Virus record (IMG/VR): IMGVR_UViG_3300043410_000946
Reading direction: 5' to 3' (one strand)
Source: an uncultured virus (IMG/VR IMGVR_UViG_3300043410_000946)
Taxonomy: Duplodnaviria; Heunggongvirae; Uroviricota; Caudoviricetes
DNA length: 35,846 nucleotides
Below the pieces are notes generated by a model, which saw nothing but the letters and a program-made list of their open reading frames with translations, did no database searches and was not told where the DNA came from. Made by a program: the position numbers and the translations under genes. This document shows positions 1 to 35,846 of this stretch, piece by piece; positions within the stretch are counted from its first letter, which is position 1; the number at the start of each line of letters is the position of its first letter.

Positions 1-91
1 GAATCTTTTCAGTTAAGCCATCAGCATCAATGCTGTGTGGCTTTGGCTTGTCTTGTTTGACCATAATTTGTTGCAATAAACTTTTTGTCAT
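1..91 (-). CDS. N-terminal fragment of a gene running off the window (MTKSLLQQIMVKQDKPKPHSIDADGLTEKI...); product unknown, possibly a nuclease from context
   Basis: ATG at 91 with an open frame to position 1; preceded by an extended -10 motif at 117-125. Only 30 codons are visible. Confidence 0.6.
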   Translation of the reverse strand, partial: MTKSLLQQIMVKQDKPKPHSIDADGLTEKI

Positions 92-116
92 GTATTACTC
101 GTTTCTATTACCTATA

Positions 117-125
117 AGTATATCA
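117..125 (-). promoter_or_regulatory. extended -10 promoter element TGATATACT
   Basis: TGn-TATACT in the 92-129 intergenic gap; the same motif recurs at other gaps. Confidence 0.6.
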
Positions 126-129
126 GAAA

Positions 130-438
130 TTATCGGATTATGTATTTGAGTGCAGAGACAAGATTATTAATTGATTCTGCTGCTGTGTAGTATAAGTTCT
201 TCTTTCCACGATCAGACTTATCCACATTGGCCATCCAGGTAGCCTTGAAAGACATTTTTGCTGCTATAGCCTGAAGTCTAACAATCTCAACTGTAGCCAC
301 ATTTAGTGGGATATCTGGCTTGATAATAACCTTAGCAATAAATGTTAGGGCTGCGGTTAATTCCTCATCCTGCATATAGTCTGCAATCTCAGATAGTCCA
401 TTAACCATATCAATAGTTGTTTGTTGCTCACTCATCAT
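130..438 (-). CDS. hypothetical protein (helical, ~102 aa)
   Basis: ORF overlapping the end of the upstream gene; GGGAG SD-like element before ATGATG. Confidence 0.75.
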   Translation of the reverse strand: MMSEQQTTIDMVNGLSEIADYMQDEELTAALTFIAKVIIKPDIPLNVATVEIVRLQAIAAKMSFKATWMANVDKSDRGKKNLYYTAAESINNLVSALKYIIR

Positions 439-718
439 AGTCTCCCGTTAATTGTTCTAGTAGTTCTACTTCTATTACTGCTAAGCGTACCTTCGCATTA
501 CCCTCGCCAAGTATGAGAAATAATGCAGGATCATTCCCATTGCGTATAGCATCCGTTACTGCCTTAGCCCAAATATCTTTGTTTACTGTAATTCCCTTTG
601 GATATTCTTTGAAGTCCACAGTAAAGTTTCTCCATGTAGCATCCCCCTTGTGTGTATTGCGACCAGAGTTCTTGTGTTGTTTAGCGCCAATGCGCTTTGA
701 CTCACTCTTCTCGCTCAT
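428..718 (-). CDS. PD-(D/E)xK nuclease, Holliday junction resolvase-like
   Basis: SGR...KGDA-x6-VDFK pattern, ~96 aa, lies downstream of recA; ATG at 718 preferred over GTG at 724. Confidence 0.65.
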   Translation of the reverse strand: MSEKSESKRIGAKQHKNSGRNTHKGDATWRNFTVDFKEYPKGITVNKDIWAKAVTDAIRNGNDPALFLILGEGNAKVRLAVIEVELLEQLTGDYDE

Positions 719-875
719 AGTCACGCCTCTTCTTCTTAAGTAGCACCTTACTAAGATGTTTATCCTTACACAGCCAGGTCATCTCATATGTTTCTGGATA
801 TAGTCTTAGGCTTGGCACACTTGTCTTACATGTATGACAAATAAAGTCACCGTGGTATACAGTATATCTAGCCAT
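702..875 (-). CDS. small zinc-ribbon-like protein, 57 aa (not in the supplied ORF track)
   Basis: Hand translation: MARYTVYHGDFICHTCKTSVPSLRLYPETYEMTWLCKDKHLSKVLLKKKRRDYEREE. CxxC...CxxxH motif; fills the gap between recA and the resolvase and overlaps both. Confidence 0.75.
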   Translation of the reverse strand: MARYTVYHGDFICHTCKTSVPSLRLYPETYEMTWLCKDKHLSKVLLKKKRRDYEREE

Positions 876-1881
876 TTAGTTTGCTCTTAAGAGAATCTTG
901 AAGATCTAGATCTTCTTTTACACGATTAACGAATGCTTCTCTTCCCTGAATCTTTGTGCCGTCTTCTAATTGATACCATGCACCTGTACGATTTACAAGG
1001 CCTGCTAACTCAGCGGTGTCCACCAAATCGCCAATACTATCAATGCCGAGATCATCGCCACGAAAATAAAAGTCATACTCTCCAGATTGGAAGCCAGGAG
1101 ATGTCTTAGAGAACTGAAGTTCCCAACGAACCTTTCTGCCAATCTTTTCTTCAATGAGTTTATCCCCAACATGAATCTTACCTTTCAGTGCTTGGTTATC
1201 TGATTCTGACGAAAATAGTTTAATAACCGTAGAGGAATAAAACTTAGTAGCCTGACCACCAGTAGGCTGCTGGCTAGTATACATAGCACTAATATTGTTG
1301 CGAGACTGACTAATAAGGACAAGAAGAGTAGGCTTAACTTTATTATTAGCATAGTTAAGCATCTTCCAAGCGTTGCTAAAGTCTCTTGACTCCGCACCGA
1401 TTTGCTTTGTGTTCTCAAGTTGCTTAAGTTCATCAGAATCCTTTTCAAAATAGATTGCAGGAAGCAATGATGTAATTGAGTCAACAACGATCATATCTAC
1501 TCCTGCCTCCATTAATTGTACACCCACATCTACCATTTCATTAATAGTACGAGCCTGAGAAACAATTAACTTTGATGTATCTACCCCAAGATTTTCTGCC
1601 CACTTCTTATCGTATGACATTTCAGCATCGATCCATGCACAGATCTTTCCTTCCTTCTGTGCTAGACCAATCATCTGTAGACACAGGGAGGACTTTGCGG
1701 ATGACTTTGAACCCCAAATAAGTATTTGTCTACCATACGGAAGCCCACCATTAAGAGCACGGTTTAGCCCAAAACTAGGTGTCTCTGCATACTCTGTCTC
1801 TGCAACAGAATCACCAACCATTACGCTCTTACGCAACTTAGGATTAAGTTGTGCTAGAACATCTTCAACTGTTACTGTCAT
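868..1881 (-). CDS. recA: RecA/UvsX-like recombinase
   Basis: GGLPYGR, P-loop GSKSSAKS, WIDAE, Walker B IVVDSI, TGGQATKFYSS, GAWY; GGAGG SD. Confidence 0.93.
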   Translation of the reverse strand: MTVTVEDVLAQLNPKLRKSVMVGDSVAETEYAETPSFGLNRALNGGLPYGRQILIWGSKSSAKSSLCLQMIGLAQKEGKICAWIDAEMSYDKKWAENLGVDTSKLIVSQARTINEMVDVGVQLMEAGVDMIVVDSITSLLPAIYFEKDSDELKQLENTKQIGAESRDFSNAWKMLNYANNKVKPTLLVLISQSRNNISAMYTSQQPTGGQATKFYSSTVIKLFSSESDNQALKGKIHVGDKLIEEKIGRKVRWELQFSKTSPGFQSGEYDFYFRGDDLGIDSIGDLVDTAELAGLVNRTGAWYQLEDGTKIQGREAFVNRVKEDLDLQDSLKSKLNG

Positions 1882-2111
1882 TGGTTGTCCTCCAGCAATA
1901 GACTCTTTAGGTTGTCTAATTTAAACCCAGACCATATTTCATGTGGAGTCTCAACAATTGGTGCAGACTTAAATCCCATATCAATAAACTCTCTGGTTCT
2001 TTCTGGGTTATCAGCAAGACTTAGTGTCAGGTATGGGATGTTATTATCATCTAAGAACTTCTTTGTTCTATCACACTGTACACAGTTTTCATTTGTATAT
2101 ACTCTAATCAT
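1878..2111 (-). CDS. nrdH: NrdH-like glutaredoxin
   Basis: CVQC active site, GFKSAPIV, WSGF motif, 77 aa. Confidence 0.88.
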   Translation of the reverse strand: MIRVYTNENCVQCDRTKKFLDDNNIPYLTLSLADNPERTREFIDMGFKSAPIVETPHEIWSGFKLDNLKSLLLEDNQ

Positions 2112-2434
2112 TAGAATCGTACCCCGTGCTTTTCTGGTCGTGTTGAATTAAAGTCAACTTTTTCTCTAAGCATGTGGTCTAAAGATAGTTTAGTATATCC
2201 TGCCTCAACCATTCCAGCATAAAGGTCTAGAGTACGAATAAAGATATCCGCAAACTCCTTTGTAATTTCTTCTTCACCCTTATCTTTGCGAACGGCTTCC
2301 ATTGTTTCAACAACTTCTGATACGATCATCATCATTTGTTTTGCAATAAATATATCATCAATCTCTTCTGGCTCAGGCCAGAATCCTTTTTCTACTGCCA
2401 TCTTGTGTAGTTCTACTGCCATGTCATCAAGCAT
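2111..2434 (-). CDS. MazG-like nucleotide pyrophosphohydrolase
   Basis: KGFW, SEVVETMEA and EFAD acidic helices, terminal RPEKHG. Confidence 0.85.
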   Translation of the reverse strand: MLDDMAVELHKMAVEKGFWPEPEEIDDIFIAKQMMMIVSEVVETMEAVRKDKGEEEITKEFADIFIRTLDLYAGMVEAGYTKLSLDHMLREKVDFNSTRPEKHGVRF

Positions 2435-5400
2435 TTATATCCTCCAATATAACTGTTCCGTCTTTTGTCTTTCCAAATGTAAACTTATATACATTGCCTT
2501 CTTCTAATTTCATGTACGCCTTAGCAAATGCTGTAGGGAATACTGTGACTGAATGCAAGTCTCTAGAAGCATCTGCCAATGTTAGTGAAGCCATTTTCTT
2601 ACCTGCTTTTGTTACTCTAGGTTTAAATGATACCACAAACATATCGTCATCTTTATATGGCAACATCTTGTAATTTAAAAACTTTACAAGAGCACTGTCT
2701 GAGCCTTTGATCTGATCAACAGGGACTGCAGAAACAATTCTATTATCATTAGCAAGAATAATGTATGATGTTCCTGCTTCAATAGTTGTATTCTCTTCAT
2801 CAAAGATTCCAACACTACCAGTTTTATCAAGTAGTTCTACTCTTGACCAACCCTTTGCTCTCTTAATACCCTTGACCATTCCCATAAGAATGAATGATCC
2901 CTTTTCCTCATAGTCTTCTGCTGAAGTTATGAAGGCGTGGTAATGAGATGGAACAGATATGTTAAACTCTGGTAGGTTTAGATATTCATATAAGTGCTCT
3001 TTAATTTCTGAATCATTGCGTGGATTATCAGTGAATGTTGCTGCACCAATAACTCTTAAGGCTTGAAGCGCTCTACTATTGACGCCATTTCCTTTTGTAA
3101 AAGTGAATTCCTCAAGTTCCTTGTAGGATGAGAACGGACGTGATGCGATATATCTCTCTGCAATTTTATCCGATATGAATTTAATGGCCGTAAGTCCGAA
3201 CCTAATTCCTTTACCTTCGATTTTAAAATCTGTATCCGAATCATTAATGTGAGGAAGTTTAATCGAGATTCCCATCCTCTTTGCTTCAATGAGATATTCT
3301 GTTCTGGCATCTTTATCCTTTTCATTTTTTAGTAGTGAGTACATAAACTCTAGCGGGTAGTGGTACTTTAACCATGCTGTCCAGTATGAGAGTGTTGAGT
3401 ATGCAACGGCGTGGGATTTATTGAAGGAGTATCCTGCGTGTGCTTCGAAATCGTGCCATAAGTCCATAGCAGTGTTAGGACTAAGATACTTACTGGCACC
3501 ACTAACGAACTTATCTTTGAAAACATCGAACTCTCTTGCATCCTTCTTCTTTCCAATAATCTTACGAACTTTATCTGCTTCTGACATTGACATTCCACCA
3601 AGGGCAACGCAAGCCTGCATAACCTGTTCCTGATAAAGAATACAACCATATGTTTCTTCTGTAAATTCTTTTAGCACTTGGTGCTTATAGTCAGGATTCT
3701 GTCTTCCATGCTTGATTGCAATATAGTCTTTACCAATTGTATTCATAGCACCTGGACGAACAAGAGCATTAGACGCAGCAAGTTCTGATAGATTCTTTAC
3801 ACCCATCTTAACTAGAAGATTTGTGTATGGTGTTGCTTCACATTGGAATACACCCTTTGTATATCCATCAGAAAGCATTTGATATACATTTGCATCATCC
3901 ATATTAATCTTCAGAAGATCAATCTTCTTACCATCTCGCTCTTCAATAATGTCAAGCGTATCCTTAAGAACAGAAAGTGTCTTAAGTCCCAATGCGTCAA
4001 TCTTAATTAGGCCAATCCGTTCTGCCTCTTCCATATCCACAGCAACAACAGGAATACGCTCATCGCTACCAGTAGAAGATCGTGTTTCCATTGGTGCGAA
4101 TCGGAAGATTGGATCTTTACTAGTGACAACACCAGCAGCGTGAATACCAGTGCCTCTAATACGACCACGAAGTTGTTCGCCATAAATTTCTACCTCTGGA
4201 TATTTCTCACGGAACTCTCTTGTTGAACTTGATGAACAAAAGTCTTCCCATGTATCTACTAACTTTAAAACCTTGTTTACATCTGGCAAAGGAATATTTA
4301 ATACTCGTGCAACATCTCGTACAACACCCTTATCTTTAAATGAAAGGAATGTAGCAATAGACGCAACATGTCGATATTGTCTAACAAGATAATCCTTTAC
4401 TTCTTCACGACGAGAATCTTGGATATCTGTATCGATATCAGGGAAGTCATTACGCTCTGGATTAATAAAGCGGAAGAATAATAGTCCGTGCTTAATAGGA
4501 TCAATATCAGTGATACCAAGTGAGTAACATAGCAATGAACCTGCTGCAGAACCACGACCAGGACCAACCATGATTCCTTCCTTCTTAGCCCACGAAATCA
4601 TATTTCGCACAACAAGGAAGTATGGTCCAAACTTCTTATCCTTGATTACTGCAAGTTCTTCATCTAGGCGGTCAAGGTACTCTTGTGTATCTACTCCACG
4701 CTCCTTCAGTCCAGCAAGTGCTAGTTCCTTTAATTCTTTATCTGGATGCTTGTATTGTACTGGTAGAAGGTCTAGGCCTTCTTGAATACCATAGTCTTCA
4801 ACCTTATCCACAATCTTAAGTGTATTGGCGTACATGTCTTCTCTATCAATACCCTGAGATTCCATGGCTGACTTCATCTCTTCATATGACAGAAGGTGAA
4901 TATCAAACTCATTAAATGTAATCTGACGATCATGACCATAAAGATAGTCAAGTCGCTCCATCATGTCAGTGTACTTCTTTGATTTTTCAAATGTATGTTC
5001 TTTGTCAATCTTGACATGTGTATTAAGAAGCAGTTTAAATTCCTGAACTTCTTTTTGGCTCTTGTCAGAGTGGTGGCAGTCTGGAGTAACTACAAGGTTA
5101 ACGCCAAACTCATCAGCCAAATTAATTAATTGCTTATTGATTTCTGCCTCATTATGTGGCATAACCTCAATGTAGTAGTCATCATTGAATACACGCTTAA
5201 ACCATTCAATGTGATTTTTAGCAACTGCAAATTCATTATTCTCAAGTGCTTTAACAAGTACGCTACTTGGGCATGCAGAGGTAACAATAATACCTTCTGA
5301 ATATTTTTCTAGAATTTCAAAGTCAAATCGTGGCTTCTTGAAGTATCCTTCTGTCCACGCAATTTCATTAATCTTGTTTAGATTTTCTAAACCAATCTTG

Positions 5401-5696
5401 TTCTTGGCTAGAAGGACTATATGGTTATAGACTAGATCAAGATCTCCGTCTCTCTCAGACTTATCTCTTGTGTCAAATCTATCAGAACACATATAGCCTT
5501 CTACACCAAGTATAGGCTTAATACCCTTCGCTTTTGCAATACGGTGCAGTTCCCTATGCCCAGATAAAGTACCGTGGTCAGTGATGGCAATTGCTGGCAT
5601 CCCTAACTCAACTGCACGGTTCACGTATTCTTCTGGAGTAGCGATTCCGTCAAAGAGGGAGTAGTGGGTATGGACGTGTAAGCCTACGTAACTCAT
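2427..5696 (-). CDS. dnaE: DNA polymerase III alpha subunit (family C, DnaE-like)
   Basis: PHP motifs HVHTHYS..DG, TDHG and DCHH; GRGSAAGS; catalytic PDIDTD; HAAGVV; KIDALGL; YSFNKSHA. Confidence 0.97.
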   Translation of the reverse strand: MSYVGLHVHTHYSLFDGIATPEEYVNRAVELGMPAIAITDHGTLSGHRELHRIAKAKGIKPILGVEGYMCSDRFDTRDKSERDGDLDLVYNHIVLLAKNKIGLENLNKINEIAWTEGYFKKPRFDFEILEKYSEGIIVTSACPSSVLVKALENNEFAVAKNHIEWFKRVFNDDYYIEVMPHNEAEINKQLINLADEFGVNLVVTPDCHHSDKSQKEVQEFKLLLNTHVKIDKEHTFEKSKKYTDMMERLDYLYGHDRQITFNEFDIHLLSYEEMKSAMESQGIDREDMYANTLKIVDKVEDYGIQEGLDLLPVQYKHPDKELKELALAGLKERGVDTQEYLDRLDEELAVIKDKKFGPYFLVVRNMISWAKKEGIMVGPGRGSAAGSLLCYSLGITDIDPIKHGLLFFRFINPERNDFPDIDTDIQDSRREEVKDYLVRQYRHVASIATFLSFKDKGVVRDVARVLNIPLPDVNKVLKLVDTWEDFCSSSSTREFREKYPEVEIYGEQLRGRIRGTGIHAAGVVTSKDPIFRFAPMETRSSTGSDERIPVVAVDMEEAERIGLIKIDALGLKTLSVLKDTLDIIEERDGKKIDLLKINMDDANVYQMLSDGYTKGVFQCEATPYTNLLVKMGVKNLSELAASNALVRPGAMNTIGKDYIAIKHGRQNPDYKHQVLKEFTEETYGCILYQEQVMQACVALGGMSMSEADKVRKIIGKKKDAREFDVFKDKFVSGASKYLSPNTAMDLWHDFEAHAGYSFNKSHAVAYSTLSYWTAWLKYHYPLEFMYSLLKNEKDKDARTEYLIEAKRMGISIKLPHINDSDTDFKIEGKGIRFGLTAIKFISDKIAERYIASRPFSSYKELEEFTFTKGNGVNSRALQALRVIGAATFTDNPRNDSEIKEHLYEYLNLPEFNISVPSHYHAFITSAEDYEEKGSFILMGMVKGIKRAKGWSRVELLDKTGSVGIFDEENTTIEAGTSYIILANDNRIVSAVPVDQIKGSDSALVKFLNYKMLPYKDDDMFVVSFKPRVTKAGKKMASLTLADASRDLHSVTVFPTAFAKAYMKLEEGNVYKFTFGKTKDGTVILEDINA

Positions 5697-5699
5697 CTA

Positions 5700-6353
5700 T
5701 TACCAGTCGATGTTTGTGCTAGTAACAGATGGAGTATCAAACCCAAAGTAGAATGCTTCCTGCTCTGGATAAGGAACTTCACGAACAACCTTTTCTAGGT
5801 TGAAGAACTCGTAGCCGTCCCATGGGAATGGCTCTGTGTCTGGCTTTGATGGAAGAAGTGTGTAGTTGGTTTCAGTTCCCTGTCCATTACGCTTTAACTT
5901 CCATTCAAGGTTTGAGATGCTACCTGTATCAAGTGCATACTCACGAATGTTATTGAATGCTGACTGCTTTGAGATACCCTGTGACCATACGGCAATATAG
6001 GCATCTTCTGTTCCGTCATTAATCAATACATTGCAGTAGAAACGAAGTCGTGCTCTCCAGCCTGACTTTGGCTCCTTACGAGCCATTTCGCAACCAAAGC
6101 AGCGACCTTCTGATTCTTGTGTACAAGCAGCCTTACGCTTATAGTCTTTTGGATTTGTATGTTCTGCAACTACAACAGATAGACCACGATCTTCTGAGTA
6201 GTTTGCTGAATCCTGGTCCAACTCTTCAACGAATCGAACCTTTGCTGATTGTCCGTCGGCTAACTTTACCCAACGAACCTTTTGACCTGTGCTTTCGAAC
6301 TTTGGCTTATCGAGCAGGGCGTTGATGTCTTTTAATCCCTTAATTACGCTCAT
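5700..6353 (-). CDS. single-stranded DNA-binding protein (gp32-like)
   Basis: Lies between primase and polymerase; Cys cluster, KLKRNGQGTETNY motif, acidic/aromatic C-terminus (NIDW); AAGGAG SD. Confidence 0.75.
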   Translation of the reverse strand: MSVIKGLKDINALLDKPKFESTGQKVRWVKLADGQSAKVRFVEELDQDSANYSEDRGLSVVVAEHTNPKDYKRKAACTQESEGRCFGCEMARKEPKSGWRARLRFYCNVLINDGTEDAYIAVWSQGISKQSAFNNIREYALDTGSISNLEWKLKRNGQGTETNYTLLPSKPDTEPFPWDGYEFFNLEKVVREVPYPEQEAFYFGFDTPSVTSTNIDW

Positions 6354-6379
6354 CTTTTTCTCCTTCTGTGTTGTTTGTA

Positions 6380-7324
6380 TTAGTTTAGCATAGACATGAT
6401 TGATTTGTCAAACTGGAAATCAAGTTTCTTTATTTCTTCGTCTGGCATATCTCCAATGTCCTTATATTGTTTATCTAGTTTGATTACGCTAACACGAGAG
6501 CCAAGTTTTTCAATTATCTTATCTTTCATGTTACCGCCTGCTTCATCGTTATCTGCAATAACAATAATGTTATTAAAGTACTTTTGAAGCAATTCTATTT
6601 GTATGTTGGAGACATTTGCTCCAAGTGTTGCTACTGCTGGAAAACCAACTTGATCTAATCTAATAGCATCAAACGATGATTCAACTATATATATTCTATC
6701 AGCAGTCTTAACTCTATGCAAGTTAAAAAGTGTTTTTGCTTTTGGTAGACCTGGAGTATTTTTGAACTCCTTGCCCTCAATAGAACGACCAACAAAACCA
6801 ACTGGCATACCGTCAGGACTATGCACTGGAACAGTAACCATGTCTTGCTTCTCAGAATATCCAAGAGAGAACTTGGCACATGAGGATGAACTAATCTTTC
6901 TATATATAAAATAGTCTTTTGCTCTATCTGAGGACAATAGATTATTGTTTAGTCTCTTAATGATAAGTTCATCGAATGGAACAAACTCAGGCTTTGCATA
7001 TAGTTGCTTGTTGATTTCTTGCTCTAGGTCTACCTGAGTTTCTTTATTTTTAATAAACCTAATTGACTCAAAGTATGTTCTTCCAGTTGTATGCATAACT
7101 AGTTCAATTAGGTCTGCAATCTTCTGACATGAAAAGCAAAAGAATGTTCCGTTAAACTTATCGACTTCTCCTGCAGGGGTTCTGTTGTTATTGTGGAATG
7201 GGCAAAAGATAATGTAATCTGAGTCTACTTCTGATTCAACGGTAATTCCTGATCCCGTGATGACTCTTTTGATCTGTTCTTTTGTGTATAGATTGCTTTT
7301 GTTCCGTCTATTCCTGATATCCAT
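6380..7324 (-). CDS. DNA primase (CHC2 zinc finger + TOPRIM)
   Basis: CPFH...CFSC zinc finger, VGFVGR, VESSFDA, DNDEAG, KDIGD. Confidence 0.93.
   Translation of the reverse strand: MDIRNRRNKSNLYTKEQIKRVITGSGITVESEVDSDYIIFCPFHNNNRTPAGEVDKFNGTFFCFSCQKIADLIELVMHTTGRTYFESIRFIKNKETQVDLEQEINKQLYAKPEFVPFDELIIKRLNNNLLSSDRAKDYFIYRKISSSSCAKFSLGYSEKQDMVTVPVHSPDGMPVGFVGRSIEGKEFKNTPGLPKAKTLFNLHRVKTADRIYIVESSFDAIRLDQVGFPAVATLGANVSNIQIELLQKYFNNIIVIADNDEAGGNMKDKIIEKLGSRVSVIKLDKQYKDIGDMPDEEIKKLDFQFDKSIMSMLN
6382..6390 (-). promoter_or_regulatory. extended -10 element TGCTAAACT upstream of ssb
   Basis: TGn-TAnnnT in the last primase codons, followed by an A/C-rich leader and AAGGAG. Confidence 0.5.
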
Positions 7325-7569
7325 TCGCTATTCCTCTTCCCTACATGTATCCCGTGTACTGTTAATGCAAAATTAAATGTTTGTTTTGTTTCATTATAGT
7401 CTATTGTAAAGTCTGGCTCAATATCCAATCGTGGAACATATCCGCTAAGGCGCATCTCTGTGACCAGAAGCCTGATATATTCATTTTTGAGCCTACCAAT
7501 TGCAGATTCATCATGGATTGATCCATCTAGATAAAACTTCTTGATAGGCTTGTGATGGTAATTTGCCAT
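7225..7569 (-). CDS. hypothetical protein (114 aa)
   Basis: Fills the helicase-primase gap; TATAAT 5 nt before the ATG; 3' end overlaps the primase gene. Confidence 0.7.
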   Translation of the reverse strand: MANYHHKPIKKFYLDGSIHDESAIGRLKNEYIRLLVTEMRLSGYVPRLDIEPDFTIDYNETKQTFNFALTVHGIHVGKRNSEWISGIDGTKAIYTQKNRSKESSRDQELPLNQK

Positions 7570-7574
7570 ACCAT

Positions 7575-7580
7575 ATTATA
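7575..7580 (-). promoter_or_regulatory. -10 element TATAAT, probable leaderless start
   Basis: TATAAT-ATGGT-ATG in a 21-nt gap; no SD. Confidence 0.5.
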
Positions 7581-7590
7581 ACTGCCAATG

Positions 7591-8814
7591 TTAATTTTTA
7601 TCCTCAAAGTCCTTGTATCGATAATATCCCCTGTCAAAATCGACCTGTACCAAGAAATCTCCCATAAATCCGTTACGGTTCTTTCTAAAGGCACATTCAA
7701 TGATATCACTATTTGCCCCACGACCAAGTGCAATAACCCAGTCAGCATCGTAGGCAATCTGCTTAGACCATGCTGTTTGGCCCAGTGTAGGGACCGCTGA
7801 GAGGTCATTAGAGTCATCTGGTGTAGCAGATGAGATAGCAATAATAGGCACCTCTTCGCCAATAGCCATAAGTTTTAGTTCTCGTGAAAGGTTCTTCATT
7901 CGTACTGTTTCGTTGTCTGACTTTTGGTTTGGTGACATCAACTGTAGGTAGTCTACAATTACGAAGTCTGGCTTATACTGATCAATCTTTCCACGAAGAA
8001 CAGAAGGGTTGATCTCTCCACCTGAATCATTAGAGATGATATGAAACTCTGGCTTACCTTGTAGGTGCTTCTGATGCCACATCTTGAGTGTATCTAATTC
8101 AACATCTCCAGCAGATAACTTTCTGTGTGACCATAGACCCTCACCCATAATTGTAAAGACACGATTGCGGACTTCTGTTTCGCTCATTTCAAGTGAGATT
8201 ACTAGTGGCGACTTTCCCTGCTTCCATGCTTGCACAGCAAAGTATAGTGCCATCCAAGACTTACCAATTCCTGGATAAGCAAGGAACACTCCAAGTTGTC
8301 CTGGCATAATTCCTGCTGGGAGATAGTTATCAAATCCTGGAAGGTTTGTCTTAATGCCTAGATGTCCTGCTGCTTGCTGTTCTTTTAGTTGCTCATAATA
8401 TGCAATTGCAGACTCAATATCCGTTACATCAATATCACGAATAGCAGATGTATTCTTTTTTAGTTCAGAAGTCTTGGTTATAAGTTCTTCTAGAGCATGA
8501 CCGCCATTACCAGTCTGAACTTCTGATGCAGCAGATCTTAGAATATCTTTTAGGCTGTCTGTTAGATACTCTGTTTGTAATTCTTCTAAATGGTGCTTTG
8601 TCGCACCCACGCCTTCGATTGGCTGGAAGTCACGAAACTTATCAACAACTAGGTCTACTGGTGGAACAGAACTATTGTTCTCAAAGTAATTGCGAATAAA
8701 GTTCCAAACATCGTTATGGGTTCTTAGAAGGTTATCAACATTTGCCTGAAGAAGAACATGTACCTGCTTATCATTGAGGACTGCGGAGATTACCTTTGCT
8801 TCTGTATTATTCAC
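7591..8814 (-). CDS. dnaB: DnaB-like replicative helicase
   Basis: Walker A AYPGIGKS, SLEMS, IVDYLQLM, SRELKLMA, YDAD, KNRNG; GTG start after AAGGAG. Confidence 0.93.
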   Translation of the reverse strand: MNNTEAKVISAVLNDKQVHVLLQANVDNLLRTHNDVWNFIRNYFENNSSVPPVDLVVDKFRDFQPIEGVGATKHHLEELQTEYLTDSLKDILRSAASEVQTGNGGHALEELITKTSELKKNTSAIRDIDVTDIESAIAYYEQLKEQQAAGHLGIKTNLPGFDNYLPAGIMPGQLGVFLAYPGIGKSWMALYFAVQAWKQGKSPLVISLEMSETEVRNRVFTIMGEGLWSHRKLSAGDVELDTLKMWHQKHLQGKPEFHIISNDSGGEINPSVLRGKIDQYKPDFVIVDYLQLMSPNQKSDNETVRMKNLSRELKLMAIGEEVPIIAISSATPDDSNDLSAVPTLGQTAWSKQIAYDADWVIALGRGANSDIIECAFRKNRNGFMGDFLVQVDFDRGYYRYKDFEDKN

Positions 8815-9115
8815 TTAACCACTCCTTAGCCATTCGTCTACGCTCTGCTCTTTCTTTATCGTCTTGTTCTTTATCTAGTTTTGCCTGCAAAATCTTTTCT
8901 GCATTATAAGCAAAGTAATTCCAACTTGGTGACTGAGCAACCTTAAAGTATTGCTCTAGTAAATCGTAGCACATGGGAAGCCCATATGACTCAATAAGTG
9001 CATCTGACGCCCACTGCTCAACATTTAAATTTAATGATGGCTTTTGCTCATACTTTGCAGTATGTAATTTGCTATATCTTGAAAGCAAAGCCATGCGGTC
9101 TTTGCGTTCAGCCAT
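8807..9115 (-). CDS. hypothetical protein adjacent to the helicase
   Basis: 102-aa ORF coupled to both neighbours. Confidence 0.75.
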   Translation of the reverse strand: MAERKDRMALLSRYSKLHTAKYEQKPSLNLNVEQWASDALIESYGLPMCYDLLEQYFKVAQSPSWNYFAYNAEKILQAKLDKEQDDKERAERRRMAKEWLSE

Positions 9116-9330
9116 TATTCGTTAATCTCTGCTTTCGCTTCGTTAATCTTTTCAGTTAGTTTATCTTCAACAAACTTATAGACACGCTCAAATGCCTGAT
9201 CTGTATTTTCTCCGTCACGCTTGCTATCTACTACCCCAAGGTCCAATCGTAAAGATTGAAAATTGCCAAGGTTAAGTGTATATCCTAGTGTAACTGATAC
9301 CTTTGTTTCTTCCATGTTCATACCCTTCAT
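9115..9330 (-). CDS. small hypothetical phage protein
   Basis: VSVTLGYTLNLGNFQSLRLDLG beta-hairpin plus helix; TAATG coupling on both sides (start may be a downstream Met). Confidence 0.75.
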   Translation of the reverse strand: MKGMNMEETKVSVTLGYTLNLGNFQSLRLDLGVVDSKRDGENTDQAFERVYKFVEDKLTEKINEAKAEINE

Positions 9331-9872
9331 TAAATAGATTCAGACCACACTGGAATGAATCGTCCATCTTCAGTTCTCGTATATGTAAGTATACCGTCTC
9401 CCATTCGCCGTGTCAACTCTTGGCGTGATGGGGTAATATCATTTGTTATTAACTTATCTTTTCTTGGTCTACCAATATGGTATGTAGCAAGTATATCACG
9501 AATCTCATGAACCTGCGACTCAGAATAATAAGATCTTACCTGAAATCCTCTTGCCCCACCCTTTTGTGAACCCATTGGAAATGGTATAATTCCACGCTTC
9601 ATTAGTGATGGCATATATTTTTTATGACGATTAACTAAATCAGCAGTCTGCCCAACTGTGTAGGCTCTTTCTCTTTTAGTTTTAAAATCATTAATTAAAC
9701 AACTTTCTATTCTGTCTTTTGTAATGTTATAAACAGACATAATACCATTTGATCTATTCAGATGGTGTACACGAACAAGGTCTCCGTTTAGGAACCAGAC
9801 CTTTTTGTTCCCTGGGATTACAGGGAGGAGATTGTATTTCTCGCTCTCAATTGTTCCCTTTTTAGTAGCCAT
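9330..9872 (-). CDS. MerR-like helix-turn-helix DNA-binding protein
   Basis: YTVGQTADLVNRHKKYMPSLMKRGIIP...RSYYSESQV resembles a MerR/excisionase winged HTH; GGAGGG SD. Confidence 0.7.
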   Translation of the reverse strand: MATKKGTIESEKYNLLPVIPGNKKVWFLNGDLVRVHHLNRSNGIMSVYNITKDRIESCLINDFKTKRERAYTVGQTADLVNRHKKYMPSLMKRGIIPFPMGSQKGGARGFQVRSYYSESQVHEIRDILATYHIGRPRKDKLITNDITPSRQELTRRMGDGILTYTRTEDGRFIPVWSESI

Positions 9873-10009
9873 CTTCCCTCCGCAGTGCTTTCTGGTGGAT
9901 TATAAAAATTTCTTGAACCGCAATATAAACAGTATGTCTCTAAATGCATAACAGAACTATACTGTCTGTCAACAAACATTCTACGATTACACTTCTTGCA
10001 TGCGATCAT
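9818..10009 (-). CDS. small Cys4 zinc-finger protein (63 aa)
   Basis: CKKC...CLYCG; TAATG coupling to the upstream gene. Confidence 0.7.
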   Translation of the reverse strand: MIACKKCNRRMFVDRQYSSVMHLETYCLYCGSRNFYNPPESTAEGRWLLKREQLRARNTISSL

Positions 10010-10455
10010 TAGTTTGGAATACCGATTACAATAGCATTAACTCCAACTGATAGATCTCCACCAGTAGAATTAAATCTGACCACTCCTTGTGCGCCAGATG
10101 CTGTTATAGAACTTATAACAACAGTTACATTTCGTCCAGCAACAGTATTACCAACATTCACTGGTGTTGCAGTTACAATTGGTGGATACTTAAACAAAAA
10201 GTTATTAAATGGAATTGAGAATGTTACTTCTTCTCCAGAGGTTTTAGATGCGCTGTTAACTACTGAGATATAAGATGCAAAAATCTTTACATCTCCAACC
10301 TTGCTATATTGTGTTCCATTGACTGGAGTATCTACTGATACATTTTTAGTTGTTGACGAAGCCTCAGTTGCGATCTGATTTATGGCATTAGCCATCTCAT
10401 AGACGTATGTAACGTCTAATGGTTGTCCTCGTTCTGGTAGTGGTAATTTAGCCAT
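10009..10455 (-). CDS. putative minor tail/virion protein with a C-terminal beta-sandwich (H-type lectin-like)
   Basis: FKYPPIVTAT...TASGAQG...VNAIVIG pattern; last gene of the tail block; AGGAG SD. Confidence 0.55.
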   Translation of the reverse strand: MAKLPLPERGQPLDVTYVYEMANAINQIATEASSTTKNVSVDTPVNGTQYSKVGDVKIFASYISVVNSASKTSGEEVTFSIPFNNFLFKYPPIVTATPVNVGNTVAGRNVTVVISSITASGAQGVVRFNSTGGDLSVGVNAIVIGIPN

Positions 10456-10471
10456 GTTTTCTCCTAATACA

Positions 10472-10480
10472 ATTATACCA
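10472..10480 (-). promoter_or_regulatory. extended -10 promoter TGGTATAAT
   Basis: Perfect TGn-TATAAT overlapping the upstream stop codon, followed by AGGAG and ATG. Confidence 0.65.
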
Positions 10481-10904
10481 CTAGGGTATCTGTTCCTTCA
10501 AAAATTTGTAGCGCTGGATTGAGAACTTTCTTTATTCCCTGCAATTGAATAATAATATTAACTTTTACCGCTCCAGGATTTAAAAATGAATATCCGTGAC
10601 TGAAAGCCTCTCCATGATGAAAATATTCTGCATCATCAAAACTAACAAAAATATCGTATGCCTCTTTATCATTTCCATTTTCTGGATCTGTCCAGTAAAC
10701 TTGTACTCCCTTTTGGCTAATCTCTACGCTTCCGTCAACATTTTCTGCTTGTGGTGCAATAACACTATAGATTGGAGACCAGTGAGATGTTCTGTTTTTG
10801 TCAGATGAAATAATTCTATATCTAAATGAATAGTTATTGTCTGGGCCAATGGGTGGTAAGTTATCTTTTTTAATTACAACTTTTTTAATTCCAGATATTG
10901 CCAT
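10473..10904 (-). CDS. minor tail protein, fibronectin type III-like
   Basis: YSFRYRII...SHWSP and VYWTDP...YDIFVSFD motifs. Confidence 0.6.
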   Translation of the reverse strand: MAISGIKKVVIKKDNLPPIGPDNNYSFRYRIISSDKNRTSHWSPIYSVIAPQAENVDGSVEISQKGVQVYWTDPENGNDKEAYDIFVSFDDAEYFHHGEAFSHGYSFLNPGAVKVNIIIQLQGIKKVLNPALQIFEGTDTLVV

Positions 10905-12124
10905 TATTGTACATCCATGCCAAATCTAAATTCTAGATAGTTTGTAGTATTTGCAATTTTTACAATTGGCAAGGACCCTGTATTTTTAATGACAGAGTAT
11001 CCAGTCAATCCGTAGAGTGGATTTTCTACTGACTTATTCTCAAGCCTAAGTCCATCTAAACCAATATAGTAGTCTTCGCTTACCTGGCCGTTCTTTGTTA
11101 TGGATACATAGATTTTTGCAATACCTACAGATCCCCAAGAAAATCCAGAACTCTTTACAAGTTCCTGCAACTGCTTTGTTATAATGACATATCTATTTGT
11201 GCTAAAGTCCTGTTCAATATCTGCTTCTCCAGCAACAAAAGATGTGTTATCAATGTCGACTTCTAGCCTTGCCCATTGACCATCATCGTAAAGGTCTGAT
11301 GAAGAAAACTCAACCAAGATCTTTACATTATCTGGGCTTGATGTATCAGAGACAGACTTATTAATTACTGAAAATGCAAGTTTTAACTCATCCTTTGGAG
11401 AATTTTTACTAAAGTCAATAGATGTTCCAGTAAGGTGGATGTGATTTGATCCTTCTGCAGGAACCATTTTGCCAGATCCATCAATATTGAGGGTAGCATT
11501 ATCACCTTGAATCATGATAATATTATTTAAAAATCTGCAGCGCTCATGTCTATTTAGTCTTTCATTGTTAAACCCAGTAACAAATATCTTATTGTCAGCA
11601 TTTGTATTGAAAACTGGGGTCGCAGTTTTTGTTGCTACAGTAGAATCATATTGCTTTGTGGCTGGGTTTAGTTTGTACTCTCCAGCAATAACACCTGTTT
11701 CGCCGTCAACATCTAATGGAACATAAATAGTTGGAATTGCTTCTGCAGCAGACTGTGAGTGGTACTCCCAATTTTCTGCATCATTAAATGAGTAAATGTT
11801 TTTACTATCATATGCTCCTGCCACAGGATTTGATCCTGCTGAATAAACACCAACCTCTGTGATCTCATATCGTTCTTCTGTTGGTAGTTCTGCAGTAAGC
11901 ACGATCTTTGATACCCCGTCTTCATTTACATATCCACGAGATGTGATTGGCACTCTAAACATCTCAAAGTCCAGTGTTTTCTTTGTGGAGTAATCTACAA
12001 GGGTAAGATCCGCATCTGATGGCAGAGGCTTTGCTCCGCAACCGACAGCAATATATGAGGCATAGGCTGGAGCCTGCCCAACAAGATATTTGGCAATAAT
12101 GCCTTTCCCAGTATTAGTAATCAT
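10904..12124 (-). CDS. minor tail/baseplate protein
   Basis: N-terminal MITNTGK...IAVGCG...ITEVGVY resembles tail-fibre/baseplate anchoring domains; central beta-rich domain; synteny. Confidence 0.65.
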   Translation of the reverse strand: MITNTGKGIIAKYLVGQAPAYASYIAVGCGAKPLPSDADLTLVDYSTKKTLDFEMFRVPITSRGYVNEDGVSKIVLTAELPTEERYEITEVGVYSAGSNPVAGAYDSKNIYSFNDAENWEYHSQSAAEAIPTIYVPLDVDGETGVIAGEYKLNPATKQYDSTVATKTATPVFNTNADNKIFVTGFNNERLNRHERCRFLNNIIMIQGDNATLNIDGSGKMVPAEGSNHIHLTGTSIDFSKNSPKDELKLAFSVINKSVSDTSSPDNVKILVEFSSSDLYDDGQWARLEVDIDNTSFVAGEADIEQDFSTNRYVIITKQLQELVKSSGFSWGSVGIAKIYVSITKNGQVSEDYYIGLDGLRLENKSVENPLYGLTGYSVIKNTGSLPIVKIANTTNYLEFRFGMDVQ

Positions 12125-12621
12125 TAATTATTCACCTCATACATTGTACCATTAAACACGCTTGCGTCTGAAAGCATTTCTACCTCTACCTGCTCTTCTT
12201 GATCTAGGTTAATTACATTAATCACTAGGTCCCCCGTCTCAGAATCTAGATAAACCGTCTCACCATTTGGACCAGTCCCAGTATCTGGAACCTTCATCTC
12301 AAATCTAATTGGAAAACTCTTAAAGTATGTTGCAGAATGATCCTGAAGGCTCAAGATATTTTGTGGGTTATACTGTAGGTATATGCTGGTTAAATTTTTA
12401 ATTGGTGTGTATAGGATGGACTGTCCATTTAAAATGTCATTTCTTGAAATATTAATTAGTTCTTGTCCGCCAATATCTTCAAATATCAGGTCAACCATTA
12501 AGTCGGTTGGTAGGACTCCATTGCTTAGTGCAACTAATTCTGGTGTTGCAGGCTTTATAGCCGTTGACTGTGTTACAGTTGGGGTTGCTGCTGGTTGGTT
12601 TGCTGTTGCATCAATCGCCAT
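12124..12621 (-). CDS. minor tail protein
   Basis: Synteny in the tail block; TAATG coupling; GAGGT SD. Confidence 0.6.
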   Translation of the reverse strand: MAIDATANQPAATPTVTQSTAIKPATPELVALSNGVLPTDLMVDLIFEDIGGQELINISRNDILNGQSILYTPIKNLTSIYLQYNPQNILSLQDHSATYFKSFPIRFEMKVPDTGTGPNGETVYLDSETGDLVINVINLDQEEQVEVEMLSDASVFNGTMYEVNN

Positions 12622-15600
12622 TATGCTACCTCGCTTAAGAATATCTTCATGTCTGGGCCATCATTATTTCGTGAGTACTCTATATTATACACTACAAAGC
12701 GCTTCCCAGTTGTTCCAAGTTTATCTATTCCATTTTCAATATATTCAATATTGACAATATCCCCAAGTTGAATCATTGGGTTAGAAAATATGCTCACTCC
12801 AACAGACTTTCTAGGCTTCATGATTTTTGAGATTATCCACTTCATAAGGTTTTCAGCATCGTCATGTGTTTGGATATACGGAACATCTAACGTAAAGTCT
12901 TTATTTCCATATGTCATTCTGCTTAGTTTAATATCCTCATAATCTTTTGAAACCTTAAATGGGGAAGAAACTAGCGAAGAGCCACTAAACTGTGGATCTG
13001 AGAAGTCAGAGTTTTTCTTAAAGAACTCATCAACTGTAAGGTCTACTTGGCTTTGCTGCGTAAATGTTACTCCCTGAATTCTTAGGTAGTTTCCAGTTGT
13101 TTCATCAAGCGATAGAGCAGTGTCAGTGTTGTTAAAGATTAGGAACTCTGCACCATAGGATCCTGCTCTGAATCCAGAAACAGTGTATCCCTTTAACGAG
13201 TTAAAAGTTGGAGACATCTTTGCATATAGTGCTGGATATGCCTTGTCATATCTTACATTAAAAGTTGCTGCTTCTCTCATAATAGTTCCAAACTCATCAA
13301 AGTATATGTTGAAGTTTGGTGGTTGAGACTGACTAATTCCAGAAAGGTATGTTGACTGAATCATTCCGCTCATTGAGTACTTCTTGAGTGATTCGCTCAT
13401 GTTTATCTCAGTATCCTCAAATATTGAATTTACTGGAGTGTCTAATGAGTAGGCTGTATTTTGGCTATAGTTGTTAGTCACAGCATATATGTTTTCAAAC
13501 ATTACCCTGGAAGATCCACGAACAAAAAGAGCCATATTATTATATACTGGCAGTGGCTTATTGTCATCTACGCTTGCAATCAAGTTGCCATTGAGATATA
13601 AAAAGAATCTTCTCACTGTTCCCATATCTTTATACTCTACCGCTAGGTCGTATACGGTTGGAGTCTCTTCTGCAGCCATTCTATACTGACCAGTAAACTT
13701 TCCATCATCTACAACAATATTTGATAAGCCTTCCCATAATTTAACTGGAATTGCTTCTCCGTCCTTTTGCTCAATTTTATAGAACAGCATATTGTTTACA
13801 TTTGCTTCTGTTGTTACATTTGACATGTTTGATCCAAGAGCAATAATTTCAAAGTAATAACCATTATTTGTTTCTGGATTAAGCATTACTCCAAGTCCAC
13901 CAGAACCGCCAGTTATGCTTATGTTCTTTTCTGGTGTTGTTCCAGGAATAATAAAGTATGTAGAACTTCCAATAGCGGTTTGTCCACGATCTGTGTTGTT
14001 TTCAATTTTTCCAACAACCCTCATTCTTGTGCCAAAATGCTTAAATTTATCTGTCAATGGTTTATAAACATATGAAATAAAATCTGTTGGCTTCTCTGAT
14101 GTTGTAAAGGATGGTCCACTCATAACTAGTGCAGATGATTGAACGCTTCCAGTTTGTGTAGAGAACATCTTTCTAACTGCCTCATCTTCAATATATTTAG
14201 ATGATAAGAAGTTTTTGATAATTCCATTTCTTGTTGTTTTTTGTGCTATTAAGTTATTTGCAGAACTTACGCCTGCTGCACCTGCAGATGTAGAAGGAGT
14301 TTGCTGAATAAAAGAAACAGTGGCACCTGACAAATCCGTTGTTGGTGCAGGTGAAACTGTTATTTGTTTTTCACTTACTATTGCAGTAACAACGGTGTCT
14401 AGACCTACTGCTAGATTGCCTGTTCCAGAAACTAGCGCCAACTTATCACCAACTCGTATATTTGAAGAACTTGATACATTTACTGTTGCCTTGGATGACG
14501 ATACACCATAAAGTGTGCTTGCTGCTAAATCATAAAATAGGTAGTTAGACTTCATTAGACATCCACGAACATTGTTGTTATCAGACCAATATGAATCAAT
14601 ACCTGCATTGTGTTTTACTACCTGTGTTCCGAATTGGCCTCTACCGTGTTTTGCTACTGCTCCATCTTTAAGTTTTAAAATACCTTCTACTTCTTCATAG
14701 TTAGGCTCTGCATAGATGCGGACTAACCCAGTAGGGTATATCTTTCCATTAAATGGTAACTTTGAAAAATAGTTATCGTACTCCTGAACATTATTGATCC
14801 AAACATTTCCAATACCAGAAACATTATACTCAACAGCATCAAACTTAATAATCTCACCACTGCTATAGAAGTATCCGTTATACCTTGTAATCCAATAAAC
14901 GCCCTCACCAAAGTCAATCACATTATTCTTTACCTGATTATTTGAAATATATGGAACTACATCTGACAAATTAGCATTAAGTGGCATTGCGCTTAGCATA
15001 TAGGTTGATTGATTACCTACTTCACCATTAATTGATTTTGTGTTTTCTGTACCTGCAACTTCCCACAAAAGAACTGGCTTGTAAACCCAGGTCTTCTCAT
15101 TATCTACAAGGCTTGCTTGCTTAAGAGACCCAATGCTTCTTTGAATATGCTTTGTTGTATATAAAATCTTTCCATTGTTATATACCTGATTATTTTGATC
15201 AGTAATGTCAACAATGTTTGCTAACTTTGGTTTTGTATGACTATTTTTCACAATGCCAGTATCTGCAAAGTCAATAGATCCATAAAGTGTAATATCTGTT
15301 GCTCTTTGTTCTTCAGATGGCATAATGTAGTTTTTACTCATCATAACAAAGTTATTATATTCGTCAAAGAACATGGCGGTCTGTGTAGATACTGCTAGTT
15401 GATTTAAAATCTGAGCAACGCTTATGTCTGGTGGAATAAAGAAATATGGAATCGTCATCTCAGACTCTCCATCAACTCTCTTAAAGGTATAGTTTGAAAA
15501 TCCTATTGAATCAAAAAGCAGGGCTACAGCAGAACTAACTGTTGTCTTTGTTAGTAATATCTGTGGTGCTGTAACTGACTCAAGGTAGAAGTATAGGTCT

Positions 15601-17096
15601 CTTAGTCCAAGTTGTACAGTCTTATTTGCATTGCTTGTCTTTGGAAAGCCATCCGAGTACATTGTTTTAATTGGAATATAGTAATCATATCCATCTACAT
15701 TAACAACAATATCGTATACCTTGATCTGTAAATGTCTAGTTATATAGTTTGCAACAATACTGTTTGCATTATTAACATTAAATGCATCATCAAAATCAAA
15801 CAACTCTATGCTTCCAGTAGATGCCAATAATTGTCCAACTGGCATTCCGCTGATACCAAGGTCTGATGCACTCTTATTAATAGACACAGATTGTGTCTTA
15901 CCAGAAAGATCTACTGATAGTCTTGGTGATAACTCGATTAGGTCAAATGTTGCATCTCCCTTTACCATGCTGTCTACAACAATTCTTAATCCACGCAAAT
16001 ACTCAAATTCACGATACTTGCTTACACCGTCGCTTGGATTTTTGTATGTTACTGGTGATGTTAGATCTGTGACAAAGTTGGTTAATCGGTCTATTGTTTC
16101 TTCTTCTAGTTGCCATCCATATGTTGGAGTGAATGTCTCCCATGCACCATCAAACCAGATATGGAATGTTCCAATGCTCTCTTCATTTGGTGTAATTAAA
16201 TAAGCATAGCCATTGATTGCTTCCTGTGGCAAAAGAGTTGTCGAACTCAATTGCTCTGCAAAAACAAACACATCCTTGTATTTGTCTGGAACTTTTAAGC
16301 CATACGATAACTCTACATATCCATCAGACTTAATTACATTTGTGCCGTCTTTTCTTTTGGATGCTTCAGTAAATGAAATTAAATCTACCCAGTTGTTTCC
16401 CTTTAAAGATTGCACCTTCCATCTTAGTGGAACAGTCCTATTTGAGTCTCCGTAGAATGGGTCTGATGCTCCAAGGTCTATGTCTCCAACCCCAGTCTGC
16501 ATCTTAACTATCACTCTATTTGCTGGAACATTTTCTTTATAAACAACAAATGGAACAGCATCTTCAATTACCTTATTGCTAGATGTTTTGTTGCTTGAGA
16601 TTCCATACTCAATACCGTTTTCGGTTCTGAATGATGTCCAATACTTAAACTTATCTTTTTTATCGCCCATATAGTACCTTGGTCGTCTTGCCATATTAAC
16701 ATTTGAATGATGAAGATAAGATCCATTTAAGAACCTTGCCTTATTAATTCCAGATCGTGGTCTAAACTGTCCAAAGCAATCTTCTAAAGAATAAAGCATT
16801 TTTAACTTTTCTTTTGTTGATAATAGAGTAACTGGAAGACCACTGTCATCAAACCCACCATCAATCACAATATCAGAATCTGTTGCTCCAGTATAATACT
16901 GTCCAGCATCTGATAAATCAAATGTGTTCGGCAATGCGCTAAACTTTGAGTCTGACTGTGTTGGTCTATATCTATAGTTTCCAATTTTTAAAATGTTTGT
17001 TGGAATATTCATATTCCACTCTGCAATAATCGCAGCCTGACTTTTTACAACAGAACTTGTTTCAATGTGCGCTTTTAGTTCTTCGTTCTGAAACAT
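12621..17096 (-). CDS. large tail tip/baseplate hub protein (~1491 aa)
   Basis: Second gene after the TMP; beta-rich; hub-type C-terminus NPMIQLGDIVNI. True start probably ATG 17096 (MFQNEE, TAATG overlap) rather than 17129. Confidence 0.75.
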   Translation of the reverse strand: MFQNEELKAHIETSSVVKSQAAIIAEWNMNIPTNILKIGNYRYRPTQSDSKFSALPNTFDLSDAGQYYTGATDSDIVIDGGFDDSGLPVTLLSTKEKLKMLYSLEDCFGQFRPRSGINKARFLNGSYLHHSNVNMARRPRYYMGDKKDKFKYWTSFRTENGIEYGISSNKTSSNKVIEDAVPFVVYKENVPANRVIVKMQTGVGDIDLGASDPFYGDSNRTVPLRWKVQSLKGNNWVDLISFTEASKRKDGTNVIKSDGYVELSYGLKVPDKYKDVFVFAEQLSSTTLLPQEAINGYAYLITPNEESIGTFHIWFDGAWETFTPTYGWQLEEETIDRLTNFVTDLTSPVTYKNPSDGVSKYREFEYLRGLRIVVDSMVKGDATFDLIELSPRLSVDLSGKTQSVSINKSASDLGISGMPVGQLLASTGSIELFDFDDAFNVNNANSIVANYITRHLQIKVYDIVVNVDGYDYYIPIKTMYSDGFPKTSNANKTVQLGLRDLYFYLESVTAPQILLTKTTVSSAVALLFDSIGFSNYTFKRVDGESEMTIPYFFIPPDISVAQILNQLAVSTQTAMFFDEYNNFVMMSKNYIMPSEEQRATDITLYGSIDFADTGIVKNSHTKPKLANIVDITDQNNQVYNNGKILYTTKHIQRSIGSLKQASLVDNEKTWVYKPVLLWEVAGTENTKSINGEVGNQSTYMLSAMPLNANLSDVVPYISNNQVKNNVIDFGEGVYWITRYNGYFYSSGEIIKFDAVEYNVSGIGNVWINNVQEYDNYFSKLPFNGKIYPTGLVRIYAEPNYEEVEGILKLKDGAVAKHGRGQFGTQVVKHNAGIDSYWSDNNNVRGCLMKSNYLFYDLAASTLYGVSSSKATVNVSSSSNIRVGDKLALVSGTGNLAVGLDTVVTAIVSEKQITVSPAPTTDLSGATVSFIQQTPSTSAGAAGVSSANNLIAQKTTRNGIIKNFLSSKYIEDEAVRKMFSTQTGSVQSSALVMSGPSFTTSEKPTDFISYVYKPLTDKFKHFGTRMRVVGKIENNTDRGQTAIGSSTYFIIPGTTPEKNISITGGSGGLGVMLNPETNNGYYFEIIALGSNMSNVTTEANVNNMLFYKIEQKDGEAIPVKLWEGLSNIVVDDGKFTGQYRMAAEETPTVYDLAVEYKDMGTVRRFFLYLNGNLIASVDDNKPLPVYNNMALFVRGSSRVMFENIYAVTNNYSQNTAYSLDTPVNSIFEDTEINMSESLKKYSMSGMIQSTYLSGISQSQPPNFNIYFDEFGTIMREAATFNVRYDKAYPALYAKMSPTFNSLKGYTVSGFRAGSYGAEFLIFNNTDTALSLDETTGNYLRIQGVTFTQQSQVDLTVDEFFKKNSDFSDPQFSGSSLVSSPFKVSKDYEDIKLSRMTYGNKDFTLDVPYIQTHDDAENLMKWIISKIMKPRKSVGVSIFSNPMIQLGDIVNIEYIENGIDKLGTTGKRFVVYNIEYSRNNDGPDMKIFLSEVA

Positions 17097-17779
17097 TATG
17101 CCTCTTCCAGCGTAACAGATACATTCCAAAAATCATAGTTGCTTGATCCACGCTTTACAATATTATATGAAAAATCTGAAAAGAATACTTCCATGACTTC
17201 GCTATATTGTCCAAGGTGTCCATAAGAAGAATCGTCCTTGCCAAAATTAGGGTAGTTATCATAGGACAAAAATACCCAAAATGACCCCTGATGATTATTG
17301 TACCAATCTAGAAGTTCTGCCCCTCCAGCACCACCATCAGTTGTATATTGCTGGTCTACAGAAGATGAGGAACCAAAATTTCCTGACATATCTGACTTAC
17401 CATTTGAGTTAAAATTAGGAGACATTGCAAATGATCTGGATGGGATCATATCCCAAGATACCGTGATTTGCATTTTATCTGCAATATGATATGACCTCAT
17501 GCGACCATTAATCATTCTTTTGCGTGTTTCGATTCTTGTAGGCTTAAAATCGATTTTAGACCTATTGTCATCTGTTAGTATCAGGAACTCATCAAACAGG
17601 GCTGTATTGGCCTCTGAGCCTGTATTAGCCCCTATCTCATAGCCTGTTGGTACGTAGATCTTATTATCTGGATTGTCCTGTGTTGGGGCTGCTATAAGGG
17701 TTCCAGGGTTATCAGACCATAGCATTGCCTGTGGTCTTGCATACTTTTTCCTGCCATCCATATATGCTTTAGTTGCCAT
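17096..17779 (-). CDS. distal tail protein-like
   Basis: Immediately after the TMP; RMINGRMRSY and terminal WNVSVTLEEA are typical of Dit-like proteins. Confidence 0.65.
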   Translation of the reverse strand: MATKAYMDGRKKYARPQAMLWSDNPGTLIAAPTQDNPDNKIYVPTGYEIGANTGSEANTALFDEFLILTDDNRSKIDFKPTRIETRKRMINGRMRSYHIADKMQITVSWDMIPSRSFAMSPNFNSNGKSDMSGNFGSSSSVDQQYTTDGGAGGAELLDWYNNHQGSFWVFLSYDNYPNFGKDDSSYGHLGQYSEVMEVFFSDFSYNIVKRGSSNYDFWNVSVTLEEA

Positions 17780-20700
17780 TATACTCTTACCCCTCGAATT
17801 CTCTGTGCATCAATCTGCTTGATTTGAGCCATTACAGTTCTTGCAATATCGTCAGCAGATGAGTCAGATTTTGCATTAACTGTCAGACTATAATTATACA
17901 CTGAGTCGCCAACTGATGCTCCAGCATTAATTGCTCTCATTGTGTCTACGCCATGATTATTAACAGCATATCTACTCATGACAAATTCTCCAGGCGTAAG
18001 CATTGCTGGAACAGTGTCTGTTCCAATTGCAAAACCACCCTTTGCAAAATATTTAGGAACTAGCCCACCTGCTGACATAGCATTTGCTTGAGCAAGTGCA
18101 GCATTTGCTGTATCTATTTCTTTTTGTGCATCTGCCTGCATTGCTCTGGCTGCATGCTGGCCGACAGCAAACTCTAGTCTCTTTGCTGTAGCCATATGAT
18201 CATTTGCTGTGGCAAGTGCTTTATTTGCTGCTTCTATTGCAGCAGTTTTTGCTGCTGAATTAGCAACATCAGTATTTACAACCTTTGGTGTAGGAACTGT
18301 TGAAGGTGTAGTATTTGCTCCTGCAGGCATTGGTGCTTGAATTGTTTTTACATACTGAGTAATCTCAATAGACTTACTCTTAATTGCATCATATGCTGTT
18401 TTAATATCTCCCCAAGCAGTTGCAATAGGCTTTGATACGTCTCCAACTACTCCAAGCGCTTTAGCCAAATCACCCTTTGCCAATTTTTCTGTTGCTTCTG
18501 CTGCTGATTTAATGTCTAACCATTGCTGTCTTGTTGCTCCTTGAATAATCCTATTCTTATCATTATCAGCAATCATCTTAAACAAGATATCGCTTTGCTG
18601 TTGTAGAGGAAGAACCTGATCAGTGATAGCCTTAAGAGCATTTTGTTGGTCAAGCAATGTTCCATACTGAATTTTTGCAATAGCATCTGTCTTAACCTGA
18701 ATTGCATCAAGTGCTGCCTGTCTTCCCTGCTCTAAATTATAAATTTCATCTTGAATAGATAGAATTTGCTTATCAATTGCTGCCTTGCCAAGTTCTAGAT
18801 TATAGACTTGCTGACTGATTTGCCATTGTTCTTCTTGAATATCTTTTTGTGATTTACCAGTTACTCCGCCACGCTGTGCACCAAGTTCGTTTTGTCTTGC
18901 TTGCTGCAGAGCCTGTTGTGCGTTCTGTCCAAATGCTGATGCTTGTGAGGCTCTCATGTCCTGAGCAGCCTTTGCTGCTGCTGCAATATCACCTCGTGAA
19001 AGTGCGTCTGCCAAACCTAGTTGTTGCTGTTGTTGCTCAATAATTCTTTGGTTAATCTCTTGAACCTTAGATAAAGCCTCTTGCTGCTTATCATATTTTT
19101 CGTTGATTGCTTCTGCAGCATGATTCATAACATCAAGATCATGTGAAAGAATTGCTGAGCGATCCTGCAAAGCCTGAATTGGTCTTGTATAGTTCATTTC
19201 TGCAGTACGGTTTAGTTTATCTATTGATCTTTGTCTTTGTTCAATAGGTCTTGTAAAGTTGGTCTCAACATCTCTTTGCATCTTGTCAACTTCTTGCTGC
19301 ATGCCGTCAATCTTTGATTGTGTAATATTAATTGCATCCTGAGCAATCTTTGACTGGTTGTTAAGGTCATCCATCTTAACCTGAAGTGATGCGTAAGTGT
19401 TACCTTCTTTATTCTTAAGAGTATTTTCATCAATCATCTTGTATGCATCAAACATTTCAGCAGCAGCATCTGCGCCAGCAATTTTCTTCTGAGCATCTGT
19501 TTGTGTAAATACTAACTCAATAATCTTTCTATCTGGAATCTCATCAATAAATCCAAGGGCTTGGTTAAATTGATTCTTTGCGTCTTCACCCATTGTTGCA
19601 AAGTTATCCATGCCAGTAATGAGTTGGTCAAGCATTGCTGGGTCAGCAAGCGCTTCACGAATTCCTTCTGCTGAAACTCCAGCCTGCTGCATCATTGAAA
19701 CAACCTCTGGGATTCTCTTTTGATTTCGTGCAGCATCTGTTGCTTCTTGACCTGTCTGAAATAGTGCTGAAATCTTGCTTCTAATTCTTGCCTGTGCTGT
19801 TAAGGCTGCGTTTGTCTCTAGTTCCTTTTGTGTAATCTTTCCAGTAGCAATTAAGGTGCGATAGTTTTCATCAGCAAGCATTGTTTGGATGTCTGCCTGA
19901 TTGTATCCAAGTGCTACCAACTTTGTTCTTGCTGCAATCTCTTGCTTGTTTGCTTGTACAGTTAGTAATTGGGCTTTATTATAATCTCCAGCAATGGCTT
20001 TGTTAAAGCCTTGCTCCATGAGTTTACCCTTGTCATTTAATACAAAGTCACCCTTCTTAACTCCCTTTTTCTTTTTGCCAGTATTTGGATCTACTCCTGC
20101 TTTTGTTGCAGCCTTACCAAACTTATTTAATGTTTCTTGGTCAAGTCCTGCAAGGTACTCGGTGAATTGTGCAGTCTTGCCAGTTTTAATCATCTGTTGC
20201 TCAAGGCCATTGAACTGATCCTTGATTGCCTTAATTCCAGTTTTTGCCATTGCTTTCTTTAACTCTGCAAATCCTCCTGCTGCATTAATTGCTGCTAAAC
20301 GAACATTGCGAAGTCGTGTAAGAATATCATCGTATGTTGTATCACGGTTTCCTTTTTCTGCGCTACCTGGTGGTGGTGGTGCGTCAAGTGAAGGTATGTT
20401 AAGGGATCCACCAATCACGTTCTTTGTATATGCTCTTGTTGCTGCATCTGTTTTCATGTAGGATTCAATTAACGCATTTTTTGCATCTATGTATGCCTGA
20501 GAGGTTGTACTAACTCCCCAGAATTCTTCGTCTGCCATCATTGCTTGGGTTGCACTTAATTCTGCTTCTGCACGTAATTGCTCTTCGTTAAGGTTTGCCT
20601 CTGATGCATATGTGACTGCTAGGTTTTGTAACCACTCTGCTTGCTGGTCTGCGGTTAGAGCATTATATTTATCCCACATATCCTTATTGCCCTCTAATTG

Positions 20701-23700
20701 CTTTAACATTGGAGCAAGTCTTGGGTCTGCTGCAGATGCTTCAGCAGTAGTAATTTTTGCGTTTTTTCCTTCTTTTTTAACCTGATCATCTTTTAACTTT
20801 TCAATATCTTCAATCTGTTTTTGAATTGTTTCAACACCCTTTAAACCAACTGTAGACACTAATAGTTCAAAATCAATTGTCGTACCATTTAAACTCTGCA
20901 TTTTCTTTAATGCTTCCATTGTTGCATCAAACTCTGCTGGATTTTTCTTTGTTAATATAATTTGTTGAATCATCTCTGTGGCGATCTTCTTCTTTGTAAA
21001 CCCAGAGAACATTCCCATTAACTCTTTTGTCTTTGCAATACCCTGAGTCTTAATACCAACATTTAAAAGAAAATCAAGTTTATCAAGTCGACCACTAAAT
21101 AGATTCATCATTTCTGTTGCTTCTGTAGGATTTAAAACCTTGCTTCCTACAAGAAGTTCCATTTTAGCCTGGAATGCCTGACCTGCTCTTGCAGTACCCA
21201 AACCATTCTTCTGATATGTTCCAGTTGTAGCATTATATGTTCCAGTTGTTGCATTTTCTTCAAGATCTTTTGTTTTATTTAAAAACTTTTCAGCAGCCTT
21301 TTCCTGATCTGTACCCTTATATGCTGACTCAACCGTTGCTCTTGATGCGTCAAAGTATGCGTCTTCACGCATTGCCTGTCCGCCCCAAACAGAGTCACTG
21401 TAGAATTTGCTAAAGTCATTTTCTGCCATAGCAAGTTGTCTCAGTATCTGGCCATTCATAACTTCAGTGTTTGCTGCGTTAGTATCATTTAAAGTATTTA
21501 GTTCATCTTGCAACTTTAATTTCTTTTGAAGATTTGTTGTAGAAGCAATTTCAGACTCTAATTTCTTTTTTGCAGTCTGATACTCATGCTCAACTGCATC
21601 TGCTTGCATAGTTGCAAGTTCAAGATTATTTATATTAAATGCTGCAAGTGCTGCAATGTCTTTTCTTACAGACTCTCCATTTGACTTCTTTTCTTCAATT
21701 GTCTTTAGTTGCTTTTCGCTTCTCATGCGGCCCTGAACAATCAGCCCAACCCTTGATTTTAGTGGCTCCTTTTCAAGATTTTCTCCATTAGGACCAAGTA
21801 GCATTCGCATCTTTCCAGAAACTTGCATCTCAACTTTTTGGTTTTTAAGTGCAAGACCAAGTGATGCTGCGATGCTTTCTGCTTGTGGACCAGTCAATAC
21901 ACCATCTGCAACCTGTGCAGCAAGTTTTAGCGCTAGGTCATCTGCTGCTTGCTTGTCTCCATACTTTGCAAGATTTTCTTTAAATGTCTTTTTGTATTCT
22001 TTGCCAAGATCTGACCCCATAAACTTTTTACCAAAGGTGTCTTGAACCTTAAATGACTCAGTATACTTACCATACTGGCTGCCTTTTCTTCTTCTATCCA
22101 TAATTTCAGAAGCACCAACCTTACCAGTTAGTTCTCCCATCTTCTTCATGCTCTCACGAGTAGCAGATGTTGAAATTGCAAACTTTGCTGCTTCAGCAGC
22201 CATCTTATTAAAGTGCTTATTGAGCATGTAGGCTCCTGCTCCTACCGCCATAATTCCTGCTGCTGCCCAACCTACTGGTCCCATACCAGCAAGCATTGGA
22301 GCAAACTGTGCAACTGTTGCTGCTGTACCTAATGCTGCTGTGACCTTTGGTGGCGCTCCTGCCATTCCTGCAACCATCGCTGCGGTGCCAAGTGCACCAG
22401 AAGCCTTACCAGAGAACTTGCCAACTTTTTCTCTACGCATTCCACGCTTCTTCTTTGTAAGTTGCTTTTGGCTTAGCGTTGTTGGTGCACCAGTTTCTGG
22501 GTCAATTAAAACAGAACCCTTACTGTCTCTTGTATAGGTTGCTGCTTCTTCGTATGCGTCAACAGAACTTAGCGCTGTGCTTGGAATCATATTTCCTGTT
22601 TGCGATCCAGCAGGAACAACTGGTGCAGCAGCCTCTGCAGCAAGTTTTGCATTGTATTGAGAAAGAAGAAGTCTTTGCTTTTCCTTTTCAGCATTAATTT
22701 GATCATTAAGGGCTGCTTCTTTTTGAGCATCCTTAATTGCTTCTTCTTCTGCAGCATTTAATTGATCTGCATTTTCTGCTGAATCTCTTAAACTATTCTG
22801 TGTAGCATTAATAAGTTCTTCGTTAGTAATTAGACTATTTGATTGACGCTCTGTTGTTTGTGCAATTTCGTTTGAAGAGATAATTTCTTGCTGCTTGGCA
22901 TTGTTAATTTGATCTTGAGCCTTTGCAGTTTGCTGTTGTGATTCAAGAACATCAACAGATGCAGCAGCAGTTGCTTCAGCATTATTAGATGCATTCTGTA
23001 CTTGCTTTACATTATTGGTTTGTGCAGCAGATAATTTTTCTGCGGACTTCTTTGATTTTGCTGATTCCTTTGCTGCTGCATACGCAGCCTCCGCTGCTTT
23101 AATTCTTAGTTTTGCTGCCTTTAGTTCGGCTTCATCTGCAAGTGCTTTTAGTTCCTCTGCATTCTTAGATGACTGTGCATTCTTACCAGCATTTTGTAGG
23201 CCAACATCTTCCCACTTGGCTTGTTCAATTCTTAGTCTTGCTGCTGTTTGTTCTGCCTTTGCTGCTTCCAGCATTAGTTGATCTGCCTTTTGCTGCTCTG
23301 CATTAATTGTTACATTAGCAGAGATGCCCATTGCAGATTTTTCTTCAATTACATTTTGTCCAAGATATGCTGCATCTACTGTACGGCTTGCACCAAGTTT
23401 TCTTCTTTGTCTATCTTGAGACTTTAGGACTTGTCTATCGTACTGTAATTCTGGTGTGTTAAGGTCATCATAGAAAGCCTTGTTAGTTAGGTCCATCTTG
23501 TCAACACGGGATGCTGTATCTGCTGCTGTTGGAATTGTAGCCCCACCAAGTTTAGATGCTTGTGATCTTACGCTTCCTTCTCCCTCTTGCATTCCAATAA
23601 CAAGTCCATCAACAACTTCACGACCTGCCTCTATACCCTTTTTAGAAGGTGACTGTGCTGCAGTTCCATTTGGACCTCTTAGACCATCAAATAGTGCACT

Positions 23701-26700
23701 TCCAACTGCTTCTCCATGCTGCGCTGCTCTTTTTATGTCAAGTTCATTTCCAACGGTTAAGTTTTTCATATTTTGTTTTTGATATGAACCCTGCATAGAC
23801 GTAATCTTCTCGCCACCAACCTCTATTTCATCTTGTAAACCAAGTTCTCCTCTTAGTGGCACATCTGATTTTTTAGGAACCGCTATTCTATTGCCTTGTC
23901 CACCACGTCCGTCATCTGGAGAAAATACTGCATATGTAGTTGTTTTTAATAAATTGTCTACAGCGCTTCTAAGCGTTGTGTCTGCTTGGTCAATTCTGGC
24001 GTTTGCTTTTCCAACAGCATCATAAAAATCTGCTTCTCCAAAGTTTTCTGGAAGTTTACTAATCTCATCAGCAATTAATCCACCATAGTTATCCATGCTT
24101 GATTGAAGTTGCGCCATGGTTTCTGGATTGTTCATTGCCTCCTCTAGTGTTATACCTTGAAGTCTTGCCCATTCTTGATAAATAGGAGATAATGTTTTTC
24201 CAGCATCAGTACCAGTGAATAGATCCATGATCTCGCCCTTTGGCATTGCAAAGTTTCCACCTTCTGCTCTGGTGTTTGCTTCCTTTGGCATAATAAATCC
24301 AAAACTGCTCATCTCATAGGCTCTGCCTCCACCAGTTGCAGCAGAAGAAAGTGCTTTTGACAAACTGGTATCTGTTCTCTTGCCAGTAGAAGAAACTCTT
24401 TGTGACTGGGTAGCAAGTCTTGCTAATTCATCTGGATCACTGATTTCTTCCCCGTGATCTGCTCCATGAGCAAACACATATTCTCTATCGCCAAATTTTG
24501 TAGCAGATGTTCCGTGATATTGTTCTCTAAATGATCCACCTGTAACTGCATCTGTTTGCTTTGTAATGTTTTCAATTGCACTTGCTGTAACAGTTTCTAG
24601 CCCTTGAACAGACTCTGCAAACATTGACTTTAGTCTTTCAGCAAATTCTGGTCCAACACGATCTACTGCCTTTGTTAGTTCATCTGACAAAAGTTTTGCT
24701 ACCGCTGATTGTGATTTTGCATTTGGTGCCATTGCTGAAATTGCTGCAACAAAGTCTTCCCTGCTCATTCCCATAAGTTCTGATGCTGTTTGTCTTGCAC
24801 CTTCGCCAAGAGTTCCACCATTATATTTTTTAAAGTTATTATTCATAAGTGCAGAAAGCATTGCTTGTCCTTCTGGACTTTGTGCAATTCCTGCTGGAAC
24901 TACTGCTTCGCCTGGAGTAAGCATTGCTGGAACAGTGTCTTTGTTTCCTGTTCCAGGAACACTTATAATTCCCTCAGCATACTTTGGAAGACCTGATACG
25001 GCGCCTGCTGCGCCTGGTACTGCATTAAATAATCCTGGTGATCCTGAAGCAAGTGCTCGTGCTTGTGACGCAGCATTTGAGTATGCACCTGCTAGGGCAT
25101 CAAGGGATGCCTTCTCTACATTAAATGTTGAAATGAGTTCTTGGTGTGCACCATGGAGTGCCTGTGATTGTGCAAGGTTGTCAATTTCTGCTTGTGTTAA
25201 ATAATCAAACCCTCCACCCAAAACATTATTTTGACCATTAAGTTTAGCCATTCCACCACGAAGCATTCCAAAGAACTTAACAAGGTTCGCTGCACCGTTA
25301 GCAATAAGACCAATAGTCATAAGTGCTACTGGAGCAATACCGCCAAGAACTGCAATAAACCCAACAACAAATTTCTTTGTTCCTTCAGACAGGTTGTTAA
25401 ACTTTTCTAGAATCTTTCCAGCAAACTGAACTACTGGAGTTACTGCTTCAAGGAATGCCTTACCAATTGGAATCAATTGTAATTTAAGGTTTTCAAGTTG
25501 CTTCTGGAACTTTACACCAACAGCATTTTCAACCTTGCCTAATTCTCGCTCAGACAGGATTGCTAACTCTTCAACAGATGCTCCTGCAAGTTGGAATGTC
25601 TTACTTGCCTGAGAACCTTCCTTTGTAATGTTTTGGAATAATGTAGAAATACGAGCAAACTGGAACTTACCAAATAGTTGTTCAATTGCTCTTGATCTTT
25701 CAAGTGGTGCGAGTGTATCTAACGCTCTTGCAAATCCTACTACAGTTCCCTTTAGGTCCCCTGCGTTTGCTTCAACAATTCCTTTAATATTAATTCCAAG
25801 GCTTGCCAACATTTCTGCTGCTTTCTTGGATGGATTGATCATAGACGCAAGACCAGATTTAAGTGCGTTAGCGCCTTCAGATGCGTTGATTCCGCCCTCC
25901 TTCATTGCAGTCATAAAGAATGCAAGATCTTCTACGGAACCACCAAGTTGCTTTACAACTGGTGCAGCCTTTGGAATTGCTGTTGTTAAATCTGAAATTG
26001 AAAGTACTGTCTGGTTTTCAACTGCGTTAAGGAAGTTGATCTTCTTTGCTAATTCTTCAGCAGAAATACCAAACGCATTTTGTAATGAAATTGTTGTCTC
26101 TAATGCTTCTTGTTGTGTTACCTGTCCAAGTACTGCAAGTTTGGTAGCGTTTGTAACCTGTGCTTGAAGTGCTCCACCTGTAAGACCCATCGCAGCAGCC
26201 TCTGCTGCCATATTCATTGTATCTACTGCTGCAACGCCAAACTTTGTAAATTCTTTTGCAAGTAACTGAATATCTGCAATTGCTTTATCTGTATCAGATA
26301 CGCTGGTAAGCATATCTCCATAAACTCTTGAGAACTTTACAGTTGCCTGTTCCATTTCTCTGAATGACTTAGCAGCAACTGATCCAAGCATAGATAAAGG
26401 AATAGTCAGACCAACCATCAACTGGCGACCTGCCCACTGAGTATTCTTACCAAAGTTAAGAAGTTGTGTTGATCCCTGCTTAATTAACTGGTTAAAGAAT
26501 TGCTGTCTTTGTGCAGCCATCTGTGTACGAGTTGCATAATCTGCATACTCTCCATTGACCATCTTAAGATGCTTTGGAACTACCTGCAAAACCTTAACTA
26601 ATTCACCATTGGCATTTGTTAATTGGATATACTGTGTTTGTAGAGACTTTACTCTATCTTTCATTGCACGATTAAGAATGTCTTTTTCTTGTGCAAATGC

Positions 26701-27024
26701 TCCCTTTAATGTTTTGCTATTGAGGGTTGCTGCAGCAGCAGTGTACTTAAAGTACTGCGACATGCTGAGTTTGTTCTTTTCTAGGGCATCAGTGAACGCA
26801 GATGTGCTAGAAACGATATTACGTTGAGACGCAACAAACTTGCCAGTCGAATTAATTGACTGGACAAGTTGTGCGTTTAGACCTTTTTGAGCGTTAGCAG
26901 CAGCAAGGTTTCCTTCTGTTAAAGCCTGATTAAACTTGCTCAGGCCAGCCTGAAGTTGTCTTAACTGTGCAAGGGCGTCGGCAGTATCAAAATGTATACC
27001 AATATTAGCGTTTACATCTGACAC
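17779..27024 (-). CDS. tape measure protein (3081 aa)
   Basis: Very long Ala/Gln/Lys-rich helical ORF after the chaperones; TP901-like core (GINASEGANALKS), hydrophobic segments, C-terminal DTVPAMLTPGEFV; GTG start after GGGGTG. Confidence 0.95.
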   Translation of the reverse strand: MSDVNANIGIHFDTADALAQLRQLQAGLSKFNQALTEGNLAAANAQKGLNAQLVQSINSTGKFVASQRNIVSSTSAFTDALEKNKLSMSQYFKYTAAAATLNSKTLKGAFAQEKDILNRAMKDRVKSLQTQYIQLTNANGELVKVLQVVPKHLKMVNGEYADYATRTQMAAQRQQFFNQLIKQGSTQLLNFGKNTQWAGRQLMVGLTIPLSMLGSVAAKSFREMEQATVKFSRVYGDMLTSVSDTDKAIADIQLLAKEFTKFGVAAVDTMNMAAEAAAMGLTGGALQAQVTNATKLAVLGQVTQQEALETTISLQNAFGISAEELAKKINFLNAVENQTVLSISDLTTAIPKAAPVVKQLGGSVEDLAFFMTAMKEGGINASEGANALKSGLASMINPSKKAAEMLASLGINIKGIVEANAGDLKGTVVGFARALDTLAPLERSRAIEQLFGKFQFARISTLFQNITKEGSQASKTFQLAGASVEELAILSERELGKVENAVGVKFQKQLENLKLQLIPIGKAFLEAVTPVVQFAGKILEKFNNLSEGTKKFVVGFIAVLGGIAPVALMTIGLIANGAANLVKFFGMLRGGMAKLNGQNNVLGGGFDYLTQAEIDNLAQSQALHGAHQELISTFNVEKASLDALAGAYSNAASQARALASGSPGLFNAVPGAAGAVSGLPKYAEGIISVPGTGNKDTVPAMLTPGEAVVPAGIAQSPEGQAMLSALMNNNFKKYNGGTLGEGARQTASELMGMSREDFVAAISAMAPNAKSQSAVAKLLSDELTKAVDRVGPEFAERLKSMFAESVQGLETVTASAIENITKQTDAVTGGSFREQYHGTSATKFGDREYVFAHGADHGEEISDPDELARLATQSQRVSSTGKRTDTSLSKALSSAATGGGRAYEMSSFGFIMPKEANTRAEGGNFAMPKGEIMDLFTGTDAGKTLSPIYQEWARLQGITLEEAMNNPETMAQLQSSMDNYGGLIADEISKLPENFGEADFYDAVGKANARIDQADTTLRSAVDNLLKTTTYAVFSPDDGRGGQGNRIAVPKKSDVPLRGELGLQDEIEVGGEKITSMQGSYQKQNMKNLTVGNELDIKRAAQHGEAVGSALFDGLRGPNGTAAQSPSKKGIEAGREVVDGLVIGMQEGEGSVRSQASKLGGATIPTAADTASRVDKMDLTNKAFYDDLNTPELQYDRQVLKSQDRQRRKLGASRTVDAAYLGQNVIEEKSAMGISANVTINAEQQKADQLMLEAAKAEQTAARLRIEQAKWEDVGLQNAGKNAQSSKNAEELKALADEAELKAAKLRIKAAEAAYAAAKESAKSKKSAEKLSAAQTNNVKQVQNASNNAEATAAASVDVLESQQQTAKAQDQINNAKQQEIISSNEIAQTTERQSNSLITNEELINATQNSLRDSAENADQLNAAEEEAIKDAQKEAALNDQINAEKEKQRLLLSQYNAKLAAEAAAPVVPAGSQTGNMIPSTALSSVDAYEEAATYTRDSKGSVLIDPETGAPTTLSQKQLTKKKRGMRREKVGKFSGKASGALGTAAMVAGMAGAPPKVTAALGTAATVAQFAPMLAGMGPVGWAAAGIMAVGAGAYMLNKHFNKMAAEAAKFAISTSATRESMKKMGELTGKVGASEIMDRRRKGSQYGKYTESFKVQDTFGKKFMGSDLGKEYKKTFKENLAKYGDKQAADDLALKLAAQVADGVLTGPQAESIAASLGLALKNQKVEMQVSGKMRMLLGPNGENLEKEPLKSRVGLIVQGRMRSEKQLKTIEEKKSNGESVRKDIAALAAFNINNLELATMQADAVEHEYQTAKKKLESEIASTTNLQKKLKLQDELNTLNDTNAANTEVMNGQILRQLAMAENDFSKFYSDSVWGGQAMREDAYFDASRATVESAYKGTDQEKAAEKFLNKTKDLEENATTGTYNATTGTYQKNGLGTARAGQAFQAKMELLVGSKVLNPTEATEMMNLFSGRLDKLDFLLNVGIKTQGIAKTKELMGMFSGFTKKKIATEMIQQIILTKKNPAEFDATMEALKKMQSLNGTTIDFELLVSTVGLKGVETIQKQIEDIEKLKDDQVKKEGKNAKITTAEASAADPRLAPMLKQLEGNKDMWDKYNALTADQQAEWLQNLAVTYASEANLNEEQLRAEAELSATQAMMADEEFWGVSTTSQAYIDAKNALIESYMKTDAATRAYTKNVIGGSLNIPSLDAPPPPGSAEKGNRDTTYDDILTRLRNVRLAAINAAGGFAELKKAMAKTGIKAIKDQFNGLEQQMIKTGKTAQFTEYLAGLDQETLNKFGKAATKAGVDPNTGKKKKGVKKGDFVLNDKGKLMEQGFNKAIAGDYNKAQLLTVQANKQEIAARTKLVALGYNQADIQTMLADENYRTLIATGKITQKELETNAALTAQARIRSKISALFQTGQEATDAARNQKRIPEVVSMMQQAGVSAEGIREALADPAMLDQLITGMDNFATMGEDAKNQFNQALGFIDEIPDRKIIELVFTQTDAQKKIAGADAAAEMFDAYKMIDENTLKNKEGNTYASLQVKMDDLNNQSKIAQDAINITQSKIDGMQQEVDKMQRDVETNFTRPIEQRQRSIDKLNRTAEMNYTRPIQALQDRSAILSHDLDVMNHAAEAINEKYDKQQEALSKVQEINQRIIEQQQQQLGLADALSRGDIAAAAKAAQDMRASQASAFGQNAQQALQQARQNELGAQRGGVTGKSQKDIQEEQWQISQQVYNLELGKAAIDKQILSIQDEIYNLEQGRQAALDAIQVKTDAIAKIQYGTLLDQQNALKAITDQVLPLQQQSDILFKMIADNDKNRIIQGATRQQWLDIKSAAEATEKLAKGDLAKALGVVGDVSKPIATAWGDIKTAYDAIKSKSIEITQYVKTIQAPMPAGANTTPSTVPTPKVVNTDVANSAAKTAAIEAANKALATANDHMATAKRLEFAVGQHAARAMQADAQKEIDTANAALAQANAMSAGGLVPKYFAKGGFAIGTDTVPAMLTPGEFVMSRYAVNNHGVDTMRAINAGASVGDSVYNYSLTVNAKSDSSADDIARTVMAQIKQIDAQRIRGVRV
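17996..18019. repeat. 24-nt direct repeat, copy near the TMP C-terminus
   Basis: GTAAGCATTGCTGGAACAGTGTCT, identical to 24917-24940. Confidence 0.9.
24917..24940. repeat. 24-nt direct repeat, internal TMP copy
   Basis: GTAAGCATTGCTGGAACAGTGTCT, identical to 17996-18019. Confidence 0.9.
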
Positions 27025-27052
27025 TTTTCATAACACCCCGTTTTCTTATTTT

Positions 27053-27373
27053 TTATTTTCCAGCAAGCAGTGCTGATGGATCTGCAAGTTGGATTCCAGA
27101 TGCTGCATCAATTACTGCATAGACTGTTGGCAAATCAATATTATCTTCTAGTTCTTCTCTTGTTACTGGCTCCTTGACATATTGCTTAAATGCAATTTCA
27201 ACGCAGTCCATGAGGACATCCATTGACTCGTCATTATCTTCTGCAACTGCAGTAAGATCAGCAAAGCGCTTCATAAAAGGCTTAAGCAAAGAGATCTTGA
27301 GTGGTCTAACATCAATAGATGTTCCATCAAGTAATGTGATTGTTTTTACTGCTGATTCTGTCTTTTCTGACAT
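27053..27373 (-). CDS. tail assembly chaperone, short (G-like) form
   Basis: Acidic 106-aa protein directly before the TMP; paralogous to the N-terminal half of 27425-28108; GGAGG SD. Confidence 0.8.
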   Translation of the reverse strand: MSEKTESAVKTITLLDGTSIDVRPLKISLLKPFMKRFADLTAVAEDNDESMDVLMDCVEIAFKQYVKEPVTREELEDNIDLPTVYAVIDAASGIQLADPSALLAGK

Positions 27374-27399
27374 TATTCCTCCATTAGGTTAGTTAGTTA

Positions 27400-27408
27400 A
27401 TTATACCA
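27400..27408 (-). promoter_or_regulatory. extended -10 promoter TGGTATAAT
   Basis: Perfect TGn-TATAAT in the gap between the two chaperone genes. Confidence 0.7.
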
Positions 27409-27424
27409 TAGGCAGGCCTTTGAT

Positions 27425-28108
27425 TTAGCCTACCCTTTCGTATTCCAGACCCATCCCAATACCAAATCCAGCCTTTTGTGCATTAACTCCTTGTAGTGCA
27501 ACAATGTCGTTAGCGTTGGCTGCTTGGCCTTTACTAAATACCCTGGCTTTCATTTCTTCCCAAGCATTTTCCTTGCCTGTATTTTTGTCTAGATCTACTC
27601 CCTGCATTGCTGCAAGAAACTTTTTATGGGCATAATCCTCTTCACGCTTTATATTTAAAATTGCAGTTAACTCCTGCATAGACAAAGATCTTTCTAGTTC
27701 ATCAAAGTCTTTCCAGATACCAAGCAAGAAAACTTCAGACTCTAATTTAGCAAGGTCTAACTCTTCCCAACTCTTGCCACCTTTGACTGCCTGGTCCTTC
27801 ACACTTTCATCTTGCTTCTCATCAATCTTGATTCCTGCAGAATATTCTAAAACTGAATATATAGTCTTTATATCAATTGAGTCCTCAAACACTTCTAGGT
27901 CTTTTGATATTTCTGGACAAAACTGCTTCATGCATATCATTGCACATTCTGACAGTGCTGTTATTGCCTCAATGTCTCCCTGGGCTTTTTTGACATCATC
28001 AAACTTGCCCATGAACTGTTTTAGATATTTTATTTTTAATGGAGAAATCTCAAGTTCTGTGCCATCGATTAGATGCACAGTCCCAATTTGATAGATTTCC
28101 GTAGCCAT
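27425..28108 (-). CDS. tail assembly chaperone, long (GT-like) form
   Basis: Lies between the tail tube and the TMP; N-terminal ~100 aa match the short chaperone, followed by an extra ~125-aa domain. Confidence 0.8.
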   Translation of the reverse strand: MATEIYQIGTVHLIDGTELEISPLKIKYLKQFMGKFDDVKKAQGDIEAITALSECAMICMKQFCPEISKDLEVFEDSIDIKTIYSVLEYSAGIKIDEKQDESVKDQAVKGGKSWEELDLAKLESEVFLLGIWKDFDELERSLSMQELTAILNIKREEDYAHKKFLAAMQGVDLDKNTGKENAWEEMKARVFSKGQAANANDIVALQGVNAQKAGFGIGMGLEYERVG

Positions 28109-28115
28109 ATATATA

Positions 28116-28124
28116 AGTATACCA
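28116..28124 (-). promoter_or_regulatory. extended -10 promoter TGGTATACT, probable leaderless start
   Basis: TGGTATACT-TATATAT-ATG; no SD. Confidence 0.65.
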
Positions 28125-28129
28125 AATAG

Positions 28130-28156
28130 AAAAACCCAGTCCGAAGACTGGGCTTT
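28130..28156 (-). terminator. intrinsic terminator after the major tail gene
   Basis: Minus strand CCCAGTC-TTCG-GACTGGG followed by TTTTTCTATTT (C-UUCG-G tetraloop plus U tract). Confidence 0.9.
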
Positions 28157-28174
28157 CCATATTATTAAATTGTA

Positions 28175-28825
28175 TTAGACTGCTGCTGGAATGGTGCGAT
28201 CAACGATCTTACCATATGATGCAGAGTCATTTGGAAGGAGACGGAATGAAACTTCAAACATTGTTGCTTCATCACGCTTTGCTGATACTGTAACATTTTC
28301 AATTGAAAGTGCACGGTATGCAACATAGATTCTTTCCAATTCTGATCCAATTGCACAGTCACCTGTACCTGGACCTACTGCAACCAAACCACGCTCGACT
28401 GGGCATTCGCCAATGTCTCCTGCAGAAAGGTTAAGTGATGGGCCAACATTTAGCACGTTAGTAAGATCTGAGTTCTTACCAGCGAGTGAGAACAGAAGGT
28501 TCTCAAGTGTTGACTCAGCGAATGTGGTCTTAAGTGAGACCTGCATTCCCTGCTTGTACAACTTAGCAACGTCAAGAACCTGGTCAACCTTAACTTCACC
28601 GAAGTCTGGTTGGAACTGGATTTCAAGACCATTGCTTGTGTAACCTACGTTACGGAAGTCTGCATCATTCGTAAGTGTCTTACGGAATGATTCACCGTCC
28701 ACGTATGTTGGAAGATCTGCTTCTGTTAGAACGCTAGATGCTCCATCTGCTACTGGTTCGTATGTAAAAAGTGCTGCAGCACCAACGATGATGTTGTTGC
28801 TAGTACCTCTTGTATATTCTGCCAT
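28175..28825 (-). CDS. major tail tube protein
   Basis: NIIVGAA, VGYTSNGLEI...FGEVKVDQ, TTFAESTLENL; strong SD; followed by a terminator. Confidence 0.88.
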   Translation of the reverse strand: MAEYTRGTSNNIIVGAAALFTYEPVADGASSVLTEADLPTYVDGESFRKTLTNDADFRNVGYTSNGLEIQFQPDFGEVKVDQVLDVAKLYKQGMQVSLKTTFAESTLENLLFSLAGKNSDLTNVLNVGPSLNLSAGDIGECPVERGLVAVGPGTGDCAIGSELERIYVAYRALSIENVTVSAKRDEATMFEVSFRLLPNDSASYGKIVDRTIPAAV

Positions 28826-28878
28826 AGTTTGTTCACCTCTTTTTTCTTATGGAATAAAGGGCTGTTTCCTCGTTTATA

Positions 28879-28887
28879 AGTATAACA
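28879..28887 (-). promoter_or_regulatory. extended -10 promoter TGTTATACT upstream of the major tail gene
   Basis: TGn-TATACT in the intergenic gap, within an inverted repeat. Confidence 0.6.
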
Positions 28888-28897
28888 GCCTTTTTAA

Positions 28898-29476
28898 TTA
28901 TTTAGAAGATATTTCCGTATCCTGATGGTAGTCAAAATCAATAATAATCTTATTACCGCCATATGTTCTGGCTGTACCAAAATCAATAATGTCTCTGACC
29001 TCTTCCAGTTGGTAGATCTTGAACCTATGAAAGTAAAACTTGCAAGTTAGGTCTCCTGATGGGCTTGGAATGACCCTTCCCATTGTCCAATTATTTATTT
29101 CTTCTGCTGTTTCATCTTCTCTATCCATTAAGCGTAAAACGGCTTCCTGAATCTGAACCATGTTGTTTGTAACATCTTGCTGTGTTGCATAAAAATAATA
29201 GAGAGCCTGCTCTGTTTTTATGTGTGGGAATGGACTTCTTCTCATTCTAAACATTCTGTCGTAAACCGCCAAGATGCCATTATATGGAACTCTCTGAGAT
29301 GTTGGTTTTCCATTTATGTCAAGTGCATCTATGACCATCCATTGCTCTGTAAGGTCGTCAATAGCGTTAGGCTTTACTGGGAAAAATGGGATTGCGTTCC
29401 CTGTATTTCCAAAGATCTTTTCTTGTAAGTATTTGTTTACCCATAGCATTGGAGTATTTAAAGTTGTTTCTGACAT
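28898..29476 (-). CDS. putative tail terminator protein
   Basis: Directly upstream of the tail tube gene; size fits. Confidence 0.55.
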   Translation of the reverse strand: MSETTLNTPMLWVNKYLQEKIFGNTGNAIPFFPVKPNAIDDLTEQWMVIDALDINGKPTSQRVPYNGILAVYDRMFRMRRSPFPHIKTEQALYYFYATQQDVTNNMVQIQEAVLRLMDREDETAEEINNWTMGRVIPSPSGDLTCKFYFHRFKIYQLEEVRDIIDFGTARTYGGNKIIIDFDYHQDTEISSK

Positions 29477-30150
29477 TATGCCACCTTCCCTGCATTTGCT
29501 ACCCAGCGAGATCCAACAGTTCTTCCTGTTGACTTACCGCCCTTTTTACCAGCATTAAGATTATGCTTATAAACTGATGGATTAGAAAAATATTGTGCTA
29601 GTCCAGTTGATCTTAAAAATGCTTGAGTAAAGTACTTTCCAAAAAATAGATCAAATGCGTTTGCAAACTGACCATTTGTTTCTCCTCCAGGATTTTCAAC
29701 AATGACTGGCTTCTTTGTATAAACTTCTTCTCCGCCTACTTCAAACCTTAGAACCTCTGCTCTAACTGGAGCAATCCTAACCGACTGCCCACTTTCCATA
29801 ATTCTTGCTTTATCAAAAAATGGTGTGTTAGATCCTTGTTGAACTGATCTTGATTGGCTAAACTCTGCAAGGAATGAAAGACCTAAATTGCTAACAGTAT
29901 ATTTAATATTAAATAATCTTGCTCCAGGATCTCCAGCGTTATACCATTCATAGACATGGTGTAATGATTTATAATCAACCCTAGCATTCATATCAATAAA
30001 CTCTGATGCCTGCTCTGCAATTACTGGGCCTAGTTGGTTAAAGAAATCTTTCTTTCCAATTTCTATACCCTCGACAAATCCAACAGAATAATCAACTAGA
30101 TTCTTCATATCTTTTTGAAACTTAGCACTATCAAATCTTAGAGATATCAT
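29476..30150 (-). CDS. putative neck/tail completion protein
   Basis: Synteny; ARIMESG...LRFEVGGEEVYTKKPVIVENPGG resembles HK97 gp10-like proteins. Confidence 0.55.
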   Translation of the reverse strand: MISLRFDSAKFQKDMKNLVDYSVGFVEGIEIGKKDFFNQLGPVIAEQASEFIDMNARVDYKSLHHVYEWYNAGDPGARLFNIKYTVSNLGLSFLAEFSQSRSVQQGSNTPFFDKARIMESGQSVRIAPVRAEVLRFEVGGEEVYTKKPVIVENPGGETNGQFANAFDLFFGKYFTQAFLRSTGLAQYFSNPSVYKHNLNAGKKGGKSTGRTVGSRWVANAGKVA

Positions 30151-30593
30151 GCATCACTCGCCTGGTTCTCTGATCTACGCAATACCACATTGTAATACTC
30201 AACTGTTCCAAAAGGTCCCAGGAAAGGCTCCTGAGTGGCTATTTCATAGATTGTAGATTTTCCTTTACGTGGTCCAGAAGTTTCTGTATATACCTCTACA
30301 CCGTTTCTGTCTCTAATATTTGTTACAATAATATTTGTTACAGAATTACTGTTAGCCTTAGTAGATACACGAATATCATGCTTGACTCTAGAGACTAGAA
30401 TGGACTCTTTTGTAATATTAACATTTGGAGTAACTTCCTCTTTACCGCTTTTGCTTAGTGGAATAAAGTTACCAATAACAGTTCTATCTAGAACCCATTG
30501 CTTATTTAAATCTCCGTATAGACCTTGCTCAACAATTGGATAAAATATATCCGCTTGCATTGGGAACATAAAGTCTGGAGTTTCGCATATCAT
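30147..30593 (-). CDS. putative head closure (stopper) protein
   Basis: Follows the adaptor; beta-rich, 148 aa. Confidence 0.55.
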   Translation of the reverse strand: MICETPDFMFPMQADIFYPIVEQGLYGDLNKQWVLDRTVIGNFIPLSKSGKEEVTPNVNITKESILVSRVKHDIRVSTKANSNSVTNIIVTNIRDRNGVEVYTETSGPRKGKSTIYEIATQEPFLGPFGTVEYYNVVLRRSENQASDA

Positions 30594-31501
30594 TAGATCA
30601 ATCCAGGTTTAGTGATTGTGTTTGAGTACTTATCAAGAATCTTGTCCACAATCATATTGCCTGTTCCCTGAAGCAATGACTTATCAAACTGGATTCTAAA
30701 CTGATCAGTGTTATATGATGTTACATATCTCTTATAATAATCAAGTCTTCCGCACTTTAGGTCATCAATTAGTAGTGTTGCTGCATATTCAACATCTGGC
30801 GGAATCGCCTTATATCCTGTGTCAACAATCAAAGTATAGTCATATCCTTGTGGAAATGCAACTGACTGATAACCATAGTATCCAAGGTCTCCACGAGCAA
30901 CTGGAAGATTTGGTGGAGAAATTTCATTTCTATTATATACTTCAGTTACTGTTCTTTGAATTGCAGTGTTGTCTAGTGTAATCTTATAGTCATATATATT
31001 TGTTTCTGGTGTATCAACATCATAGACAAGGATATTGTTTTCGTATACCTTTAAAACTTTGTATGAGTCTACCCATAGTGGCAAATAATCTGTACCCTGT
31101 CCTACGCACTGAATAATTTGTTTGTGGTTATAGAAGCCATCATTAATAATAGTATCAATCATTGATCTAGCAACAAGTTCAAGCATTTTGTATTCTGCGA
31201 TCTCAGTTGCTGTTGTTCCCAATGTTTCTGGATTAACATATGGGCGAATAATATCTAGGTTGCTTTCATACAAAGTATGAACATGATCAGTATCATAAAA
31301 CTTAATAAAGAATTTGCGGTCATACTGAACTTGTGATAGTGGTAGTTCATAAATAAGTTCTCCATTTTCATCTGAGAACATGTTTGTTTCAGTTACTGAG
31401 TGGTCCACCAAATCCTCAACATAGACAATGTACTCATAGTTTGGTATGGGTAAATTCCATGTCGTAGTTAAAGGATAAGGTGGAACTCTCATTACTTCCA
31501 T
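30593..31501 (-). CDS. head-to-tail adaptor protein
   Basis: C-terminal GYKAIPPDVEYAATLLI...VDKILDKY adaptor pattern; synteny. Confidence 0.7.
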   Translation of the reverse strand: MEVMRVPPYPLTTTWNLPIPNYEYIVYVEDLVDHSVTETNMFSDENGELIYELPLSQVQYDRKFFIKFYDTDHVHTLYESNLDIIRPYVNPETLGTTATEIAEYKMLELVARSMIDTIINDGFYNHKQIIQCVGQGTDYLPLWVDSYKVLKVYENNILVYDVDTPETNIYDYKITLDNTAIQRTVTEVYNRNEISPPNLPVARGDLGYYGYQSVAFPQGYDYTLIVDTGYKAIPPDVEYAATLLIDDLKCGRLDYYKRYVTSYNTDQFRIQFDKSLLQGTGNMIVDKILDKYSNTITKPGLI

Positions 31502-31504
31502 TGT

Positions 31505-31981
31505 TTACTTACCGAATTCCTTCGCAACTTCTTCAGGTGTAGCAATGCGGATATGTGAACGAGTAAGCCACTTCTCTGATGCTTCCTTAGTTACAATGTT
31601 GTAGCCACGATAGACCTTGCCAACACCTTCCCAAGTAACATTCTTTGTTGAGTGGATAGCAACTGTTTCTGGCTTTTCAACCTTCTTAGCAGCAGCCTTC
31701 TTAGTCTCCTTAATAACAGGTCCTACTCCAATTGCTCCATTAGCGACTGGTGTTACTCCCTGAACTTCTACTGATGAACGACCAAAATCTGTTGTCTTAA
31801 TTGCTGTTGATTCTGGCTTTGTTTCCTCTGCCTTTGGAGCCTCTTCAACCTTTACAGGTTCTGGAGTTGGCTCTTCAACTGGAGCATCTGCTGGTGCATC
31901 TACTTCAGGTGTCTCAACTGCAACTTCTTCAACGATAGGATCTTCATTCTTTGTTGTAAACGGATTGTTTAAATTTTCCAT
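31505..31981 (-). CDS. hypothetical protein after the capsid gene (Pro/Glu/Ala-rich N-terminus, compact C-terminal domain)
   Basis: ORF with AAGGAGG SD and its own promoter motif. Confidence 0.8.
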   Translation of the reverse strand: MENLNNPFTTKNEDPIVEEVAVETPEVDAPADAPVEEPTPEPVKVEEAPKAEETKPESTAIKTTDFGRSSVEVQGVTPVANGAIGVGPVIKETKKAAAKKVEKPETVAIHSTKNVTWEGVGKVYRGYNIVTKEASEKWLTRSHIRIATPEEVAKEFGK

Positions 31982-31998
31982 GATTTCCTCCTTGTAGT

Positions 31999-32007
31999 AT
32001 TATATCA
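31999..32007 (-). promoter_or_regulatory. extended -10 promoter TGATATAAT
   Basis: Perfect TGn-TATAAT just downstream of the capsid hairpin. Confidence 0.65.
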
Positions 32008-32011
32008 TTAT

Positions 32012-32050
32012 AAGTAGTAAGGGGAGCAGGAGCGTTAACTCCTACTCCCC
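32012..32050 (-). terminator. stem-loop after the capsid gene (probable terminator or mRNA stabiliser)
   Basis: Minus strand GGGGAGTAGGAG-TTAACG-CTCCTGCTCCCC (12 bp, one U-G pair) followed by TTACTACTT. Confidence 0.8.
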
Positions 32051-32069
32051 CCAATTATACTGTTACAGA

Positions 32070-33227
32070 TTATGCATCTGCTGCAGCATCAGCGAACGCA
32101 ATAGCATCCTGCTCTTCCCATTGAATACCGAAGCGAACGAAGACTGTATATTCTACAGTGTCCTTCTTTGGCTTGTACTCACGGTTAACAGTGATGTCAC
32201 GCTGGAAGCCCCATACACGGTTCTGTGGGAATGTCAAATCGACATATCCTGCAGGGTAGTAAGGAACTTCTTGAACGTCAATTCCGAGAACACGAGTTGT
32301 ACGTGCTCCACCGAATGTCTGTCCTTGACCATCAAGGTATGCCTGACGGTTTGCAGGGGTACCTGCTGGTGTACCAGCGAATGCTTCTGCGATTGCATCA
32401 GCAAGTGTACCGTTGTTCTTGATGATTCCCTGGAATGCATCTGTACCTGCGTAGAACTTAAGGTTTGACTTAAGTGCACGGTACTTACGTGGCATTGCGA
32501 GAATGATCTTCTGCATAGCATCTGTTGTCCAGTTATCATTTGCAACTGTAACAACTGCTTCGTGTGCATCTCCATCGTTCTTGACACGGTTTACGAAACC
32601 GTTCATGATTCCAAGGAATGCTCCGTCATCTGAATCTCCTGTACCATTAATGGCAAGATCTTCAATGTCATTACCAAATGCGTTTGTCATAAGACGAACG
32701 ATGTGGTCTTCAAGTGCTGCACCTTCGATGTTATCTTCTAGTGCTTCTGCAGAAACTTCCCAATCAAGACGAATCTTCTTGGTTGTAAGTTCAACCTTTG
32801 AGAATGTTGCTCCTGCGTTTGTGTAATCGCCGACTGCCTGTGCTGCTGAACGAATAACACGCTCACCAACATTGACCTTCTCGAGTTCCATTGTGTTGGC
32901 TCTCATTGTGACACGACGACCATCCTGGGCGAGAACTGTTGCATCCCACACGTAGTCAATAAAACGACGTGCTTGCTCTGGGCGAAGGATACCTGATCCA
33001 GCCTCACCTGAAGGATTTACTGCGTTTGGTCCATCTGTTACACCAAAAGTAGCGTTTGGAATGTTTCCAACTGCTGCTCCGTTGTGATAGTTACCTGCGA
33101 CGTTTGAGCCTGCTTCAGATCCTGATGCGAATGCACCCTGACCTTGGTAAAGACCTGGTGTTGTTCCACTAAGTTGACCAGATTCTCCTGGCTGATTCTT
33201 AATGATTTCTGTATTTTGTTCCGACAT
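32070..33227 (-). CDS. major capsid protein (HK97 fold)
   Basis: GILRPEQARRFI, VSAEALEDNIEG, DIEDLAINGTG; AGGAGGTG SD; follows the protease; hairpin downstream. Confidence 0.92.
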   Translation of the reverse strand: MSEQNTEIIKNQPGESGQLSGTTPGLYQGQGAFASGSEAGSNVAGNYHNGAAVGNIPNATFGVTDGPNAVNPSGEAGSGILRPEQARRFIDYVWDATVLAQDGRRVTMRANTMELEKVNVGERVIRSAAQAVGDYTNAGATFSKVELTTKKIRLDWEVSAEALEDNIEGAALEDHIVRLMTNAFGNDIEDLAINGTGDSDDGAFLGIMNGFVNRVKNDGDAHEAVVTVANDNWTTDAMQKIILAMPRKYRALKSNLKFYAGTDAFQGIIKNNGTLADAIAEAFAGTPAGTPANRQAYLDGQGQTFGGARTTRVLGIDVQEVPYYPAGYVDLTFPQNRVWGFQRDITVNREYKPKKDTVEYTVFVRFGIQWEEQDAIAFADAAADA

Positions 33228-33249
33228 ATTGTCACCTCCTAGTGATTTT

Positions 33250-34611
33250 CTAACTTAATAGATCGGCTGTTTTGAGGAAACTACCGCCCCATAGGGATTT
33301 TTCAACCATTTCAGGTTGATCCTGAACAATCTCGCCGAGATCGCCAGACTTTCGGAATGCTGTATCTGCTTCTACTGCGTCAACACGCTTTCCAAATTCA
33401 TTAAAACCAGTTGATACTGAAGCAATATCTTTTGCTACTGCATCAAATGATTCCTTTACTGTACCAACGTCTGCCTTAGAAACCTTAAGTGCTTCCACTT
33501 CTGCTGCTAATGACTTAACTGTTGATACTAGATCGCTAAAGGCTGATGTTAGAGTGTTCTTGATTTCTGCAATTGACTCTGCAATTACTTCATCTGACTT
33601 AGGTGCCATTGGCTTCTTGTCTTCCGCTTCTTCATCCGCTGGTGTTTCTCCAGCATCTTCAGCAGGAGTTTCTACATCAGCATGTGGCTTTGCAGCCTTC
33701 TCTGTTGTTTCATCTTCTGCTGGTGTTTCTGCGGTATCTGCCTTCGCATCTGCCTCTGGAGCGACCTCAACATTTTCTACAACTGCAGGAGTTTCTTCAA
33801 CTGCTGCTTCTGCTTCAACTACTGGAGTTTCAGCGACTGGTGTTGTTTCTTCTGTCATAGGATTTACCTCCTTGGTAATCTTAGAAGTATTAATGCCTTT
33901 AGCACTATCAACTAAGAACTTTATCATATTTACTTTATCTTCATCCGTTTTTTCAACGAACCCTATATTTTCCATTGGTGCGCCAGAGATTGGGCTGACC
34001 TCTGATTCATTTTCTGAAACTGTTACAATTCCAGATTCCTTATCCCAAAAAACATTTTCTACAACTGTTTCATCAGCCTTAACAACATTAACGCCGTCAA
34101 CTTTTTCTACTGAAACAATGTTTGCAAATTGATTTGCTGGTGAATCTACTAGGGAAAGTTCTACTAGATCATATTCCTTAATAATTCTAATTTGTGAGTC
34201 TGACTTCTCATCATATGCGTCATCCCACTTATTCATTCTTCCACCGATTGAAAAACCAGTGTAGGTTCCATCAAGAACTTTTTCCCAAGCATCTTGTGCA
34301 CCCTTTGAAATATAGGCGGAGACGTAAACGCCCTTGTAGAATTTTTTCGTCTCTGGATCAAAATACTTATCTTCTTTAAAGTTTACCATCTTGCCTACTG
34401 CTGATGGCTGATGCATTTCACGAATGTTTCCACGGAAACGCTTAAATGCGTCCATGCTTGCTTCTGCTGTAACAATATCCATTTGCTTATCTAAATTATC
34501 AAGGGACGCAAAACCTGAGACGGTGCGTCTTTCTTTGTCGACCTTGTTAAATGGCATAGAAAGCCGAAGGTTGTCACCCTCAGAATTCCAGTGGGCTTTT
34601 GATATAGTCAT
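33250..34611 (-). CDS. prohead protease fused to an acidic/coiled-coil scaffold
   Basis: VSGFAS, REMHQ..AVGK, GFSIGG and ELSLVDSPAN (HK97-type protease), then an E/A/P/T-rich linker and heptad helix. Confidence 0.9.
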   Translation of the reverse strand: MTISKAHWNSEGDNLRLSMPFNKVDKERRTVSGFASLDNLDKQMDIVTAEASMDAFKRFRGNIREMHQPSAVGKMVNFKEDKYFDPETKKFYKGVYVSAYISKGAQDAWEKVLDGTYTGFSIGGRMNKWDDAYDEKSDSQIRIIKEYDLVELSLVDSPANQFANIVSVEKVDGVNVVKADETVVENVFWDKESGIVTVSENESEVSPISGAPMENIGFVEKTDEDKVNMIKFLVDSAKGINTSKITKEVNPMTEETTPVAETPVVEAEAAVEETPAVVENVEVAPEADAKADTAETPAEDETTEKAAKPHADVETPAEDAGETPADEEAEDKKPMAPKSDEVIAESIAEIKNTLTSAFSDLVSTVKSLAAEVEALKVSKADVGTVKESFDAVAKDIASVSTGFNEFGKRVDAVEADTAFRKSGDLGEIVQDQPEMVEKSLWGGSFLKTADLLS

Positions 34612-34621
34612 CGTAGTATAT

Positions 34622-34627
34622 ATTATA
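34622..34627 (-). promoter_or_regulatory. -10 element TATAAT upstream of the protease/capsid genes
   Basis: TATAAT 10 nt before the ATG; no SD. Confidence 0.5.
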
Positions 34628-34665
34628 GAACCCTTTTTTACACTTGTGGAAAAACCTGTGTAAAA

Positions 34666-35846
34666 CTATTTGCTGGCTCTACCTTCTCCTTTTGGATTCC
34701 GTCCACTAACTGTTGCTGATCCATCTGATTGGTTATTCAGTCTCTCTGAATCCCGTTCACGATTTGCCTCATTATTCTGTTGCTCTGGCTTTACCTGAAG
34801 TGGCTCATCGCCACCATCTCTCTGAGGCATACCCAGAATAACTCTTGCTTCGTTTGGAACCATGATCTGGTTCTTGACGTAACGCTCAAGAATCTGTGAC
34901 TGAGCAATTTCATCTGTGAGAGTAAGTTCATTAAACTTAAAATCAAGAATGTCTGTCTTTTCACGTATGATCTTGTTAATCATTTTGTTCATCTTGTCCT
35001 GTGCTGGACGAGCAACCTGTTCCTTAAAAGTACGGTCTTGTGCAAGGGCTGCAGCGATTGCTGCTGAATCAGAGCCACCAAGTTTAGAAAGAGGAACTTG
35101 ATGTGCAACCAAAATATCATCACGGTTTTGCTTGCGATATTCTTTGAACGAACCTTCTTGAACACCGTTCTCAATAGGCTTCATATCAAACTCAACCTTG
35201 TTGGTGTCTGAATCTCCAGGAAGTGGAATATAAAGTGTTCTATGGTTTTGCCCCTTAAGCCCAGTTTGTAAGAATCTAAACATCTTGTCTTCTGCCTCTG
35301 GTGATAACTTTGCACCCTTTAGTGTTACAACATATCTTGGAACAGCCTTATTGCTAAAGAAATCAATATTGTATTGTGAAGCAAGTGCATCACCATAGAG
35401 TGAGTTAATTGCTGACAAAATATCTGGAACACCATAAAATGTATTTAATGGTGAATATGACTTAAAGTGAATAATTTCATTTGGTCTTGGATCTGTTCCA
35501 AGTGGGTTTGGATTTGTAGCACCAAAGTTACGGAAGTAAACAACTTTATTTCCAATAACCTGAACAAAGCCATCACGAAGTCTACGAACACGAATTGTTG
35601 TAGAAGGAATGTGACCTACATAACCAATCTCACCTTTAACGGTTCTACCAATTTCAAGGTAGCCATTTCCAGTTGCTTGTAGATCTGTAAAAACCTTTTC
35701 CATAGATGCAGTAAATGAATCTTCGTCATTAAGTGACTCTAGCCAATCACGGACTTCAATCTTTGCTCTTTCAATTCTCTTACGAGCACGACCAACTGCT
35801 TCTTTATCTGTAGATGATTCTAGTTTCAACATTGTTCTAGATGATA
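34666..35846 (-). CDS. portal protein (5'-truncated by the window edge)
   Basis: TGNGYLEI, EIIHFK..SPLNTFYGVP, FFSNKAVP, PNEARVILGMP..DGGD; frame stays open to the window end. Confidence 0.93.
   Translation of the reverse strand, partial: SSRTMLKLESSTDKEAVGRARKRIERAKIEVRDWLESLNDEDSFTASMEKVFTDLQATGNGYLEIGRTVKGEIGYVGHIPSTTIRVRRLRDGFVQVIGNKVVYFRNFGATNPNPLGTDPRPNEIIHFKSYSPLNTFYGVPDILSAINSLYGDALASQYNIDFFSNKAVPRYVVTLKGAKLSPEAEDKMFRFLQTGLKGQNHRTLYIPLPGDSDTNKVEFDMKPIENGVQEGSFKEYRKQNRDDILVAHQVPLSKLGGSDSAAIAAALAQDRTFKEQVARPAQDKMNKMINKIIREKTDILDFKFNELTLTDEIAQSQILERYVKNQIMVPNEARVILGMPQRDGGDEPLQVKPEQQNNEANRERDSERLNNQSDGSATVSGRNPKGEGRASK

Follow-up and report, generated by a model that had tools for sequence, protein, structure and literature searches.

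How does a long-tailed phage make a short and a long tail assembly chaperone when each of the two has a gene of its own? The tail chaperone genes of long-tailed phages reportedly share a conserved -1 frameshift, and in phage lambda the two products, G and GT, are said to coat the tape measure protein, with the T part recruiting the major tail protein. The G/GT frameshift is among the most conserved recoding events in viruses, and the usual argument is that it guarantees both a fixed ratio of the two chaperones and an identical N-terminal part in each. The stretch of DNA analysed here, 35,846 nucleotides from an uncultured virus (the window, taken at its full length), carries two paralogous genes at this place. 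A first-pass annotation had read the longer gene (GT) as one copy of a duplicated G fused in frame to T, and the shorter gene that follows it (G2) as the other copy, so that both products would be made without recoding. The sequence comparisons set out below support that interpretation of the paired genes. GT and G2 are probably tail assembly chaperones in a hard-wired form that arose once, while their cultured relatives still frameshift.

Two genes at the chaperone position

All genes in this part of the window lie on the minus strand, and they are transcribed in the order major tail gene, GT, G2 and tape measure gene, with a hairpin between the first two, just 3' of the major tail gene (Table 1). 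The gap from the end of G2 to the start of the tape measure gene is 28 nt. Both flanking genes are identified by more than one comparison: the major tail reading frame also matches phrog_885 ('major tail protein', E 7e-6), and the tape measure reading frame scores 92.8 bits against Pfam PhageMin_Tail (cut-off 33.2) and is, over its first 600 aa, 28% identical to the Patelgo tape measure protein (E 7e-70). The gene order further matches that of annotated Streptomyces phage loci. Because major tail and tape measure genes flank them, GT and G2 occupy the usual chaperone position, and the first-pass claim of two separate reading frames between the tube and tape measure genes holds for both frames, each of which lies where it had been placed.

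Table 1. Features of the chaperone locus, in window coordinates; parts of GT are also given in residues
Feature	Position	Strand	Evidence
Major tail (tube) protein gene, 216 aa	28175..28825	-	45% identity, E 2e-55, to annotated Patelgo major tail protein
Terminator-like hairpin, 13-bp stem then T run (function putative)	28129..28158	-	consensus scan; pattern match
Extended -10 box TGGTATACT, candidate promoter for a leaderless GT mRNA	28116..28124	-	pattern match
GT gene, 227 aa	27425..28108	-	complete ORF
GT G domain	residues 1-96, 27821..28108	-	BLASTP, phrog_10504, profile comparison
GT linker	residues 97-113		
GT T domain, helical	residues 114-175		48% identity to -1-frame T of Streptomyces phages
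GT low-confidence tail, conserved GFGIGMGL-Y motif at its end	residues 176-227		
Extended -10 box TGGTATAAT, 5' of G2	27400..27408	-	pattern match
GGAGG, Shine-Dalgarno of G2, 4 nt ahead of its start codon	27378..27382	-	sequence reading
G2 gene, 106 aa, probable free-standing short chaperone (G equivalent)	27053..27373	-	complete ORF
Tape measure protein gene, 3081 aa	17779..27024	-	Pfam PhageMin_Tail and Patelgo match

G2 and the N-terminal part of GT, which by eye had seemed about one third identical, share 33 of 90 positions in a BLASTP alignment (37% identity, 67% positives, E 5e-19) that runs from residue 9 to 96 of G2 and from residue 8 to 95 of GT. Profile-profile comparison (hhalign) of 47 G2 with 62 GT homologues gives a probability of 99.9% and an E of 6e-33 over 96 columns, and both proteins match the same family, phrog_10504, which is labelled 'unknown function' and represents the G part (1.9e-17 for G2 and 2.9e-18 for GT). 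A second family of 'unknown function', phrog_10474, represents the T part and is matched by GT residues 131-220 (E 2e-16). Further, G2 is 31-36% identical to proteins annotated as tail assembly chaperones in 121 Streptomyces phage records. On these alignments G2 and the N-terminal part of GT are clear paralogues.

The AlphaFold models place a beta-hairpin followed by four helices both in G2 and in the first 91 residues of GT (mean pLDDT 74.5 for G2 and 76.3 for GT), so that the two models have this secondary-structure layout in common. In GT a helical T region follows (residues 103-168, pLDDT about 80-89), and then a low-confidence tail. The best match of the GT model in BFVD is a 215-aa viral protein (E 1e-14, TM 0.70/0.74), and weak matches there include the N15 'Tail assembly protein GT' (E 0.016) and about ten other named chaperones. 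Among solved structures, a tail assembly chaperone, HK97 2ob9_A, is the top Foldseek match in the PDB, a weak one (E 0.46, TM 0.42); searched with the whole GT model, the PDB returned nothing significant, with 2ob9_A at rank 19. A structure comparison over 48161 chains ranked 3klu_A first, at a Z of 5.7 over 86 aligned residues that is not significant alone; this chain is YqbN, which we take to be a tail chaperone. Weak matches in the same comparison were 5ir0_B (Z 4.7) and 2ob9_B (Z 4.5). Profile searches with G2 and with the T part through the sequences of solved structures reached a best E of 0.22. Likewise, a Pfam scan of G2, GT and their homologues reached no chaperone family: Phage_TAC_19 (PF23857) gave G2 13.5 bits (E 0.08) against a gathering cut-off of 27 bits, and it was matched at E 0.1 or better by 4 of the 47 G2 homologues (best 7e-4) and by none of the 62 GT homologues. 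The Pfam matches to SGTA_dimer, Rubis-subs-bind and DUF4778 fall below their cut-offs and are probably spurious.

By analogy with lambda, G2 would be the abundant short chaperone G, and the 227-aa gene would encode the rare long chaperone GT. Coating of the tape measure protein would fall to G2 and to the G domain of GT, recruitment of the major tail protein and the start of tube polymerisation to the T part, and neither chaperone would remain in the virion. At the level of genes, the locus resembles lambda gpG/gpGT in where it lies, with the major tail gene on one side and the tape measure gene on the other, and in its short and long proteins, which have a common N-terminal part and a T extension on the long one. 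It differs from lambda in that the long form has its own gene and lies in one frame, in that there is no slippery site, and in that the short form is a second gene which has diverged to 37% identity. Consequently, the two N-terminal parts are no longer identical.

Frameshifting relatives and the slip site

A translated search of 50,697 phage records with GT matched 130 of them (127 from Streptomyces and 3 from Rhodococcus phages), at one place each. In the 40 records listed of these 130, the match was in every case joined from two pieces, and a second G copy was found in none of the 130; a search with G2 reached the same single G gene in 121 Streptomyces phage records. The Patelgo record contains a 116-aa chaperone and a second, joined chaperone CDS with a common start codon, and a joined chaperone CDS is annotated in the same manner in Rhodococcus phage Francesca, which is how programmed frameshift products get recorded. 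When the Streptomyces relatives are read in six frames, the T part is found in the -1 frame relative to G, and GT residues 114-227 show 48% identity to the peptides that Patelgo and MulchMansion encode in that frame. The C-terminal part of GT, from about residue 110 to 227, is thus homologous to the post-frameshift T of actinophages, as the fusion to T proposed in the first-pass annotation would have it. In the Stanwilliamsviridae (Streptomyces phages of about 130 kb, among them Patelgo, MulchMansion and Samisti12) and in Francesca, the genes for the major tail protein, G, T and the tape measure protein are orthologous to those of the window, and the Stanwilliamsviridae also resemble the window in an extended -10 box and a leader with a Shine-Dalgarno before G. 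Unlike the window, Stanwilliamsviridae and Francesca have one G gene, T in the -1 frame and no second G.

An in-frame C_CCA_AAT or C_CCA_AAC stands at a conserved L-N-D-P-N motif in Patelgo, Jada, Wakanda and the MAG contigs L116 and L117. The slip heptamer is C_CCA_AAT in Loccivirinae and G_GGA_AAA in Francesca, and no canonical heptamer was found in the G/T overlap of MulchMansion and Daubenski, both of which are Samistivirus. G2 retains the zero-frame peptide that follows the slip site (IQLADPSALLAGK, compared with IKLNDPNLLAAA in Patelgo). This peptide is part of G rather than of GT, and its occurrence in G2 fits a hard-wired version of the frameshifting gene. The GT linker fits such a version as well: its consensus ends in SGSxW, to be compared with the GSGSTW that Patelgo encodes in the -1 frame just after the slip, and the start of GT, MAT-x-(I/V)-Y, resembles that of Streptomyces phage G.

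Given that the G and T parts of GT stand in one frame, ordinary translation suffices for the long product and a frameshift is not needed. Across 100 unique loci, an in-frame X_XXY_YYZ heptamer near the G/T junction of GT occurs in only 14, mostly as poly-A, and no conserved slippery site was found; an alternative-frame ORF of at least 60 aa running past the G2 stop occurs in none of the 100. In the window itself the alternative frames across the G2 end extend for only 31 and 21 aa. The hallmark of the lambda type, a long product made by programmed -1 frameshift, is absent here. As far as the genes themselves can tell, therefore, both products would be made without recoding, as had been claimed: there is one open frame, no conserved heptamer and no hidden T frame. 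GT and G2 can also be separated from each other. Locus L017 has a 2OG-Fe(II)-oxygenase-like gene and a DUF6817 gene between the two, and in L112 a 185-aa Cys- and His-rich ORF is inserted at the same place and is taken, from its DHDH and Cys motifs, to be a putative homing endonuclease. With other genes inserted between them in these two loci, GT and G2 count as independent cistrons.

Distribution and origin of the pair

The survey comprised 153 loci in all (L001-L153), classified with profiles of the G and T parts. Its sources included an IMG/VR search with GT (26 loci); a search of IMG/VR with the T-part profile, which matched at least 600 stretches, at least 585 of them encoding a relative, and from which the best 80 were taken; a search from the most distant member (36 further loci); and a scan of species-representative genomes, which supplied 9 MAG contigs with inconsistent taxon labels (Acidimicrobiaceae (2), Nanopelagicales, Bifidobacterium, Flavobacterium, Flavipsychrobacter, Lishizhenia, cyanobacterium and Bacteroidia). 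Within L001-L108 an in-frame GT followed by a second G was present in 103 of the 103 loci that were complete enough, 3 others being cut before G2. Within L109-L153 fused GT and G2 occurred together in 41 of 41 usable loci, with 1 further locus cut and 1 holding a G piece only. The only non-fused loci in the survey were two Streptomyces phages and the two distant MAG contigs L116 and L117, whose T is 44% identical; in all four, G and T stand in different frames and G2 is missing. The 144 usable loci include repeats, contigs having been fetched more than once, and correspond to 101 unique GT-to-G2 regions. GT identity across the surveyed regions falls as low as 50%, and both G copies are intact in all loci. 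Finally, a search of 5.8 billion protein clusters, with candidates limited to 124-398 aa, returned 6128 at E 1e-5 or better. None of the 120 listed of these is named as a chaperone, the names given being 'hypothetical protein' or, wrongly, 'translation initiation factor 1'.

In light of the survey and the 6128 clusters, the arrangement is no assembly error but a stable trait across a very large clade of uncultured phages. The loss or gain of a single base at a slip site would give an apparent fusion in a single contig, and G2 might then be dismissed as a decaying pseudogene beside an ordinary frameshifting gene. However, the in-frame arrangement recurs on many contigs, in 101 unique regions whose GT genes have diverged to the extent just given, the protein clusters are of matching length, and G2, besides being intact, is better conserved than its counterpart domain in GT. 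There is therefore a vanishingly small chance that an indel from assembly or sequencing is the explanation, and the survey has already refuted this. The fusion of one G copy to T in one open frame, and the order GT then G, are in this way supported well beyond the window by the homology of T and by all 103 and all 41 of the usable loci, repeats included.

The relationship among the G domains was examined in a quick tree, made with no outgroup, of 118 sequences: 63 from GT, 48 from G2 and 7 from frameshifting genes. The first two sets had been thinned at 85% identity (from 148 and 141, respectively), and the Rhodococcus G gene was left out, its match to the G profile being too short or absent. 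Each of the three groups falls on one side of a branch (SH-aLRT 87, 98 and 98), and each paralogue therefore predates the radiation of the clade. The tree thus points to a single origin of the pair, probably before that very large uncultured clade radiated. The three groups branch as a three-way star whose stems are long, at 0.24-0.78 changes per column, and pairwise identities among the GT G domain, G2 and the frameshifting G are all about 31-39%. A star of three groups with no outgroup is compatible with any order of events. Of the earlier proposal that G was duplicated, the paralogous second G stands, whereas the star would suit duplication in place and acquisition from a related phage alike.

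One such history would have the fused GT gene, or else G2, captured from a related phage, with the resident gene losing its T part and the functions of the two proteins remaining as proposed. The long stems and the similar identities on all three sides would suit a capture, and the order GT then G is not expected from a simple tandem duplication of G. This history is nonetheless rather unlikely. GT immediately follows the major tail gene, which is the ancestral place, and its first residues resemble those of G in the Streptomyces phages; no lineage in an intermediate state was found among the 153 loci; and the GT and G2 copies track the same phage clades, although only roughly, because the tree is poorly resolved.

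Conservation within the clade bears on the division of labour between the two genes. Over the 37 loci with all genes, the helical part of T and the major tail protein each have a mean pairwise identity of 0.74, followed by the T tail (0.65), the G2 core (0.645), the G domain of GT (0.52) and, last of all, the GT linker (0.44). G2 is better conserved than the GT G domain in 582 of 666 pairs. Such a pattern fits a role for G2 as the main chaperone, and a T part that would track the tube protein. The same data can be turned toward a different division, in which GT, or GT together with a shorter form of it (released, for example, by proteolysis in the linker), fills the classical G and GT roles and G2 is a subfunctionalised extra chaperone for part of an unusually long tape measure protein. 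The weakly conserved linker is in keeping with this, as is a tape measure protein of 3081 aa compared with about 2113 aa in Patelgo (from gene coordinates), and G domains that are 37% identical and form clades of their own could bind different segments. Yet it is G2 that has the features of the ancestral free G, namely a place immediately ahead of the tape measure gene, start signals (promoter, leader and Shine-Dalgarno) like those of the frameshifting relatives, and the C-terminal tail from beyond the slip site. Given also that G2 is the better conserved of the two and that GT contains no recoding signal, an extra chaperone of this kind is improbable, and the assignment of G2 to the part of G and of GT to the part of the long chaperone is the one followed below.

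Start signals and the ratio of the two chaperones

Without a frameshift, the G:GT ratio must be set at transcription or at initiation. In the window, 7 nt separate the end of TGGTATACT from the GT ATG, with no Shine-Dalgarno between them, and TGGTATAAT is located 26 nt before the G2 ATG and is followed by GGAGG. Both patterns recur in the survey. Of the 101 unique regions, 99 have an extended -10 box whose end lies 5-8 nt ahead of the GT start (6 nt in 81), and such a box is present within 60 nt upstream of G2 in all 101. A Shine-Dalgarno precedes GT in just one of the 101, a region with a GTG start; for G2, a Shine-Dalgarno-like motif is present at this place in 99. The window holds nine strict matches to the box, seven of them on the coding strand; by a reading of the gene map, six of these seven lie directly upstream of genes, and GT is the only gene in the window at which a box abuts the ATG. 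Like G2, the one G gene of six frameshifting relatives comes with a leader and a Shine-Dalgarno, and a -10-like box is visible upstream of G in 5 of the 6 relatives with a readable leader; at the Rhodococcus locus neither a leader with Shine-Dalgarno nor a -10-like box was seen. A standard sigma-70 scan requiring a -35 box did not call the proposed sites, which consist of extended -10 boxes only.

From these separate start signals we infer that the G:GT ratio is set at initiation. Transcription of the gene for the abundant tube protein would end at the hairpin. GT would then be supplied in modest quantity from a leaderless message starting at its ATG, and G2 and the tape measure protein would be supplied amply from a second promoter, followed by a leader of about 20 nt with a strong GGAGG. 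The leaderless reading combines a consensus motif with its conservation in sequences that are related and not independent. Poor translation is no general rule for leaderless messages, which in actinobacteria are translated well, so that we infer even the direction of the ratio. Two RNA runs were matched, each at 5% of sampled words; contigs from relatives in these runs cover the major tail gene only, with no cover over GT or G2, and such contigs cannot reveal transcript starts. Tentatively, the frameshift may have been replaced by two cistrons with different modes of initiation, a conceivable if not yet favoured course of events that would move control of the ratio from elongation to initiation and leave the G domains free to diverge and specialise.

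The principle of hard-wiring is already known from T4-like phages, in which, according to the account relayed in part by PMC10885494, a short chaperone gene and a fused long gene replace the frameshift (Vladimirov, Gautam and Davidson 2022). Judged by that partial account, the likeness is one of design only: a short gene and a longer gene fusing the short part with an extension, the two being expressed separately. T4-like phages are myoviruses with baseplate-hub genes, whereas here the genes are tandem, co-directional and located between the tube and tape measure genes. Nor was a shared sequence family seen in Pfam, where G2, GT and their homologues gave no T4-type match; a BFVD row named 'putative baseplate hub distal subunit' is a weak match at E 0.45. 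Microbacterium phages of cluster EA have two separate ORFs as described (Jacobs-Sera et al. 2020, PMC7302621), and that description reports no fused GT with a duplicated G. A literature search, with subscription journals largely outside its range, likewise brought up no description of a fused GT and duplicated G in a siphovirus or in Stanwilliamsviridae relatives. Set beside the partial account of the T4-like phages, the present clade, a siphovirus lineage with sister groups that still frameshift, is a case of the same solution arrived at independently.

This has implications for how the G/GT system is understood. A large natural clade, with more than 6000 protein clusters and at least 585 IMG/VR stretches, has kept both products while the frameshift is gone. 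Because the clade keeps both genes with no frameshift, and with G parts that are 37% identical, neither coupling by frameshift nor identical G parts can be required. A leaderless message set against one led by a Shine-Dalgarno offers a testable alternative for how the ratio is set. In practice, annotation rules that find tail chaperones by their frameshift will fail on genomes with GT and G2. More broadly, if this reading is true, the frameshifting sister lineages would constitute a natural before-and-after system for studying why the frameshift is so conserved.

Chaperone genes in relatives

In the Samistivirus phages MulchMansion and Daubenski, the G and T frames overlap and the canonical X_XXY_YYZ heptamer is absent from that overlap; in many records of this group T is entered as a separate 'hypothetical protein'. 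Two other relatives carry additional genes separating GT, the long tail-assembly chaperone gene, from G2, its free-standing short paralogue. In one of these, L112, the cysteine- and histidine-rich insert resembles, from motifs picked out by eye, a homing endonuclease of the endonuclease VII or HNH type. Of the two inserts in the other, L017, the 2OG-Fe(II)-oxygenase-like ORF matches at E 8.5e-5, short of the cut-off, and the DUF6817 ORF at 62.5 bits.

One source names the GT homologues P0057 and P0098 'translation initiation factor 1 (eIF-1/SUI1)', which is almost certainly a misannotation. Near the GT C-terminus the motif GFGIGMGL-Y is almost without variation among 62 homologues, and in the GT model it falls within a low-confidence region. 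It is a candidate short binding motif, with the tube protein as a conceivable partner.

Features of the window and of two related loci
Feature	Position	Strand	Remark
GT motif GFGIGMGL-Y	27428-27520	-	GT residues about 197-227
Extended -10 box	117-125	-	TGNTATAMT, directly 5' of gene
Extended -10 box	10472-10480	-	as above
Extended -10 box	27400-27408	-	as above
Extended -10 box	28116-28124	-	as above
Extended -10 box	28879-28887	-	as above
Extended -10 box	31999-32007	-	as above
Strong terminator-like hairpin	28129-28158	-	directly 3' of major tail gene
Tape measure gene	17779-27024	-	3081 aa
L112 inserted ORF	1285-1842		185 aa, rich in cysteine and histidine
L017 inserted genes	3729-4800		two ORFs: 2OG-Fe(II)-oxygenase-like; DUF6817

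Promoter-type boxes and a hairpin

The window holds nine matches to TGNTATAMT against 3.8 expected, a count reached in only one of 100 shuffles, and the six gene-upstream boxes on the minus strand stand without an evident -35 box. The extended -10 box looks like the main promoter type of the phage or its host. Beside the hairpin may be set the RNA-library contigs of related phages, in which the major tail gene alone is covered, a coverage that is no evidence of termination.

Host labels and tail length

Nine phage-clade contigs (L109-L117) lie inside metagenome-assembled genomes with mixed taxon labels, including Acidimicrobiaceae, Nanopelagicales, Bifidobacterium, Flavobacterium and a cyanobacterium, among others. 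Their presence in such assemblies probably reflects mis-binning, and the actinobacterial labels on four of the nine are a weak hint to the host.

The tape measure protein is about 1.5 times as long as its homologue in the Streptomyces phage Patelgo (about 2113 aa, from gene coordinates). At the customary figure of about 0.15 nm of tail per tape measure residue, a protein of this size implies a very long tail.
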